Positions 1-64,000 of a stretch of DNA of 64,000 nt are shown here, one piece after another. The notes beneath the pieces are model-generated. The model saw nothing but the letters and a program-made list of their open reading frames with translations. It was not told the DNA's origin and searched no databases. Source of the DNA: Sphingomonadaceae bacterium (lineage in GTDB: Bacteria; Pseudomonadota; Alphaproteobacteria; Sphingomonadales; Sphingomonadaceae); the NCBI GenBank assembly GCA_029268145.1, contig JAJUHA010000010.1, positions 2,055 to 66,054 of the forward strand, written 5' to 3'. Each line of letters starts with the position of its first letter. Position 1 is the first letter of the stretch. A program made the position numbers and the translations under genes.

Positions 1-158
1 TCGGCCTCATCGCCATCGGCTTTGCAACCGCCTTCCTCGCCGCGCTGCTGGTGGTCCGCTCCCTGGTCGCCTTCGTCAGCCGGCACGGCTTCGCGCCCTT
101 CGCCTGGTACCGGATCGCGCTCGGAACCGTCGCGCTCGCCTGGCTCTGGGCCAGATAG
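1..158 (+). CDS. uppP: undecaprenyl-diphosphate phosphatase (UppP/BacA), C-terminal fragment; 5' end outside window
   Basis: Own translation of frame 3: ...[51 protein letters not shown], stop TAG 156-158. Hydrophobic TM tail with the FAxYRIxLG ending typical of UppP. Confidence 0.7.
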
Positions 159-306
159 TCCCGGTGCGGAACCAGATTTTCGCCCCAGCTCCCTCTCCCT
201 TTCACCCTCGCGAAGCCGGCAGCCCAATTAAGGTCAGTAATCCTGTCGTTTCAGGTGGAGGTGCGCGCCATTTGCTGTTAGGGCACCTGCGAAAGGTTTC
301 CCGCCC

Positions 307-1758
307 ATGGCCGAATCGCCGATGCTTGCCTTCGTCCACCGCCCCCAGGCCTTCCCGGCCAAGCGCCCGGCGCGTGCGCGCACCCGCGACTTCGCCGAGA
401 TCAGCGGCCCCTGGCCCGCGCCCGAGGCCGAAGCGCAGGCGGCGCGCTGCTCGCAGTGCGGCGTCCCCTTCTGCCAGGTCCATTGCCCGCTCCACAACAA
501 CATCCCCGACTGGCTGATGCTCGCCGCCGAAGGCCGGCTTCAGGAGGCCTACGAGCTCTCCGCCGCCACCTCGACCATGCCCGAGGTCTGTGGCCGCATC
601 TGCCCGCAGGACCGGCTGTGCGAGGGGAGCTGCGTCATCGAGCAGTCCGGCCACGGCGCCGTCACGATCGGCGCGGTCGAGAAGTTCCTGACCGACACGG
701 CGTGGGAGAAGGGCTGGGTCGCGCCCCTCGTGCCGGGGCCGGCCACCGGCCAGTCGGTCGGCATCATCGGCGCGGGTCCGGCCGGCCTCACGGCGGCCGA
801 GCTGCTCCGCCGTGAGGGCCACGAGATCCATGTCTATGACCGGCACGACCGCGCCGGCGGCCTCCTCACCTACGGAATCCCCGGCTTCAAGCTGGAGAAG
901 GAGGTCGTCCTGCGCCGGGTCGCCCGGCTCGAGGCCGGCGGCGTCCGCTTCCACCTCGGAACCGAGGTTGGGCGCGACATCGGCTTCGACACGCTGCGTG
1001 CCCGCCACGATGCCGTCTTCATCGCCACCGGCGTCTACCGCGCGCGCGCGGCCGGCGTGCCCGGCGCCGGCCGGCCGGGGGTGGTGAAGGCGCTCGACTA
1101 TCTCATCGCCTCCAACCGCAAGGGGCTGGGCGATGCCGTGCCCCGCTTCGATTCGGGCGAGCTCGACGCGGCCGGCCGGCGGGTCGTGGTGGTGGGCGGC
1201 GGCGACACCGCGATGGACTGCGTGCGGACCGCGGTGCGCCAGGGCGCGGCCTCGGTCACCTGCCTCTACCGGCGGGACCGGGCGAACATGCCCGGCTCGG
1301 CGCGCGAGGTGGCCCATGCCGAGGAGGAAGGCGTGGTGTTCGAGTGGCTCGCCGCGCCCCTGGCCTTCGCCGGGCCGGGCGCGGACGGCCCGGTCGAGGC
1401 CGTCCTTGCCCAGCGGATGCGGCTCGGCGCCGCCGACGCCTCGGGCCGGCGGGTCCCCGAGCCCGAGGAGGGGGCCAGCTTCACCCTGCCCGCCGACCTC
1501 GTGATCGAGGCGCTCGGCTTCGACGCCGAGGATCTGCCCACGGCCTTCGCCGCCCCCGATCTCGCCGTCACCCGCTGGGGCACCATCCGCACTTCCGGCG
1601 GCTTCGCCACCAGCCTGCCCGGCGTGTTCGCGGCCGGAGACATCGTGCGCGGCGCCAGCCTCGTCGTCTGGGCGATGCGCGAAGCGCGTGACGCCGCGGC
1701 CGAAATCCACCACTATCTCCTCTCCGCCGCATCCCGCGGCGCGAAGGAAGCTGCCTGA
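307..1758 (+). CDS. gltD: glutamate synthase (NADPH) small subunit
   Basis: 483-aa ORF. N-terminal Fe-S motif CSQCGVPFCQVHCP; two dinucleotide-binding motifs (GIIGAGPAG, VVVGGGDTAMD); lies next to gltB. Confidence 0.95.
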   Translation: MAESPMLAFVHRPQAFPAKRPARARTRDFAEISGPWPAPEAEAQAARCSQCGVPFCQVHCPLHNNIPDWLMLAAEGRLQEAYELSAATSTMPEVCGRICPQDRLCEGSCVIEQSGHGAVTIGAVEKFLTDTAWEKGWVAPLVPGPATGQSVGIIGAGPAGLTAAELLRREGHEIHVYDRHDRAGGLLTYGIPGFKLEKEVVLRRVARLEAGGVRFHLGTEVGRDIGFDTLRARHDAVFIATGVYRARAAGVPGAGRPGVVKALDYLIASNRKGLGDAVPRFDSGELDAAGRRVVVVGGGDTAMDCVRTAVRQGAASVTCLYRRDRANMPGSAREVAHAEEEGVVFEWLAAPLAFAGPGADGPVEAVLAQRMRLGAADASGRRVPEPEEGASFTLPADLVIEALGFDAEDLPTAFAAPDLAVTRWGTIRTSGGFATSLPGVFAAGDIVRGASLVVWAMREARDAAAEIHHYLLSAASRGAKEAA

Positions 1759-2345
1759 TGTCCTCGCGAAGCCTTCTTGCCGCGGCGCTTGCCGCAACCC
1801 TCGTCGCGCCTCTTGCCGCGCCCGCCCCCGCCGCCGCCCAGGATGCGACCGCTGCTGCAACCGCGCTCGTCGACCTCATCGCCCCGCTCCCGGCCGCGCA
1901 GAGGCAGCTCGAGGCCCAGCTGGCCGAGATGCGCAAGGGCGCGGCGGTGCGCGCCATGCTCGCCGGCAATCCGCGCTACCAGATGGAGGCGGCCAAGAAC
2001 CAGCCGGCCTTCAACCAGGGCATCGCCCGGATCGGCGCGATGCAGGCCGACGCCGTCGGCCCCATCATGCGCGAGATGGTGCCGGCCACCCGCAAGGCGA
2101 CGATCGCGGCCTATGCCGCGGCCTTCACCCCGGCCGAGCTCGCCGCCATCACCGCCTTCTACCGGACGCCCGCGGGCCAGAAGCTCATCCGCCAGCAGGC
2201 CGAGCTCCAGGGCCGGGTGAACCAGCAGATGGCCCAGCAGTATGCGCCGAAGATGGCGGCGGCCCAGAAGGCGCTGGCGCCGAAGATCGATGCCGAGCTC
2301 CGCAAGCTCTTTCCGCCCCAGCCGGGGGCAGGCGCACCCAAGTGA
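1758..2345 (+). CDS. DUF2059-like secreted protein
   Basis: 195-aa ORF whose ATG overlaps the gltD stop (TGATG). Signal-peptide-like N-terminus (...LAAPAPAAAQD). FYRTPAGQKL motif that I associate with DUF2059. Confidence 0.7.
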   Translation: MSSRSLLAAALAATLVAPLAAPAPAAAQDATAAATALVDLIAPLPAAQRQLEAQLAEMRKGAAVRAMLAGNPRYQMEAAKNQPAFNQGIARIGAMQADAVGPIMREMVPATRKATIAAYAAAFTPAELAAITAFYRTPAGQKLIRQQAELQGRVNQQMAQQYAPKMAAAQKALAPKIDAELRKLFPPQPGAGAPK

Positions 2346-2388
2346 GGCCCGCCGCCCGCCCCGCCGTGACCCTGTGAAGGCCCCGCCC

Positions 2389-6917
<4,529 letters not shown>

Positions 6918-6921
<4 letters not shown>

Positions 6922-7283
6922 CCGATCTGGTCGCGCTCGAGGCCGACTGCCTCGCCCGGGCGCTGGCGCTTCCCGAAGCGCATGAGGATTTCCCCTGGGG
7001 CGAGCGCGTCGTGAAGGTGCGGGGCCGCATCTTCCTCTTCCTCTGGCGCGTCGACGGGCATCTGCGCCTGTCGGTCAAGCTCCCCGCCTCCCACCCCATG
7101 GCGCTCCTGCTCGAGGGCTGCGCGCCCACGCCCTACGGCCTCGGCCGCCACGGCTGGGTGACCGCGCGGCTGGCAGCCGACGGCCATGGGCCCGACCCGG
7201 ACCTCCTCCCCGGCTGGATTGTCGAGAGCTACCGTGCCGTCGCGCCGAAGCGGCTGGCCCGGGCGCTCAGCCCGCCGAGCTGA
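6918..7283 (+). CDS. MmcQ/YjbR family DNA-binding protein (putative)
   Basis: GTG 6918 overlaps the gltB stop (GTGA). 121 aa; the ...FPWGERVVKVRGRIFLFL... pattern resembles the MmcQ/YjbR family. Confidence 0.55.
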
Positions 7284-7614
7284 ACCGCGCGGTCGCCACC
7301 CCGTCCGGCCCATAGACCGGCTCGCTGAGGTCGAACCGGAATTTCCGGGTCACGGCGTGGGCGATCCCGATGCCCGACAGATGCTTCAGCATCCCGAAAT
7401 AGGAGGGCGCGACGAGATGGGCGGCAAGGGTCGCCTCGTCCTCCCACTCCTCGAACACGTGGATCCGGTCGGGAAGGAAGGGATCCGCGGCCCAGCTGTA
7501 GTGGCGGCAGCCCGGCTCGGCGAGCGCCTCCTCGATGAGCGGCTTGGCCCCCGCCAGCGCGGCCTCGCGCGTGCCCGGCACCATGTCGATCTCGCCCGTG
7601 ATCAGGATTCCCAT
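7267..7614 (-). CDS. antibiotic-biosynthesis-monooxygenase (ABM)-like small protein
   Basis: 115 aa starting at ATG 7614 (MGILITGEIDMVPG...), with a ferredoxin-like ABM pattern (HVFEEWEDEATLAAH). The start overlaps the end of the upstream thioesterase gene. Confidence 0.6.
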   Translation of the reverse strand: MGILITGEIDMVPGTREAALAGAKPLIEEALAEPGCRHYSWAADPFLPDRIHVFEEWEDEATLAAHLVAPSYFGMLKHLSGIGIAHAVTRKFRFDLSEPVYGPDGVATARFSSAG

Positions 7615-8042
7615 CCGCTCCTCCCCGCGATTGCCCGCGCCGCAAGCGCGGCGCGCATCTCCTCCGGCATGCCGTCCCGGTGGACCATCACGCAGCTGGC
7701 AACGGCCATCGCCCGCCCGCCCTGGAACAGGCCGATGGCAAGGCGATAGCTGCGGTTTCCGAGGGTCTCGACGCCCACGCCCGCCTCGACGTCGCCGGGA
7801 TAGCTGCCCTCGGCGAGATAATCGATGGCGATGTGGGCGATCATCACGCCGGAAGGGTCGATGGCCGAGGCGGCCGCGCGCGCCGCCATGTGGAAGCGCA
7901 GGCGCGCTTCCTCGAACAGCCGGGCGATCGCGACATTGTTGAGGTGCGCGTTCGCATCCATGTCGCCATAGCGGGTCTGGAGCGCGGCGCAAAACGGGTA
8001 GGAGGCCGGCTCGCGGCGCCAGGCCTCGTCCTTCAGGCCCAC
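7602..8042 (-). CDS. hotdog-fold acyl-CoA thioesterase (4HBT-like)
   Basis: 146 aa; RYGDMDANAHLNNVAIARLFEEAR is the typical 4HBT/YbgC N-terminal motif. The GTG start overlaps the P450 3' end. Confidence 0.75.
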   Translation of the reverse strand: MGLKDEAWRREPASYPFCAALQTRYGDMDANAHLNNVAIARLFEEARLRFHMAARAAASAIDPSGVMIAHIAIDYLAEGSYPGDVEAGVGVETLGNRSYRLAIGLFQGGRAMAVASCVMVHRDGMPEEMRAALAARAIAGRSGWES

Positions 8043-9358
8043 CTGACCCTGACCGGCAACGTCTTCAGACCGCTCACGAAATTGGCGATGGAGAGCTTCG
8101 GTTCGCCATTGAGCTCGAGGCCGGCGAGCCGCGGCAGCAGCTCCTCCCAGAGGATCCGCATCTCGAGCCGGGCGAGGTGCATGCCGAGGCAGATGTGGAC
8201 GCCATGGCCGAAGGCGATGTGCGGGTTGGGGTCGCGGTCGGCGCGGAAGACCATCGGGTCGGGAAAGACCGTCTCGTCGCGGTTGCCTGACCAGTAGAAC
8301 ATGGCAAGGCTTTCGCCCTTGCGGATGGTGGTGCCACCCAGGTCGGTGTCCGCCGTGCAGGTGCGCATGAAGTGCTTGACCGGCGTGGTCCAGCGGATGC
8401 TTTCCTCGACGAACAGGGGGATGAGGCCGGGATTATCGCGCACCTTGCGGAACTCGGCGGGGTTCCGCGCCAGCTCGCAGAAGCCGCCCGCAGTCGACGA
8501 GCTCGTCGTGTCGTGGCCGGCGGTCGCGGTGATGACATAGTAGGAAAGCGCCTCGCGCTCGGGGATGGGCGCGCCGTCGATGCGGCCGTTGGCAATCACG
8601 CTCGCCACGTCGTCGCGGGGGTTCTTCCGCCGGTCGGCGAGCACCTTGCCGAAATAGTCGAAGAAGATGGCGGCGATCTTGAAGAGATCGACCTGCGGGT
8701 TGCCCGAGCCGCCCCAGTAGCCGGCCGCCTCGGTGATGTTGCGCGAGCGGGCCACCACATCGGGGTCGATGGCGCCGAACAGCTCCTGCGTCAGCTTCAG
8801 CATCAGCGGCTCGTCCTCGCGCGGCACGCCGAGGATCATCATGATGACGCGCAGCGGGTAGAAGAGGGCCACTTCGTTGACGAAGTCGAGCTCCGCGCCC
8901 TTCTCCTGCATGAGCGCGACATGCTCGCGGGCGATCTCCCGGATCTTCCCCTCGAGGTTCTGGCGCACCGCGCCGGGCTGGAACCAGGCGTGAGTGATCT
9001 GGCGGAGCTTCCTGTGCTCGGGGTCGTCGAGGTCGACGAGGGTGCGGAAGAGGTGCGTGTCGCCCGAGACCTGGAGCGTCCACTGCTCGCCCTCCACGGG
9101 GGAGAGGTAGGTGCGCTCGCGGTTGATGAAGCGGTCGTTCGCCTTGGAGACGGCGACGATGTCGGCATGGCGGACGATCGCCCAGAAGGGCCGGTAGCCG
9201 CGCGGGGCGGCGAAGTGGAGGCCCGGCCGGCGCCGGAGCTCGGCATAGTCGGCGAAGAGCTGCTCCGGCTCGGCGTAGAGGTGGGGGTTCACGATCCGGT
9301 CGTCGATCGTCTCCGTCGTCCAGCCGGGGAATTTCTCGATCTCGGCCACGCTCGCCAT
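8033..9358 (-). CDS. cytochrome P450
   Basis: Heme-binding loop FGHGVHICLGMHLA and an AGHDTT I-helix motif. Start ATG 9358 is preceded by GGAGGGA; the track ORF begins at an upstream TTG (9373). Confidence 0.9.
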   Translation of the reverse strand: MASVAEIEKFPGWTTETIDDRIVNPHLYAEPEQLFADYAELRRRPGLHFAAPRGYRPFWAIVRHADIVAVSKANDRFINRERTYLSPVEGEQWTLQVSGDTHLFRTLVDLDDPEHRKLRQITHAWFQPGAVRQNLEGKIREIAREHVALMQEKGAELDFVNEVALFYPLRVIMMILGVPREDEPLMLKLTQELFGAIDPDVVARSRNITEAAGYWGGSGNPQVDLFKIAAIFFDYFGKVLADRRKNPRDDVASVIANGRIDGAPIPEREALSYYVITATAGHDTTSSSTAGGFCELARNPAEFRKVRDNPGLIPLFVEESIRWTTPVKHFMRTCTADTDLGGTTIRKGESLAMFYWSGNRDETVFPDPMVFRADRDPNPHIAFGHGVHICLGMHLARLEMRILWEELLPRLAGLELNGEPKLSIANFVSGLKTLPVRVRWA

Positions 9359-9420
9359 CGCATCCCTCCGCAATCTTCCCTATGGCCCGCTGGCCCTTCC
9401 TTCCAGCCGGAGCCCGCCCC

Positions 9421-10119
9421 ATGCCCGAACCGCGCTACGACCTCCACTACTGGCCAACCCCCAATGGCCACAAGGTGACGCTGTTCCTCGAGGAGCTTGC
9501 GCTTCCCTACCGGCTCGTGCCCGTCAACATCCGCGCCGGGGACCAGTTTCGCCCCGAATTCCTGAAGATCGCGCCCAACAACCGCATGCCCGCCCTCGTC
9601 GACCGCGAGACCGGCATCCACCTCTTCGAATCGGGGGCCATCCTCCTGTGGCTGGCCGAGACCCACGGGGCCTTCCTGCCTGCCTCGGGACAGCGGCGCG
9701 CCGAGGTGCTGCAATGGCTGTTCTGACAGATGGCGGGCCTGGGGCCGATGATGGGCCAGGCCGGCCACTTCCGCAACTACGCGCCCGAGCCCGTGCCCTA
9801 TGCCCTCGAGCGCTACACCAACGAATCCCTGCGGCTTCTGAAGGTGATGGACAAGCGGCTGGAGGATCGCGCCTTCCTTGCCGGGGACGCCTATTCGATC
9901 GCCGACATGGCCGCCTATCCCTGGGCGATGCTCGGCCACAGGATCGTCGCCGATGGCCCGGAGATGCCGCATCTCGCGCGCTGGATCGCCGAGATCCAGG
10001 CCCGCCCGGCCACCGCGCGCGCCTTTGCGAAGGCCGAGGACCCGATGTTCGCGACCGGCGAGATGACGGACGAACAGAAGGCGATGCTGTTCCGCCAGTC
10101 GGCCGCGACCGTGCGCTAG
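9421..10119 (+). pseudogene. Nu-class glutathione S-transferase (YfcG/YghU-like) interrupted by an in-frame TGA at 9724-9726
   Basis: ORFs 9382-9726 and 9730-10119 are in the same frame. The joined product reads ...AEVLQWLF*QMAGLGPMMGQAGHF, and from memory E. coli YfcG has LQWLFWQVGGLGPMLGQ, so TGA sits where the conserved Trp (TGG) belongs. Probable start ATG 9421 (MPEPRYDLHYWPTPNGHKV). Confidence 0.8.
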
Positions 10120-10132
10120 GCTGCCGGGACAC

Positions 10133-10148
10133 TGTTCCACGTGGAACA
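10133..10148. promoter_or_regulatory. perfect 16-bp palindrome TGTTCCACGTGGAACA between convergent genes
   Basis: Read directly from the sequence. Lies between the GST stop (10119) and the thioesterase stop (10161). Could be a short bidirectional terminator stem or a protein-binding site. Confidence 0.3.
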
Positions 10149-10160
10149 TTCTCCAACAGC

Positions 10161-10958
10161 CTAGTCCCACAGGCGGAGGATGAGCGACTGGCTGGCGGTT
10201 GCGATGAGCTCGCCGGTCTCGGCGAAGATGTGCATCCGGCCATGGGCGAAGCCGTTGGCGACGCCGTGGATCTTGACGTCGCACAGGAGCCAGCGGGTCT
10301 CGGTCCAGCGGTGGAAGCGGATCGAATTGTCGAGGCTGTTGCCGCCGGCATCGCGCCCGAGCGCCGGGCCAACCCCGCTCGGCACATAGTCGGCGACCAC
10401 GCAGACGAAGGCGGTGTCGATGGGCCCCGCGCCCGGCGCCGGCCGGGCCCAGAGCAGGATGTTCCCGTCCTCCACCCGGGCTGCGCCGGCGCGGGGCCCA
10501 TGCATGGCGCCGCGGGCGATGCGGAAGTCGAGGCGGGCGTGGATGTCGTCCGGGTGGCGGCCGGGCCACAGCGCGCGGGGCGGGCAGTCGTCGGGCGGGG
10601 GAACGCGCGGCGCGAGCGTCCACTGGCCGCGCTCGGGGAGATCGCGCCGGCCGAGCGCGGCGACGACCGTCAGGATCTCGCGGTCTCCCACAGTCGCGGT
10701 CACCCGGGCCTGGCTCACCTGCTTCCCCCGCACCCGTTCGGAGACCGCGAAGCGGACCGTCTCGCCCGGCCGGGCATAGCTTTCATACTGGGCGGTCGCC
10801 CAGACGGCAGGGCGGCCGGTGACGGTCTCGAGCGCGCGCAGGCTGGCGCCAAGGCCCACCCCGCCGAACATGAAGAGCTTGTCGGGCGGGCCGACGCAGA
10901 CCGGCGGGGAGAGCAGGAGGTCGAAGGCGGCGGGGCCGGCGGGCTCAAGGTCGATCAT
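10161..10958 (-). CDS. acyl-CoA thioesterase II-like (double hotdog)
   Basis: 265 aa from ATG 10958 (MIDLEPAG...). FGGVGLGASLRA and later segments resemble the TesB family. Confidence 0.7.
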   Translation of the reverse strand: MIDLEPAGPAAFDLLLSPPVCVGPPDKLFMFGGVGLGASLRALETVTGRPAVWATAQYESYARPGETVRFAVSERVRGKQVSQARVTATVGDREILTVVAALGRRDLPERGQWTLAPRVPPPDDCPPRALWPGRHPDDIHARLDFRIARGAMHGPRAGAARVEDGNILLWARPAPGAGPIDTAFVCVVADYVPSGVGPALGRDAGGNSLDNSIRFHRWTETRWLLCDVKIHGVANGFAHGRMHIFAETGELIATASQSLILRLWD

Positions 10959-11007
10959 GCCCCGGCTTTCGCCCGCCGGCGCAGGCCCGGGCAACTCCCG
11001 CTTCTCG

Positions 11008-11793
11008 TCAGGCGAGGAGCTTCTCCCAGGTTCTGGGGCCGACGATCCCGTCGGGCACCAGGCCGTTCGCGCGCTGGAAGGCGCGCACGCGCGCCTCGGT
11101 CATGGGCCCGAACACGCCATCGACATTCTCGCCGCTGATGCCGAGCAGGCGCTGCAGTTCCTTCACGACGAAGGGTGGGTTGCGCGGATTGCTGCGGCGC
11201 AGCGTCGGCCGGCCCTCGGCCGTGGTGCGGGGGATGAGGGGCGGGGGCGCGACAGCGCCGGCCATGATGGCCGCCACCTCGGCGCGGAAGGCGTCCATGT
11301 CAATCGAATGCGGGTCGGGCTTGCGGCCCCTGGGCAGCGCCCATTCCTTGTGGCCGACGCACATGTCGGCCGGCGCGCCCATGTGCCCGAGGAGGGCAGC
11401 GCAGCCGCGCCGGTAGGCGTCGAGCTGAACGGCGGGCCAGGGCTCGGTGCCGCTGTTCTCCGCCTCGATCCCGATGAAGGTCGAGTTGCCGGCAGTGATG
11501 CCGCGCCATTCGCCGCGCCCGGCATGGTTAGCGCGGCCGGCGGCGATGATGAACCAGGTGCCGTCCCGCCCGAGACCGAGCTGCGACAGCGGCCCGGGAA
11601 GCCCCGGCCGGCCGTTGGTGATGACGTTGAGGCTGGGCATGTTGCCGTTGGGGCTGCCGGCGGTGTGGTGGCACATCACGCCCCTGGCACCCGCCATGCT
11701 GCCGAGCCCGCGGTTCACCCAGCCGGGCTGCTCGGCCACCTTGAGACCGGCCCGGACGAGGACGGCCGGGAGCCAGGTGAGCTCGAAGGCCAT
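11008..11793 (-). CDS. N-acetylmuramoyl-L-alanine amidase (Amidase_2/PGRP-type) with C-terminal peptidoglycan-binding domain; phage-endolysin-like
   Basis: 261 aa. The N-terminal part (VMCHHTAGSPNG...NHAGRGEWRG...IGIEAEN) fits a zinc amidase. The C-terminal part (LQRLLGISGENVDGVFGPMTEARVRAFQRANGLVPDGIVGPRTWEKL) is a PG_binding_1 repeat. Confidence 0.85.
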   Translation of the reverse strand: MAFELTWLPAVLVRAGLKVAEQPGWVNRGLGSMAGARGVMCHHTAGSPNGNMPSLNVITNGRPGLPGPLSQLGLGRDGTWFIIAAGRANHAGRGEWRGITAGNSTFIGIEAENSGTEPWPAVQLDAYRRGCAALLGHMGAPADMCVGHKEWALPRGRKPDPHSIDMDAFRAEVAAIMAGAVAPPPLIPRTTAEGRPTLRRSNPRNPPFVVKELQRLLGISGENVDGVFGPMTEARVRAFQRANGLVPDGIVGPRTWEKLLA

Positions 11794-11957
11794 TATTCGA
11801 CCCCGCCGTAGGAGGCGGGCAGATCCTCGTCAGGCGTTTCGGGATCGTCCCTGTGGTCGACGCAGCCTTCCGCCGACTCGTCCTCGTCTTCCGGCCCCAT
11901 GCTCACCGCTCCCCCACCACGCCGTTAACCCTAGGCTTCGGTCAGCAAGCTGGCAAG

Positions 11958-12617
11958 TCAGGGGCTCCAGCGATCGGTGACCAGGGCGACCAGCCTCGGC
12001 TGCCCGTCGACCTCGCGGAAGACGAGACGCAGCGCCAGGCGGCGGAACTCCGCATCTTCGGTGCCCGGCGGCGGCTCGACCAGATACTCGACAACGCGCG
12101 CGCCGGGATAGGCTTCGGCGATGTTGCTGACCGTGTTGCTGCGGAAGGCGCTGCCATCGAGCGTGACCCGGCCCTGCGTCCGTGCCTCTGCCGCGGGCAC
12201 ATGCTGCGCAACATAGGCCGCGCCGGAGAGTGCGATCGGCTCGCCCGATCCCTCGGCGAACCCCCAGCGCAGCACCGTCCGGTCGGTGAAGAGGCGGGCG
12301 AGATCGGCGGGGCGGAGCAGCCGGTCGGCCTCCCGATCGACGAAGGCGGAAGGCGATACCCGCACGCCCTCGGGCGCCGCGACGGCCGCAAGCGCCGGCC
12401 CGTCCCGCCGGACCAGCGCGTCCAGCACCGAATCGGCCGCCCGGCGCAGCGCGGCATCGGCCGATTCGGCAGCAGGCGGCGCCGGGGCAGCGGCAAGGAC
12501 AGCAGCAGTCATCTCGGCCTCGGCCGCGACATCCTCGGGCTCCGGCCGGTTGAGGAGGAGCGCGGCGGCCGTGCCGGCGAGCAGCAGGAGGGCGGCGACG
12601 GCAAGGGCGCGGGGCAT
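11958..12617 (-). CDS. hypothetical exported/membrane-anchored protein
   Basis: 219-aa ORF with an N-terminal hydrophobic anchor (MPRALAVAALLLLAGTAAALLL). No family recognised. Confidence 0.5.
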   Translation of the reverse strand: MPRALAVAALLLLAGTAAALLLNRPEPEDVAAEAEMTAAVLAAAPAPPAAESADAALRRAADSVLDALVRRDGPALAAVAAPEGVRVSPSAFVDREADRLLRPADLARLFTDRTVLRWGFAEGSGEPIALSGAAYVAQHVPAAEARTQGRVTLDGSAFRSNTVSNIAEAYPGARVVEYLVEPPPGTEDAEFRRLALRLVFREVDGQPRLVALVTDRWSP

Positions 12618-12625
12618 GGGGCCTT

Positions 12626-13444
12626 CTAGCGCAGCGCGCCGGCAGAGTCAGGCGCGGCGGGCGCCTGCCAGCGCAGCGCCTCGTAGAGGAGGAGGGCGCC
12701 GGCGATGGCGACATTGAGGCTGTCGGCCCGGCCGAGCATGGGGATGGCCGCGAGCTGGTCGCAGGCGGCGAGGAGCGGCGGCGGGAGGCCTTCGGACTCG
12801 TTGCCAAGGAGGAGGAGGGCCGGGCTTCCCCAGGAAAGCGCGCGATAGTCGAGGGCGGATGGGTGCAGCGCCGCGCCGGTCAGGGTGGCGCCGTGGCGCG
12901 CCTTCCAGGCGAGCAGCTCGTCTGGCGTCGCGTGGGCGACGGGGACGGTGAAGATGGCGCCCATGGAGGCGCGCACCGCCTCGACCGAGAAGGGGTCGGT
13001 GCAGTCCCCGAGGAGGACCATGCCCGAGGCGCCCGCCCCGTCGGCGGCGCGCAGGAGCGTGCCGAGGTTGCCGGGGTCGCGCAGCCGCTCGGCGGCGAGC
13101 AGGCGTTTGCCTGGGAGGAGGTCGGCGAGGGTGCGCGAGGGGATGGGAAAGGCGGCGACCACGGCCTGGGGATTGTCCTTGCCGGAGAGGGTGGCGAGCA
13201 CGGCCGGCGTGCAGGGCAGCACGTCGCCCCGGCAGGCGCGCAGCAGGCGGCGGACGAGCGGATGGTCCTCGCGCTCCGCGGCATAGGCGACCGCCTGCGG
13301 CTCCCAGCCCGAATCGAGCGCCTCGATCCCGATCCGCAGCCCTTCGGCGAGGAACAGGCCCTCGGCGCGGCGATGCTTCTTCTCGCGCAGCGCGCGCAGC
13401 CGCTTCACCCGCGCGTTCGCGGCCGAGACGATGAGATCAGCCAT
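12626..13444 (-). CDS. TrmH/SpoU family RNA 2'-O-methyltransferase
   Basis: 272 aa. SpoU motifs LLLGNESEGL and IPMLGRADSLNVAIAGALLLYE. Confidence 0.85.
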   Translation of the reverse strand: MADLIVSAANARVKRLRALREKKHRRAEGLFLAEGLRIGIEALDSGWEPQAVAYAAEREDHPLVRRLLRACRGDVLPCTPAVLATLSGKDNPQAVVAAFPIPSRTLADLLPGKRLLAAERLRDPGNLGTLLRAADGAGASGMVLLGDCTDPFSVEAVRASMGAIFTVPVAHATPDELLAWKARHGATLTGAALHPSALDYRALSWGSPALLLLGNESEGLPPPLLAACDQLAAIPMLGRADSLNVAIAGALLLYEALRWQAPAAPDSAGALR

Positions 13445-13453
13445 GGCGCCCGG

Positions 13454-14080
13454 TCAGACCGGCGGCGCGCTGTAACAGTGCCACAGCAGGATGGCGGCGG
13501 CGCCCCGGTGCGGGCGCCAGGGTTCGGCCCGCGCCCGCAGCGCCTTCTCGGTGGGGCGGGTGCCGGCGTGGAACAGCCGCCCGGCCTCGATCTGGAGGGC
13601 GAGATCGCCGGCCGGGAAGGCGTCGCTCCGCCCTTCGGCGAAGAGGAGGTAGATTTCCGCCGACCAGCGGCCGAGCCCGCGGACCGCGGAGAGAAGCGCA
13701 ATCGCCTCCTCGTCGTCCTCGGGAAGCGCGTCGAGCGGGAGGCGCCCCTCGGCCACGTGGCAGGCGAGGCTCTGGGCATAGCCGGCCTTCTGGCGGGAGA
13801 GGCCGGCCGCGCGCAGCGCCTCGGGCGAGGCGGCGGCGATGGTGGCGGGATCCTCGAGGGGGCCGAAGGCGGCTTCGAGCCGGTTCCAGATGGCCGTGGC
13901 AGCCGCGGTCGAGACCTGCTGGGCGACGATGGCGCGCAGCAGCGTGCCATAGCCGCGCGGGCGGATCCGCGGCGCCGGCATGCCATGGCGGGCGAGCGCG
14001 GCTGCAAAGGCCGGCTCGGCGCGGGCGAGCGCCAGGACGCCTTCCTCCAGTCGTGCAGCGTCGAGCCCCATCCTCTCCAT
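13454..14080 (-). CDS. DNA-3-methyladenine glycosylase II (AlkA-like, HhH-GPD)
   Basis: 208 aa. HhH-GPD hallmarks LRAAGLSRQKAGY, GLGRWSAEIYLLF and FPAGDLAL. Confidence 0.8.
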   Translation of the reverse strand: MERMGLDAARLEEGVLALARAEPAFAAALARHGMPAPRIRPRGYGTLLRAIVAQQVSTAAATAIWNRLEAAFGPLEDPATIAAASPEALRAAGLSRQKAGYAQSLACHVAEGRLPLDALPEDDEEAIALLSAVRGLGRWSAEIYLLFAEGRSDAFPAGDLALQIEAGRLFHAGTRPTEKALRARAEPWRPHRGAAAILLWHCYSAPPV

Positions 14081-14148
14081 CCTCGGCAGCTTGCGCGGCG
14101 GCGCCGCATCGCTATGGACCGCGCCACCCGCCTTTCCAAGGAGTGCCC

Positions 14149-14466
14149 ATGCCGACCCTGATCGTTGTCGACCGCAAGGGGAACGAGCGCGCCGTCAGCG
14201 GCGATGCCGGCCTTTCGGTCATGGAGGTGATCCGCGACAACGGGTTCGACGAGCTGCTCGCGCTGTGCGGCGGCTCGTGCAGCTGCGCGACCTGCCATGT
14301 GCATGTCGACCCCGAATGGATGGCGAAGGTGGGCGGGCCGCACGCCGACGAGGCCGACCTGCTCGACAGCTCGGACCACCGCAACGAGCGGTCGCGGCTG
14401 TCGTGCCAGATCAAGTTCTCGAACGAGCTCGACGGCCTCAAGGTGACGATCGCCCCGGAAGACTGA
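14149..14466 (+). CDS. 2Fe-2S ferredoxin, adrenodoxin/putidaredoxin type
   Basis: 105 aa from ATG 14149 (MPTLIVVDRKG...). Cluster ligand motif CGGSCSCATCHV plus a distal Cys (LSCQI). Confidence 0.9.
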   Translation: MPTLIVVDRKGNERAVSGDAGLSVMEVIRDNGFDELLALCGGSCSCATCHVHVDPEWMAKVGGPHADEADLLDSSDHRNERSRLSCQIKFSNELDGLKVTIAPED

Positions 14467-14727
14467 AGGCGCGCGGCGCCAGCGCGAAGCGCTGGCCGCC
14501 GGGACGCCGGAAGTCCGGCCGGCGGGCCCGCTTCGCGGGCTTGGCCCGCGAACGCGCGGCCCGACCGACGGCGCGGAAGCCCGGGGCGGCCGGCGCGAAG
14601 CGGAGCTTCGCTGCCGGACTCGCCGAAGGCCCGGCCGGCGGGGCAGGCCGCTCCGGCGGCTCTGCCGCCGGATGGCCTGAACCCGACCGACGGCGTGCAG
14701 CAGCCGAGTGTGAAGTCGCCCCTTCCG

Positions 14728-15117
14728 TCAGGCCGGCTCGCCTGCGGCCGGCTCCATCACGAAGGCGTTCAGCTTGTTGCCGTCGAGATCGCGGAAATAG
14801 CCGGCGTAGAAGCCGTTGCCGCGCGGCCCCGGAGGCCCCTCGCAGCTGCCGCCCCTGGCAAGCGCAATGGCGTGGAGGCGATCGACCTGGGCGCGGTCCT
14901 TCGCCTCGAGCGCGACCATGACGCCGTTGCCGACGCTTGCCGGCCTGCCGTCGAAGGGGCGGGTGATGCCGAGGCCGGCGCCGCTGCCGGGCGTGCCCCA
15001 GGCGATCGCGCCATCCCATTCCATCATGCGGCCGATGCCGAGCTCGGCGGCGATGGCGTCGTAGAAGGACGCGGCCCGCTCCAGGTCATTGGTGCCAAGG
15101 GTGACGTAGCCGATCAT
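14728..15117 (-). CDS. VOC (glyoxalase/bleomycin-resistance/dioxygenase) family protein
   Basis: 129 aa. MIGYVTLGTNDLERAASFY... and FRDLDGNKL are typical VOC ends. Confidence 0.8.
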   Translation of the reverse strand: MIGYVTLGTNDLERAASFYDAIAAELGIGRMMEWDGAIAWGTPGSGAGLGITRPFDGRPASVGNGVMVALEAKDRAQVDRLHAIALARGGSCEGPPGPRGNGFYAGYFRDLDGNKLNAFVMEPAAGEPA

Positions 15118-15198
15118 CGATTCGCTCCTCCAGACTTCCTCTCAACACTCCCTCTCGCTGAGAACGTATAGGGAACATCCGGGGATGGCAAGCCGGCC

Positions 15199-15681
15199 CT
15201 AGAACTGGCCGAATCCCTCGAAGCCGGGATCGGACTGCCGGTGCAGGCGTTCGGCCGCCGTGCGGGCCAGCGCGAGCGTGACCGCGCGCCGCCGGGCGGG
15301 TGCGAGCAGGCGGGCGACCGGCGGCCGCACCAGTTCGGCGCCATGGGCATCGGCGACCACCAGCCCGGCCTCGGCCGGCGCGAAGGCCGGCGCATCGAGG
15401 AGCGGCGCGAGCGCCTCGGGCACCGCCCAGAGGAAGGCATCGCAGTGCTGCCGATAGTCCGGCCACTTGCGGTCCCCGAGGAGATCGCTGCGCGTGAGCT
15501 TGACCTCGGCCAGCCAGACGAGGCCGCGGGCATTGACGCCGACGAGATCGGCGCGGCGGCCGTCGGCCAAGCGGACCTCGCCAACCGGCGCGAAGCCGTG
15601 TAGCCAGAAGAGCCGGCAGAGACCGCGGGTGAGGAGGGCCGTGGTCAGCGCCGGTTCGGAACCATGCGGGGGTGTCGGCAA
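15199..15681 (-). CDS. MmcB-family / PD-(D/E)XK-like DNA repair protein (putative); start uncertain
   Basis: C-terminal part of track ORF 15199-16074. The nuclease-like motif RADLVGV...VWLAEVK fits D...E-x-K. There is no in-frame ATG; the candidate start is TTG 15681. Confidence 0.55.
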   Translation of the reverse strand: MPTPPHGSEPALTTALLTRGLCRLFWLHGFAPVGEVRLADGRRADLVGVNARGLVWLAEVKLTRSDLLGDRKWPDYRQHCDAFLWAVPEALAPLLDAPAFAPAEAGLVVADAHGAELVRPPVARLLAPARRRAVTLALARTAAERLHRQSDPGFEGFGQF

Positions 15682-16379
15682 TGCGGGTTCTCTTCCTTCT
15701 CTATCCCGATGTGACCCAGCTCGACCTGACCGGGCCGGCGCAGGTGCTGGCGCGGATGCCCGATGCGCGGGTCGATTTCGCCTGGAAGCGGATCGAGCCG
15801 GTGATGTCGGACTGCAACCTGGCGCTGATGCCGAGCGTGACGCTCGCCGAGGCGCCGCAGGCCGACATCCTGTGCGTGCCGGGCGGCTATGGCTGCACCG
15901 ACATGATGCACGATGCCGACGTGCTCGGCTGGCTGCGGGCGCAGGCGGACGGGGCGCGATGGGTGACGAGCGTGTGCACGGGCTCGCTGGTGCTGGCGGC
16001 GGCCGGGCTGCTCCGCGGCGTGCGCGCCGGCTGCCACTGGGCCTGGGGGCAGCATCTCGACAAGTTCGGCGCAACCTTCGTGGCCGAGCGCTGCGTTATC
16101 GACGGGCGGTTCGTGACCGCGGGCGGCGTGACCTCGGGCATCGACTTCGGCTTCCGGCTGATCCGCGAGATCCACGGCACCGAAGTGGCCGAGGCGATCC
16201 AGCTCGCCCTCGAATATGATCCCGAGCCGATCGGCGGGGGCACGCCGGCATCGGCGAGGCCCGAGGTGAAGGCGATGCTCGAGACGGCGATGGCGCCGCG
16301 GATCGCGGCGCGGGTGGCGGCGATCGACGCCGCAGCAGCAGCGCTGAAGGCCGGGCCCGCTCACGCCGCGCGCGCCTGA
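15681..16379 (+). CDS. DJ-1/PfpI family protein
   Basis: MRVLFLLYPDVTQLDLTGP... with nucleophile elbow VTSVCTGSLVLA. The track ORF begins at GTG 15672; ATG 15681 is preferred. Confidence 0.85.
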   Translation: MRVLFLLYPDVTQLDLTGPAQVLARMPDARVDFAWKRIEPVMSDCNLALMPSVTLAEAPQADILCVPGGYGCTDMMHDADVLGWLRAQADGARWVTSVCTGSLVLAAAGLLRGVRAGCHWAWGQHLDKFGATFVAERCVIDGRFVTAGGVTSGIDFGFRLIREIHGTEVAEAIQLALEYDPEPIGGGTPASARPEVKAMLETAMAPRIAARVAAIDAAAAALKAGPAHAARA

Positions 16380-17734
16380 GCCAGGGCCCGGGCGGCGCGG
16401 AGGTCCTCGACGAAGCGGGCGCGCTCGGCCGCGGCGGCCTCGGGGCTGTCGAGCCGCAGCAGGTAGCTCGGGTGGACGGTGAGGAGGCCGGTGCGGCCGT
16501 CGGGCAGGGCCAGCGGGCGGCCGCGCTCGCGCCCGACGGTGACGGGGCGGCCGAGGAGGGCGCGCCCGGCCGAGGCGCCGAGCATCACGACGAGCGCGGG
16601 GCGGACGAGGGCGAGCTCCTGGTCGAGCCACCAGCGGCAGGCTTCGATGTGGGACGCATCTGGGGACTGGTGGATGCGCCTGCGGGGGGTTGCGACGAAG
16701 CGGAAATGCTTGACGGCGTTCGTCACGTAGCAGCGGGCGCGGTCGATCCCGGCGTCGGCCAGGCACTGGTCGAGGAGCTGGCCGGCGGGTCCGACGAAGG
16801 GGCGGCCGGCCATGTCCTCCTGGTCGCCGGGCTGCTCGCCGACCAGCATGAGCCGGGCATCGGCCGGGCCCTCGCCGAAGACGGTGCGGGTGGCGGCGGC
16901 GTGGAGCGGGCAGCGGGTGCAGGTGGCGGCTGCGGCGGCAAGCCCGGCGAGGTCGGCGGGCTTCCCCGCCGCAAGCATGGCAGACGTGCGGGCCGCGGCG
17001 CCGGCGACGAGCGAGGGGATGGCGGCGGCCTCGGGCAGGTTCTTCCAGTATTTCTTCGGCATCTCGCGCGCCATGGCGGCGGGCTTGAGGCGGGCCGGGT
17101 TGAAGATGGCGCGGTAGTAGCTGGTCCACAGCGCTTCGAGCGGATCGTCCCCGGGCGCAGCGGCCCTGGTGGCGCCGGGGAGGATGTGGAGGGCGGCGCC
17201 GTCCCAGTGGGCCGAGGCCTCGGGGGTGAGGATGGTCCAGCGCATGTTGGCGAAGCGGCGGATGAAGAAGCCGCAGTTGGCGCGCAGGATGTGGTGCTCG
17301 GGCTCGAACCAGGCGATGAAGTGCGGGCCATCGGGGTCGGCGACCTCGCGGAAGCGGACGAAGGCGCGCATCTTGTGGAGGTCGCGGCCGACCGACGTCT
17401 CGAGCGCGAGCAGGCGGTCGGTGAGGGGGTCGGCGCGGTCGTCGAGGAGGCGGCGGCTGTTGCGCAGGCGGAGCGCGGCCTCGTGCAGCAGGGCGAAGCG
17501 GGCGGGATCGGAATGGCAGACCACCTTTTCGGCGAGCTCGGCGAAGCGGCGGGGCACGGCGAGCGGCGGCGCGGAGGCAGGCGGCGCGGCGGGCGGGTCG
17601 GCGAGGGGAAGGCCGCCTTCGCCGGACACCTCCCACAGCACCCCGGCGGGCGGGACCCCCTCGGCGACGAGGGCGCGAAGGGCAAGGCGGAAGCCGTCGA
17701 GATCGGCCGGGTGGGCGAGGACGGCGCGGCGCAC
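16361..17734 (-). CDS. DUF4130 domain fused to a UdgX-type family-4 uracil-DNA glycosylase-like protein
   Basis: 457 aa. The C-terminal half has UDG family-4 motif A (LVGEQPGDQED), the UdgX-specific insertion loop (ATPRRRIHQSP) and motif B (VHPSYLLRL). The N-terminal ~220 aa matches the partner domain usually found with the radical-SAM gene. GTG start lies 6 nt after the upstream stop. Confidence 0.8.
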   Translation of the reverse strand: MRRAVLAHPADLDGFRLALRALVAEGVPPAGVLWEVSGEGGLPLADPPAAPPASAPPLAVPRRFAELAEKVVCHSDPARFALLHEAALRLRNSRRLLDDRADPLTDRLLALETSVGRDLHKMRAFVRFREVADPDGPHFIAWFEPEHHILRANCGFFIRRFANMRWTILTPEASAHWDGAALHILPGATRAAAPGDDPLEALWTSYYRAIFNPARLKPAAMAREMPKKYWKNLPEAAAIPSLVAGAAARTSAMLAAGKPADLAGLAAAAATCTRCPLHAAATRTVFGEGPADARLMLVGEQPGDQEDMAGRPFVGPAGQLLDQCLADAGIDRARCYVTNAVKHFRFVATPRRRIHQSPDASHIEACRWWLDQELALVRPALVVMLGASAGRALLGRPVTVGRERGRPLALPDGRTGLLTVHPSYLLRLDSPEAAAAERARFVEDLRAARALAQARAA

Positions 17735-17739
17735 GCGCC

Positions 17740-18966
17740 TCAGCCGAAGAGCGCGAGCTGGCGGGGGCGCGCCAGGGGGTCGACCGAATCGAGGAGCGCG
17801 GTCGGCCGCCAGTCGGGCGTGGTGACGAAGGGCTTCACCCTGGCCGGCGAGGCGAGGAGGCGGGCGAGGTCGGCGAAGCGGAGGGTGCGGTGGCGGCGGC
17901 TGGCGAGGATGCGGGCCACGACCTTCGGCCCGAGGCCGGGGACCCGGAGCAGAAGCTCGCGCGGGGCGCGGTTGACATCGACCGGGAAGGCGGCGCGGTT
18001 GGCAAGGGCCCAGGCGAGCTTGGGGTCCTGATCGAGCGGGAGCCGGCCGGCGGGGGCGGCGGAGGCGAGCTCGGACAGGGTGAAGCCGTAGAAACGGAGC
18101 ATCCAGTCGGCCTGGTAGAGCCGGTGCTCGCGCACGAGCGGGGGCGGCGCGGGCGGCAGGCGGCTGCTGGAGTCGGGGATCGGGCTATAGGCGGAGTAAT
18201 AGACCCGGCGCATGCCGTGGCGGCGGTAGAGGCCGTCGGCGGTGGCGAGGATGGAAAGATCGTCGGCCGCGTCGGCGCCGACGATCATCTGGGTCGACTG
18301 GCCGGCGGGGGCGAAGCGCGGCGCGCTGCGGAAGCGGCGGCGGGCGTCCTTCGCCTCGGCGATGTCGGCGTGGAGGCGGGCCATGCTGGCCTCGATCCGG
18401 CCGGCATCCTTCTCGGGCGCGAGCGTCGCGAGCGATTCGGGCCTGGGCAGCTCGATGTTGATCGACAGGCGGTCAGCGTAGCGGCCGGCCTCGTGCACCA
18501 GCTCGGGCGATGCGTCGGGGATGGTCTTCAGGTGGATGTAGCCGCGGAAGTCATGATCCTCCCGCAGGGTGCGGGCGACGCGGACGAGCTGCTCCATGGT
18601 GTAGTCGGGGGAGCGGATGATGCCCGAGGAGAGGAACAGGCCCTCGATGCAGTTGCGGGCGTAGAAGCCGAGGGTGAGGCGGACCACCTCGTCGACGGTG
18701 AAGCGGGCGCGGCGGACGCTGCTCGAGCGGCGGTTGATGCAGAAGGCGCAGTCGAGGATGCAGCTGTTGGTGAGGAGGATCTTGAGCAGCGAGATGCAGC
18801 GGCCGTCGGGCGCGTAGCTGTGGCAGATGCCCATGCCCTCGGTAGAGCCCATGCCGCCTGTGCCGAGCGCGTGGCGCCGGCTGGTGCCGGACGACGCGCA
18901 GGAGGCGTCATACTTGGCCGCGTCGGCGAGGATCTCGAGCTTCTGGCGGAGCGTGAGCGCGGGCAT
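17740..18966 (-). CDS. putative DNA modification/repair radical SAM protein
   Basis: 408 aa from ATG 18966 (MPALTLRQKLEILADAAKYDASC...). Radical-SAM cluster motif CILDCAFCINR; C-terminal helix-hairpin-helix-like LLRVPGLGPKVVARIL. Confidence 0.85.
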   Translation of the reverse strand: MPALTLRQKLEILADAAKYDASCASSGTSRRHALGTGGMGSTEGMGICHSYAPDGRCISLLKILLTNSCILDCAFCINRRSSSVRRARFTVDEVVRLTLGFYARNCIEGLFLSSGIIRSPDYTMEQLVRVARTLREDHDFRGYIHLKTIPDASPELVHEAGRYADRLSINIELPRPESLATLAPEKDAGRIEASMARLHADIAEAKDARRRFRSAPRFAPAGQSTQMIVGADAADDLSILATADGLYRRHGMRRVYYSAYSPIPDSSSRLPPAPPPLVREHRLYQADWMLRFYGFTLSELASAAPAGRLPLDQDPKLAWALANRAAFPVDVNRAPRELLLRVPGLGPKVVARILASRRHRTLRFADLARLLASPARVKPFVTTPDWRPTALLDSVDPLARPRQLALFG

Positions 18967-18979
18967 GGGTCTTGACCGC

Positions 18980-18994
18980 GTTCCTTCTATGTTC
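18980..18994. promoter_or_regulatory. alphaproteobacterial LexA (SOS) box GTTC-N7-GTTC
   Basis: GTTCCTTCTATGTTC read at 18980-18994, 14 nt upstream of the radical-SAM ATG. On the coding strand it reads GAACATAGAAGGAAC. Confidence 0.7.
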
Positions 18995-19085
18995 CATGCG
19001 CGAGGCGCGCAAGGCGGGACGCTGCCGCAGGCCCGAGCCGGCGGAGGAGGCCGGGAGGCGCGCCGGGATGACGGGGATGGGCAGG

Positions 19086-19172
19086 TGGTGCGGTCGAGAA
19101 GACTCGAACTTCCACGGCCTTTCGGCCACAGCGACCTCAACGCTGCGCGTCTACCAGTTCCGCCACGACCGC
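19086..19172 (-). tRNA. tRNA-Leu (anticodon GAG)
   Basis: The reverse complement folds by eye as a class II tRNA: acceptor GCGGTCG/CGACCGC, D-arm GGCGGAACTGGTAGACGC, anticodon stem-loop CAGCG-TTGAGGT-CGCTG, long variable arm GTGGCCGAAAGGCCGT, T-arm GGAAGTTCGAGTCTTCT, encoded CCA. Confidence 0.9.
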
Positions 19173-19212
19173 ACGCCAGGGGAGCGCGGGGAAGCCCCGC
19201 CTCGGGTAGAGC

Positions 19213-19232
19213 GGCGCGCCTAGCAGCGCGCC
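19213..19232 (-). terminator. GC hairpin downstream of the KAS III gene (possible terminator, no U-tract)
   Basis: GGCGCGC-ctagca-GCGCGCC lies 10 nt after the stop at 19242. Confidence 0.3.
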
Positions 19233-19241
19233 AGCGCCAGT

Positions 19242-20366
19242 TCAAGCCTTGCGGCTGCGGCGGAGCAGGACCGAGCCGGCGGAATAGCCGGCGCCGAAGG
19301 AGCACAGCAGCCCCAGGTCTCCGGGCGCGAGATCGGCGTGGTGGAGGTGGAAGGCGATGATCGAGCCGGCCGAGGAGGTGTTGGCGTAGCGGTCGAGCAC
19401 GGTCGGGCTCTGGTCGTCGTTCGCCGCGTGGCCGAGGACGCGCTCGGCGATGAGGCGGTTCATGTTGGCATTGGCCTGGTGGAGCCACAGCCGCCGCAGC
19501 CGGGCCGGGGACACCCCGAGGTCGGCAAGGTGGCCGAGGATCAGCTCGGCGACCATCGGCACCACGTCCTTGAAGACCTTGCGCCCTTCCTGGACGAACA
19601 GCTTGTCGGGCTTGCCGATTCCCTCGGGCGCGGCACGGTTCAGGAAGCCGAAGTTGTTGCGGATGCTGTTCGAGAAGCGGGTCTGGAGGCGGGTGCCGAG
19701 GATCTCCCAGTGGTCCGCGGGCGCCGCGTCCCGGTCCTCGACGAGGAGGGCGGTTGCGACGTCGCCGAATATGAAGTGGCTGTCGCGGTCGCGCCAGTTG
19801 AGGTGGCCGGAGCAGATCTCGGGGTTGACGACGAGGACCCGCCGGGCCGAACCGGAGCGCAGCATGTCGGCCGCGGTCTGGAGGCCGAAGGTGGCCGACG
19901 AGCAGGCGACGTTCATGTCGAAGGCGAAGCCGAGCGCGCCGAGCGCATTCTGCACCTCGATCGCGATCGCCGGATAGGGGCGCTGGAGGTTGGAGCAGGC
20001 GCAGATGACGGCATCGACCTCCCGGCCCTCCCGCCCGGCGCGGGCCAGCGCGTCGGTGGCGGCGGCAACGGCGATCTCGGCGAGGATGGAGATGTCCTCG
20101 TTGGGCCGCTCGGGGATGCGCGGCGCCATGATCTCGGGGTCGAGGATGGGCGCCTTGGACATGACGAAGCGGCTGCGGATCCCGCTTGCCTTCTCGATGA
20201 ACGCGACCGAGGAGGGCTGGAGGGGCGCGACCGTGCCGGCCGCGATCGCTTCGGCATGGGCGGCGTTCCACCGCGCGACATGGGTGTTGAAGCTCTCGAC
20301 CAGCTCGGCGTTGGAGATGCTCTCGGCGGGGGTGAAGAGGCCGGTTGCGGAAAGGACGGGGACCAA
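19242..20366 (-). CDS. beta-ketoacyl-ACP synthase III family protein (long alphaproteobacterial form)
   Basis: 374 aa. Active-site Cys context DMNVACSSATFG, plus WLHQANANM and SFGAGYSAG. TTG start at 20366 is preceded by AGGAG. Confidence 0.85.
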   Translation of the reverse strand: MVPVLSATGLFTPAESISNAELVESFNTHVARWNAAHAEAIAAGTVAPLQPSSVAFIEKASGIRSRFVMSKAPILDPEIMAPRIPERPNEDISILAEIAVAAATDALARAGREGREVDAVICACSNLQRPYPAIAIEVQNALGALGFAFDMNVACSSATFGLQTAADMLRSGSARRVLVVNPEICSGHLNWRDRDSHFIFGDVATALLVEDRDAAPADHWEILGTRLQTRFSNSIRNNFGFLNRAAPEGIGKPDKLFVQEGRKVFKDVVPMVAELILGHLADLGVSPARLRRLWLHQANANMNRLIAERVLGHAANDDQSPTVLDRYANTSSAGSIIAFHLHHADLAPGDLGLLCSFGAGYSAGSVLLRRSRKA

Positions 20367-20415
20367 GGGGCGCGCTCCTGTTTTTTCCCGCCTTTAGGCC
20401 GCTGTCATCGCCGCG

Positions 20416-20994
20416 TCATCCTGTCATCGTCATGTCCTCGTCCGGCCAGGGGCGCTGGAGCGCGCGGGCATCGGCGCCGGCGAGCCACTGGTCGGCCGAG
20501 GGGCCGGCGAGCAGCACCGGCATCGCCCTGGGGTGGACGGCGGCGACGGTCGCGTTGGGCTGGCAGGTGAGGAAGGCGAAGCGGGGGCCATCCGCGCTGG
20601 TGCGCCACAGCCCGGCGAAGGCGAAGACGGGGGTGGAGCGGAGCGCGAACCAGCGCTTCGCCTTGCGGCCCGTGGCGGGGTCGGGCGCCGCGCTCCATTC
20701 GGCAAACGCGCTGGCCGGGACGAGGCAGCGGTGCGCGCCGCCAAGGAGCGGCCGCCAGAAGGGGCTCGAAAGGTTGCGGATGTTGGTGACGGGCCGGGCG
20801 ACGCCCGGGGGCGGCGGGATGCCCCAGACCATCCGGGCGAGCGCGCGGCCGGTGGCGGTGGCGAGGATGACGGGTGCCGCGCGATCGGGATAGTGCTCGG
20901 ACTGCGGGGGCAGGTTGGGGAACTCGCCCTCCAGGGCCCGGAACAGGTTGCGGATCGCCTCGGTGGTTGTCGTGAGCCGGTAGAGGTTGCACAT
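20416..20994 (-). CDS. SOS response-associated peptidase (SRAP/YedK-type abasic-site sensor)
   Basis: 192 aa starting MCNLYRL (catalytic Cys2). FAFAGLW and HPRMPV-like (HPRAMPVLL) motifs. Confidence 0.85.
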   Translation of the reverse strand: MCNLYRLTTTTEAIRNLFRALEGEFPNLPPQSEHYPDRAAPVILATATGRALARMVWGIPPPPGVARPVTNIRNLSSPFWRPLLGGAHRCLVPASAFAEWSAAPDPATGRKAKRWFALRSTPVFAFAGLWRTSADGPRFAFLTCQPNATVAAVHPRAMPVLLAGPSADQWLAGADARALQRPWPDEDMTMTG

Positions 20995-21016
20995 GGGCGC
21001 GACATGGCCGGGCAGG

Positions 21017-21032
21017 GCTTGCCCGGGCAAGC
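21017..21032. promoter_or_regulatory. perfect 16-bp palindrome GCTTGCCCGGGCAAGC in a 51-bp divergent intergenic region
   Basis: Read directly from the sequence. Lies between the SRAP start (20994, minus) and the DPP-IV start (21046, plus). Confidence 0.35.
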
Positions 21033-21045
21033 GGAAAGGCCTTGG

Positions 21046-23235
21046 ATGCGGCGGTTGCTGGGGGCGATGGCGGGGATGCTGATGGCGGCGGGAGCGGACG
21101 CGGCGGAGCTGCCGATCGAGCGGGTCTTCGCCAGCCCGGCGCTGTCCGGCTCGGTGCCGCGGGCGCTCACCCTTTCGCCCGACGGGCAGCACATCGCCTA
21201 TCTGAAGCCGCGGGCAGACGATGCGCTGCGCACCGACCTCTGGGTCGAGCCGGTAGGCGGCGGGGCCGCGCGGATGGCGGCCGACAGCCTTGCCATGGGC
21301 GGCGGCGCGCTGACCGAGGCCGAGCTGCAGCGGCGCGAGCGGGCGCGGATCGCGAGTGCGCGCGGGATCGTCGAATATCGGTGGACGGCCGACGGGCGCG
21401 GCTTCCTGGTGCCGGTGGATGGCGACCTGTGGCTGCAGCCGCTCGACGGGCCGGCGCGGCGGCTGACGCAGTCGGCCGAGAGCGAGGTGGATGCGAAGCT
21501 TTCGCCCGACGGCCGGTTCGTCTCGTTCGTGCGCGGCGCCAACCTCTGGCTGTTCGACCTCGCGGCGGGGGCGGAGCGGCCGGTCACCACCGAGGGCGGC
21601 GGTGCGCTGAGCTATGGCCAGGCCGAGTTCGTGGCGCAGGAGGAAATGAAGCGGATGACGGGGCAGTGGTGGTCCCCGGATTCGCGCCGGATCGCCCTCA
21701 CCCGGGTGGACGAGAGCGGCGTGCGCGTGGCCGTGCGCGCGGCGATCGGCTCGGACGGGACGCGGGTGACCGAGCAGCGCTACCCCTTCGCCGGCACGCC
21801 CAATGCCGTGGTCGCCCTCGAGATCCGCGCGGTCGACGGCGGTGCGCCGGTGGCCGTCGATCTCGGCCCCGACACCGACATCTATCTCGCCCGCGTCGAC
21901 TGGCTGGCGGCCGACCGGCTGGTGGTGCAGCGGCAGAGCCGCGACCAGAAGCGCCTCGACCTGCTCGAGGTGGACGCAGCGACCGGCCGGTCGCGGCTGC
22001 TGTTCGCCGAGACCTCCGGAACCTGGGTCAATCTCCATGACAATCTGAAGCCGCTGGCCGATGGCCGGCGCTTCCTGTGGACCAGCGAGCGCAGCGGCGT
22101 GTCGCAGCTGATGCTGTGGGACGGCGCGCGGCTGCGCGCGCTGACCGGGCGGGACGTGCTGGTCGACGAGGTGGTCGCGCTCGACGAGGCGGCCGGCCTC
22201 GTCTTCTTCACCGGCGTCGTCGGAACGCCGCTCGAGCGGGGGCTCTATCGGGCCCGACTCGACGGGCGCGGCGCGCCGGTCAGGCTGACCGAAGGTGGCG
22301 GCTGGGCCGAGGCGGTGATGGACGCGAAGGGCGAGGTGGCGCTGGTGACCTGGTCATCGCCGGCGCAGCCGCCGCAGGTCAGCCTCGTCTCGCGCGAGGG
22401 GGAGCGGATCCGCTTCGTGATCGAGAACCGGCTGGAGGAGACGCCCTATGCGCCCTTCGCGGCCGGGCATGTGCTGCCCCGCTTCGGGACGCTGACGGCA
22501 GCCGACGGGCAGGCGCTGCACTGGATGATGCTGGTGCCGCCGGGGCTTGCCGAAGGCGCGCGGGCGCCGGTTGTCTTCGAGGTCTATGGCGGGCCGGGCG
22601 TGCAGCGGGTGCGCAGGGCCTGGGGAAGCCTGGTGCACCAGCATCTGGTGCGCCGCGGCCATGTGGTGTTCGTGCTCGACAACCGGGGGAGCGCCAATCG
22701 CGGCGTGCGGTTCGAGGCCCCGCTTCATCGCGCGCTCGGAACCGTCGAGGTGGAGGACCAGCTGAAGGCGCTCGACTTCGTGAAGTCGCAGCCCTTCGTC
22801 GACCCGGAGCGGGTGGCCCTCTACGGCTGGTCCTACGGGGGCTACATGGTGCTGCGCCTGCTGACCAGGGCGCCCGAGGCCTTCGCCGCCGGCGTGGCCG
22901 GCGCGCCCGTCACCGACTGGCGGCTCTACGACACCCACTATACCGAGCGCTATCTCGGCAACCCGGCCGAGGACGATGCGCCCTATGCCGCCGCCGACGT
23001 GACGGTCGATGCCGGAAGGCTCGCGCGGCCGCTGCTCCTCATCCACGGGCTCGCCGACGACAATGTCGTCTTCGACCACAGCGCGAAGATGATGGCGGCG
23101 CTGCAGATGGCGGGCCGGCCGTTCGAGACCATGGTCTATCCCGGCCAGGCCCACGGCATCCGCGAGCCGGCCCTTGCCGTCCACATGTGGCGGACGATCC
23201 TCGCCTTCCTCGACCGGTCGGTCGGCGCGCCGTGA
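21046..23235 (+). CDS. S9 family serine peptidase, dipeptidyl-peptidase IV-like (beta-propeller plus alpha/beta hydrolase)
   Basis: 729 aa from ATG 21046. Signal peptide MRRLLGAMAGMLMAAGADA; nucleophile motif YGWSYGGYM; C-terminal D and H regions (HGLADDNV, GQAHG). Confidence 0.9.
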   Translation: MRRLLGAMAGMLMAAGADAAELPIERVFASPALSGSVPRALTLSPDGQHIAYLKPRADDALRTDLWVEPVGGGAARMAADSLAMGGGALTEAELQRRERARIASARGIVEYRWTADGRGFLVPVDGDLWLQPLDGPARRLTQSAESEVDAKLSPDGRFVSFVRGANLWLFDLAAGAERPVTTEGGGALSYGQAEFVAQEEMKRMTGQWWSPDSRRIALTRVDESGVRVAVRAAIGSDGTRVTEQRYPFAGTPNAVVALEIRAVDGGAPVAVDLGPDTDIYLARVDWLAADRLVVQRQSRDQKRLDLLEVDAATGRSRLLFAETSGTWVNLHDNLKPLADGRRFLWTSERSGVSQLMLWDGARLRALTGRDVLVDEVVALDEAAGLVFFTGVVGTPLERGLYRARLDGRGAPVRLTEGGGWAEAVMDAKGEVALVTWSSPAQPPQVSLVSREGERIRFVIENRLEETPYAPFAAGHVLPRFGTLTAADGQALHWMMLVPPGLAEGARAPVVFEVYGGPGVQRVRRAWGSLVHQHLVRRGHVVFVLDNRGSANRGVRFEAPLHRALGTVEVEDQLKALDFVKSQPFVDPERVALYGWSYGGYMVLRLLTRAPEAFAAGVAGAPVTDWRLYDTHYTERYLGNPAEDDAPYAAADVTVDAGRLARPLLLIHGLADDNVVFDHSAKMMAALQMAGRPFETMVYPGQAHGIREPALAVHMWRTILAFLDRSVGAP

Positions 23236-23315
23236 CGCGGGCGGGCCTTGCGTCCGTCGCGATTCGGGCCACATGAAGGGGCGAGAGGCGGTGCCCGGCG
23301 CAGGGGAGTGAAGGA

Positions 23316-24503
23316 ATGGCAACGACGACCACGGCACCCGGGACCCTGACGCTGGAAGCGCCTGCCCCCGTGCAGGCGGTCGCCCCCGAGAAGGCGGCCG
23401 GCCTCGTCCCGCTCTCGGAGGCCGAGCGGTCGAAGCTCGAGGAGAAGGTCGACGCCTTCATCGCCGACCTCGTCGCGCAGGATGCCAACAGCCCCGAGTT
23501 CGGCAAGCGCGTGGATGCGCTCGCCGGGCTGGGCCGGGCGCAGATCGCCGAGGCGGCGAGCCAGTCGAACCGGTTCCTGGACCGGCCGGTCCGGGCGATG
23601 GACCGGGAGACGGGGATCGGCGCCGACCTGACCGAGCTCAGGCGCACCGTCGAGGACCTCGACCCCTCGAAGCGGGGTTTGCTCCTCGCGCCGCGCAAGC
23701 TGTTCGGGATCATCCCGATGGGGAGCAGGGCGCGGGCCTATTTCGACAGCTACAAGTCGGCCCAGAGCCACATCGCGACCATCCTCGACCGGCTGGCCGG
23801 CGGCAAGGACGAGCTGCTGCGGGACAATGCCGCCATCGATGTGGAGCGGCGCAAGCTGTGGGAGGCGATGGGCAAGCTCGAGCAGATGATCCATGTGTCG
23901 AAGACGCTGGATGCGCGGCTCGAGGCCAAGGCGATCGAGCTCGAGGCGACCGATCCGGACAAGGCCCGGGCGATCAGGGAGACGGCGCTCTTCTACACCC
24001 GCCAGCGCACCACCGACCTTCTGACCCAGATGGCCGTCTCGGTGCAGGGCTATCTCGCGCTCGACCTCGTCAAGAAGAACAACCAGGAGCTGGTGAAGGG
24101 CGTGGACCGCGCCTCGACGACGACGGTTGCGGCGCTGCGCACCGCCGTCACCGTCGCCCAGGCGCTCACCAACCAGAAGCTGGTGCTGGACCAGATCACG
24201 GCGCTCAACACCACGACCGCGAGCGTCATCGACGCGACCGGCACGATGCTGCGCACCCAGACGGGGGAGATCCACAAGCAGGCCGCAGCCTCCACCATTC
24301 CGCTCGAGACGCTGAAGCAGGCCTTCGCCAACATCTATGCGACGATGGATTCGATCGACCAGTTCAAGACCCAGGCGCTCAGCTCGATGAAGCAGACGGT
24401 GGACGCACTGACCGACGAGGTCGAGAAGTCGCGCGGCTACATCGCCCGCGCCGAGGGCGCAGCCCAGGGCGCCGAGTCGCCCTTCGAGCCGCTGAAGGGC
24501 TGA
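23316..24503 (+). CDS. toxic anion resistance protein (TelA family)
   Basis: 395 aa, all-helical. TelA-like segments (FGKRVDALAGLG, RFLDRPVRAM, DNAAIDVERRKLWE). Confidence 0.8.
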   Translation: MATTTTAPGTLTLEAPAPVQAVAPEKAAGLVPLSEAERSKLEEKVDAFIADLVAQDANSPEFGKRVDALAGLGRAQIAEAASQSNRFLDRPVRAMDRETGIGADLTELRRTVEDLDPSKRGLLLAPRKLFGIIPMGSRARAYFDSYKSAQSHIATILDRLAGGKDELLRDNAAIDVERRKLWEAMGKLEQMIHVSKTLDARLEAKAIELEATDPDKARAIRETALFYTRQRTTDLLTQMAVSVQGYLALDLVKKNNQELVKGVDRASTTTVAALRTAVTVAQALTNQKLVLDQITALNTTTASVIDATGTMLRTQTGEIHKQAAASTIPLETLKQAFANIYATMDSIDQFKTQALSSMKQTVDALTDEVEKSRGYIARAEGAAQGAESPFEPLKG

Positions 24504-24504
24504 G

Positions 24505-25242
24505 ATGCCCGGCCGGCCCCCTGCCACCGTCCGCGAGTCGCAGCAGGCGCTCCTCAAGGCGGAACTCCTGCTCGAGCGGGTGCGCGCGCGTTCGGAATCG
24601 CGCGAGGCCCGCCGCCTGCGCCGGCGGCGGACGCTGCGCCGCATCGTCAACCGGCTCCTCTGGGTGGTGGGGAGCTGGGTCGCCATCGTCATCGGCGCCT
24701 TCGCCTTCTCGGGCCTGGTCATGCCGCTCGGCTTCTGGGGCCTTCTCCTCGTGCCCCTCCTGATGCTGTTCGCTGCCCTCGTCGTCGCCCGCCTGCCGGC
24801 GGGAGGCGGCAGCCCCGTGAGGCCGCGCTTCGAGGGCGTTGCCGTCGGCGAGATCGCGCCCCGGCTCGACCAGTGGCTCGACAGCAAGCGGCCGCTCCTG
24901 CCGGCGCCGGCGCGCAGCGAAGTGGACCGGATCCTCCACCAGCTCGACACGCTCACCCCCGAGATGGCGAAGCTGCCCGCCGGAAGCCCCGAGGCGGCAG
25001 AGGCGCGGCGGCTGATGGCCGATCACCTGCCCCGCCTCGTCGAGACCTGGGAGGCCGTGCCGGAGGGCGTGCGCACCCGCGACCCCGAAGCCGCCGAGCA
25101 TCTGCGCGAGGGGCTGCGGCTCGTCGGTGGCGAGCTCGAGCGCCTCAACCGGAGGCTTGCCGAGCAGCGGCTCGAGGCGCTCGAAGTGGAGGGCCGCTTC
25201 CTCGAGAACCGCTACGCCGGCCCGCCGCGGCCCGAAGCCTGA
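24505..25242 (+). CDS. membrane protein co-transcribed with telA-like gene (function unknown)
   Basis: 245 aa; ATG lies 1 nt after the TelA stop. Basic N-terminus, then 2-3 TM segments (LLWVVGSWVAIVIGAFAFSGLVMPLGFWGLLLVPLLMLFAALVV), then a helical cytoplasmic tail. Confidence 0.6.
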   Translation: MPGRPPATVRESQQALLKAELLLERVRARSESREARRLRRRRTLRRIVNRLLWVVGSWVAIVIGAFAFSGLVMPLGFWGLLLVPLLMLFAALVVARLPAGGGSPVRPRFEGVAVGEIAPRLDQWLDSKRPLLPAPARSEVDRILHQLDTLTPEMAKLPAGSPEAAEARRLMADHLPRLVETWEAVPEGVRTRDPEAAEHLREGLRLVGGELERLNRRLAEQRLEALEVEGRFLENRYAGPPRPEA

Positions 25243-25273
25243 CACCCCGAGACCTCCGCCGGAGACCATCCCG

Positions 25274-28144
25274 ATGATCCGCCCCGCCCTGCCTGCCAGG
25301 CCCTTTGCTGCATTCCTTGCTGCGCTCCTTGCCGCGCCCCTTGCTGCACTTCTCGCCTTCGAACCCGTCGCCGCCGCGCAGGCACGATCGCCCGCCGCAG
25401 CGCCGGAACCGGCGCCGCTCGCCGAGCTTGTCGGCCGCGTCGCCATCCCCCATGAGCAGTTCACCCTGCCGAACGGGCTGCGCGTCATCGTCCACACCGA
25501 CCGCAAGACGCCGATGGTGGCGGTCTCGGTCTGGTATGGGGTGGGCTCGGCCGACGAGCCCAGGGGCAAGACGGGTTTTGCCCATCTGTTCGAGCATCTC
25601 ATGTTCAACGGCTCGGGCGGCTATGACGGGGAGTTCTTCGAGCCACTCGAGGATGTCGGCGCGACCGACTTCAACGGCACGACCTGGTACGACCGGACCA
25701 ACTATTTCCAGAATGTCCCGACCGGCGCGCTCGATCTCGCGCTCTTCCTCGAGGCCGACCGGATGGGCAATCTCCTGCCCGCGGTGACCACGGCCAAGCT
25801 CGACAACCAGCGGGGTGTCGTCCAGAACGAGAAGCGGCAGGGCGACAACCAGCCCTATGGCCTGACCTTCTACGCGCTCGGCGAGGGCCTGTTCCCGCCC
25901 GGCCACCCCTATCGCCATTCGACCATCGGCGCGATGGCCGATCTCGACGCCGCCAGCCTCGACGATGTCCGCAGCTGGTTCCGCCAGCACTATGGCCCGA
26001 ACAACGCGGTGCTCGTGCTTGCCGGCGACATCGACATCGCAACCGCCAGGGAGAAGGTGACCCGCTGGTTCGGCGCAATCCCGCGGGGCCCGGAACCCGT
26101 GCGGCCGTCGGCGCCGCTCCCGGCGCCCTCCGCAGGGCGGGACGTGATCCGGGACGCCGTTCCCAACGCGCGGCTCACCTTCGCCTGGGCGGTGCCGGGC
26201 CTTCTCGACCCGGTCTCGACCGATCTCTCGATCGCTGCCGCAGTGCTCGCCGGCGGACAATCCTCCCGCCTCTACAACGACCTGGTGCGGGATCGGCAGC
26301 TCGCCGTCGGCGTCTCGGGCGTCGTGCTCCCGTTCCGCCTCGCCTCCATCCTGCTCATCAGCGTTGACGTGAAGCCGGGGGTGGACCCGGCGGCTGTCGA
26401 GGCGCGGGTGGACGAGCTTCTCGCCGCCTTCCGGGCGGAGGGGCCGACGCGGGATGAAGTGCAGCGGGTGGCAACGGTCGCCGTCGGCAGCCGGATCCGC
26501 GGGCTGGAAGAGATCGGCGGCTTCGGCGGGAAGGCCGTCGCGCTGGCCGAAGGCGCGCTCTACGCCGACAATCCGGATTTCTACCGCAAGCGCCTCGCCC
26601 AGCTGGCGCAGGCAACGCCGGAGCGGGTGCGGGCGGCGAGCCGGGCGCACATGGCCTCGGCCGGCTTTCGCCTGGCGACGCTTCCCGGCGCGCGCGGCGC
26701 GCGCGAGCTGGCACTGGTGGGGGAATCCGGGGTTCCGCCAGCCAAGGCGGATGCCGCGCGGGCGAGCAATGCCAAGCCGGACCGGTCGAAGCTTCCGCCG
26801 GTCGAGCGGGCGGAGGGGCTGGCGTTCCCCGCGATCGAGCGGGCGCGGCTGTCGAACGGCATCCCGGTGCTGTTCGCCCGGCGTGCCGCGGTTCCCGTCA
26901 TCGAGGTGATGGCAAGTTTCGACGCCGGCATCGCCGCGGACCGGCCCGACCGGCCCGGGACCAACGGGCTGATGCTCGCCCTCCTGCGCGAGGGCACCAC
27001 CACGCGCAGCGGCCGGCAGATCGTCGAGGAGCAGGAGCGCCTCGGCGCCCTGCTCGGGGTGTCAGCCGGCCTCGACCGGACGCGCGTGACCCTGTCGGCG
27101 CTCGGACCCAATCTCGCGCCTTCGCTCGCCCTGATGGCGGACGTGATCAGGAACCCGGCCTTCCAGCCGACCGAAGTGGAACGGCTGCGGGCGATCCGGC
27201 TGGCCGCGCTTGCCCAGGAGGAGGCCAGCCCCGCGTCGCTGGCGAGCCGGGAACTGGCGCCGCGGATCTTCGGAGCAGGGCACCCCTATGCCTTTCCCGC
27301 CTCGGCCCTGGGGACGGCCGAGGGCCTGAAGGCCGCCACGCGCGACGACGTGGTGGACGCCCATGCCCGCTGGATCCGGCCCGAGAATCTGGTGCTGGTC
27401 GCCGTGGGGGACACGACCCTCGATACAATCCTGCCCCAGCTCGAGCGCGCCTTCGGGGACTGGCAGCCCCCGGCAGTGGCCCGCGGCACGAAGCGGGCGG
27501 CCACGGCCGTCGCGCCATCCGCCCCGCGCATCCTCCTCATTGATCGGCCCGATTCCCCGCAGTCCTTCATCGCCGCCGGCCACCCGCTGGCCGTGACCGG
27601 GCGCGACGACCGGATCGATCTTGCGCTCGCGAACGAGACGCTCGGCGGGAGCTTCACCTCGCGGCTCAACATGGATCTCCGGGAAGCGAAGGGCTGGTCC
27701 TACGGGGTGCGGTCCATCGCGGCCCCAGCGGTCGGGCAGATGGCGTTCCGCATCCTCGCGCCGGTCCAGCGGGATCGGACCGGCGATGCCATGGCGGCCC
27801 TCATGGCCAACGTGCGCGCCTTCTCCGGGCCGGAACCGGTGAGCGAGGCGGATCTGGGGCGGGCGATCAACTCGAACATCTATGCGCTCCCCGGCGAGTT
27901 CGAGACCTCGGCCGCCGTGCTCGGCGCGATCGAGACCAACCATGTCCTCGGCCGCCCGGATGACTATCATGCGCGGCTTCCGGCCCGCTTCCGGGGGCTG
28001 GACCAGCAGCAGGTCACCCGCGCGGCAGCGACGCTCCTCGATCCCGACCGGCTCCAGTGGGTGGTCGTCGGCGACGCCGGCAAGGTCGAGCCGCAGCTGC
28101 GTGCCCTCGGGCTTCCGGTGGAGGTGCGCAGGAACCGCCCCTGA
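25274..28144 (+). CDS. M16 family zinc metallopeptidase (two fused pitrilysin-like halves), secreted
   Basis: 956 aa from ATG 25274. Signal peptide; inverted zinc motif HLFEHLMFNG; a second, non-catalytic M16 half. Confidence 0.9.
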   Translation: MIRPALPARPFAAFLAALLAAPLAALLAFEPVAAAQARSPAAAPEPAPLAELVGRVAIPHEQFTLPNGLRVIVHTDRKTPMVAVSVWYGVGSADEPRGKTGFAHLFEHLMFNGSGGYDGEFFEPLEDVGATDFNGTTWYDRTNYFQNVPTGALDLALFLEADRMGNLLPAVTTAKLDNQRGVVQNEKRQGDNQPYGLTFYALGEGLFPPGHPYRHSTIGAMADLDAASLDDVRSWFRQHYGPNNAVLVLAGDIDIATAREKVTRWFGAIPRGPEPVRPSAPLPAPSAGRDVIRDAVPNARLTFAWAVPGLLDPVSTDLSIAAAVLAGGQSSRLYNDLVRDRQLAVGVSGVVLPFRLASILLISVDVKPGVDPAAVEARVDELLAAFRAEGPTRDEVQRVATVAVGSRIRGLEEIGGFGGKAVALAEGALYADNPDFYRKRLAQLAQATPERVRAASRAHMASAGFRLATLPGARGARELALVGESGVPPAKADAARASNAKPDRSKLPPVERAEGLAFPAIERARLSNGIPVLFARRAAVPVIEVMASFDAGIAADRPDRPGTNGLMLALLREGTTTRSGRQIVEEQERLGALLGVSAGLDRTRVTLSALGPNLAPSLALMADVIRNPAFQPTEVERLRAIRLAALAQEEASPASLASRELAPRIFGAGHPYAFPASALGTAEGLKAATRDDVVDAHARWIRPENLVLVAVGDTTLDTILPQLERAFGDWQPPAVARGTKRAATAVAPSAPRILLIDRPDSPQSFIAAGHPLAVTGRDDRIDLALANETLGGSFTSRLNMDLREAKGWSYGVRSIAAPAVGQMAFRILAPVQRDRTGDAMAALMANVRAFSGPEPVSEADLGRAINSNIYALPGEFETSAAVLGAIETNHVLGRPDDYHARLPARFRGLDQQQVTRAAATLLDPDRLQWVVVGDAGKVEPQLRALGLPVEVRRNRP

Positions 28145-28249
28145 TGGCGGCGGACCGGCCGGCGCCGCCAGCCGGCACCGCGCGTGACGCCGGTGCGGTC
28201 GGCTTGGGAGGAATCGCCGCGCGGCGCAGGACGGTGCCCGCCTGAAGGG

Positions 28250-28846
28250 TCATTCCGCTGCGAGCGGCGCCTCGCTCCGCAGGTAGATGCTGCGCCTGGG
28301 AAACTCGAACATCCGCATCACCATCGGTGCGAAGAAGTCGAGCGGGGCGGTGTCATAGGCCGGATCGAAGGCCGTCTGGTCATATTTCTCGCAGAATTCG
28401 GCGCAGGCCTCGAAATGGGGGTGGCCCCGGAACTGCTCGCGCATGTCGCGGTCGAGCCCGAGGTGCTCGAAGAAAAAATAGCCCTGGAAGATTCCATGCT
28501 TCTCGCAGATCCAGTGGAGCTCCTCGGAAACGAAGGGCTTGAGGATGGCAGCGGCAATGTCGGGGTGATTGTAGGCCCCCAGCGTGTCACCGATGTCGTG
28601 CAGCAGCGCCATCACCACATAATCCTCGGGGCGGCCGTCGCGGTGGGCGCGGGTTGCGGTCTGGAGGCAGTGGGTGAGCCGGTCGACGGGAAATCCGCCA
28701 TGATCGTCCTTGAGCAGCAGCAGGTGATCGAGCACGCGCTTGCCGCCTTGCCTGTTGAAGGGAATGGCATGGGAGGCGATGATCGCCCAATCTTCTGCGG
28801 TTCCCTCGGTCATGGCGCGAAACCGGGCACGGCTGTCCTGGTCCAT
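28250..28846 (-). CDS. HD-domain protein (PhnZ/MIOX-like mixed-valent diiron oxygenase family candidate)
   Basis: 198 aa from ATG 28846, preceded by AGGAGGGA. HD motif ALLHDIGD and additional His ligand contexts (LTHCLQTA, HPDIAA, CEKHG). Confidence 0.7.
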   Translation of the reverse strand: MDQDSRARFRAMTEGTAEDWAIIASHAIPFNRQGGKRVLDHLLLLKDDHGGFPVDRLTHCLQTATRAHRDGRPEDYVVMALLHDIGDTLGAYNHPDIAAAILKPFVSEELHWICEKHGIFQGYFFFEHLGLDRDMREQFRGHPHFEACAEFCEKYDQTAFDPAYDTAPLDFFAPMVMRMFEFPRRSIYLRSEAPLAAE

Positions 28847-28993
28847 CGGATCCCTCCTTTGCGGATCCAGTCTAGACCTGGCCGGCATGACGCGCCAGAC
28901 CATTCCAGACGGGCCGGGAAGGATTGCGCGGAGCTGCCGGCGCTGGGCGCTCGTCCGGGCAGAGGTCGCGCGGCTTCCGGAGCACGCCCGGGG

Positions 28994-29962
28994 ATGAGGG
29001 GGCCGCAACGAGCCCGTCTCGAGGCGAGACGGATCCGTGCCCTGGCGCTGGTGGCGCTGGCCATCGGGGCGGCAGGGTGCGAGGCGGGCCAGGCTGTGCC
29101 CATCGGGGAGGGGCGCAGCCTCTACTTCTCCTGCTCGGGGGTCGGATCGCCTACCGTAGTCCTCGAGGCGGGCTGGGCTGCCGACCATGTGGCCTGGGCT
29201 GGGGTTCAGCCCGAGCTCGCCGCGGTCACGCGGACCTGCAGCTACGACCGCGCCGGAACGGGGCGGAGTCCGCCGGGGCCGCTTCCCCGCACTCCGGCTG
29301 CCGTTGCGACCGACCTGCTCCGCGCCCTCGACTCGCAAGGGATTGCCGGGAACCTCGTCCTGGTCGGCCACTCGATCGGTGCCATCCATGCGCGCCAGGT
29401 GGAGCTGCAGGCGCCCGCTCGGGTCGTCGGCCTGGTCCTCGTGGATCCCACCGTCGAGGCGATGGCCGGGCCGGGGCTTTCCGCCTTCATCGCCAGTGCC
29501 GAGGCGTGCCTCGCCGCGGTCTCGGAGAACCGGCCCCTCCCGGCCGAGGGGCCGCTTGCGCGCTGCCGGGTCCGACCCACCGAGCAGCCGGTGCCGACCT
29601 GGACCCATCGGGTCTCCGAGCTTCGGGATCTGTTCCCGGCAGGGCCCGCCCGCAGCAGCGCCGACGCGATACGGCCGGCGCCCGCCATCGTGCTGAGTGC
29701 GGGGCAGGGCGCGGATTCCCCGGCCGGGCAATGGCGGATCCTCGCGCATCAGGCGCTTGCTCGGCGCTTTGCCGGGGGCCGGCACGAGATCGTGCCGGAA
29801 AGCGGACACATGATGATGCGGGATGCTCCCGAGGCCATCGTCAGGGCTACGGCAGAACTTGTGCTGGCGGCACGGGCAAGGGGCGGCGGAAACGCACCCG
29901 GGAAGGCAATGGGGCGGGAGGATGTCCCCGTGCGCGGAAAAGGAAAGGGCCCGGCGGATTGA
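28994..29962 (+). CDS. alpha/beta hydrolase, probable lipoprotein
   Basis: 322 aa from ATG 28994. Lipobox-like LAIGAAGC; nucleophile elbow LVGHSIGA; C-terminal His context (ESGHMMM). Confidence 0.75.
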   Translation: MRGPQRARLEARRIRALALVALAIGAAGCEAGQAVPIGEGRSLYFSCSGVGSPTVVLEAGWAADHVAWAGVQPELAAVTRTCSYDRAGTGRSPPGPLPRTPAAVATDLLRALDSQGIAGNLVLVGHSIGAIHARQVELQAPARVVGLVLVDPTVEAMAGPGLSAFIASAEACLAAVSENRPLPAEGPLARCRVRPTEQPVPTWTHRVSELRDLFPAGPARSSADAIRPAPAIVLSAGQGADSPAGQWRILAHQALARRFAGGRHEIVPESGHMMMRDAPEAIVRATAELVLAARARGGGNAPGKAMGREDVPVRGKGKGPAD

Positions 29963-30022
29963 CCGCCGGGCCCGAACCCTTCCACCCTGGACACCGCCTG
30001 GGCGATGTCCGGTGGGCGCCTG

Positions 30023-31195
30023 CTACATGCGCCCGCCGAAGGTGATCTCCACGCGCCGGTTCTGCGGCTCGCGGATATTGTCCATGGTCTCGACGAGAAG
30101 ACGCTCCTCGCCGAAGGCCTGGGTCGTCATCTGGCTTTCCGGAATGCCCTTGCCGGCCATGTAGGCCTTTACGGCATCCGCCCGACGCTGGGACAGGCCC
30201 ATGTTGTAGGACGCCGAACCCGAGGTGTCGGTGTGGCCCGCAAGCACGACCGAGGACTGGCCGGTCTGCATGTAGGCTTCCGCCGCCCGATCGAGGATGG
30301 CAGCCGCTTCCGGCGTGATGTCGTACCGGTCCCAGTCGAAGAAGACCAGGAACGGCCCGGGCGTCACCGCCGGGGGCGGCGGCGGGGGCGGAGGCGGCGG
30401 GGGCGGCGGGGGCGGCGGCGGGGGCGGCGGGGGCGGCGGCGGCTCGAACAGGTTGAAGGTGATCCCGGCGAGCAGGCTGTGGCTGCGGAACTTGCCCGCG
30501 AGATCGAGCCCGTTGGCGGTCTGCAGATCGACCGAATTGACGTTGAAGTAGCGATACTTCAGCCCGAGGTCGACCTTGTCGCTCAGCGCATAGCGGATGC
30601 CCGCGAGGCCCTGCCAGGCAAAGCCGGTGTCGCTGTCGTCGGCGAACGCGGTCCCGAACTTGGCCAGCTGCCAGATATGGGCCTGGGTGCGGGCGATGCC
30701 GGCACCGCCGCCGACGAAGGCGCCGAAGCGGCTTTCGTCGTTCCCGCCGAAATCGAGCAGGAAGTTCATCATGAACGAGAGGACGCGGGCGTTGCCGTCG
30801 GCGCTGTCATACGCCCCGGCGACGGGGGCACCCGTCACGCCGCAGCCCGGACCTCGCCCGGCGAGACCGCAACCCCCGCCGGGAATCGCGGGGATCGCGC
30901 CATTCACCGTGATGGCGTCGAGGTTGGCGTCCTTGTAGGCCACTTCGAACTCGGCACGAAGACCGCCGAAGTCATAGCCCATGACACCGCCGACGTCGTA
31001 GCCGACCTCATACTTGTTGCGCAGCGCATTCTCCGTCGTCCGCGGAGTCGCGCCGGTCGTGGTCAGATCGAAGCTCTCGGCCTGGGCGATCATGCCACCG
31101 CCCTCGAGACCAATATACCAGGACTTGTCCCGAGCCTGCGCAGCACCCGCCAGCGCAGTCGACGCGAGCGCCACGCCAATGGCGAACCTCTTCAT
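30023..31195 (-). CDS. OmpA family outer-membrane protein (beta-barrel, poly-Pro hinge, OmpA_C peptidoglycan-binding domain)
   Basis: 390 aa from ATG 31195 (MKRFAIGVALASTALAGAAQA). The barrel has alternating aromatic strands and ends in LFE, followed by a run of about 24 Pro. The C-terminal domain has OmpA_C-like segments GHTDTSGSASYN, LSQRRADAV and NRRVEI. Confidence 0.9.
   Translation of the reverse strand: MKRFAIGVALASTALAGAAQARDKSWYIGLEGGGMIAQAESFDLTTTGATPRTTENALRNKYEVGYDVGGVMGYDFGGLRAEFEVAYKDANLDAITVNGAIPAIPGGGCGLAGRGPGCGVTGAPVAGAYDSADGNARVLSFMMNFLLDFGGNDESRFGAFVGGGAGIARTQAHIWQLAKFGTAFADDSDTGFAWQGLAGIRYALSDKVDLGLKYRYFNVNSVDLQTANGLDLAGKFRSHSLLAGITFNLFEPPPPPPPPPPPPPPPPPPPPPPPPAVTPGPFLVFFDWDRYDITPEAAAILDRAAEAYMQTGQSSVVLAGHTDTSGSASYNMGLSQRRADAVKAYMAGKGIPESQMTTQAFGEERLLVETMDNIREPQNRRVEITFGGRM
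30371..30442 (-). repeat. about 72-nt homopolymeric proline-codon tract (CCN)n inside ompA
   Basis: The plus strand reads (GGN)n, cgggggcggcggcggggg... It encodes the uninterrupted poly-Pro hinge. Confidence 0.9.
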
Positions 31196-31324
31196 GTTGA
31201 TCCCCTTCCGACGCACCTGTCGAACGCAGTGCGACGCCATTTAGCCGACGGGAGTCGACAATGGCAAGCGCGAACAGGGGACAAGCTGTGACACCCGGGC
31301 AACAGGGACAAGTAGTTGTCGAGC

Positions 31325-31789
31325 CTAGCTTCCGGCAAAGACGCCGAGCTCGATCAGGCGTGTCACGATTGCGGCGAGTGCAGCACGCGCCTCGGCATCG
31401 ACCGTCGTTCCGCCGGAAACCGAGGGCGCAGCAGGCACGGCAAGCGCCGGTTTCGGGTCAAGACGCCAGTTCATCCCGTCGAACCTCTGGCACCTTCCGA
31501 TCGCCGCGTTCCACAGCGCAAGGCCCGTGGCGGGCGGGAAGAACCGCCAGCCGGCGGCCGACAGATGGGCAATCTGGCCGTCCCGGCCCGACCATTCGGC
31601 CTCCGCGGGTGTCCCCACCAGCCAGGCCGCGCCAACCGCCGCTCCTGCCGGCGGGCGCAGCAGTCCGGCACTCTCGATCTGGCCGTGCAGAAGGACATCG
31701 ATCCCGGCGATCGCCTCGTTGTGCGTCACATCCTTCTGCCCCTGCCCATGAACCAGCAGGGGCAGGCCGAAACGTTGCGTGCTTTCCAT
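31325..31789 (-). CDS. DUF2793 domain protein (GTA-associated tail-fibre-like)
   Basis: 154 aa. N-terminal RFGLPLLVHGQGQKDVTHNEAIAGIDVLL is the DUF2793 signature. Follows g15, as in many alphaproteobacterial GTA loci. Confidence 0.75.
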   Translation of the reverse strand: MESTQRFGLPLLVHGQGQKDVTHNEAIAGIDVLLHGQIESAGLLRPPAGAAVGAAWLVGTPAEAEWSGRDGQIAHLSAAGWRFFPPATGLALWNAAIGRCQRFDGMNWRLDPKPALAVPAAPSVSGGTTVDAEARAALAAIVTRLIELGVFAGS

Positions 31790-31822
31790 CGCCTGTCTCC
31801 TCGGAAACGCTTCCCAGCCGCG

Positions 31823-33994
31823 TCAGACCGCAAGCATCCGCTCGCCGCTCGAGCGGACGGTGACCGGTCCGTCGCCCTCGGCGATGACCTCGCACCAGAG
31901 CTGGCCGGACCCGGCCGTCCTCGCCTCGGCAACCGCCTCCTCGGGAAGGACGACCTCCTCGCCGAACACCGGCAGCGCGAGCGTCCGTTGCCCCGTCGCG
32001 CCAGTCCACCGCAGCTGGACGCGGTACCATCGCTCCGGCGCCTCGGCAGCGCCGTTCCAGTCGAGGCATGCGCGGTCGCGCCCGGTCCAGGCGAGGGCGA
32101 GGCGATCCGGCCCGGAGGGCAGGATCCGCAGATGGCAGGGCCCGAGCGGCGCCGTCGCCGCCCCCGTCACCCCATGCTCCCGCAGCGTCCCCCCGGCCGG
32201 GTCGCCAGCGCCGGACGCCTGGAACAGCAGCGTCCTTCCGGCCCAGTCCGGCCGCAGGGCAAGCCCCTGGGCTGCCCAGAAAACCACCTCGTGCCAGGGC
32301 GTCCCCGCGAGGTGGAGCCGGGGGGTGGTGCCCAGCCGGCCGCGCAGCAGGCCGGAGAGGATGAGCCTGCCCTCACCGAGCACCGACGCCGACCGGAACT
32401 GGATCAGCTCGTCCCCCACGCACAGGAGACTGGCGCCGTCGAGCACGGCGCGCATGGAACGGGAGAGGATGCGCTCGTCCCCGGCATCGCACCCGATCAC
32501 CAGCCGGTTCGCCTCGTCCCACAGGGTCGAAGGCGCCTCGCCGAGGGGCTCGAGCAGGCTCCCGTTCGCCATGCCCACCCGCAGCGCTCCGAGCGGAGCA
32601 AACATGTCCTCGCCCGCTGCCGCCCACCCCAGGTTCGCGCTGGTCCACCCGTCGGCTGCCAGCGCGAAGATCCGGAGCGCGGGCGGCTCCTCCCCAGACC
32701 AGCCGGTCGGGGCCTCGACGAGGGCAAGCCGGGTCGGCACGAGCCGGTCGGCAGGCGCGGGAAGCACCCGCCCATGGTCGCCGGGCAGATTGGCCTCGCC
32801 ATGCTCGGAAACGGCCTCGCATCTCAGCCGAACCAGACCGGCCTCGACCAGCTTCTCGACCACGCGCCACAGCCGGTGATCGCCCGCCAGGCGAAGCCGG
32901 TCGTTGGGCGCAATCCCCAGCCACTCCCACGAGAGCGCGAGCTCGAGCCGCTCGATGGCAGCGCGGGCATCGAGGAACAGGGTGCGCGCGCTGCGCAGCG
33001 CCTCGGCCGCGCGTGCCGAGAAGGGACCCGAGACGTCGAGCACCCGCGCACCGGCGCGTTCGCCATAGTGCTGCGCGCCGCGCTGGAAGTCCCGTTCGGG
33101 ATCGAGATAGCCGACCCGCGCTCCCGAGACCCGGTCGGCGAGCGCCGCGGTCGTGGGTCGGGGCCCCGCGTCGGGGTCGTCCGCCGGCCTTCGCGCGCCC
33201 AGCTCCTCCTCGGGAATGTTCCACTCCCGGCCCAGCCGCTCGATGCGCACGCCGTCCCGGTCGAGGACGGGTCGCACCGCGAGGAAGTCGCTCAGCGCTT
33301 CCGCGTCCTCGCGCGCCGTCGGTCCCAGCGCCGCATAGCCGCCAAGCCCCGCCGCGGCGATGCAGCGCGCGCCGCCGAGGCCGGACCGGCCCAGATGCTC
33401 GGCGAGCCAGTCCGCCGCCGCGGATCCCTCTTGGTCGGCATGTACCTCGAAGCTGAGCGCGGGGATCCGGTTGCCGAAGGCGGCCAGCGGGAAATCCTCG
33501 AACACGACATGGGCGAGCTGGCGATAGGCCGGGCAGGTGCCAGGCCCTTCGGCGGCAGCGATCAGGGGGTCGAGCGCCTGCTCCGCCACCCCGCGATGGA
33601 CGCGCATGGTGCAGGCGATGCCGAGGGTGCCGTCGGCGTCGCGGATCAGCCGTCCGTCCGCCCAGATGCGCCCGATCCGGGCGATCCGCCGGGACGAGAC
33701 GGCAATGGCAAAGGAGGCCGTGTAGGCCGACCGGTCCGACGTTCCGCCCTTGGCCTCGCCCGATCGGGCGAATGGCAGCGCCCAGATGAGGACCCCGGAC
33801 ACGCGCGAGACGCCATAGACCTCGGGAACCGGGTCGCCATAGGCCGAGGTCGGCGCGCGGAACTCGGGCACCCGGCCGCGGCGGCCGCGCCCGGCCAGCG
33901 CGGCGTCGAGCGCCGAGCCCGCCATCGCCGCCGCGGCCCCGCCCAGCGGCCCGGCCACTGCCTGGCCAATGGTCGAGAAGATGACCGAACCCAT
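31823..33994 (-). CDS. GTA g15-like host-specificity / baseplate protein (short form)
   Basis: 723 aa from ATG 33994, preceded by GAGGAGG. Gly/Ala-rich N-terminus MGSVIFSTIGQAVAGPLGG..., then YGVSRVSGVLIWA and GNRIPALSFEV motifs typical of g15/phage-tail_3 proteins. Confidence 0.75.
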   Translation of the reverse strand: MGSVIFSTIGQAVAGPLGGAAAAMAGSALDAALAGRGRRGRVPEFRAPTSAYGDPVPEVYGVSRVSGVLIWALPFARSGEAKGGTSDRSAYTASFAIAVSSRRIARIGRIWADGRLIRDADGTLGIACTMRVHRGVAEQALDPLIAAAEGPGTCPAYRQLAHVVFEDFPLAAFGNRIPALSFEVHADQEGSAAADWLAEHLGRSGLGGARCIAAAGLGGYAALGPTAREDAEALSDFLAVRPVLDRDGVRIERLGREWNIPEEELGARRPADDPDAGPRPTTAALADRVSGARVGYLDPERDFQRGAQHYGERAGARVLDVSGPFSARAAEALRSARTLFLDARAAIERLELALSWEWLGIAPNDRLRLAGDHRLWRVVEKLVEAGLVRLRCEAVSEHGEANLPGDHGRVLPAPADRLVPTRLALVEAPTGWSGEEPPALRIFALAADGWTSANLGWAAAGEDMFAPLGALRVGMANGSLLEPLGEAPSTLWDEANRLVIGCDAGDERILSRSMRAVLDGASLLCVGDELIQFRSASVLGEGRLILSGLLRGRLGTTPRLHLAGTPWHEVVFWAAQGLALRPDWAGRTLLFQASGAGDPAGGTLREHGVTGAATAPLGPCHLRILPSGPDRLALAWTGRDRACLDWNGAAEAPERWYRVQLRWTGATGQRTLALPVFGEEVVLPEEAVAEARTAGSGQLWCEVIAEGDGPVTVRSSGERMLAV

Positions 33995-34004
33995 TCCCGC
34001 CTCC

Positions 34005-34424
34005 TCAACCCGCCCGCCACACCGAGCGGATCCGCTCGTCCGGGCGCCACGGCCGTTCGACCACCCGGCGCAGCCCGGCATGGGCCTCGATCACGCCGGC
34101 GGCCGTCGCGATGGCGAAATGCAGCTGCCCCGGCGCCGGCTCGCACAGGATGATGTCGCCCGGCTGCCGCCCGGCCGGCGCCACCGCGCGCAGGCCGAGG
34201 CGCCTCAGCCTGACTTCCGCGGCCTCCGGGGCCTGGAACCGCATGCCATGGGTCGGCTCGAACGGAACGCCGAGCCCCGCCCCCTCGAGCGCGAGGAACA
34301 CGAGGCCGACGCAGTCGACGCCCGCCGCCGAACAGCCCTGGGGGCGGAACCGGGTTCCAAGCAGCGCGCGGGCGGCCTCGACGATGCGCTCGCCCGGCCG
34401 CGTCTCCCGCTCAGTCGACACCAT
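34005..34424 (-). CDS. GTA g14-like NlpC/P60 cell-wall peptidase
   Basis: 139 aa. Catalytic Cys context GVDCVGLV and downstream HFAIAT/IEAH. The start overlaps the g13 end. Confidence 0.8.
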   Translation of the reverse strand: MVSTERETRPGERIVEAARALLGTRFRPQGCSAAGVDCVGLVFLALEGAGLGVPFEPTHGMRFQAPEAAEVRLRRLGLRAVAPAGRQPGDIILCEPAPGQLHFAIATAAGVIEAHAGLRRVVERPWRPDERIRSVWRAG

Positions 34425-35241
34425 AGCGCACCAGCGCATCATTGCCCGGAAGGTGCGGCTCGCCGGCAAAGGCCGGTCCGTTCCCGAACCGGCTGCAGCA
34501 GGTCGCGAAGGTCCGGTCGCAGCCCTCCCGGAGCCGCAGCCGCAGCTGCTCTCCGGCCGCGAACTCGGCGCCGATGCCGAGCGTCACGACCGCCCCGTCG
34601 ACGGCGAGCACCGTCCCGTCGAGGCCCGTGAACCGCCCGGAAAGCAGGCGCGCGCGGCCATGCAGGAACCGCGCCCCATCCTCGAGCGGGCTCGCCGCCT
34701 CGACCGCGCGGGGGCCAAGCGCCACGGCATGGATGTCGACGGACCGGCCCGCCATGTCGATTCCGCACACCAGGTCGCCGAGTTCGGCCCGGCAGGTCGG
34801 GGACACTTCGAGCACCCGCCGCCGCGCCAGCGCGGCCAGCGGCGAGAGAAGCTCCATCCGGAACTGCCCGCCGGGCCCCAGCCCCAGGCGGCGGACATCC
34901 CCGATCGTCCCCTCGGTCAGGAAGGTGTCGGGCTGCTCCGGGCGGCGCCAGTCGCAGGCAAAGACCTGCAGCGTCGCGCCCTCCCACCGCCCGGACCGCA
35001 GGTCGTCCTCGCTGATGCGCTCCGAGTCGAGGAACCCCTCGATCGCCATGCTGTCCACGTCGTAGCTGGCCGATGTCAGGATGGCGGAGGGCGTCATGCC
35101 CGCGTTGGGCTCGTAGGTCAGGCCGTCCCGCACCAGCGGGCGGTCGTGGCTGGTGAAGCCGAGCACCAGCCCGTCGGGCCGCATGATCTTCCAGCAGATG
35201 CAGATGCTGCCGAGACCGTCTTGAAACAGCGTCCCGCTCAC
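34411..35241 (-). CDS. GTA g13-like hub protein (DUF2163 / phage BR0599 family)
   Basis: 276 aa from GTG 35241, which overlaps the g12 stop (GTGA). CICWKIMRPDGLVLGFTSHDRPL and the C-terminal CDRTFATCCSRFGN are family hallmarks. Confidence 0.85.
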   Translation of the reverse strand: MSGTLFQDGLGSICICWKIMRPDGLVLGFTSHDRPLVRDGLTYEPNAGMTPSAILTSASYDVDSMAIEGFLDSERISEDDLRSGRWEGATLQVFACDWRRPEQPDTFLTEGTIGDVRRLGLGPGGQFRMELLSPLAALARRRVLEVSPTCRAELGDLVCGIDMAGRSVDIHAVALGPRAVEAASPLEDGARFLHGRARLLSGRFTGLDGTVLAVDGAVVTLGIGAEFAAGEQLRLRLREGCDRTFATCCSRFGNGPAFAGEPHLPGNDALVRYGVD

Positions 35242-35873
35242 GCGAACGCCTCCCGGATCTCGACCAGCGGCACCGAGGGAACCTCGCCCGAGCGGAACCC
35301 CGACATGGAGATCTCCAGCCGGTCGACGGCAAAGCGCACCGGCACGTCGAACCGGTAGCCGCACCGCACCTCGGCCCCGGCGGGCGGCGGCGCGGCGAAG
35401 ACGAGGATTCCGCCGGTCTCGAGCGTCCACCCCGTCTCCTGCACCACGCCGCCCACCGCCACGAGGAACCCGTCCGCAACGGGCCGGGTGATCCGCCGCG
35501 CAAGGCCGGCGAACGCCGGGTCATAGGTCTTCACGACCGGAAAGCGGATCCGCACCCCGTCTCCCACGCCCAGCAGCTGGTCGAACGGGCCGGGGGGCCC
35601 GCCGTCGAGGGCCGAGCTGTTGTCGAGCGGATCCTCGAAGCGGAAGCCGAAGGCCTGGCCGTGGCGGGCCCGGAAGAAGCGGACCAGCGTCCGCAGATCC
35701 TCCTCCGAGCGGACTCCGAGCCCGGCGTCGAACCGCATCAGCGGCTGCTGCCACAGGATGTTCCGCCGCTCGAAGCCGGAGGCGAGCACGGCCACCTCGG
35801 TCAGGAACTCGGGGCCGCCGACGGCGTCGAACCCGATCGCCAGGGGAAAGCGGACGTCGTGAAACGCCTCCAT
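35238..35873 (-). CDS. possible stand-alone g12 (DUF2460) from an internal in-frame start
   Basis: ATG 35873 sits exactly at the canonical g12 N-terminus and is preceded by GAGGAG (…ttcGAGGAGcagtccATG). Confidence 0.45.
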   Translation of the reverse strand: MEAFHDVRFPLAIGFDAVGGPEFLTEVAVLASGFERRNILWQQPLMRFDAGLGVRSEEDLRTLVRFFRARHGQAFGFRFEDPLDNSSALDGGPPGPFDQLLGVGDGVRIRFPVVKTYDPAFAGLARRITRPVADGFLVAVGGVVQETGWTLETGGILVFAAPPPAGAEVRCGYRFDVPVRFAVDRLEISMSGFRSGEVPSVPLVEIREAFA

Positions 35874-37583
35874 GGACTGCTCCTCGAACTGGCCGTGAAC
35901 GACGAGGCCGTCGCGGCGCACCTGCGGCCACGCCCACACGAAGACCTCGGCCGCCCCGCGCCGCGCCGCATCCGCCGCTGCCGCCATGATCCGCGGCCAG
36001 GCCGTGCCGGCATCCTCGGGCCGCAGCACGAACCCCGCGAAATAGTGCATCCCGGCCACCGGATAGCCGAGGCGCGCGGCCACCTCGTCCCAGCCCCGCG
36101 CGCGCCGGTGCTCGTCGCCCGCCGTCACCAGGTCATAGTCCTCGAGCTGGAGGACATCGAAGGCCGGGCGCGCCCAGCCGACGGGCATGTTGGCGCGGAT
36201 GAGCTCGGGGTCGTCGGGGTCGAGCACCTGCGGCGAATAGAACAGCAGATGGCTCCGGAACCCCTCGCCGGCCGCCGCCCTCGCGGCGTCGACCAGCGCG
36301 GCCGTCGAGGCCGCAAGGCGCGCGCCCAGCCAGTCGAGGAAGGCGATCTCCGCCGGGGACTTCGGTCCGCGGATGTCGTCGATCGCCGGCGGCGGGCCGC
36401 CCCGATCGGCCACATGGGCGGCAACCGTCGCCGCGTCGTAGAAGCAGGGGCGATGGTCGGGCCCGACCCACCACCAGGGCTCGCCGACCTGGAACTGCGG
36501 CTGCAGCCCCGCCGCCGCCGCGATCGAGACGAACTCCGCCGCCACCCGGCCGAGCCAGGCCATGGCCTCCGCATGCGTCGGCGACAGCAGCGCCGAGGGC
36601 GGAGTCCATCCGGTCAGCCCGCGCTCGCCATTCGCCTTGCGCTGGACCCAGGCCGAAGGCGCATAGGCGTCGAACAGCTCGTAGGAGAGGGAGAGGATGA
36701 GCGCGTAGCCCTGCGCGGCGAGCGCGGACGCCAGCGCGCGATGCCAGGCCCGCGCCGGCCCGTTCAGCTCGCCTGCGGGCGGGACGGTATAGCGTTCCCC
36801 GTCCCAGGCCAGCGCCGGGTAGTGGCTCATCCCGACATAGTGGGTCACCGTCCCCCGGTAACCGAGCGCCAGCCACTGCTCGACCAGCCGTTCCGGCGCC
36901 TGGTTGTAGCTGTCGTCATAGCCGCTCGCCAGCCGCAGCGGGTGCTCGGGCAGGAAGGCGTCATTGACCGGGATCGACGCATGCGCCCCCGTCACCTCGA
37001 TGTTCCGCAGCTCGACCCAGGTCTCGACCGGCGCCGGCAGCGGGCCCTCCGCGTCGGCGTGCCCGTCGGGCATCAGCGAGATGAACATCCGGTCGATGTC
37101 GTGCGGATGCACCGGGTCGGCCTCGGCCGGCAGCAGGAACCCGCCTTCGAGCGCGCCGAGATCGAGCCGGATGCGCGCCTCGGTCGGCGTCCCCTCGGCA
37201 TAGTTCCACAGCCGGACATACCAGGTCCGCGGGTTCCCGGCCGCATCCCGCCCCTCGATGGTGAGCGTCGGGCCATTGACGGCGTCGAGCGGGCGCAGGC
37301 CCGGCCCCGCCACCCAGTCGAAGGCGAGCGTGCAGCCGGCATAGTCGCGGATGGTGCGGTAGGCGCACCGCGGGTGGGACCAGCGGTCCTCGGATTCCCA
37401 GATGAGCCCGGCCAGGTCCCGGCGGGCGAGGAAGGCAAGGTCCACCCGGAGCAGCCGCGGCGCCGGGTTGGTGAGGGCGGCCATCATCGGCCGCGGGAAA
37501 TCGACCGTCCACAGCCGCGGCGCGAACCGCCTCACCGCGTCCTGGCGAACCGGGTCGCCCGGCCCTGCGAAATGGTGCAGCAC
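35238..37583 (-). CDS. 781-aa fusion: unknown 570-aa N-terminal module plus GTA g12 distal tail protein (DUF2460)
   Basis: Uninterrupted ORF. GTG 37583 lies 4 nt after the tape-measure stop. The last 211 aa (MEAFHDVRFPLAIGFDAVGGPEF...SGFERRN...) are a complete DUF2460/g12. The N-terminal part has no counterpart in reference g12. Confidence 0.7.
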   Translation of the reverse strand: MLHHFAGPGDPVRQDAVRRFAPRLWTVDFPRPMMAALTNPAPRLLRVDLAFLARRDLAGLIWESEDRWSHPRCAYRTIRDYAGCTLAFDWVAGPGLRPLDAVNGPTLTIEGRDAAGNPRTWYVRLWNYAEGTPTEARIRLDLGALEGGFLLPAEADPVHPHDIDRMFISLMPDGHADAEGPLPAPVETWVELRNIEVTGAHASIPVNDAFLPEHPLRLASGYDDSYNQAPERLVEQWLALGYRGTVTHYVGMSHYPALAWDGERYTVPPAGELNGPARAWHRALASALAAQGYALILSLSYELFDAYAPSAWVQRKANGERGLTGWTPPSALLSPTHAEAMAWLGRVAAEFVSIAAAAGLQPQFQVGEPWWWVGPDHRPCFYDAATVAAHVADRGGPPPAIDDIRGPKSPAEIAFLDWLGARLAASTAALVDAARAAAGEGFRSHLLFYSPQVLDPDDPELIRANMPVGWARPAFDVLQLEDYDLVTAGDEHRRARGWDEVAARLGYPVAGMHYFAGFVLRPEDAGTAWPRIMAAAADAARRGAAEVFVWAWPQVRRDGLVVHGQFEEQSMEAFHDVRFPLAIGFDAVGGPEFLTEVAVLASGFERRNILWQQPLMRFDAGLGVRSEEDLRTLVRFFRARHGQAFGFRFEDPLDNSSALDGGPPGPFDQLLGVGDGVRIRFPVVKTYDPAFAGLARRITRPVADGFLVAVGGVVQETGWTLETGGILVFAAPPPAGAEVRCGYRFDVPVRFAVDRLEISMSGFRSGEVPSVPLVEIREAFA

Positions 37584-37587
37584 GGTC

Positions 37588-38148
37588 TCACGGCTCCGCG
37601 CGCTGGAGCGCGCGCCTGACGGCGCGTGCCACCTGGTTTCCGGTCTGCGCCATGAAGGCCGGGCGCGTGCGCGTCGCCGGGCCGAGGTTCACGGCCAGGT
37701 TCACGACCTGCATGCCCCGCCCGCGGCCGGGCTCCACCCGCCCGCTCGCCGTCGGCACGAACAGCTCGGGCCCCTGCTCGCCCACCACATAGGCCCGCCC
37801 GGGCGCGACCGGCCCGCCGGTCGCGCGGCCGGGCAGCCCCGCGGCACCGGCAAGCCCGGCAAGCCCGGCGAGGAGGCCGCCGGGCCCTCCCGCCCCGCCG
37901 AACTCGATCCTGAGCGCAGCCGCCGCAATCTCGCCCAGCGCCCGTGCGGCCACCCGGGCGAGATCCTCGAACTCCACCCGTCCGCTCCGCGCGGCCCTGG
38001 CCAGCGCCGACTCGATCCCGCGCCCGGCCGCCTCGGCCCCGGCACCAAGGCCGGCCTCGAGCGACTGGCGCATCTCGGCGATGTCGCGCTGGAACGCCTC
38101 CATGTCGGCGCGCACGGCAACCGAAACCTCGTCAAACCCGTCAGCCAT
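37588..38148 (-). CDS. GTA g11-like short tail tape measure protein
   Basis: 186 aa, Ala/Gly-rich helical. The C-terminal YVVGEQGPELFVP motif is typical of tape-measure proteins. Position between chaperones and g12. Confidence 0.75.
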   Translation of the reverse strand: MADGFDEVSVAVRADMEAFQRDIAEMRQSLEAGLGAGAEAAGRGIESALARAARSGRVEFEDLARVAARALGEIAAAALRIEFGGAGGPGGLLAGLAGLAGAAGLPGRATGGPVAPGRAYVVGEQGPELFVPTASGRVEPGRGRGMQVVNLAVNLGPATRTRPAFMAQTGNQVARAVRRALQRAEP

Positions 38149-38335
38149 CGGGAAACTCCCGCATCAGTCGCTCGAGATCGGCTGCGACACCGACGGCCGG
38201 GGTGGTCCCGAACCGTCCCTCGATCGCCAGCCGCAGCTCGGCGAGCGTCGCGTTCCAGAAGGTGTCGGGCGTCCATCCGAGCACGCCCGTCGCAACCCGC
38301 GCGGCCAGCCGCGCGAAGACGAGATAGCTCGTCAT
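38141..38335 (-). CDS. GTA g10.1-like small tail assembly protein
   Basis: 64 aa; ATG overlaps the g10 stop (ATGA). LGWTPDTFWNATLAEL motif. Confidence 0.65.
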   Translation of the reverse strand: MTSYLVFARLAARVATGVLGWTPDTFWNATLAELRLAIEGRFGTTPAVGVAADLERLMREFPDG

Positions 38336-38652
38336 GTGCCGGTGAAGATCGCAGCGAGCAGCGCCCGGTAGGCCGCGAGCACCGGCTGCAGCCCGGCCCT
38401 CGCCAGCGCCTCCTCGAACGCGGCGCGCTCCATCGCCTCGCCATCCGCCCGCCGGCAGTGCCAGAACAGCGCGGCGGCATCGGCCAGTCGGACATCGCCT
38501 TGCGCGGCCCGCTCGATGAGCTGCGGCAGGCTGCCAAGCTCGGCTTCGGCGTGCACCAGCGCAGCGAAGCTGGGGCGCAGGCACAGGGCGCGGTCGCCCA
38601 GCCGCAGCGCCACCTCGCCGCGCACCGGGTTGGCCTCGCCGGCGGCAGTCAC
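38332..38652 (-). CDS. GTA g10-like tail assembly chaperone (gene transfer agent family protein)
   Basis: 106 aa; ANPVRGEVALRLGDRALCLRPSFAALVHAEAELG pattern. The start overlaps the g9 stop. Confidence 0.75.
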   Translation of the reverse strand: MTAAGEANPVRGEVALRLGDRALCLRPSFAALVHAEAELGSLPQLIERAAQGDVRLADAAALFWHCRRADGEAMERAAFEEALARAGLQPVLAAYRALLAAIFTGT

Positions 38653-39056
38653 AGCGCCTCCACCGGGCCCGAGCTCTCGAGCGCCAGGGTGTAGGTCCGC
38701 TCGCCATTGAAGTCCCCGGCATAGTCGAGCCGTGTCACCTGGAAGGTCCCGCGCAGCCGCTCGCCGCCCTCGAAGCTCACCTCATAGCGGTCGAGCGCGC
38801 CCGAAAGCGCGCGCGACTTCAGCTGCATTTCCGCCGCCGACCCGGTGAACACGCCCGCCCCCGAGATCGAGACCGAGCGCACCCCGGCCCCGCCGAGCAG
38901 ATCCCGCCACCCTGCCGAGCCCTTGTGCGTCACCACCACCTGCTGGGCCGCAATGCTGAGCTGGGTCGTCCGCAGGCCGGCGACGGTGCGATACTGCTCC
39001 GGCTCGCCATTGTCCGACAGCTTCAGAAGAAACGCGGCGCCGCTCTCGACTGCCAT
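38649..39056 (-). CDS. GTA g9-like major tail (tube) protein, TP901-1 family
   Basis: 135 aa; FLLKLSDNG...YRTVAGLRTT...ISGAGVF... pattern. Confidence 0.8.
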   Translation of the reverse strand: MAVESGAAFLLKLSDNGEPEQYRTVAGLRTTQLSIAAQQVVVTHKGSAGWRDLLGGAGVRSVSISGAGVFTGSAAEMQLKSRALSGALDRYEVSFEGGERLRGTFQVTRLDYAGDFNGERTYTLALESSGPVEAL

Positions 39057-39060
39057 GGCC

Positions 39061-39456
39061 TCACTCCTTGATGGTTCGCGCGATGAATTCGAGCCGGCCC
39101 TCGGTCCAGCTCTTCGGGTTGCGCCGCACCTGGGCGCGCGCCAGCCGCAGGCCGACGATCCGCAGCCCCTCGCCCGCGCGGGGCATGCCGAGCACGGCCG
39201 CCTCGATGCGCGCCATCAGCGCCTTGGCGCCTGCCATGCCGTCGCGGCCGAGCCAGGCGGAGATGGTGAGCCGATGCTCGTCGCCCCCGCCATCCTTCCA
39301 CCGCCACGGCACCATCGCGTCGGGCCCCAGCCCGATGAAGGGCGGGCGCGCGTCCGCCGGCGGGCCGTCGTGCACGGCCACGCCCGCCGCGGCGAGCTCC
39401 GGATCGGCCGCAAGCGCCGCCACGATCAGGCGCTGCAGCCTCAGGCTTGCGTCCAT
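39061..39456 (-). CDS. GTA g8-like tail terminator (DUF3168)
   Basis: 131 aa from ATG 39456 (MDASLRLQRLIVAALAADPEL...). Assigned by position and pattern. Confidence 0.7.
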   Translation of the reverse strand: MDASLRLQRLIVAALAADPELAAAGVAVHDGPPADARPPFIGLGPDAMVPWRWKDGGGDEHRLTISAWLGRDGMAGAKALMARIEAAVLGMPRAGEGLRIVGLRLARAQVRRNPKSWTEGRLEFIARTIKE

Positions 39457-39484
39457 GTCCCGTCTCCCGCGTGAAGGGGCGCGG

Positions 39485-39820
39485 TCAGGCGCCGAACTCC
39501 TCGGCGACGACCGAAAGCCGGTCCGGAAGCTGCGGATCCCGGTCGATCCCGGTGACCCGCAGGTCGAGCCCACGCCAGCTCAGGCGCATCCCCAGCGCCA
39601 CCTCGATCCCCGCGCGCATCAGCACCCGCCACCGCCGCGCCGTCACGCGCGTGTCGGCCACCACGGCCGACATGTTGAGCGTGTCGACGGGGCGCATCTC
39701 GGCCCAGTGCTCGCCTACGGTCCGCCAGATCTCGTGCGAGCCGCCGGCGCCATCGGGCGCATGCACCCGCTCCTCCACACGCACCCGCTGCTTCAGCCGC
39801 CCGGCAATTTCCCCGCTCAT
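39485..39820 (-). CDS. GTA g7-like head-tail adaptor / head closure protein
   Basis: 111 aa; LKQRVRVEERV...WAEMRPV... is typical of the phage head-closure (SPP1 gp16-like) family. Confidence 0.75.
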   Translation of the reverse strand: MSGEIAGRLKQRVRVEERVHAPDGAGGSHEIWRTVGEHWAEMRPVDTLNMSAVVADTRVTARRWRVLMRAGIEVALGMRLSWRGLDLRVTGIDRDPQLPDRLSVVAEEFGA

Positions 39821-39838
39821 GTCCCGCCTTTCCCCGCG

Positions 39839-40372
39839 TCAGTTGAGGCGCAGCCGGCGCCAGGGCGCCAGCAGCTGACGCACCGCCCCGGGCAGCCCCG
39901 CATCCTCGGCGGCGTCGCGGTGGGCGTGCAGATGTCCGGCCGCGCGCATCACCGCCAGCCGCAGCTCCTCGGGAAGCCCGTTCCAGTCCGCCGCCATGCC
40001 GGCGCGGTAGGTGACGCGCACTTCGCCCTCCACGCCGCGCAGCAGCTGGATCTCGGCCGCGCCGTCGCGCCGCTGCACCAGCCGCCAGTCGGCCTCGGCC
40101 AGCGGCGCCGGCTCCCCGCCCGGCGGCGTCAGGGTCACCGCGCTCACGGCCGCCACCGGCCCGGCCGTCAGCCGCAGCGTCTCGCCCGGGTCGGCGAACC
40201 GCTCGGTTGCGGTCCGCTCGAGGAGAAGCCGGCCCAGCCAGGTCTCGACCTGGCTCGCCGCGGCGCGGATGAGCCCGGCAAGAAGCGCATCCTCGGCGTC
40301 GGTCTCGATCCGAAGATAGGTCCGCAGTTCCACGATCGGCACCGGCAGGACCGCCGTCTCCAGCGTCAGCAT
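39839..40372 (-). CDS. GTA g6-like head-tail connector (phage gp6-like)
   Basis: 177 aa from ATG 40372 (MLTLETAVLPVPIVELRTYLRIETDAEDALLAGLIRAA...). This is only the C-terminal part of track ORF 39839-43162. The start overlaps the upstream stop (TGATG). Confidence 0.8.
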   Translation of the reverse strand: MLTLETAVLPVPIVELRTYLRIETDAEDALLAGLIRAAASQVETWLGRLLLERTATERFADPGETLRLTAGPVAAVSAVTLTPPGGEPAPLAEADWRLVQRRDGAAEIQLLRGVEGEVRVTYRAGMAADWNGLPEELRLAVMRAAGHLHAHRDAAEDAGLPGAVRQLLAPWRRLRLN

Positions 40373-40647
40373 CAGCGTTGCTCCACCCGGAAGACGAGCG
40401 AACGCTCGTCGATCTGGCCATCGGAAAGGGTGATCCGGTTGCGGACGGCATAGACGCGCCCCGCCGTCCCGCCGGACAGCCAGACGACCGTCTCGGCCCC
40501 GTCGATCGCCGATGTCTCGATGGCCGGGGCGCCCGCGCCCTCCGGCTCGACCGACCAGCTGCTGGCCACCAGCACGAGCCCGCCGGCCAGCCGCTCGGAC
40601 CAGTCGAAGCGATAGTCCAGCCGGGCGTCCGGATCCTTCAGGAACAT
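40372..40647 (-). CDS. small phage-like protein (possible fibre/tail adaptor-like), inserted module gene 3
   Basis: 91 aa from ATG 40647, preceded by GGGAGAG (the track starts at GTG 40662). MFLKDPDARLDYRFDWS...VWLSGGTAGRVYAVRNRITLSDG...ERSL. Confidence 0.6.
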   Translation of the reverse strand: MFLKDPDARLDYRFDWSERLAGGLVLVASSWSVEPEGAGAPAIETSAIDGAETVVWLSGGTAGRVYAVRNRITLSDGQIDERSLVFRVEQR

Positions 40648-40683
40648 CTCGGTCTCTCCCACTTCGAAAGGCGCCGGCAGCGG

Positions 40684-41052
40684 TCAGACCGGGTCGCCGA
40701 TCTCGACGCTCCAGCTCGCGATGCTGACGGTCCCGCCGGGCACCAGCGCCTGGTCCGGGCAGGTCGTGACATAGAGGAGCGCGGAGTTCGCCGCCGACAG
40801 CAGCGCGACGTGCGAGGCGGTGCCGGCCGCCAGAACCGCAAGCCCGCTCTTTGCGGCAACCGCCACCTTCCGGCCCGAGACGTCGCCGGGCCCGATGGAG
40901 AAGTCCGCCGGCGCGACCGTCGCCTCGGCCAGCCGTCCGGCCATCGCCTCGGCATAGGTCGCCGGCTGGGCGGCCAGCGCCACAATGCGGTCGGCCGATG
41001 CCACCACGGCAAGCGCGGCATCGAGAACGGTCGGGGAAACCCACTTGGCCAT
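40684..41052 (-). CDS. hypothetical protein, inserted module gene 2
   Basis: 122 aa; ATG 41052 is preceded by GGAGAGGA. No family recognised. Confidence 0.6.
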   Translation of the reverse strand: MAKWVSPTVLDAALAVVASADRIVALAAQPATYAEAMAGRLAEATVAPADFSIGPGDVSGRKVAVAAKSGLAVLAAGTASHVALLSAANSALLYVTTCPDQALVPGGTVSIASWSVEIGDPV

Positions 41053-41073
41053 GATGTCCTCTCCATGCTTGGG

Positions 41074-41094
41074 CCGGCGCCGCAGGGGCGCCGG
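41074..41094 (-). terminator. GC hairpin CCGGCGCC-gcagg-GGCGCCGG immediately after the 957-aa gene
   Basis: 8-bp perfect stem read from the sequence. No U-tract. Confidence 0.35.
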
Positions 41095-41109
41095 GTCGGG
41101 CGCGGCGTC

Positions 41110-43983
41110 TCAGTCCAGCGGCGGCCGCGCCCGGCGCTCCTCCGCCGGCACGCGGCGGGTCCGGGGAGCTGCCCCGGTCGGGCTCCCGCCGGGCGTGAAC
41201 CCCAGGGCGGCGGCAAGGCCGCGCACGGCCTGCCGCGCGGCATCCGCCACCACCGAGAGCAGCAGCCCCACGCCGGCGGCGCCTGCACCATGGGCATGGC
41301 GGGCCCCCGCCGGGTCGAGCATGGCCGCCGGCGGCGCAACCGGCTCGCCCTCGAGCGCGCCTGCCGCCCAGCTCGCGCCGGTCCTCAGGTTGCCGGCCAG
41401 GTCGGCGTCGATCTGGGCCGTGGTCGCGCGATCGAGCAGCGGGCTCCCCGCCATGGGCCGATAGTTGCCGAAGCCGGCACCGCCGTCCGCCACTGCGGCA
41501 GGCGCAGTGAAGCCGGGCCAGGCGATGCCCTCTGGCGTCGGAGTGCCGAGGTTCGGGTAGGGCGAGACGATGGACCTCAGACCCCAGTTCTCCGGCACGC
41601 AGCCGTTGAGCGAGCCGATGTAGGTCCGCCAGCCCTCGACATTGCCCTCGTTGAGGTGGCCGAAGTAGATCTGCCAGCCCTGCACCTGGTGGCCGCGATA
41701 GCCCCGGGTCGAGGCCGGTTCGCCCATCGCGGCCCGCGCCGTCGAAGTGTTCGAATCGAACATGGCCTCGTGCTTCGAGACCAGCTTGTCGAAATAGTTG
41801 TTGGCCACCCGGCAGTGCGCGTAGCTGTTGAACCGCGTGAAGCTGCCCGCCTGGTCGATCGGGTTCGGCTGGTTGTAGCAGTGGTTCGCCCGGTCGCCGA
41901 CGATGGTGTTGTGCTCGATGATGAGGCCGCGCACGTCGAGCTCGGGGTTGTTGATCTCGCCAATGGCATAGGCCGGAGCCGAGCCGCCGCCCGACTTCTC
42001 CAGGATGTTCCCGATGACATTCTGCCGAACGATCTTCAGCCGCCCGTCTGCCGCCGCCGTGTAGGTCACGGGGAAGAAGGCCCAGCCGGATACGGCATGC
42101 GTCCCCCGGCAGTCGTTGAACCACCAGTGGATGTCGTGGCGGCTCTCCTCGGTCGAGCCCGCAGGGATCGCGGGGTTGCCAAGCGGAAGCAGGGTCGTCC
42201 CTGCGCCCGTCTTGACGCAGTTGACCACCGTCGGGCTCGCGAAGCCCTTGCGGCTCCGCACCGACCGCAGCAGCAGGGCGGCGCCGGATGCGCTGTGCCA
42301 CCCGGTCGAGACGAGATCCTCCTCGATGTTGGTCGCGAAGATCCGCATCGTGCTGGCCGCCGGCGGTGACGAGCCGAACCCGGAAAGCGGGCTCCCGGGG
42401 TTGTCGTCCTCGATGCGGACCCCCTGGTCGAACCAGAGGATCCCGGAGCTCCCGGCGACCGGGAAGGCGACGGCGCGCATCCGGAAGCGGATTCCCGACA
42501 TCCGCACGCGCCACGCGCCGCCGAAACTGTGCGAGCCCGAGGCCGCGCCGACGAGATGGGTGCGGTCGATGCCCTCGCCCCGCACGTTGAGATAGGTTTC
42601 GGTCGAGGTCGCCCCCGAAAGGACGGAGAGCGTGCTCCAGGCATGCGCCACGGGCGTCGCCCCGCCCAGCAGGAAGATCTCGAACCCGTCGTGCGCGCTG
42701 GTCTTGGTCGCGGTGAAGCCATTGGCATTGTCGAGCCCGCGCGCCAGCCGGGTCAGCATCGCGCCGGCCACGGTCAGGTTGGCGCAGCGGTCGGCAACCG
42801 GCACCGCCAGCGCCCTGGCGCGCGCCTCCTCGGGGGTGTTGCCAAGGCCCACCACCTGCTCGGCGACGTTCCGCGACGGGGCGAAGCTGTTGTCGGTCCG
42901 CCCGCCCGCCGGGTCCACCACCACGCAGGCGTAGCGGTAATAGGTCGAGGGCGCATGCCCGAGCGGGTTGGTGCCACCGCCCGGGTTCGCCTGCGTCGTG
43001 TAGCCGTAGCGCGCCCCCGTCCGGTCGAGCGCCAGCATGAGCGGCTGCTCGGCCTCGATGCGGACCGACTGCTGCCCGGCATTGGCGCCCGGGTGCAGCA
43101 GCGCGGGCGAGGCCGTGGCCGGGTCGTTCGCGCTGCTGGTGTGGCGCGGCGCCCCGAACCACGGATAGACAGTCGCGTGCAGCGCGATGAGCCCGTCGGT
43201 CAGATAGGTCCCCGGCGCGCCCTCCACCTCGAAGCTGACGCTGCCCGTCCAGCAGCGCACGCTGTCGCCGTAGCGGGTCGAGGTGCCGATGGAGAGCCAG
43301 GATGCCACCGAGCGATTGGTGCCGTCGGTCGCGATGATGCGGATGCCCGCCACGCCCGAGGCGCCCTCGGGAAGCACATGGGAAGCCAGCATGTCCACCG
43401 TGGTGCTGTTCGCAGGCGCGCCCGGCGTGCCGCGGATGGCCTCGTAGGGCACGGTGATCCAGCGGAACGACGGCACTTCCAGCGCCACGGCCGAACTGTT
43501 GGTCGCGCTCACCACCTGGTCGGCGGCGGCGTCGGGCCGCCAGCCCGCCCTGAACAGCACGGTGACCGTCTCGCCCGGCGCCACCGGCTTGTGTAGCATC
43601 AGGCGGATGCTGCGCTGGCCGCCGCCCTCGTCCACTTCGCCGAGCGGGCGGTTGAGCGGCCGGAAGGTCGGCGCATCAGCAAAGGGGCCGGGCTGGAGCG
43701 AGGTCGGCTGGCCCGGCGCCCAGTCCGGGTAGCGGTCGGGGCGCACCTCGTGCGCCACCACCTCACGCGAGCGGGAAGCCCCGACAGCCTGCGCGCCCGA
43801 GCGGCTGAAGCCCGGGCCCGACACCGTCGCCACCACCCGCGCGCCCGCCTCGGTCTGGGTCTCCGGGCCGCCGGCACCGGCGAACAGGGCGAAGTCGGCC
43901 CGCACCGAGGGCGCGGCAGCAGCGTAGGTGACCCTGAGCGTCCAGCCGTCCGCCTCCACCACCGCTGCTGAGACGACCGTCAT
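41110..43983 (-). CDS. 957-aa right-handed parallel beta-helix (spike/depolymerase-like) protein, inserted module gene 1
   Basis: ATG 43983 starts a long ORF on the cluster strand. Beta-helix-like rungs (IIEHNTIVGDRANHCYN, CRVANNYFD). The family-typical C-terminal motif YRPMAGSPLLDRATTAQIDADLAGNLR...AAGALE is followed by an Ala/Gly-rich tail. Confidence 0.7.
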   Translation of the reverse strand: MTVVSAAVVEADGWTLRVTYAAAAPSVRADFALFAGAGGPETQTEAGARVVATVSGPGFSRSGAQAVGASRSREVVAHEVRPDRYPDWAPGQPTSLQPGPFADAPTFRPLNRPLGEVDEGGGQRSIRLMLHKPVAPGETVTVLFRAGWRPDAAADQVVSATNSSAVALEVPSFRWITVPYEAIRGTPGAPANSTTVDMLASHVLPEGASGVAGIRIIATDGTNRSVASWLSIGTSTRYGDSVRCWTGSVSFEVEGAPGTYLTDGLIALHATVYPWFGAPRHTSSANDPATASPALLHPGANAGQQSVRIEAEQPLMLALDRTGARYGYTTQANPGGGTNPLGHAPSTYYRYACVVVDPAGGRTDNSFAPSRNVAEQVVGLGNTPEEARARALAVPVADRCANLTVAGAMLTRLARGLDNANGFTATKTSAHDGFEIFLLGGATPVAHAWSTLSVLSGATSTETYLNVRGEGIDRTHLVGAASGSHSFGGAWRVRMSGIRFRMRAVAFPVAGSSGILWFDQGVRIEDDNPGSPLSGFGSSPPAASTMRIFATNIEEDLVSTGWHSASGAALLLRSVRSRKGFASPTVVNCVKTGAGTTLLPLGNPAIPAGSTEESRHDIHWWFNDCRGTHAVSGWAFFPVTYTAAADGRLKIVRQNVIGNILEKSGGGSAPAYAIGEINNPELDVRGLIIEHNTIVGDRANHCYNQPNPIDQAGSFTRFNSYAHCRVANNYFDKLVSKHEAMFDSNTSTARAAMGEPASTRGYRGHQVQGWQIYFGHLNEGNVEGWRTYIGSLNGCVPENWGLRSIVSPYPNLGTPTPEGIAWPGFTAPAAVADGGAGFGNYRPMAGSPLLDRATTAQIDADLAGNLRTGASWAAGALEGEPVAPPAAMLDPAGARHAHGAGAAGVGLLLSVVADAARQAVRGLAAALGFTPGGSPTGAAPRTRRVPAEERRARPPLD

Positions 43984-44008
43984 GGGGACATCCTGTCGAA
44001 GGAGGGGC

Positions 44009-44035
44009 GGGGGCCACCGCGGCGCGGTGGCCCCC
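44009..44035 (-). terminator. 27-nt near-perfect palindrome (13-bp arms) just downstream of the capsid gene
   Basis: GGGGGCCACCGCG-g-CGCGGTGGCCCCC read at 44009-44035. Lies between the capsid stop (44062) and the next start (43983). No U-tract. Confidence 0.45.
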
Positions 44036-44061
44036 CGGAGTGCGGGTGCAGCAAGGCCTGC

Positions 44062-45234
44062 TCAGCTTGCCGAGAAGCGCATCAGCTTGATCGCCTCGCT
44101 GTTCACCAGCGCCCCGCCCACGCGCCGCGTCGCGTAGAAGTGGACGAACGGCTTGTTCGAGAAGGGGTCGCGCAGCACTGCGGTCTCGGTCCGCTCGGCG
44201 ATCGTGTAGGCCGAGCCGAACTGGCCGAAGGCGATCGCCAGCGCGTTGGCGGCAATGTCGGGCATCGCGTCGGCCTCAATCACCGGGTAGCCGAGCAGCG
44301 TCGCCGGCTGGTCGGCGGCAAGCGCCGGCTGCCAGATGAACTGGCCGGCCGAGTCCTTGAACTTGCGGATGACAGACAGCGTGTTGCTGTTCATCACCCA
44401 CACCGCGCCCTGGCGATAGGGGGTGCGCAGCGCATGGACGAGGTCGATCAGCCGGTCGGCGGGGTTCGCCGCCGGGAAGGCGCCCGCCGCCCCCGAGGGC
44501 AGATACTGCACCGTCCCGAACGGCCGGGCCTGGTCGGCGGTGGTCGCGACCGGATAGGTCAGGAAGCCCTTGGGCTGGTCGGTCCCGCTCCCGGTCACGA
44601 AGGCGATGCTCTCGGCCCGGGCGAAGTCGAGCGCGATCTCGTTGGCCAGCCAGGTCTCGATGTCGAACATCGCATCGTCGAGCATCGCCTGGGTCGCGGC
44701 CGGGTTGGCATAGAGTTCGCCCATCGGGATCGCGACTTCCTGGAAGGTCGGAGTCCCCGTCTCCGGCCGCCCCGCCGCCTCGCTCACCCAGCCGCTGGCG
44801 AAGCCGCCCGTCGAAACCAGACGGCGATAGCTGCTGCTCCCCACCTTCACCACATTGGCAACCGTCCGGATGGGGGAGATCGACCGCAGGGTCGATTCGA
44901 TCAGCTGGTCGAGCTCGCGCGGCACGGCGACGCCGCCGTCGCCGGGCACCGTGCCCTGGAAGCGCTTCAGCTCGAAGCCGCCCTCGATCCCCTTGCGCAG
45001 ATACAGGTCGGCGAAGGCCGCGCGCTCCCCGTCGCGGGCGGCTGCCGCGCCGGCAAGCGCCGGGCGGGCCCGCTCCACCGCCTGGCGCCGCAGGGCCGCC
45101 AGCTCGGACTTGATCGCCTCGACCGAGGCCCGCATCGTCGCCAGCTCGGCCGGGTCGGTCTCGCTCGTCACATAGGCAGGCGCGCTCGCCATGTCCGCCG
45201 GCGCAACCGCGTCGGCCTTGGTCTCGTAGGTCAT
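44062..45234 (-). CDS. GTA g5-like major capsid protein (HK97 fold)
   Basis: 390 aa from ATG 45234 (MTYETKADA...). N-terminal coiled delta-like region, then VPRELDQLIESTLRSISPIR, FQEVAIPMGELYA and PYRQGAVWVMN, all typical of HK97-family capsids. Confidence 0.9.
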   Translation of the reverse strand: MTYETKADAVAPADMASAPAYVTSETDPAELATMRASVEAIKSELAALRRQAVERARPALAGAAAARDGERAAFADLYLRKGIEGGFELKRFQGTVPGDGGVAVPRELDQLIESTLRSISPIRTVANVVKVGSSSYRRLVSTGGFASGWVSEAAGRPETGTPTFQEVAIPMGELYANPAATQAMLDDAMFDIETWLANEIALDFARAESIAFVTGSGTDQPKGFLTYPVATTADQARPFGTVQYLPSGAAGAFPAANPADRLIDLVHALRTPYRQGAVWVMNSNTLSVIRKFKDSAGQFIWQPALAADQPATLLGYPVIEADAMPDIAANALAIAFGQFGSAYTIAERTETAVLRDPFSNKPFVHFYATRRVGGALVNSEAIKLMRFSAS

Positions 45235-45259
45235 CGCTTCGTCTCCATGCTGCAGGGAA

Positions 45260-45275
45260 GGGGGCGCGCGCCCCC
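45260..45275 (-). promoter_or_regulatory. perfect 16-bp GC palindrome GGGGGCGCGCGCCCCC between protease and capsid genes
   Basis: Read directly in the 55-nt g4-g5 spacer. Confidence 0.35.
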
Positions 45276-45289
45276 GGGTGCCACCGCCC

Positions 45290-45694
45290 TCAGGGCAGGA
45301 TGGCGGTGACACGCGCGTGCGCGTGCATCGGCAGGGTCACCACCGAACATTCGAGAAGCTCGAGCTTCAGGAGCTCGCGCCCGCCGCCCGGAACCGGGCG
45401 GGCCTGCTTCACCCGGTAGCCGAACGAGAGCCCGTCCACCGCGCCGGCGCGCAGAAGCGCCAGCGCATCGCGGCCGTCGCGGCAATCCGGGCTGATCCGC
45501 GCCTCCATCCGGAGGCCCGCGGCATCCTCGACCAGGCTCAGCACCCGGCCGATCGGCCGCTCCACGTCATGCTGCCACAGGAGGGGCACGTCGGCCCGGC
45601 TGCCGGCGAAGGCGCCGCGGCGCACCAGGTCGCCCGACCGGTCGGGCGTGTCGAACCGGCTCACGTAGCCGCGCACCAGCACGCCGTCGCTCAT
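45290..45694 (-). CDS. GTA g4-like prohead protease (HK97/S78 family)
   Basis: 134 aa from ATG 45694, which overlaps the portal stop (ATGA). GYVSRFDTPDRSGDLVRRGAF...WQHD...GLSFGY...ECSVVTLP. Confidence 0.8.
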   Translation of the reverse strand: MSDGVLVRGYVSRFDTPDRSGDLVRRGAFAGSRADVPLLWQHDVERPIGRVLSLVEDAAGLRMEARISPDCRDGRDALALLRAGAVDGLSFGYRVKQARPVPGGGRELLKLELLECSVVTLPMHAHARVTAILP

Positions 45695-46824
45695 GCCGCC
45701 TCTCCGCCTGCCACGGCGCCCGCCCGCGGGCCCCAGCCGAGCAGCTCGCGCTTCTCGTCCACCGTCAGGAAGTCGGCCGCCGCCACGTGCCGCCACAGCG
45801 CCTCCCGGTCCGACCACAGCGCCGGGATGGCATCGAGGTCGGGCTCGATCCGCACCCCCGGCCACCAGCGGCCGAGATGGCGGGAGAAGCCCTCGGTGAT
45901 CCGGCCGAGCAGCGGCAGGACGGTCAGCCGCCACAGCGCGACATTGGCCTGGGCATAGTTGGCGTAGGTCGCGTCGCCCGGAAGCCCGAGCAGCATGGGC
46001 GGGACGCCGAACGCCAGCGCCACTTCCCGCGCCGCGGCCTCGCGGGCGCGGCCGAAGTCGAGCTCGGCCGGCGTCAGCGCCAGCGACTGCCACCTGAGCC
46101 CGCCCTCGAGCAGCATGGGCCGGCCGGCATTGACCGCGCCCTGGAAGGCGCTCTCCACCTCCTCGCGCAGCCGCTCGAACTGCTCGGCCGAAAGCGGCGC
46201 CCCGTCCTTCGTCTCGTGCACCAGCGCGCCCGAGGGCCGCGCCGCATTGGCGATGAGCGATCGGTTCCACCGCGCCGCCGCGTTGAGCAGCGCCACGGCG
46301 TCGGCGGCCGCGCACAGGCAGCCCTGGCCGAGATGGTCGTCGAGCGGGTTGACCAGCTTCAGGTGCAGCAGCGGCGGCCGCTCGCCATCCCACTCGGCGG
46401 GGAAGCGCTGGGTGCGGGTTCCGGCCCGGTGCAGGTAGGCGCGGGGCCAGCCGTCCGCGTCGAGCTCGATCTGGACCCGCTCGGGGCGGAGCGCCCAGGC
46501 CTCGGCGGGCTGGCCGAGATGGTCAAGCCCGAGGCCCACATAGGCATTGCCGTGGAGCAGCAGATGGGTGGCGATCGTCTCCCTGAGGCCGGGCGTCAGC
46601 AGCGCGGCGGCCGGATGCTCGCGCCCCGCCACCAGGAGCGGGGCGTGGCCCAGGCTCTCCGCCACCAGCCGCACGGCGCGCTGGGCGATCGCGTTGCGGC
46701 CATAGGCCTCGTCCACCCGCGCCTCGTAGGAGGCCGGCGGCTCGGTCGCGCCGCTGCGCAGCCCGGCGGCGGCCGGGCGCGGCAGGCCCATCGCCTTCCT
46801 GGCCATGAAGGGCCAGCGCATCAC
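45691..46824 (-). CDS. GTA g3-like portal protein (HK97 family)
   Basis: About 377 aa; GTG 46824 or ATG 46821. YGRNAIAQRAVRLVAES, LLHGNAYV and the later REVALAFGVPPMLLG are typical portal motifs. Confidence 0.9.
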   Translation of the reverse strand: MMRWPFMARKAMGLPRPAAAGLRSGATEPPASYEARVDEAYGRNAIAQRAVRLVAESLGHAPLLVAGREHPAAALLTPGLRETIATHLLLHGNAYVGLGLDHLGQPAEAWALRPERVQIELDADGWPRAYLHRAGTRTQRFPAEWDGERPPLLHLKLVNPLDDHLGQGCLCAAADAVALLNAAARWNRSLIANAARPSGALVHETKDGAPLSAEQFERLREEVESAFQGAVNAGRPMLLEGGLRWQSLALTPAELDFGRAREAAAREVALAFGVPPMLLGLPGDATYANYAQANVALWRLTVLPLLGRITEGFSRHLGRWWPGVRIEPDLDAIPALWSDREALWRHVAAADFLTVDEKRELLGWGPRAGAVAGGEAA

Positions 46825-47021
46825 CGCTGCTCCGGCCTGGCCGGCGGAGCAGGCGTGGGCCCGGTCGCGATCAGGCCACCGCCCACGATGAAGGAAATGG
46901 CCTGGGCAAGGCTCATCGCCTGCATCGGGTCGCTTCCCACCGCCACCGCGATCATGGCGAGCCCCACCCAGGTCGAGCTCTCGCGCGCCCGCTGGCGCAG
47001 CCAGCAGAGAAATCGTGCCAT
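46821..47021 (-). CDS. small 2-TM membrane protein between terminase and portal genes
   Basis: 66 aa; ATG 47021 is preceded by AAGGA. Two hydrophobic segments (TWVGLAMIAVAVG, AISFIVGGGLIATG) and a charged C-terminus. The stop overlaps the portal start. Confidence 0.5.
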   Translation of the reverse strand: MARFLCWLRQRARESSTWVGLAMIAVAVGSDPMQAMSLAQAISFIVGGGLIATGPTPAPPARPEQR

Positions 47022-47041
47022 GGCCTGTCCTTCGCTTGGCT

Positions 47042-47118
47042 GCGGCGCCGGCCGGCGCCGCCTCGAATTGGCTCGTCGGCGCCCGGGGGCGCCGTTTCCC
47101 GGCCGCTTCCCCGGCCGG
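47042..47118 (-). promoter_or_regulatory. three consecutive GC hairpins/palindromes in the terminase-to-small-ORF spacer
   Basis: 47042-47061 is the perfect 20-bp palindrome GCGGCGCCGGCCGGCGCCGC. 47078-47093 is GGCGCCC-gg-GGGCGCC. 47099-47118 is CCGGCCG-cttccc-CGGCCGG. Confidence 0.45.
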
Positions 47119-47127
47119 TTGTCAGTG

Positions 47128-48534
47128 TCAGATGGCGCGCAGCGCCGGGGCGGCCTGTTCGGGCGCCAGCATCAGCTCGGTCAGCGCCCACACCAGCGCA
47201 TCGGCCCGGTCGGGCGAGCTGCCGGGGCCGCGATAGGCCCCGCCGGTGATGAGCCCGCACAGCTGGTCCTCGAGCTCGGGGAAGGGCCGGGCATGGGCCA
47301 CCAGCCCGCGGGCATAGAGGGTGGCCACAGGTTCGGCGCGCGCCACCTTGCCGACGCTTGCGCGCACCGGCTTCAGCGGCAGCCTGCGGTGGCCTCCGGC
47401 CTCGAGCACGCTCTCGACCATCCGGCCGCCCTGGTTCACTTCCACGACGATGCAGTCGGCACGGTGCTGGGCATGGGCGTCGACCACCGCCTTCGCCCAG
47501 TCGTCGGGCGTCGCGTCGGGCACGCTCCGGTCCGAGAGCACATAGGCCCTGCCGCGCGTGTCGAGCCCGGCGACGATGATGCCGCAGGTGCCCGGGCCGG
47601 CCGGCGGGTCGACTCCCACCACCACCCGCGCCAGCTCGCCCTCGGGCGCCATCCGGCAGCGCTCGAGCGCGTCCCGGCTCCACAGCGCGCCCTCGATCCG
47701 CTCGAGCAGCTCGCCGGCAAGCTCCTGCCGGCCAAGCGCCGTGCCGCCATAGCCCGCCTCCATGTCGGCGAGGTAGGAGGCGGGCAGGTTGATCCGGTTG
47801 TCGAAGGTCGAGCCGCGGGTGAGCACGACTCCCTCCATCCGGGTCAGGCTCCGCAGGAAGGCGGTCGGGCGCGGCGTCGTCGTCACCACCACCCGCGGCC
47901 GCACGCCCAGCCTCAGGCACATCCGCAGATTGTCCCAGGCCTCGCGCGGCCGGCTCCAGGCGGCGATCTCGTCGCACCAGGCGGCATGGAACTGCGGCCC
48001 CCGCAGCGCGTCGGCTTCGCCGGCCGAGAACAGCGTCGCCATCGCGCCATTGGGCCAGTGCAGCTCGCGCTTGGAGCGCAGGAACAGCGGCCGGTTGCCC
48101 TCGACCGCCGTGCCGAGGATCCCGGATTCGCCGCGCACCATCACCGCCTCGGCGTCATGGAGGGTCGTCCCCACCAGCGCAATCCGGCAGCCGGGCGTGG
48201 TCAGCGCCTGCCGGTTCACCCACTCGGCACCGGCGCGCGTCTTGCCGAAGCCGCGCCCGGCGAGGATGAGCCACACCGCCCAGTCGCCGGCGGGCGCCAG
48301 CTGTGCCGGGCGCGCCCGGAACCGCCAGTCGTTCAGAAGCCGCCACTGGTCCTCCAGCGGCACGTCGGCAAGGCACGCCGCGCGCGCCTCGCGCGGCAGG
48401 AGCGCCAGGCGCTCGATGAGCGAAAGCCCCGAGCGCGCGCCACCCGCCGCCACGTCCCCATCGCCCACAGGCCGTTCTCCGCCGCGACCCCGCCGGCTCC
48501 CCACCGGATCCGAAAAGGGCGCCGCCGCGGACAT
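47128..48534 (-). CDS. GTA g2-like terminase large subunit
   Basis: 468 aa from ATG 48534. Walker A LILAGRGFGKTRAG; nuclease-half motifs VGVDPP...IIVAG. The track ORF starts at TTG 48672, but that leader has poor GC3 and a W/R-rich sequence. Confidence 0.9.
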   Translation of the reverse strand: MSAAAPFSDPVGSRRGRGGERPVGDGDVAAGGARSGLSLIERLALLPREARAACLADVPLEDQWRLLNDWRFRARPAQLAPAGDWAVWLILAGRGFGKTRAGAEWVNRQALTTPGCRIALVGTTLHDAEAVMVRGESGILGTAVEGNRPLFLRSKRELHWPNGAMATLFSAGEADALRGPQFHAAWCDEIAAWSRPREAWDNLRMCLRLGVRPRVVVTTTPRPTAFLRSLTRMEGVVLTRGSTFDNRINLPASYLADMEAGYGGTALGRQELAGELLERIEGALWSRDALERCRMAPEGELARVVVGVDPPAGPGTCGIIVAGLDTRGRAYVLSDRSVPDATPDDWAKAVVDAHAQHRADCIVVEVNQGGRMVESVLEAGGHRRLPLKPVRASVGKVARAEPVATLYARGLVAHARPFPELEDQLCGLITGGAYRGPGSSPDRADALVWALTELMLAPEQAAPALRAI

Positions 48535-48668
48535 CGGCTGACATCCGCGGCGGCGACAGGAGCCCCGGCCGGTCCGGATTCCAGACGGGCCAGGGCGTTC
48601 GGGAGGGGAGGCGCTCCAGACCCAATTCCGGAGCGTGGCCGAATCTCTATACCATACCGTCACGCTTG

Positions 48669-49172
48669 TCAAGCATAGATTTGACCATTTTGGTTCTCAT
48701 AATGCGCCGCAAGCCGATCCAGCGCCAGCCCCAGCACCAGCTTGCCCGATCGCACCGGCCAGCCGAGGCCGCGTTCCGCCGCCTCCAGCCCCTCGCCGGC
48801 GCACACCACGCGCCACAGGATGTCGGACAGCCCGGGCCCCACGGCATCCATCGCGGCGTGAAACCGTGACCGCGCCGCCGCGCTCCCCAGGGCCTGGGCT
48901 TCGGCGCCCCGGCCGCAGCCGCGGTCGCGCGGCGCCGCCAGATCCCAGCGCATGGTCACCCGCGCCCCCAGCTGCGCGGCGTGGTGGTCCCGCCGCAGCC
49001 GCTCGCCCGCCGCGACCTGGCGCCCGTCCAGAAGCCTGCGCCGGAACAGCCAGTCGAGCGGCGATTCGTCGAGGTTCACATGCACCAGCTGCCGGTCCAC
49101 CGCGTCCGCCGGCGCCAGCCGACGCCTGCCGATGGTCCGATTCGGATACGCCTTCGGGTCGATCACCTGCAT
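48669..49172 (-). CDS. hypothetical protein at the g1 (small-terminase/regulator) position of the GTA cluster
   Basis: 167 aa; ATG 49172 is preceded by GAGAGGAG. The AGERLRRDHHAAQLGARVTMRWD motif and a C-terminal HTH-like segment (GWPVRSGKLVLGLALDRLAAHY) possibly indicate a DUF6456-type protein (from memory, unverified). Confidence 0.55.
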   Translation of the reverse strand: MQVIDPKAYPNRTIGRRRLAPADAVDRQLVHVNLDESPLDWLFRRRLLDGRQVAAGERLRRDHHAAQLGARVTMRWDLAAPRDRGCGRGAEAQALGSAAARSRFHAAMDAVGPGLSDILWRVVCAGEGLEAAERGLGWPVRSGKLVLGLALDRLAAHYENQNGQIYA

Positions 49173-49198
49173 CTCCTCTCGACAGTCCCGCAGTCATG

Positions 49199-49248
49199 TG
49201 CCACATTGGCAAAACTGTAGGAAATAGCCTACCCAGTTTCACAGTTTC
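49199..49248. promoter_or_regulatory. low-GC divergent promoter/operator region with repeated motifs
   Basis: TGCCA-cat-TGGCA inverted repeat (49199-49211). AAACTG (49212-49217) faces two direct CAGTTTC copies (49234-49240, 49242-49248). About 47% G+C over 49191-49250 by my count. Confidence 0.5.
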
Positions 49249-49299
49249 GGGGACGGCGAGGCCGGGCGGGCAAGCGGGGGATCAGGGAGGCGGAGGATC

Positions 49300-49863
49300 A
49301 TGACGTCACGTCTGCGCGAGCTTCGCAAGGCCCGTGGCCTCACGCTCGCCGAACTCGCTGCCCGCTGCGATCCGCCGACCACTGCAGTCACCATCGGCCG
49401 CCTCGAGACCGGGATGCGCCAGCTGTCGCTGCCCTGGATGGAGCGGATCGCCGCCGCGCTCGGGATCGCCCCGGCGGACCTGCTGCCGTCGCAGTCGGCC
49501 TCCAGCCTCCCGGTCGCCGCCGTCCTCGGCCGCGACGGCCCGGTCGCGCCTTCCGCCCCGCAGACGGCGCCGGTCCCGGTCCCGGTCGCCGGCGCCATCG
49601 CGCTCCTCGTCCAGGCCTCCGCCGGCGACTATCGCGCCGGCGACACGCTGTGGCTCGAGCAGCTCCCGCCCGAACGTTTCGCCGAGGCGGTCAACACCGA
49701 CGTGCTCGCCCCCCGGCCGGTCGGCCGCTTCGCCTTCGGCCGGCTGGCCGCGGTCGAGGGCACGCGGCTCCAGATCCTGCCGCCCGCGCCGGGCAGCCGC
49801 CAGCTCATCGTCGCCGACCCGCCCTGGCTCGGCCGCGCCATCACCCTCGTCCGCCGCCTCTGA
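49300..49863 (+). CDS. XRE/cI-type HTH transcriptional regulator with a LexA/S24-like (apparently non-catalytic) C-terminal domain
   Basis: 187 aa; ATG is preceded by GGAGG. N-terminal LRELRKARGLTLAELAARCD...IGRLETGMRQLSLPWMERIAAALGI is a Cro/C1 HTH. The C-terminal part (GDYRAGDTLWLE...FAFGRL...LQILP) is beta-rich, and no GDSM motif was seen. Confidence 0.75.
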   Translation: MTSRLRELRKARGLTLAELAARCDPPTTAVTIGRLETGMRQLSLPWMERIAAALGIAPADLLPSQSASSLPVAAVLGRDGPVAPSAPQTAPVPVPVAGAIALLVQASAGDYRAGDTLWLEQLPPERFAEAVNTDVLAPRPVGRFAFGRLAAVEGTRLQILPPAPGSRQLIVADPPWLGRAITLVRRL

Positions 49864-49896
49864 TCCCCCCGCCCCCCGGGGCCGCCGCCGGGCCGC

Positions 49897-50451
49897 CTAC
49901 AGCCGCGGCAGGGTCACGCCGCGCTGGCCCTGGTACTTCCCGGCCCGGTCGGCATAGCTCGTCTCGCACAGCCCCTCGCCCTTCAGGAACAGGAACTGGC
50001 AGGCGCCCTCGTTGGCATAGATCTTCGCCGGCAGCGGCGTCGTGTTCGAGAATTCGAGCGTCACATGCCCCTCCCACTCGGGCTCCAGCGGCGTCACGTT
50101 CACGATGATTCCGCACCGGGCATAGGTGCTCTTGCCGAGGCAGATGACCAGCACGTCGCGCGGAATCCGGAAATACTCGACGGTCCGCGCCAGCACGAAG
50201 GAATTGGGCGGAATCACGCACACGTCCTGCCGCCGGTCGACGAAGCTCGCCGCCGAGAAGGCCTTGGGGTCCACCAGCGCATTGTCCACATTGGTGAAGA
50301 TCTTGAACTCGTCGGCCACGCGCGCGTCATAGCCGTAGGAGGAAAGCCCGAAGGAGATGCAGCCCTCGCGCCGCTGCGCCTCGACGAAGGGCTCGATCAT
50401 CCCCCGCGTCAGCGCCTGGGTGCGGATCCAGCTGTCCGGCATCACGCCCAT
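49897..50451 (-). CDS. dcd: dCTP deaminase
   Basis: 184 aa; [37 protein letters not shown] and [14 protein letters not shown] are classic Dcd motifs. Confidence 0.95.
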
Positions 50452-50473
50452 GCCCGTCCCCTTCCCTCGCCGC

Positions 50474-50950
50474 TCACTGGCGGATGTGCAGCACGCAGAT
50501 CAGCGTGAACAGCCGCCGCGCCGTGTCGAAATCCATCTCCACCCTGCCCTCGAGCCGCTCGAGCAGCAGGGTCGCCGCATCGTTGTGGATTGCCCGCCGC
50601 GCCATGTCGATCGTCTCGATGGCGCTCGGGCTCGCGTTGCGGATGGCCTTGTAGTAGCTGTCGCAGATCGCGAAATACTCCCGCACGGTCCGGCGGAAGG
50701 GGGCAAGCCCCAGCTGCACCGAACCCAGCGGCTCCTTCGCCTCGTCGGCGAGATCCATCACCAGCCGCCCCTCCTCCACCCGCAGGAGCAGCCGGTAGGG
50801 CCCGTCGTGCGCGATCCCGAGCGGCCGGAAGCAGTTGCCCTCGAGCAGGTCGAAGATCGCCACCCGCCGTTCCTGCTCGACATCGGCGTTCCGCCAGATG
50901 ACGGTGCGCTCGTCGAGCTCGATCGCGATGATCCGGTGGCTGTCCAGCAA
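50474..50950 (-). CDS. UPF0262 family protein
   Basis: 158 aa, TTG start. [19 protein letters not shown] is the UPF0262 signature. Confidence 0.8.
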
Positions 50951-51040
50951 GGCCCGCTGCTTCCGTGTCCCCGTCCTGCCTAGGGGCTTGGCCCGGGCTC
51001 GTGCAAGCGATGGCGCCCCGGCGTGCCCGCCGCTGCGGCC

Positions 51041-51775
51041 TCAGAAGGCGGGCTCGCTCCCCGGCGGCGCGTGGATGCCGCATTCGGTCTTGTCCCAGCC
51101 GCGCCAGCGGCCGGCGCGCGGGTCCTCGCCGGGCTGCACCTTCGTCGTGCAGGGCTGGCAGCCGATCGAGGGATAGCCTTCCGCCACCAGCGGGTGCGGC
51201 GGCAGCCGCCGCTCGGCCGCCCGCGCGGCGAGCATCGCGGCCGACCAGTCGGCCAGCGGGTTCACCTTGAGGCGCACGCCGTCGGCCTCCACCTTGGCGA
51301 GGCGGGCGCGCGTGTCCGCCTGGAACCGCTTGCGCCCCGAGATCCAGCTGTCGAACGCCTGAAGCGCCCCGGCCAGCGGCAGCACCTTGCGCACCTCGCA
51401 GCACCCGTCCGGGTCGTAGCTCCACCGAAGCCCCTTCCCGTCCACCCGGGCAAGCGCGTCGGGGTCGGGCGAGATCCAGCGCACGTCCCGAAGCCCGAGG
51501 TGCGCGGAAAGGTCCCGGGCATAGGCCAGCGTCTCGACGAACAGCCGCCCGGTGTCCACGAACAGCACCGGCACCGCCGGGTTCACTTCGGCCACCAGGT
51601 CGAGGAGCACGGCCGATTCCGCCCCGAAGGAGGAGACGACCGCCACCCGCCCCCAGGCCGCGTCGCCGAGCACGGCGGCGATCAGCGCCTCGGCCGACGC
51701 GTTGGCGGCGTGCGCGGCGAGCCAGCCGGCGTCCGCCGGTCCGTAGCGCTTTCCCTCAGCCCTTTGCGTGGCCAT
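51041..51775 (-). CDS. cysH: phosphoadenylyl-sulfate (PAPS/APS) reductase
   Basis: 244 aa; SFGAESAVLL, CCEVRKVLPL and the C-terminal GCQPCT. Confidence 0.9.
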   Translation of the reverse strand: MATQRAEGKRYGPADAGWLAAHAANASAEALIAAVLGDAAWGRVAVVSSFGAESAVLLDLVAEVNPAVPVLFVDTGRLFVETLAYARDLSAHLGLRDVRWISPDPDALARVDGKGLRWSYDPDGCCEVRKVLPLAGALQAFDSWISGRKRFQADTRARLAKVEADGVRLKVNPLADWSAAMLAARAAERRLPPHPLVAEGYPSIGCQPCTTKVQPGEDPRAGRWRGWDKTECGIHAPPGSEPAF

Positions 51776-52148
51776 GCCGCACGTCGAAGGCCGCGGCGCT
51801 GCCGTCGGCCCCCCGTTGGTAGAAGACGCGCCAGCGCGCCAGCGCGGCGCGGGCGGCCTCGGGGTCGATCGGCCGGTCGGGCGCCACCGAGGAGAAGCCG
51901 GCCCGCTTCAGGAAGACGAGCTGGTCGACCGTCACGTCGCCCACCGCGCGCAGGTCGCCGGCGAACCCCATCTCGCGCAGGATCCGCGCCGAGGAATAGC
52001 CCCGCCCCTCGCGGAAGCGCGGGAAGGCGACGCCGATGATGCCGAGGTTGTGCAGCCCGCCATGGGCGCGGACATCCTCGGCCGGCTCCACCACCAGCTC
52101 CGGCGCCCCGTCGCGCGCGCGCGCATCGAGCGCCAGCACCTCAGCCAT
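51756..52148 (-). CDS. DUF934 domain protein (sulfite-reductase-associated)
   Basis: 130 aa from ATG 52148. FPRFREGRGYSSARILRE motif. Overlaps the cysI stop and the cysH start. Confidence 0.75.
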   Translation of the reverse strand: MAEVLALDARARDGAPELVVEPAEDVRAHGGLHNLGIIGVAFPRFREGRGYSSARILREMGFAGDLRAVGDVTVDQLVFLKRAGFSSVAPDRPIDPEAARAALARWRVFYQRGADGSAAAFDVRHGHAKG

Positions 52149-53772
52149 AGACCGCCTCCTTGAACGGCTTCGCCCCGATCCGCCGGAAGGTGTCGAGGAA
52201 CCGCTCGCCCGCCTGCCGCTCGCGGAGGTAGACATCGGTCACGGTCGCAACGGCCGCGACCACCCCGTCCTCGGTGAAGCCCGGCCCCAGGATCTGTGCG
52301 ATGCTCGCATCCTCCGCCCCCGAGCCGCCGAGCAGCAGCTGGTAATTCTCCACGCCCTTCCGGTCGACGCCGAGGATCCCGATGTGCCCGGCATGGTGGT
52401 GGCCGCAGGCGTTGATGCAGCCCGAGACCTTGATCTTCAGCTCGCCGAGCTCCGCCTCCCGGTCGCGCAGCCGCTCCGCCACCTTCATCGCCACGGGGAT
52501 CGAGCGCGCGTTGGCCAGCGTGCAATAGTCGAGCCCGGGGCAGGAGATGACGTCGGTCGCAAGGTCGAGATTGGCCTCGGCCAGCCCGACCGCGGCAAGC
52601 CCGTCGAACACCGCGCGCAGATCCGCCGCCGGCACATGCGCCAGCACCAGGTTCTGCGCGTGCGTCACCCGCACCTCGTCGAAGCTGTGGCGCTCGGCAA
52701 GGTCGGCCACCGCCTCCATCTGCTCGGCGCTGGCATCGCCGGGAATGCCGCCCCGGGGCTTCAGGCTCACGTTGACGATCCGGTAGCCCGGCACCTTGTG
52801 CGGCTTCACCTGGCGGCGCAGCCAGCGCGAAAACGCCGGATCGCCGCCGTCGTCGACCGTGTCGGGCAGCCCGCCCGCGAACGGCGGGTCGGCGAAGAAG
52901 GCGGCAATCCGCGCCACTTCCGCCTCGGGCGCGTCGATCCCGAGCGTCCGCACATGGGCATGCTCGGCCTCGACCGCCCGCGCGAACTCCTCCGCGCCAA
53001 GATCGTGGACCAGGATCTTGATCCGCGCCTTGTAGATATTGTCCCGCCGGCCGAAGCGGTTGTAGACCCTGAGGATGGCCTCGCAGTAGGAGAGGAACTC
53101 GGCCGCCGGCAGGAAGTCGCGGATCAGGGGGCCAACGAAGGGCGTGCGCCCCATCCCCCCGCCCACGAACACGCGAAAGCCGAGCGCCCCGCCGCCGTCG
53201 CGCACCAGCTGCAGGCCGATGTCGTGGAAGCGGATTGCCGCCCGGTCGGTCGCGCTTCCCGTCACCGCGATCTTGAACTTGCGCGGCAGGTAGCTGAACT
53301 CGGGGTGGAAGCTCGACCACTGCCGCAGCAGCTCGGCCCAGGGCCGGGGGTCGGCCACCTCGTCGGCGGCCGCGCCGGCATACTGGTCGGCCGAGATGTT
53401 CCTGATGCAGTTGCCGCTCGTCTGGATGGCGTGCATCTCGACCGAGGCGAGGTCGGCCAGAAGGTCGGGCGCCTCCTCGAGCCGGATCCAGTTGTACTGG
53501 ATGTTCTGCCGGGTCGTGAAATGGCCATAGCCCCGGTCGTAGCGCCGGGCCACATGGGCCAGCATCCGCAGCTGCCGCGACGAGAGCATCCCATAGGGAA
53601 TGGCCACGCGCAGCATGTAGGCATGGAGCTGGAGATAGAGCCCGTTCTTGAGCCGGAGCGGCTTGAAATGCTCCTCGTCGAGCGCCCCGGAAAGCCGCCG
53701 CTCCACCTGGTCGCGGAACTCGGCCACCCGCGCCTCGACGATGGCCCGGTCGATCGCGTCATAGCGGTACAT
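52141..53772 (-). CDS. cysI: sulfite reductase hemoprotein (nitrite/sulfite reductase family)
   Basis: 543 aa from ATG 53772. Siroheme/4Fe-4S motifs SCPGLDYCTLA and VSGCINACGHHH. Confidence 0.9.
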   Translation of the reverse strand: MYRYDAIDRAIVEARVAEFRDQVERRLSGALDEEHFKPLRLKNGLYLQLHAYMLRVAIPYGMLSSRQLRMLAHVARRYDRGYGHFTTRQNIQYNWIRLEEAPDLLADLASVEMHAIQTSGNCIRNISADQYAGAAADEVADPRPWAELLRQWSSFHPEFSYLPRKFKIAVTGSATDRAAIRFHDIGLQLVRDGGGALGFRVFVGGGMGRTPFVGPLIRDFLPAAEFLSYCEAILRVYNRFGRRDNIYKARIKILVHDLGAEEFARAVEAEHAHVRTLGIDAPEAEVARIAAFFADPPFAGGLPDTVDDGGDPAFSRWLRRQVKPHKVPGYRIVNVSLKPRGGIPGDASAEQMEAVADLAERHSFDEVRVTHAQNLVLAHVPAADLRAVFDGLAAVGLAEANLDLATDVISCPGLDYCTLANARSIPVAMKVAERLRDREAELGELKIKVSGCINACGHHHAGHIGILGVDRKGVENYQLLLGGSGAEDASIAQILGPGFTEDGVVAAVATVTDVYLRERQAGERFLDTFRRIGAKPFKEAVYG

Positions 53773-54056
53773 CAGCGCCAGTCCCTTCCCGCCCGGCCCA
53801 GATCGGGCCTGACCGTAGGGCCGAAGGCGCGGATCCGCTCGCGCACATGAAGCGGCCGCGGCCGCCCGTCCGGCCCGGGCTCGGCGTCCACCAGGGCGAG
53901 GTCGTTGACCTGCTCGGCCACCGCCTCGCGCGCCAGCAGCGCCTCGCCCTCCGCCGGCGCAAGCAGCACCGCCTCGGCCACGTCCGGGCTCCAGCGGTCG
54001 CCCGCCCACCAGATCACCTCGCCCGTGCGCGCGACATTGCCGGTTGCGAGCTTCAC
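53772..54056 (-). CDS. DUF2849 domain protein
   Basis: 94 aa from GTG 54056, which overlaps the cobA stop (GTGA). VKLATGNVARTGEVIWWAGDRWS pattern. Sits at the conserved position between cobA and cysI. Confidence 0.65.
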   Translation of the reverse strand: MKLATGNVARTGEVIWWAGDRWSPDVAEAVLLAPAEGEALLAREAVAEQVNDLALVDAEPGPDGRPRPLHVRERIRAFGPTVRPDLGRAGRDWR

Positions 54057-54898
54057 GCCGCCTGCTCCACTGCCGCCAGGGTCAGCCCGGCGAGGTCCAG
54101 CGCGGCAAGGCCCATCAGGTCCTCGGCATGGGCAAGGCCGGCCACCCGCCCCACCACGAGGAGCGCGGGGCTCGTCACGCCCGCGCGCACCACGGCATCG
54201 CCCAGGTCGGCCAGCAACGTCCTCAGCGCCCGGCTCCCGGGAAGCGTGCCGCGCTCGAGGATGGCAACCGGCATGTCGGGGGAAACCCCGTCCGCCATCA
54301 GCTTCTCGGCAATGGCGCCCGCCGTCGTCACGCCCATGTAGACGACGAGCGTCCGCCCCGGCCCGGCAAGCCCGCGCCAGTCCTGCTCGCGCAGGCCCTG
54401 GCACGTCCCGGCCACGAAGCTCACCGCCGAGGCATGGTCCCGGTGCGTCAGCGGCAGATGCACCTCCGCCGCGCAGCCGAGCGCTGCCGACACACCCGGC
54501 ACCACCTCGACCGGAACGCCGGCCGCCACACAGGCCGCCACCTCCTCGCCGCCGCGGCCGAAGACGAACGGGTCGCCCCCCTTGAGGCGCACCACCACCC
54601 GGCCCGCCCGCGCTTCCGCAACGAGGAGCGCGCAGATCGCCTCCTGCGGCACGCTGTGGCGGTCGCGCCGCTTGGCAACCGACACGCGCCGCGCCCCGGC
54701 CGGCGCAAAGTCCAGCACCCGCGCGTCGATGAGACCGTCGTGCACCACCACCTCGGCCCCGGCGAGCGCGCGCACGGCGCGCAGCGTGAGAAAATCGGGC
54801 GCACCCGGCCCGGCGCCCACCAGAATCACCCGGCCGGCAGGCCCCCGCGCCGGGGCCACCTGCTCCGCCTCCACCCGCGCTGCCGCTGGCTCGTCCAT
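54053..54898 (-). CDS. cobA: uroporphyrinogen-III C-methyltransferase (siroheme synthesis)
   Basis: 281 aa; VGAGPGAPDFLTLRA, LKGGDPFVFGRGGEE. Confidence 0.9.
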   Translation of the reverse strand: MDEPAAARVEAEQVAPARGPAGRVILVGAGPGAPDFLTLRAVRALAGAEVVVHDGLIDARVLDFAPAGARRVSVAKRRDRHSVPQEAICALLVAEARAGRVVVRLKGGDPFVFGRGGEEVAACVAAGVPVEVVPGVSAALGCAAEVHLPLTHRDHASAVSFVAGTCQGLREQDWRGLAGPGRTLVVYMGVTTAGAIAEKLMADGVSPDMPVAILERGTLPGSRALRTLLADLGDAVVRAGVTSPALLVVGRVAGLAHAEDLMGLAALDLAGLTLAAVEQAA

Positions 54899-55020
54899 GG
54901 CCGCCGCTTGCCCCGGAGACCCGGCTCCGCTCCAGCCAGACCATCTTGCCCCCCGCCAAGCCGGCCTACGCCAGCCGCCTCCCCTTGGCCTCGCGCCCCG
55001 GCGCGGAGTAAGGAGCCGCC

Positions 55021-57486
55021 ATGCACGCGCCCGATCCGGAGGCGCGGCCCGCCCGGGGCCGCTGGCTCGCCCGCCTTGCGACCGGCACCGCCGGCCTCCT
55101 CCTCGTCGCGCTGCTCGCCGCCGGCCTCCTCTGGGCCACCATCTTCCGCGACCTGCCCGATGCCGCGCGGCTCGCCGCCTACCAGCCGCCGCTTCCCGCC
55201 CAGGTCCGCAGCCGCACCGGCGAGCCGCTCTTCAGCTTCGCCCGCGAGCGCCGGATCTTCCTGCCCTACGAGGAGATCCCGCAGACCGTCATCGATGCCT
55301 TCCTCTCCGCCGAGGACCGGACCTTCTTCTCCCACGGCGGCCTCGACTTCCCCGGCATCGCCGCTGCCGTCGTCACCAACGTCCGCGGCCTCTTCACCGG
55401 GCAGGAGCGCCCGGTCGGCGCCTCCACCATCACCCAGCAGGTCGCCAAGAACCTGCTGCTTTCCAACGAGGTCACGCTGACCCGCAAGATCCGCGAGGCG
55501 ATCCTCGCCCGGCGGATCGAAGAGTTCCTCACGAAGGAACAGATCCTCGAACTCTACCTGAACGAGATCTTCCTCGGCCGCAACGCCTACGGGGTCGAGG
55601 CCGCCGCGCGCACCTGGTTCGGCAAGCCGGCCTCCGGACTCGCTCCGGAGGAGGCCGCCTTCCTCGCCAGCCTCCCCAAGGCCCCTTCCGCCTTCGATCC
55701 CCGCAGGAACTACGCGCGCGCGCTCGAGCGCCGCAACTGGGTGCTCGGCGAGATGGTCGCCAACGGCAAGCTCCCGCGGAGCCGGCTTTCCGCGCTGCAG
55801 GCGCGTCCCATCGCCGTCGTCGCCGAGCCGCGCGCCATCGCCAACGTGGCGCCCTACGGCGGCTTCTTCATGGAGGAGGTCCGCCGCCAGCTCATCGCCC
55901 GCTTCGGCGAGACCGCCGAGGATGGCCCCAACAGCCTCTACGCCGGCGGCCTGTGGGTCCGCACCACCATCGACCCCGTCATCCAGAAGGCCGCGGAAAA
56001 GGCCCTGCGCGACGGCCTCGTCCGCTACGACCGCGTCCGCGGCTGGCGCGGTCCGGCCGCCAGCATCGCGCTCGGCGAGGGCTGGCAGGCGCGGCTGCGT
56101 GCCCTCAACCTCCCCGTCGGCTACGAGAGCTGGCGCGCCGCCGTCATCCTCGCGGCCGAGCCAGGCCGCTTCCGCCTCGGCTTCACCGACGGCTCCACCG
56201 GCATCATGTATGCGGGCGATGCCGCCATGGCCCGCGGCGGCGTGCCGGCCCACCAGCAGCTCAAGCCCGGTGACGTCATCCCGGTCGCGCGCACGGGCGC
56301 GGGCAGCTGGGCCCTGCGGCAGATCCCCCTCATCTCCGGCGCCCTCGTCGTCCAGGAGGCCCACACGGGCCGGGTGCTCGCCATGGTCGGCGGCTTCGAT
56401 TCGCGCGGCTCCAGCTTCAACCGCGCCACCCAGGCCCAGCGCCAGCCGGGCTCCACCTTCAAGCCCTTCGTCTACGCCGCCGCGCTCGACAACGGCATGA
56501 CGCCAGCGAGCCTCGTCTCCGACGGCACCTTCTGCGTCTACCAGTCGGCGCGCCTGGGCCGCAAATGCTTCCGCAACTTCGGCGGCGGCTCGGCGGGTCT
56601 CCAGACGATGCGCTGGGGCCTCGAGCAGTCGCGCAACCTCATGACGGTCCGCATCGCCTCCCAGACCGGCATGGACAAGGTGGTCAAGACCGCGAAGGAT
56701 CTCGGCATCGGCGACTATCAGCCGGTGCTGGCCATCGCGCTCGGCGCCGGCGAGACGACGCCGATGAAGCTCGTCAACGCCTATGCGATCCTGGTCAATG
56801 GCGGAAAGGCGATCGAGCCCGTCCTGTTCGATCTCGTCCAGGACCGCAACGGCAGGCCCATCTTCCAGGCCGACACCCGCCGCTGCACTGACTGCCGCGC
56901 GCCCTGGAAGGGCCAGGCCATGCCGCGGCCGGTCGACACCCGCCGCCAGGTCATCGACGCCCGCACCGCCTACCAGGTCGTCCACATGCTCGAGGGCGTG
57001 GTCGAGCGCGGCACCGCCACCCGTCTCAACTCCCTCGGCGTTCCCCTCATGGGCAAGACCGGCACCACCACCGGCCCCAGGGACGTCTGGTTCGTCGGCG
57101 GCACGCCCGAGATCGTCGCCGGCCTCTACATGGGCTTCGACACGCCGCGGAACCTCGGCGGCTGGGTCCAGGGCGGCAATGTCGCCGTCCCCGTCTGGCG
57201 CGACTGGTACACCAGCGTCTGGCCGGCGGACCCGCGCGAAGACCGGCCCTTCCTCGCCCCGGCCGGCATCCGCATGGTCCGGATCGACCGCCGGTCGGGG
57301 CGCCGCGTCTTCGGCGCCTGGCCGTCCGACGCGCCCAGGGCCGCGGTCATCTGGGAAGCCTTCAAGCCCGAGACCGAACCGCGTCGCATCATCGCCCCGC
57401 CGCCGCCGCGCGACATCGCCTCCGGCGCCGGCCGCCGGATCCGCACCGACAGCGACTTCCTCGCCGAGCAGGGCGGGCTCTACTGA
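55021..57486 (+). CDS. mrcA: penicillin-binding protein 1A (bifunctional glycosyltransferase/transpeptidase)
   Basis: 821 aa. GT51 motifs EDRTFFSHGGLD and RKIREA; transpeptidase motifs STFKPF and KTGTT. Confidence 0.9.
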   Translation: MHAPDPEARPARGRWLARLATGTAGLLLVALLAAGLLWATIFRDLPDAARLAAYQPPLPAQVRSRTGEPLFSFARERRIFLPYEEIPQTVIDAFLSAEDRTFFSHGGLDFPGIAAAVVTNVRGLFTGQERPVGASTITQQVAKNLLLSNEVTLTRKIREAILARRIEEFLTKEQILELYLNEIFLGRNAYGVEAAARTWFGKPASGLAPEEAAFLASLPKAPSAFDPRRNYARALERRNWVLGEMVANGKLPRSRLSALQARPIAVVAEPRAIANVAPYGGFFMEEVRRQLIARFGETAEDGPNSLYAGGLWVRTTIDPVIQKAAEKALRDGLVRYDRVRGWRGPAASIALGEGWQARLRALNLPVGYESWRAAVILAAEPGRFRLGFTDGSTGIMYAGDAAMARGGVPAHQQLKPGDVIPVARTGAGSWALRQIPLISGALVVQEAHTGRVLAMVGGFDSRGSSFNRATQAQRQPGSTFKPFVYAAALDNGMTPASLVSDGTFCVYQSARLGRKCFRNFGGGSAGLQTMRWGLEQSRNLMTVRIASQTGMDKVVKTAKDLGIGDYQPVLAIALGAGETTPMKLVNAYAILVNGGKAIEPVLFDLVQDRNGRPIFQADTRRCTDCRAPWKGQAMPRPVDTRRQVIDARTAYQVVHMLEGVVERGTATRLNSLGVPLMGKTGTTTGPRDVWFVGGTPEIVAGLYMGFDTPRNLGGWVQGGNVAVPVWRDWYTSVWPADPREDRPFLAPAGIRMVRIDRRSGRRVFGAWPSDAPRAAVIWEAFKPETEPRRIIAPPPPRDIASGAGRRIRTDSDFLAEQGGLY

Positions 57487-57555
57487 ACCCCCGGCAACCC
57501 ATTCCCGCCAGGGCCGTTCTTCCGCCCGTCACCGGCATCCGCTAGGGACGTCGCG

Positions 57556-58311
57556 ATGTCCGCCGCCCTGCCCGCCCTCCTGCTTGCCGTGCTCGCGGCC
57601 GGCGCCGGCTGGTTCCTCGTCCCGCTCGCCGCCCGCCGCCTCGGCGAACGGCGGCTCGCCGCCCGCTGCCGGGCCGGGCGCGCCATCCTCCTCAGCTACG
57701 ACGACGGCCCCGGCGCCACCCTCACGCCCGCCCTCCTCGACCTTCTCGCCCGCCTCGGCGCGCGCGCCACCTTCTTCGTCCGCGGCGACCATGCCGAAGC
57801 CCATCCCGCCCTCGTCCGCCGGGCACTCGCCGAAGGCCATGCCGTCGGCCACCACAGCCACGCCCACAGCAACGCCTGGAAGACGCTCCCGCACCGCCAC
57901 GCCGCCGACATCGCCCGGGGCCGCGCCGTCGTCACGGCCCTCGGCGGAGATCCGCGCCTCCACCGCCCCACCTACGGCAAGCAGACGCTCGCCTCCTGGC
58001 TCGCCGCCCGCCTCGGCGGCGTCACCCTGTGCTGGTGGACGATCGACCCGCGGGACAGCTGGGCCCCGCGCCCCGTCGCCGACGTGCTGGCCGCGATCGA
58101 CCGGGCCGGTGGCGGCGCCGTCCTCCTCCATGATTTCGAGGACTATCCCCGCCTCGCCCCGGCCGACCGGGCCGGCCACCCGGCGCATGTGCTGGCGCTC
58201 ACCGAGGCGATCGTCGCCCACGCCCGCGCCAGGGGCTTCCGCCTCGTCACCTTCGCCGATCTCGCCGAAGCCCCCGCAGCCGCCGTCCGGCCGGCGGCCC
58301 GGCCGGCATGA
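57556..58311 (+). CDS. polysaccharide deacetylase (NodB homology) family protein
   Basis: 251 aa with an N-terminal TM segment. NodB motifs LSYDDGP and HAVGHHSHAH. Confidence 0.8.
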   Translation: MSAALPALLLAVLAAGAGWFLVPLAARRLGERRLAARCRAGRAILLSYDDGPGATLTPALLDLLARLGARATFFVRGDHAEAHPALVRRALAEGHAVGHHSHAHSNAWKTLPHRHAADIARGRAVVTALGGDPRLHRPTYGKQTLASWLAARLGGVTLCWWTIDPRDSWAPRPVADVLAAIDRAGGGAVLLHDFEDYPRLAPADRAGHPAHVLALTEAIVAHARARGFRLVTFADLAEAPAAAVRPAARPA

Positions 58312-58805
58312 GCCGCCGCCCCCGCGTCCTCGCCCTGTCGTCCACTGGCGGCCACTGGGTCCAGCTGCTCCGCCTCGCCCCCGCCTTCGACGGCTGCGAA
58401 CTCCACTATGCCACCACGGTCGCCGAAAGCCGCGACCAGGCGCTCGCCGCGGCGCGCGCGCGGAACCAGCCCGCGCCCGGCTTCCACCTCTTCACCGATG
58501 CCAACCGCTGGCAGAAGCTCCGCCTGCTGCGCCAGGCGCTCGAGCTTGCCGCCATCCTCCTGCGCGTCCGCCCCCACGTCCTCGTCACCACCGGCGCCGC
58601 CCCCGGCTATGTCGCCATCCGCCTCGGCCGCCTCCTCGGCGCACGCACGGTCTGGATCGACAGCGTCGCCAATGTCGAGGAGCTCTCGCTCACCGGCCAG
58701 CTCGCCGGCCCCCACGCCCATCTCTGGCTCACCCAGTGGCCCGAACTGGCGCGGCCCGGCGGGCCGCAGTTCCTCGGCAGCGTGCTCGGCGGTCCGGCGG
58801 CATGA
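58308..58805 (+). CDS. Alg14-like glycosyltransferase membrane-anchor subunit (PssD-like)
   Basis: 165 aa; SSTGGHWVQL and VLVTTGAAPG patterns. ATG overlaps the upstream stop. Confidence 0.7.
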   Translation: MSRRPRVLALSSTGGHWVQLLRLAPAFDGCELHYATTVAESRDQALAAARARNQPAPGFHLFTDANRWQKLRLLRQALELAAILLRVRPHVLVTTGAAPGYVAIRLGRLLGARTVWIDSVANVEELSLTGQLAGPHAHLWLTQWPELARPGGPQFLGSVLGGPAA

Positions 58806-59293
58806 TCTTCTTCACCATCGGCACCCACGAGCCCTTCGACCGCATGGTCCGGGCCGTGGACGCCTGGGCCGCAACCTCGGGCGCCGACGTCTTCGGCCAG
58901 ATCCCCGAGCCGGGCGCCTCCGGCTACCGCCCGCGCCACTTCCCCTTCGTGGCGCGGCTCGCGCCTGCCGCCTATGCCGCGAAGGTGGAGGCCGCCGACT
59001 TCCTCGTCGCCCACGCCGGCATGGGCTCGATCATCACCGCCCTCCAGCACGGCAAGCCGATCCTCGTCATGCCGCGGCGCGGCCACCTCAGGGAAACCCG
59101 CAACGACCACCAGTGGGCCACCGCCAGCCGCCTGCGCGCGGTGCCCGGAATCACCGTCGCCGCCGACGAGACCGAGCTTCCCCGCCTCCTCGACGACCTC
59201 GTCGCCCGGGGCGGCACGGCGCCTGCGCCGCTCTCGCCCTGGGCCGAGCCGCGCCTCCTCGAGGCGCTCGCCGCCTTCATCCACCAGCGCTGA
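58802..59293 (+). CDS. Alg13-like glycosyltransferase catalytic subunit (Glyco_tran_28_C, PssE-like)
   Basis: 163 aa from ATG 58802 (ATGA overlap). MIFFTIGTHEPFDRM...AHAGMGSIITAL...GKPILVMPR. Confidence 0.75.
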   Translation: MIFFTIGTHEPFDRMVRAVDAWAATSGADVFGQIPEPGASGYRPRHFPFVARLAPAAYAAKVEAADFLVAHAGMGSIITALQHGKPILVMPRRGHLRETRNDHQWATASRLRAVPGITVAADETELPRLLDDLVARGGTAPAPLSPWAEPRLLEALAAFIHQR

Positions 59294-59365
59294 CCGCCCC
59301 GCTCACGCCTCCGCTCAGGGCCCGCTCACCGCCCGGCGCACCGCCCGGCGCCCCCCAGCCCGGCC

Positions 59366-60709
59366 TCAGGCCTTGGTCACCCTGTCCATCGGCAGCCCGC
59401 GCCGGGCCATCGCGTTCCGGGTGTCGACGACGAGCCGTCCCGAGGCGGCGATCGCGGCATAGTCCACCGCGTCATGGTCGGTCGCGATCAGCACCAGGTC
59501 GCACCCGGCAAGCCCGTCGGCGAGCGGGACCGACTGCCGCCCGAAGAGCCCGGGATGCTCCCGCATCCGCGGGATCGCCGGCACATGCGGGTCATGATAG
59601 GCCACCTCGGCGCCCGCCTCGAGCAGCAGCTCCACCAGCCTCACCGAGGGGCTCTCGCGCATGTCGGGCACGTTCTTCTTGTAGGAGATCCCGATGATGA
59701 GGATCCGCGCGCCCGAAAGGCCCCGGCCAAGCGCCCGGTCCATCACGGTGCGCACCCGGTTCACCACGTGGCGCGGCATGCCCACGTTGATCTCTCCGGC
59801 CAGCTCGATGAAGCGGGTCGAGATCTCGTGCTCGCGCGCCTTCCAGGTCAGGTAGAAGGGGTCGATCGGGATGCAGTGGCCGCCCAGCCCGGGGCCGGGG
59901 TAGAAGGGCATGAAGCCGAACGGCTTGGTCGCCGCCCCGTCGATCACCTCCCACACGTCGATCCCCATGGCGTCGTAGATGAGCTTCAGCTCGTTGACGA
60001 GCGCGATGTTGACGGCGCGAAAGACGTTCTCGGTGATCTTCACCGCCTCCGCCGTCGCCGTCGAGGACACCGGCACCACCCGGTCCACCACCTGCGCGTA
60101 GAAGGCCTCGACCAGCGCGCCCGCCTCCGGCCCGTCGCCGGCCACGATCTTGGGGATGGTCGCGGTCCGATAGCGCGCGTTCCCCGGGTCCTCCCGCTCG
60201 GGCGAGAAGGCGACGAAGAAGTCGCGCCCCGCCGTCATCCCGCTCTCCTCCAGGATGGGCGTCATCACCTGCGAGGTCGTCCCCGGGAAGGTCGTCGACT
60301 CCAGCACGACGAGCGTGCCCGCGCGCATGTGCCGGGCGATGTCGCGCGCCGTGTTCTCCACATAGGAGAGGTCCGGCTCGCGGTGCCGCGTGAGCGGCGT
60401 CGGCACGCACACGATGATGACGTCGCACTCGCCGAGCCGGGCGAAATCGGTCGTCCAGGAGAAGCGCCCGGCCGCGTTCACCTCGCGCAGGGTCGCCGCC
60501 TCCACCGCCTCGATGTAGCTCGTCCCGGCATCGAGCAGCACCATCTTCTCGGGATCGATGTCGAAGCCGATGACCCGCCAGCCCCGCCCCGCCGCGGTCA
60601 CCGCCAGCGGCAGCCCCACATAGCCCAGCCCGATCACCCCGACGACTGCGGTCCGCTCGCCGATCCGCTCCCGAAGCGCCTCAAACGGCGTCGCATCCGA
60701 TCTCGCCAT
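59366..60709 (-). CDS. nucleotide-sugar dehydrogenase (UDP-glucose/GDP-mannose dehydrogenase family, UDP-N-acetyl-hexosamine type)
   Basis: 447 aa from ATG 60709. Rossmann GVIGLGYVGLP; catalytic region with GLGGHCIPIDP. Confidence 0.85.
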   Translation of the reverse strand: MARSDATPFEALRERIGERTAVVGVIGLGYVGLPLAVTAAGRGWRVIGFDIDPEKMVLLDAGTSYIEAVEAATLREVNAAGRFSWTTDFARLGECDVIIVCVPTPLTRHREPDLSYVENTARDIARHMRAGTLVVLESTTFPGTTSQVMTPILEESGMTAGRDFFVAFSPEREDPGNARYRTATIPKIVAGDGPEAGALVEAFYAQVVDRVVPVSSTATAEAVKITENVFRAVNIALVNELKLIYDAMGIDVWEVIDGAATKPFGFMPFYPGPGLGGHCIPIDPFYLTWKAREHEISTRFIELAGEINVGMPRHVVNRVRTVMDRALGRGLSGARILIIGISYKKNVPDMRESPSVRLVELLLEAGAEVAYHDPHVPAIPRMREHPGLFGRQSVPLADGLAGCDLVLIATDHDAVDYAAIAASGRLVVDTRNAMARRGLPMDRVTKA

Positions 60710-60841
60710 GTCCACCAGAACGCCTTCTCGCACCCAAGCTTGCGCCCGCATCCGCCAGACCTCGGGCTCCGAGGCCCGACTCGGCTGCGGCAGTGGCGCC
60801 CGTTGCACAGATGCGCGCGCCGCGCCACCGCGCATGGCGTC

Positions 60842-62347
60842 ATGCTCCTCCTCCCCGTCCTCGGCGACCAGCTCGGCACCGGCCTCGCCAGCCTCGAGGG
60901 CGCCGACCGGTCGCGCGCGGTCATCCTCATGGCCGAGGTGATGGAGGAAGCCCGCTACGTCCCCCACCACCGGCAGAAGCTCGCGCTCGTCTTCTCCGCC
61001 ATGCGCCACTTCGCCGAGGCGCTGCGGGCCGATGGCTGGCGGGTCGACTACCGCCGCCTCGACGCGGAGGGCAGCCTCGGCAGCCTCGACGCCGAGATCC
61101 GCGCTGCCGCCAGCCGCCACGGCGCCACCGCCATCCGCATGACGGAAGCCGGCGAGCACCGGGTGCGCGCCCTCCAGCGCGCCATCCCCGGCGCCGAGAT
61201 CCTTGAGGACGACCGCTTCCTCGTCAGCCTCCCCGCCTTCGCCGCCTGGCGCGCGGGCCGCCGCCGCCTGCGCCTCGAGGAGTTCTACCGCTGGCAGCGC
61301 CGCACCACCGGCATCCTCATGGAGGGCGATACCCCCGTCGGCGGCCAGTGGAACTATGACGCCGAGAACCGCAAGCCCCTGCCCCGGGGCCTCGTCCCGC
61401 CGCCTGCGCCCCGCTTCGCCCCGGATGCCGTCACCGCGCAGGTCCTCGCCATGGTCGAGGCCCGCTTCCCGGCCAACTTCGGCACGCTCCACCGCTTCCA
61501 CTGGCCCGTCACCCGCGCCCAGGCCCTCGACGCGCTCGCCGACTTCGTCATCCACCGCCTCCCCCGCTTCGGCGACCATCAGGATGCGCTCGCCCACGGC
61601 GAGGAGACGCTCTTCCACTCCCTCCTCTCGCCCGCCCTCAACCTCGGCCTCCTCGCGCCGCGCGAGCTCGTCGACTCGGCGCTTGCCGCCCACGCCGCCG
61701 GCCATGCGCCGCTCAACGCCGTCGAGGGCTTCGTCCGCCAGATCCTCGGCTGGCGCGAATATGTCCGGCTAATCTACCTCGCCGAGGGGCCGGACTATGT
61801 CCGCCGCAACGCCCTTGCCGCCACCCGCCCGCTGCCCGCCATCTACTGGCAGGGCAACAGCGGCATGGCCTGCTTCGACGCGGCCTTCGCCCAGACCCGC
61901 GATCTCGCCTACGCCCACCACATCCAGCGCCTCATGGTGCTCGGCAACTTCGCGCTGCTCGCCGGCGTCGATCCCTTCCAGGTCCACGAATGGTTCCTCA
62001 CCGTCTATGCCGACGCCTATGAATGGGTCGAGGCGCCCAACGTCATCGGCATGAGCCAGTGGGCCGATGGCGGCCTCCTCGGCTCCAAGCCCTACGCAGC
62101 CTCGGGCGCCTACATCCGCCGCATGGGGAACCACTGCCGCCACTGCCGCTTCGACGTGACCGCAAAGGCAGGCGCGGGCGCCTGCCCCTTCAACCGCCTC
62201 TACTGGGACTTCATCGCCCGCAACGAACCGCATTTCGCGCGGAACCAGCGCATGTGGCGCACGCTCGACACCTGGCGCCGCTTTCCGCCCGAGCGCCAGC
62301 AGGCCATCCGCGCCGACGCCGCCGCCGTCCTCGACACGATTTCCTGA
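60842..62347 (+). CDS. cryptochrome/photolyase family protein, FeS-BCP / prokaryotic (6-4) photolyase type
   Basis: 501 aa from ATG 60842. The Cys pattern MAC...HC-x2-C-x12-C (GNHCRHCRFDVTAKAGAGAC) matches the [4Fe-4S] ligand spacing of PhrB/CryB-type proteins. WREY and YAHHIQRLM motifs. Confidence 0.85.
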   Translation: MLLLPVLGDQLGTGLASLEGADRSRAVILMAEVMEEARYVPHHRQKLALVFSAMRHFAEALRADGWRVDYRRLDAEGSLGSLDAEIRAAASRHGATAIRMTEAGEHRVRALQRAIPGAEILEDDRFLVSLPAFAAWRAGRRRLRLEEFYRWQRRTTGILMEGDTPVGGQWNYDAENRKPLPRGLVPPPAPRFAPDAVTAQVLAMVEARFPANFGTLHRFHWPVTRAQALDALADFVIHRLPRFGDHQDALAHGEETLFHSLLSPALNLGLLAPRELVDSALAAHAAGHAPLNAVEGFVRQILGWREYVRLIYLAEGPDYVRRNALAATRPLPAIYWQGNSGMACFDAAFAQTRDLAYAHHIQRLMVLGNFALLAGVDPFQVHEWFLTVYADAYEWVEAPNVIGMSQWADGGLLGSKPYAASGAYIRRMGNHCRHCRFDVTAKAGAGACPFNRLYWDFIARNEPHFARNQRMWRTLDTWRRFPPERQQAIRADAAAVLDTIS

Positions 62348-62410
62348 CGGAATCCCGAGCGCCAAAGCCGCGGCCTGGCGCGCTACAGGCGGCCCCCGGG
62401 AGGTTCAGCC

Positions 62411-63949
62411 ATGGAGTTCGCCCGTCTCGCCGACCTGACGGCCCACTGGGCCACGGCCACGCCGCAGCGCACCGCCATCCTCTACGAGGACAGCGCCGAG
62501 ACCTGGGCCGGGCTCCACGCCCGCGTGCTGGCCGCCGTCGGCGCGCTCCGCCGGGCGGGCGTGAAGCCAGGCGACCGGGTCGGCCACATGGGCCTCAACC
62601 ACCCCGCCTACGTCGTCCTCATGTGCGCCTGCTTCCGGCTCGGCGCCATCATGACCCCCATCAACTGGCGCCTCGTCGCCGGCGAGGTCGCCTATGTCCT
62701 CAATGATGCGGGCATCGGCCTCCTGCTCGCCGACCGCGCCTTCGGCCCGGTCATCGCCGGCGCCGGCGTCGCCGGCCTCACCATCGTCTGGACCGACGAG
62801 TTCGACGCCTTCCTCGCCGATGCCGCGCCCGATGACGGGCTGGCCGAGACCGGCCCCGAAACCGTCGCCCTCCAGCTCTACACCTCCGGCACCACCGGCT
62901 TTCCCAAGGGCGCGCTCCTCACCAACCGGAACCTCCTCGGCACCATCGCCAAGGGCGCGCTCACCGGCGAATCCTGGTCGCTCTGGCGCGACGATGACGT
63001 CGCGCTCGTCGCCATGCCGCTCTTCCACATCGGCGGCACCGGCTGGGCGCTCCACGCGCTCCATGCCGGCGCCACCATGGTCATCCTGCCGAAGCCCGAG
63101 ATCCCGGCCATGGTCGCGGCCATCACCCGCCACCGCGTCACCCGCATGTTCGCGGTCCCGGCCGTCCTCAACATGATCCTCAACGACCCGTCCGCCCAAG
63201 GCGCCGACTTCGCGTCCGTCCGCGCCCTCCTCTACGGCGCCTCGCCCATCCCCCTGGATGTCCTCTCCCGCTCCATCGCCCGCTTCCCCAACGCCCGGTT
63301 CGTCCAGTGCTACGGCGCCACCGAAACCTCGGGCACCGTCGTCTACCTCCCGCCCGAGGACCACAGCGTCGAGGGCAACCCGCGCATGAAGGGCTGCGGC
63401 AAGCCCTTCCCCGGCAACGAGATCCGCATCGTCGATTCCGACATGCGCGAGCTGCCACGCGGCACCATCGGCGAGATCGCCATCCGCTCGGTCTCGGTCA
63501 TGGCCGGCTACCACGACAAGCCGGAGGCCACCGCGAAGGCGATCCGCGACGGCTGGTATCTCTCCGGCGACGCCGGCTCCATGGACGAGGACGGCTATCT
63601 CTACATCCAGGACCGGGTGAAGGACATGATCGTCTCCGGCGCGGAGAACATCTACCCGGCCGAGGTCGAGAACGCCCTCCACACCCATCCGGCCGTCCGC
63701 GACGCCGCCGTCATCGGCGTCCCCGACCCGAAGTGGGGCGAGGCGGTCAAGGCCATCCTCGTCCTGAAGGAGGGCATGCACGCCACCGCCGAGGAGATCA
63801 TCGCCCACTGCCGACCGCTCATTGCCGGCTACAAGATCCCGAAGTCGGTCGATTTCGTCGCCGAGCTGCCGCGCAATCCCTCGGGCAAGATCCTCAAGAA
63901 GGAGCTCCGCAGGCCCTACTGGGAGAGCATGGACCGCCAGGTCGCCTGA
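62411..63949 (+). CDS. AMP-dependent acyl-CoA synthetase/ligase (long-chain-fatty-acid-CoA ligase-like)
   Basis: 512 aa. AMP-binding motif YTSGTTGFPKGA; later GWYLSGD and the C-terminal PRNPSGKILK. Confidence 0.9.
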   Translation: MEFARLADLTAHWATATPQRTAILYEDSAETWAGLHARVLAAVGALRRAGVKPGDRVGHMGLNHPAYVVLMCACFRLGAIMTPINWRLVAGEVAYVLNDAGIGLLLADRAFGPVIAGAGVAGLTIVWTDEFDAFLADAAPDDGLAETGPETVALQLYTSGTTGFPKGALLTNRNLLGTIAKGALTGESWSLWRDDDVALVAMPLFHIGGTGWALHALHAGATMVILPKPEIPAMVAAITRHRVTRMFAVPAVLNMILNDPSAQGADFASVRALLYGASPIPLDVLSRSIARFPNARFVQCYGATETSGTVVYLPPEDHSVEGNPRMKGCGKPFPGNEIRIVDSDMRELPRGTIGEIAIRSVSVMAGYHDKPEATAKAIRDGWYLSGDAGSMDEDGYLYIQDRVKDMIVSGAENIYPAEVENALHTHPAVRDAAVIGVPDPKWGEAVKAILVLKEGMHATAEEIIAHCRPLIAGYKIPKSVDFVAELPRNPSGKILKKELRRPYWESMDRQVA

Positions 63950-64000
63950 GGGGTCGAGCGCCGCGCCATGGCCTTCACTGCCCGCCTCCTCCTCCTCGGC

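Follow-up and report, generated by a model that had tools for sequence, protein, structure and literature searches.

The features of the locus are collected in Table 1, with coordinates counted from the first letter of the window (the whole stretch of 64,000 nt that was analysed). A gene for an HTH regulator and a gene for a DUF6456 protein are transcribed away from each other across a shared spacer, an arrangement that had been proposed originally and is confirmed by the two open reading frames. Beyond the DUF6456 gene, and on the same strand, comes the gene for the large terminase (TerL) of a GTA head cluster, with portal, protease and capsid genes downstream of it.

Table 1. Genes, protein domains and candidate control elements around the regulator gene (positions in the window).
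Feature	Position	Strand	Basis or remark
Large terminase (TerL), first structural gene of GTA head cluster	47128..48540	-	Pfam Terminase_6N, Terminase_6C; upper boundary approximate
Candidate structural-operon promoter and leader palindrome	48613..48672	-	Conserved in the window and five relatives
DUF6456 gene, homologue of GafA C-terminal/GafZ-type GTA activators, 165-167 aa	48669..49172	-	Pfam PF20057
Divergent control region, 127 bp	49173..49299	.	49167-49299 if DUF6456 gene starts at GTG 49166
O1 palindrome, TGCCA-CAT-TGGCA = TGCCACATTGGCA	49199..49211	.	Perfect; candidate operator
Window-specific CAGTTT repeats (three)	49212-49217 (inverted); 49234-49239 and 49242-49247 (direct, CAGTTTC-A-CAGTTTC)	.	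Not conserved
TGTAGGAAA box, within family-wide TGTAGGAMAG	49216..49224	.	Single exact copy in the window
GTAGG-N6-CCTAC palindrome	49217-49232	.	Not conserved
Regulator gene, 187 aa	49300..49863	+	ORF translation; SD (GGAGG) upstream
HTH DNA-binding domain, residues about 4-61	49309..49482	+	Pfam coordinates and AF2 model helices
Linker and beta-rich C-terminal domain, S24 (LexA/cI) fold, residues about 67-187	49498..49860	+	Foldseek; alignment with LexA, cI and RogA

The regulator consists of an XRE/Cro-C1 HTH domain and a C-terminal domain with the LexA/cI fold that is without catalytic residues. The N-terminal domain had been recognised from the sequence as Cro/C1-like, and Pfam agrees, with matches to HTH_31 (E = 1.7e-11) and HTH_3 (E = 1.1e-9) that both exceed the gathering scores; these are the only Pfam domains found in the protein. 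In the AF2 model (pLDDT 91), residues 5-61 form a five-helix bundle, and the predicted recognition helix comprises residues 29-37 (AVTIGRLET). Residue 30, at the first turn of this helix, is Val in the regulator and Gln in most of its relatives, and it defines the Gln and Val classes referred to below. A search of PDB sequences with the family profile matched the HTH domains of 434 repressor, C.AhdI and SinR, and returned HTH domains only, with no match for the C-terminal domain. More than 4600 homologues of the regulator were found, the best of which (89-91% identical) belong to Thermaurantiacus.

The divergently transcribed neighbour had been taken for the GTA strand's first gene. The open reading frame is present as described, and its product is not a GTA structural protein: it matches DUF6456 (PF20057) with an E-value of 2.7e-43 over model positions 2-135 of 136, and DUF6456 is the annotation carried by GafA homologues (PMC9638019, PMC9765227). 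Judged by the spacing of the SD sequence and the N-termini of relatives, GTG 49166 is more likely to be its start codon than ATG 49172. The GTA head-tail operon of this clade follows immediately downstream of the activator gene. Searches by tblastn with four GafY-like proteins found no GafY-like gene in the 64 kb window or in the Sphingomonadales loci, so that the activator side of the circuit may differ from that of Caulobacter. An adjacent GafY is also lacking for 265 of 759 GafZ homologues (Gozzi et al., PMC9632790).

The spacer between the two genes has a dip in G+C content, to 46.7% over positions 49190-49249. This is in line with the original estimate of about 47%. The spacer had also been described as more AT-rich than anything else in the vicinity of the cluster, which does not hold: positions 48650-48709, at the candidate promoter of the structural operon, fall to 45%. 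The 77 unique spacers of the family share the pattern cTTGCCAy-N3-GG-N7-TGTAGGAMAG. O1 overlaps the -35-like element TTGCCA, which is conserved upstream in all family members and reads GTGCCA in the window; it stands 17 nt before TGTAGG, a distance that is fixed across relatives. It is the sole occurrence of TGCCANNNTGGCA in 64 kb (0.07 expected), and a TGCC-N5-GGCA site with no more than one mismatch is present at 10 of the 14 Val-type loci, compared with 10.5% of random 130 nt windows. Within this clade, these features make O1 the best candidate for the regulator's operator. In the wider family its left arm is far better conserved than its right arm, and it may be no more than a -35 hexamer. 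TGCC-N5-GGCA occurs four times in the window (37060, 40999, 45043 and 49199), which is close to the expectation from base composition and gives no sign of further operators there.

In relatives, a different palindrome is conserved. At 53 of 74 loci of the Gln type, a perfect AACC-N5-GGTT is found 24-30 nt before the ATG (background 4/560), and it is absent from all 14 Val-type loci, including that of the window, where the TGCC-N5-GGCA site with its CC-N5-GG core is kept; this covariation of residue and operator represents one evolutionary event. The second conserved element of the spacer, which the original prediction had missed, is the TGTAGGAAA box. Close relatives, when aligned, all keep it unchanged, and its information content in the 77 spacers is near maximal. 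The longer TGTAGGAMAG is nearly invariant where a DUF6456 gene lies divergently beside it, degenerate elsewhere, and lost at 8 of 9 unlinked loci. The box is probably part of the promoter or control site of the gafZ-like gene.

Two repeat types had been proposed as control elements, and both are present: the TGCCA-N3-TGGCA palindrome, which is conserved, and the three CAGTTT hexamers, which are not. The latter amount to three of only five copies in the window and fall within 36 bp. They and GTAGG-N6-CCTAC were rejected as operators because Thermaurantiacus tibetensis, with a regulator 89% identical to that of the window, and other congeners lack them; in place of the CAGTTT repeats these genomes, T. 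tibetensis included, carry another short tandem repeat, CCAGAGCCAGAG. A scan of positions 48500-50000 for sigma-70 promoters and intrinsic terminators found neither, and no pair of -35 and -10 hexamers at an ordinary distance could be matched to either of the divergent genes. TTGCCA-N14-TAGGAM was rejected as a classical promoter because its spacing is too short, and a sigma-54 reading of the minus-strand TGGCAC was set aside by eye, the spacing of the GC element being off by one in the window and variable among relatives.

A DNA-binding specificity, a sign of regulation and a regulatory cascade can be inferred from this arrangement. A dimer of the regulator would bind the 13 bp palindrome TGCCA-N3-TGGCA, placing it over the -35-like element of the regulator's own gene. 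The gafZ-like gene has its ribosome-binding site only about 15-30 bp away, and its promoter would have to lie there. One bound dimer would therefore silence the activator gene and the regulator gene together; the overlap with a promoter is a matter of geometric reasoning only, because no sigma-70 consensus promoter was found in the spacer. A divergent layout with boxes common to both genes fits either sign of regulation, however, and the regulator might instead activate the gafZ-like gene, or play a dual part like that of lambda cI at PRM/PR. TGTAGGAMAG, kept only beside the DUF6456 gene, could be the activation site, and the want of a good sigma-70 promoter for either gene is typical of activator-dependent promoters. 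Such a role is unlikely, given that O1 overlaps the -35-like element and does not lie upstream of it, and that the closest characterised analogue, RogA of Caulobacter (see later), and the other XRE proteins at gafYZ are repressors. The production of GTAs is also lethal to the producing cell, for which a default-off state maintained by a cis-encoded repressor would be expected. Repression of the activator gene is the reading followed here.

How an activator so controlled could reach the structural genes is suggested by the region between the DUF6456 gene and TerL. In the list of open reading frames, TerL begins at TTG 48672, which is the TTG of a TTGACA box (48672..48667); after 15 nt this is followed by TATAGA (48651..48646), and then by GCTCCGGA-N6-TCTGGAGC (48634..48613). 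In relatives, TerL has 435-449 aa and is located 160-190 bp from the DUF6456 gene. A strict sigma-70 scan rejects TTGACA-N15-TATAGA on account of its 15 nt spacer, and the stem of the leader hairpin is invariant, so that covariation is uninformative. Even so, the structural operon seems, from the conservation of these elements, to have its own promoter downstream of the DUF6456 gene, and the GafZ-like protein would switch the operon on through this separate promoter and leader (48672-48613).

The presence of that conserved promoter and palindrome also bears on whether the regulator represses the structural operon directly, with the spacer serving as the GTA promoter and the DUF6456 gene as the first gene of the operon. 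The DUF6456, TerL, portal, protease and capsid genes share one orientation with little distance between them, and read-through from the spacer is possible. At the locus of Sandaracinobacteroides saxicola, moreover, the DUF6456 gene is missing and the regulator, with a perfect TGCC-N5-GGCA site retained, is divergent directly from TerL. In the wider family, however, TerL adjoins only 11 of 40 regulator-DUF6456 pairs, the other 29 lying elsewhere, which indicates that the regulator tracks the activator gene and not the structural genes, and in distant relatives of the Hyphomicrobiales/Parvibaculales type the pair adjoins sufE instead of GTA structural genes. Direct repression of the structural operon is accordingly rated as quite improbable, and control through the activator gene is preferred.

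The association of the regulator with the activator gene is widespread. Among 69 related loci with enough upstream sequence to be counted, 59 have the regulator divergent from a DUF6456 gene. This linkage is kept in all close relatives, and the adjacency of regulator and GTA, on whose conservation the original prediction depended, is seen wherever a close relative has the cluster. Four distant relatives (L112-L115), which are about 33% identical and belong to a group with Pyruvatibacter mobilis among its members, all have the regulator divergent from an operon of a Bac_DnaA_C (GafY-like) gene and a DUF6456 gene. The linkage to DUF6456 spans 91% to about 33% protein identity and extends across alphaproteobacterial orders, and it persists despite changes on the other flank, with or without gafY and TerL. 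As the partner tracked across relatives is a homologue of a GTA activator, the logic of the circuit is likely to be that of a repressor acting on an activator, which in turn acts on the GTA.

At the remaining 10 of the 69 loci, the regulator has no adjacent DUF6456 gene and its neighbours are unrelated (e.g., ArsR/SRPBCC, oxidoreductase and OmpA-like genes). AACC-N5-GGTT is kept at unlinked loci, showing that the promoter region can be preserved through autoregulation by itself. Both observations would suit an ordinary autoregulated XRE regulator, or a relic of prophage immunity, that has no role in GTA control and owes its position to history. Without a functional tie, however, linkage over such a range of identity and across orders would be difficult to account for, and this makes a regulator with no GTA role very unlikely. 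The repressor of the activator gene remains the reading carried forward.

The C-terminal domain had been described as beta-rich and similar to the S24 fold of LexA and cI, but without an obvious GDSM-type active site, and both parts of that description hold. The best Foldseek matches of the AF2 model are the lambda-186 hybrid repressor (7jvt_D, E = 9.7e-6) and LexA (3k2z_B, E = 5.6e-5), and the C-terminal domain itself matches those of lambda cI (1kca_A, TM 0.58) and Mycobacterium tuberculosis LexA (6a2s_A, TM 0.62, rmsd 3.0); these TM-scores of 0.58-0.62 are target-normalised, and the rmsd values are 3.0-5.1. The catalytic Ser-Lys dyad consists of S119/K156 in LexA and S149/K192 in cI. When the family was aligned with these two proteins, the G-x-S-M segment corresponded to a gap in the regulator family and the column of the catalytic Lys was occupied by Gly147. 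The Ala-Gly cleavage site, which in self-cleaving repressors (Ala-Gly or Cys-Gly) lies on a strand ahead of the catalytic core, is absent as well, the matching conserved segment of the family being PVAAVLGRDG. Peptidase_S24 (PF00717) gave no match for the regulator at E ≤ 0.1, nor did 36 members of the family yield one when the cut-off was relaxed to E ≤ 1.

With the Ser-Lys dyad and the cleavage site lost, the domain probably serves dimerisation or signal sensing only, and RecA-dependent cleavage is unlikely in a regulator that has neither the Ser nor the Lys nor an Ala-Gly site. A repressor of the SOS type, with the RecA-stimulated autoproteolysis of LexA and lambda cI, might be suspected from the fold and from the link between GTAs and DNA repair in Caulobacter, but it is extremely improbable in a family with the G-x-S-M loop deleted, Gly in place of the catalytic Lys, no Ala-Gly site and no Peptidase_S24 signal. 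Repression by the regulator would instead be lifted by a signal other than RecA-type self-cleavage, allowing the GafZ-like protein to be made.

The regulator is best interpreted, with moderate confidence and from sequence and structure comparisons, as a RogA-like repressor, linked in cis, that acts on the GTA activator gene and on its own gene and would not be induced by RecA-type self-cleavage. A broader evolutionary scenario is more speculative and, taken as a whole, doubtful. In it, the regulator and its DUF6456/GafYZ partner would make up a repressor-activator cassette of ancient origin, linked in cis. This would be the ancestral module for the control of RcGTA-type gene transfer agents, retained from Sphingomonadales to Hyphomicrobiales/Parvibaculales and possibly a domesticated remnant of the immunity region of the progenitor phage. 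The unlinked RogA of Caulobacter would be the derived state, the degenerate S24 domain would sense a non-RecA signal, and, in the Thermaurantiacus/Sandaracinobacter clade, the change of Gln to Val in the recognition helix would have switched the target of the protein from AACC-N5-GGTT to TGCC-N5-GGCA.

Because producing cells die, the upkeep of the GTA off-state and its release are central questions, and to our knowledge a dedicated GTA repressor has so far been characterised in one organism only, namely RogA in Caulobacter. If the interpretation is correct, the regulator would provide a cis-encoded and easily recognised marker by which to find the GTA control locus of Sphingomonadales and of many genomes of the Hyphomicrobiales type. 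It would also supply two predictions, that TGCC-N5-GGCA and AACC-N5-GGTT are operators and that residue 30 (Gln/Val30) sets specificity. Removal of one small gene would then offer a handle for turning on GTAs in lineages without demonstrated activity. The present picture of GTA regulation is extended by this regulator family but not changed by it, and the result is useful rather than surprising.

Several known systems resemble the one described here. Lambda cI and LexA have the two-domain architecture that is seen in the regulator, and their C-terminal domains have the same fold; a divergent-promoter layout and a palindromic site placed over a promoter element are further points in common. They are self-cleaving S24 proteins with an HTH or winged-helix domain, however, whereas the regulator has neither the Ser-Lys dyad nor the Ala-Gly site, nor a Pfam S24 match, and it is chromosomal, conserved across Sphingomonadales, and not in a prophage immunity region. 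CdxB, CdxA, RtrA and RtrB are XRE repressors that act at the gafYZ promoter of Caulobacter (PMC10688885, PMC13236601), and they have the XRE-type HTH in common with the regulator. They differ in their small size (132 aa in CdxB), and they dimerise through a short helical domain, have no S24-like domain and act on many genomic targets.

In Hyphomicrobiales, a gene for an HTH regulator has been observed upstream of gafA homologues, in synteny with a DnaA-like gene, gafA and sufE (Sherlock & Fogg 2022, PMC9638019). The four distant relatives mentioned above share this synteny exactly, with the regulator divergent from the Bac_DnaA_C gene, the DUF6456 gene and sufE, and the regulator gene of the window is the Sphingomonadales counterpart of that HTH gene. 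The published account mentions the HTH neighbour only, and gives no family, fold, operator or function for it (PMC9638019). The window differs from the Hyphomicrobiales arrangement in having no DnaA-like (gafY) gene and in that the GTA structural cluster has the pair fused to its head.

The closest parallel is RogA (CCNA_00080) of Caulobacter crescentus, a protein with an HTH and an S24-like domain without key residues, which represses gafYZ and so keeps the GTA silent (Gozzi et al. 2022, PMC9632790). The original prediction had placed a phage-like switch of this kind outside the known schemes of GTA control, and that claim does not survive: RogA is itself an HTH repressor of gafYZ with a dead S24 domain (PMC9632790), CdxB and RtrA/B repress gafYZ too (PMC13236601), and the HTH gene near gafA had already been noted (PMC9638019). 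For comparison, the RogA sequence was rebuilt from published primers and a genome scan. It is not among the best 150 representatives in a protein search with the regulator, and BLASTP between the two is not significant (E = 0.47). When the window family and the RogA family were compared by hhalign, 140 columns that span the C-terminal domain were matched with a probability of 90% (E = 1.5e-6). With this BLASTP value and no Peptidase_S24 match, the proposed homology rests on that single profile comparison and on the fold.

RogA differs from the window family in retaining a Peptidase_S24 match (Pfam, E = 1.6e-18) and a G-D-D-L loop, where the window family has the loop deleted and no S24 match. 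The locus numbers of rogA (CCNA_00080) and gafYZ (CCNA_01111/01112) are distant from each other in Caulobacter, whereas the window regulator is divergent from the activator gene. The RogA operator, GGAA-N4-TTCC, also differs from the palindromes of the window family, TGCC-N5-GGCA and AACC-N5-GGTT; the spacer contains one GGAA, within TGTAGGAAA, and no TTCC at N4 from it. An operator sequence need not persist between distant homologues. Both proteins are alphaproteobacterial, both combine an N-terminal HTH with a LexA/cI (S24)-like C-terminal domain without catalytic residues, and both are tied to the gafZ or gafYZ genes that switch on an RcGTA-type GTA. On these comparisons, the regulator is most likely the local version of the 'off switch' provided by RogA in Caulobacter.

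The window comes from a high-G+C sphingomonad near Thermaurantiacus, and the top homologues of its 187-aa regulator (89–91% identity) are named Thermaurantiacus. The regulator is an HTH protein that resembles cI in shape and is predicted to be non-cleavable; it is apparently a distant relative of the Caulobacter repressor RogA and is genetically locked to a gene for an activator of gene transfer agent (GTA) production, and the control region shared by the two genes carries conserved palindromes. The gene across the spacer, called the first GTA-strand gene in the original prediction, is not structural and codes for a protein of the DUF6456 family (E 2.7e-43). This annotation is found on homologues of GafA, which directly activates the GTA in Rhodobacter (PMC9638019, PMC9765227), and on the C-terminal half of GafA, which corresponds to GafZ in Caulobacter (PMC9632790). 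Downstream of the DUF6456 gene, on the same strand, lie large terminase (TerL), portal, protease and capsid genes, and the other flank of the regulator has dcd, a UPF0262 gene and sulfate-assimilation genes. The DUF6456 reading frame does reach the originally proposed ATG at 49172, which directly abuts the Shine-Dalgarno sequence, but the GTG at 49166 is the more likely start, since it has AGGAG 6 nt upstream and gives an N-terminus (MIDPKAYPNR) that matches those of relatives.

Features of the regulator–activator control region and the start of the structural operon (window positions)
Feature	Position	Strand	Description
Regulator ORF	49300..49863	+	187 aa; GGAGG Shine-Dalgarno upstream
DUF6456 ORF	48669..49172	-	divergent from regulator; 127-bp spacer between
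Palindrome O1	49199-49211		TGCCACATTGGCA; sole TGCCANNNTGGCA in window, 0.07 expected
Box TGTAGGAAA	49216-49224		single copy in window
Inverted repeat	49217-49232		GTAGG-N6-CCTAC
Promoter-like element and palindrome	48613-48672	-	TTGACA-N15-TATAGA, GCTCCGGA-N6-TCTGGAGC, then GCCTCCCCTCCC; conserved
TerL ORF as first called	47128-48672	-	514 aa; TTG start is the TTG of the TTGACA box

Within the spacer, G+C drops to 46.7% over 49190–49249, but the proposal that nothing near the cluster is richer in A+T does not hold, since 48650–48709 is equally low (45%). The TGCCA-N3-TGGCA inverted repeat and three CAGTTT copies described earlier are present; three of the five CAGTTT copies in the whole window fall inside 36 bp of the spacer, and GTAGG-N6-CCTAC is additional to these repeats. 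An alignment of congeners showed the CAGTTT repeats and GTAGG-N6-CCTAC to be window-specific, and they were discarded as operators on that ground. Three pieces are conserved in that alignment: the DUF6456 ribosome-binding region (CTCGAC...), TGCCAyAWTGG and TGTAGGAMA. Taken together, 77 unique spacers give cTTGCCAy-N3-GG-N7-TGTAGGAMAG as their consensus, and its spacing is constant; in eight of the nine loci without a DUF6456 neighbour the TGTAGGAMAG box is degenerate, and TTGCCA is retained there. Between the conserved boxes and the regulator start codon, Thermaurantiacus-type loci carry a G+C-rich, poorly conserved insert of 25–190 bp (49250–49295 in the window), which lengthens the 5' leader of the regulator. 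The TGTAGG box is 64–84 nt from the ATG in the window and two related loci (L108 and L110), whereas most relatives have it at about 40 nt; a further locus, L109, has a spacer longer still by about 100 bp.

Most relatives have a 13-bp palindrome, AACC-N5-GGTT, located 24–30 nt before the regulator ATG and 31–33 bp from the TGCC site; it is perfect in 53 of 74 loci (background 4/560) and present with at most one mismatch in 68/74 (background 26/560). All relatives with this palindrome have Gln at residue 30, in the first turn of the recognition helix (29–37 in the structural model). In the window and its clade residue 30 is Val, the AACC palindrome is found in 0 of 14 loci, and TGCC-N5-GGCA, which has the CC-N5-GG core in common with it, is kept (perfect in 4/14, background 0.8%; at most one mismatch in 10/14, background 10.5%). 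This covariation makes both palindromes candidate operators of the regulator, the one in the window being O1, and is suggestive only, because it represents a single evolutionary event. Distant loci of Pyruvatibacter type (L112–L115) have a different palindrome, the 17-bp TTTACGTATTACGTAAA, between good, sigma-70-like -35 (TTGCGA) and -10 (TAAATA) hexamers of the regulator, a classical autorepression layout. Their spacers (about 3730–4000 in each locus) share the block ATAGGAACATAATACGAAC ... GATTGCGATATTTTTACGTATTACGTAAATACCGGGGATAAG, which includes this palindrome. A TAGGAA element reappears close to the activator gene, in parallel with the TGTAGGAMAG box of Sphingomonadales.

No sigma-70 consensus promoter was detected in the spacer, so any promoter placed there is tentative. 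The promoter of the gafZ-like (DUF6456) gene would have to overlap the conserved block, since its ribosome-binding site is only about 15–30 bp away. A regulator dimer on O1 would then block this promoter along with its own, in a proposed cascade where the regulator would repress the gafZ-like gene and the product of the latter would turn on the GTA operon. The regulator may instead activate, or act both ways.

A promoter and leader of its own are probable for the GTA structural operon. The TTGACA-N15-TATAGA sequence stands immediately after the DUF6456 stop codon, the element as a whole coincides with the 45% G+C dip, and the leader continues for more than 100 nt beyond the palindrome or hairpin, the stem of which is invariant in five sequences, so that RNA and DNA roles are indistinguishable. 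Because TerL proteins of relatives are 435–449 aa and lie 160–190 bp from the DUF6456 gene, the true TerL start is predicted near 48450–48540, which would leave more than 100 nt at the head of the operon untranslated.

Related loci were collected from homologue look-ups, a viral-contig scan and a metagenome scan. Of the 69 loci with a complete regulator and 700 bp or more of sequence upstream, 59 have a DUF6456 gene as the divergent neighbour. The order regulator, DUF6456, TerL, portal is kept in all relatives with Val30 that have the cluster, so the adjacency to the GTA that had been singled out for checking holds among close relatives. In the wider Sphingomonadales set TerL usually is not adjacent to the regulator–DUF6456 pair, adjoining it in 11/40. 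A protein search from a 32%-identical family member led to Hyphomicrobiales/Parvibaculales-type genomes (matches named Pyruvatibacter, Rhodomicrobium and Phaeomarinobacter), and the four such loci compared (L112–L115) all place the regulator divergently from an operon of Bac_DnaA_C (GafY-like) and DUF6456 (GafZ-like) genes, followed by sufE. Across orders, then, what the regulator accompanies is the activator gene and not the structural cluster. In the window's clade the regulator could control the structural operon directly, but the probable promoter of that operon and the wider synteny speak against this, and a role unrelated to the GTA is difficult to square with a linkage that spans orders.

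In Sandaracinobacteroides saxicola (L005, CP059851.1, 4834–5001) the locus lacks the DUF6456 gene, and TerL itself is the divergent neighbour of the regulator, across a 166-bp spacer that contains a perfect TGCCATTCCGGCA as well as TTGACT-N16-TTATAT oriented towards TerL; dcd is not on the right flank of this regulator. In Sandaracinobacteroides hominis (L007, JADCUC010000004.1, 1–4921) the regulator–DUF6456 pair stands beside a truncated cluster, with TerL, most of the portal gene, protease and capsid gone and tail genes (DUF2460, Phage-tail_3/Rcc01698_C, DUF2793) next. A metagenomic contig (L008) with an identical regulator has the full head module.

Pfam and NCBIfam detect only a Cro/C1-type HTH in the regulator. 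Its AlphaFold2 model (26 homologues) is confident, with pLDDT 91; five helices form the N-terminal domain, and an all-beta domain comes after it. Foldseek searches of the PDB matched the full-length model to the lambda-type repressor 7jvt_D (E 9.7e-6) and LexA 3k2z_B (E 5.6e-5), and the beta domain to the C-terminal domains of lambda cI and M. tuberculosis LexA (target-normalised TM 0.58–0.62). In an alignment of the family with RogA, LexA and cI, the G-x-S-M segment with the nucleophilic Ser is deleted, the catalytic Lys column is Gly147, and the equivalent of the cleavage-site strand, PVAAVLGRDG, has no Ala-Gly. Model, Foldseek and alignment agree with the earlier description of a Cro/C1 HTH joined to a beta-rich, LexA/cI S24-like domain without an active site. 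Self-cleavage is very unlikely judging by sequence, because the catalytic Ser and Lys and the Ala-Gly are missing and 0 of 36 family members match Peptidase_S24, even at E<=1; RecA-dependent cleavage, which had been suggested as a check, is contradicted by the same missing residues.

RogA of Caulobacter is a 213-aa protein in which an HTH at the N-terminus is joined to a LexA/cI-like autopeptidase domain without the key residues; it silences the GTA by binding the gafYZ core promoter at GGAA-N4-TTCC repeats (Gozzi et al. 2022, PMC9632790); the TAGGAA element of L112–L115 is reminiscent of these GGAA half-sites. Since RogA was absent among the 150 best representatives of an exhaustive protein search, its sequence was rebuilt from the gene start and end in the paper's oligonucleotide table and a 27-mer scan of a genome collection, which gave a 213-aa ORF in C. 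vibrioides DSM 9893. Unlike the regulator family, RogA matches Peptidase_S24 (E 1.6e-18). Pairwise BLASTP between regulator and RogA was not significant (E 0.47), and profile-profile comparison of the two families gave a probability of 90% (E 1.5e-6, 140 columns) with the whole C-terminal domain aligned. The two are read as remote homologues that share an architecture, the regulator belonging to a divergent branch and not being an orthologue in the narrow sense. A literature search of limited coverage found no paper on the RogA-like neighbour family, its Sphingomonadales linkage or its operators. What may be new is the recognition of the HTH neighbour of gafA homologues as a RogA-like family of HTH plus dead S24 domain, the reach of the linkage into Sphingomonadales, with the pair heading the structural cluster in one clade, and the predicted operators. 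The kind of system is itself known: repression at gafYZ by RogA and by XRE proteins has been described and an HTH gene beside gafA homologues was noted before, so such a regulator does not fall outside known GTA control, as the original prediction had it. The promoter-like stretch before TerL recalls the PgtaT promoter of Caulobacter, where GafZ binds a palindrome and the leader is long.
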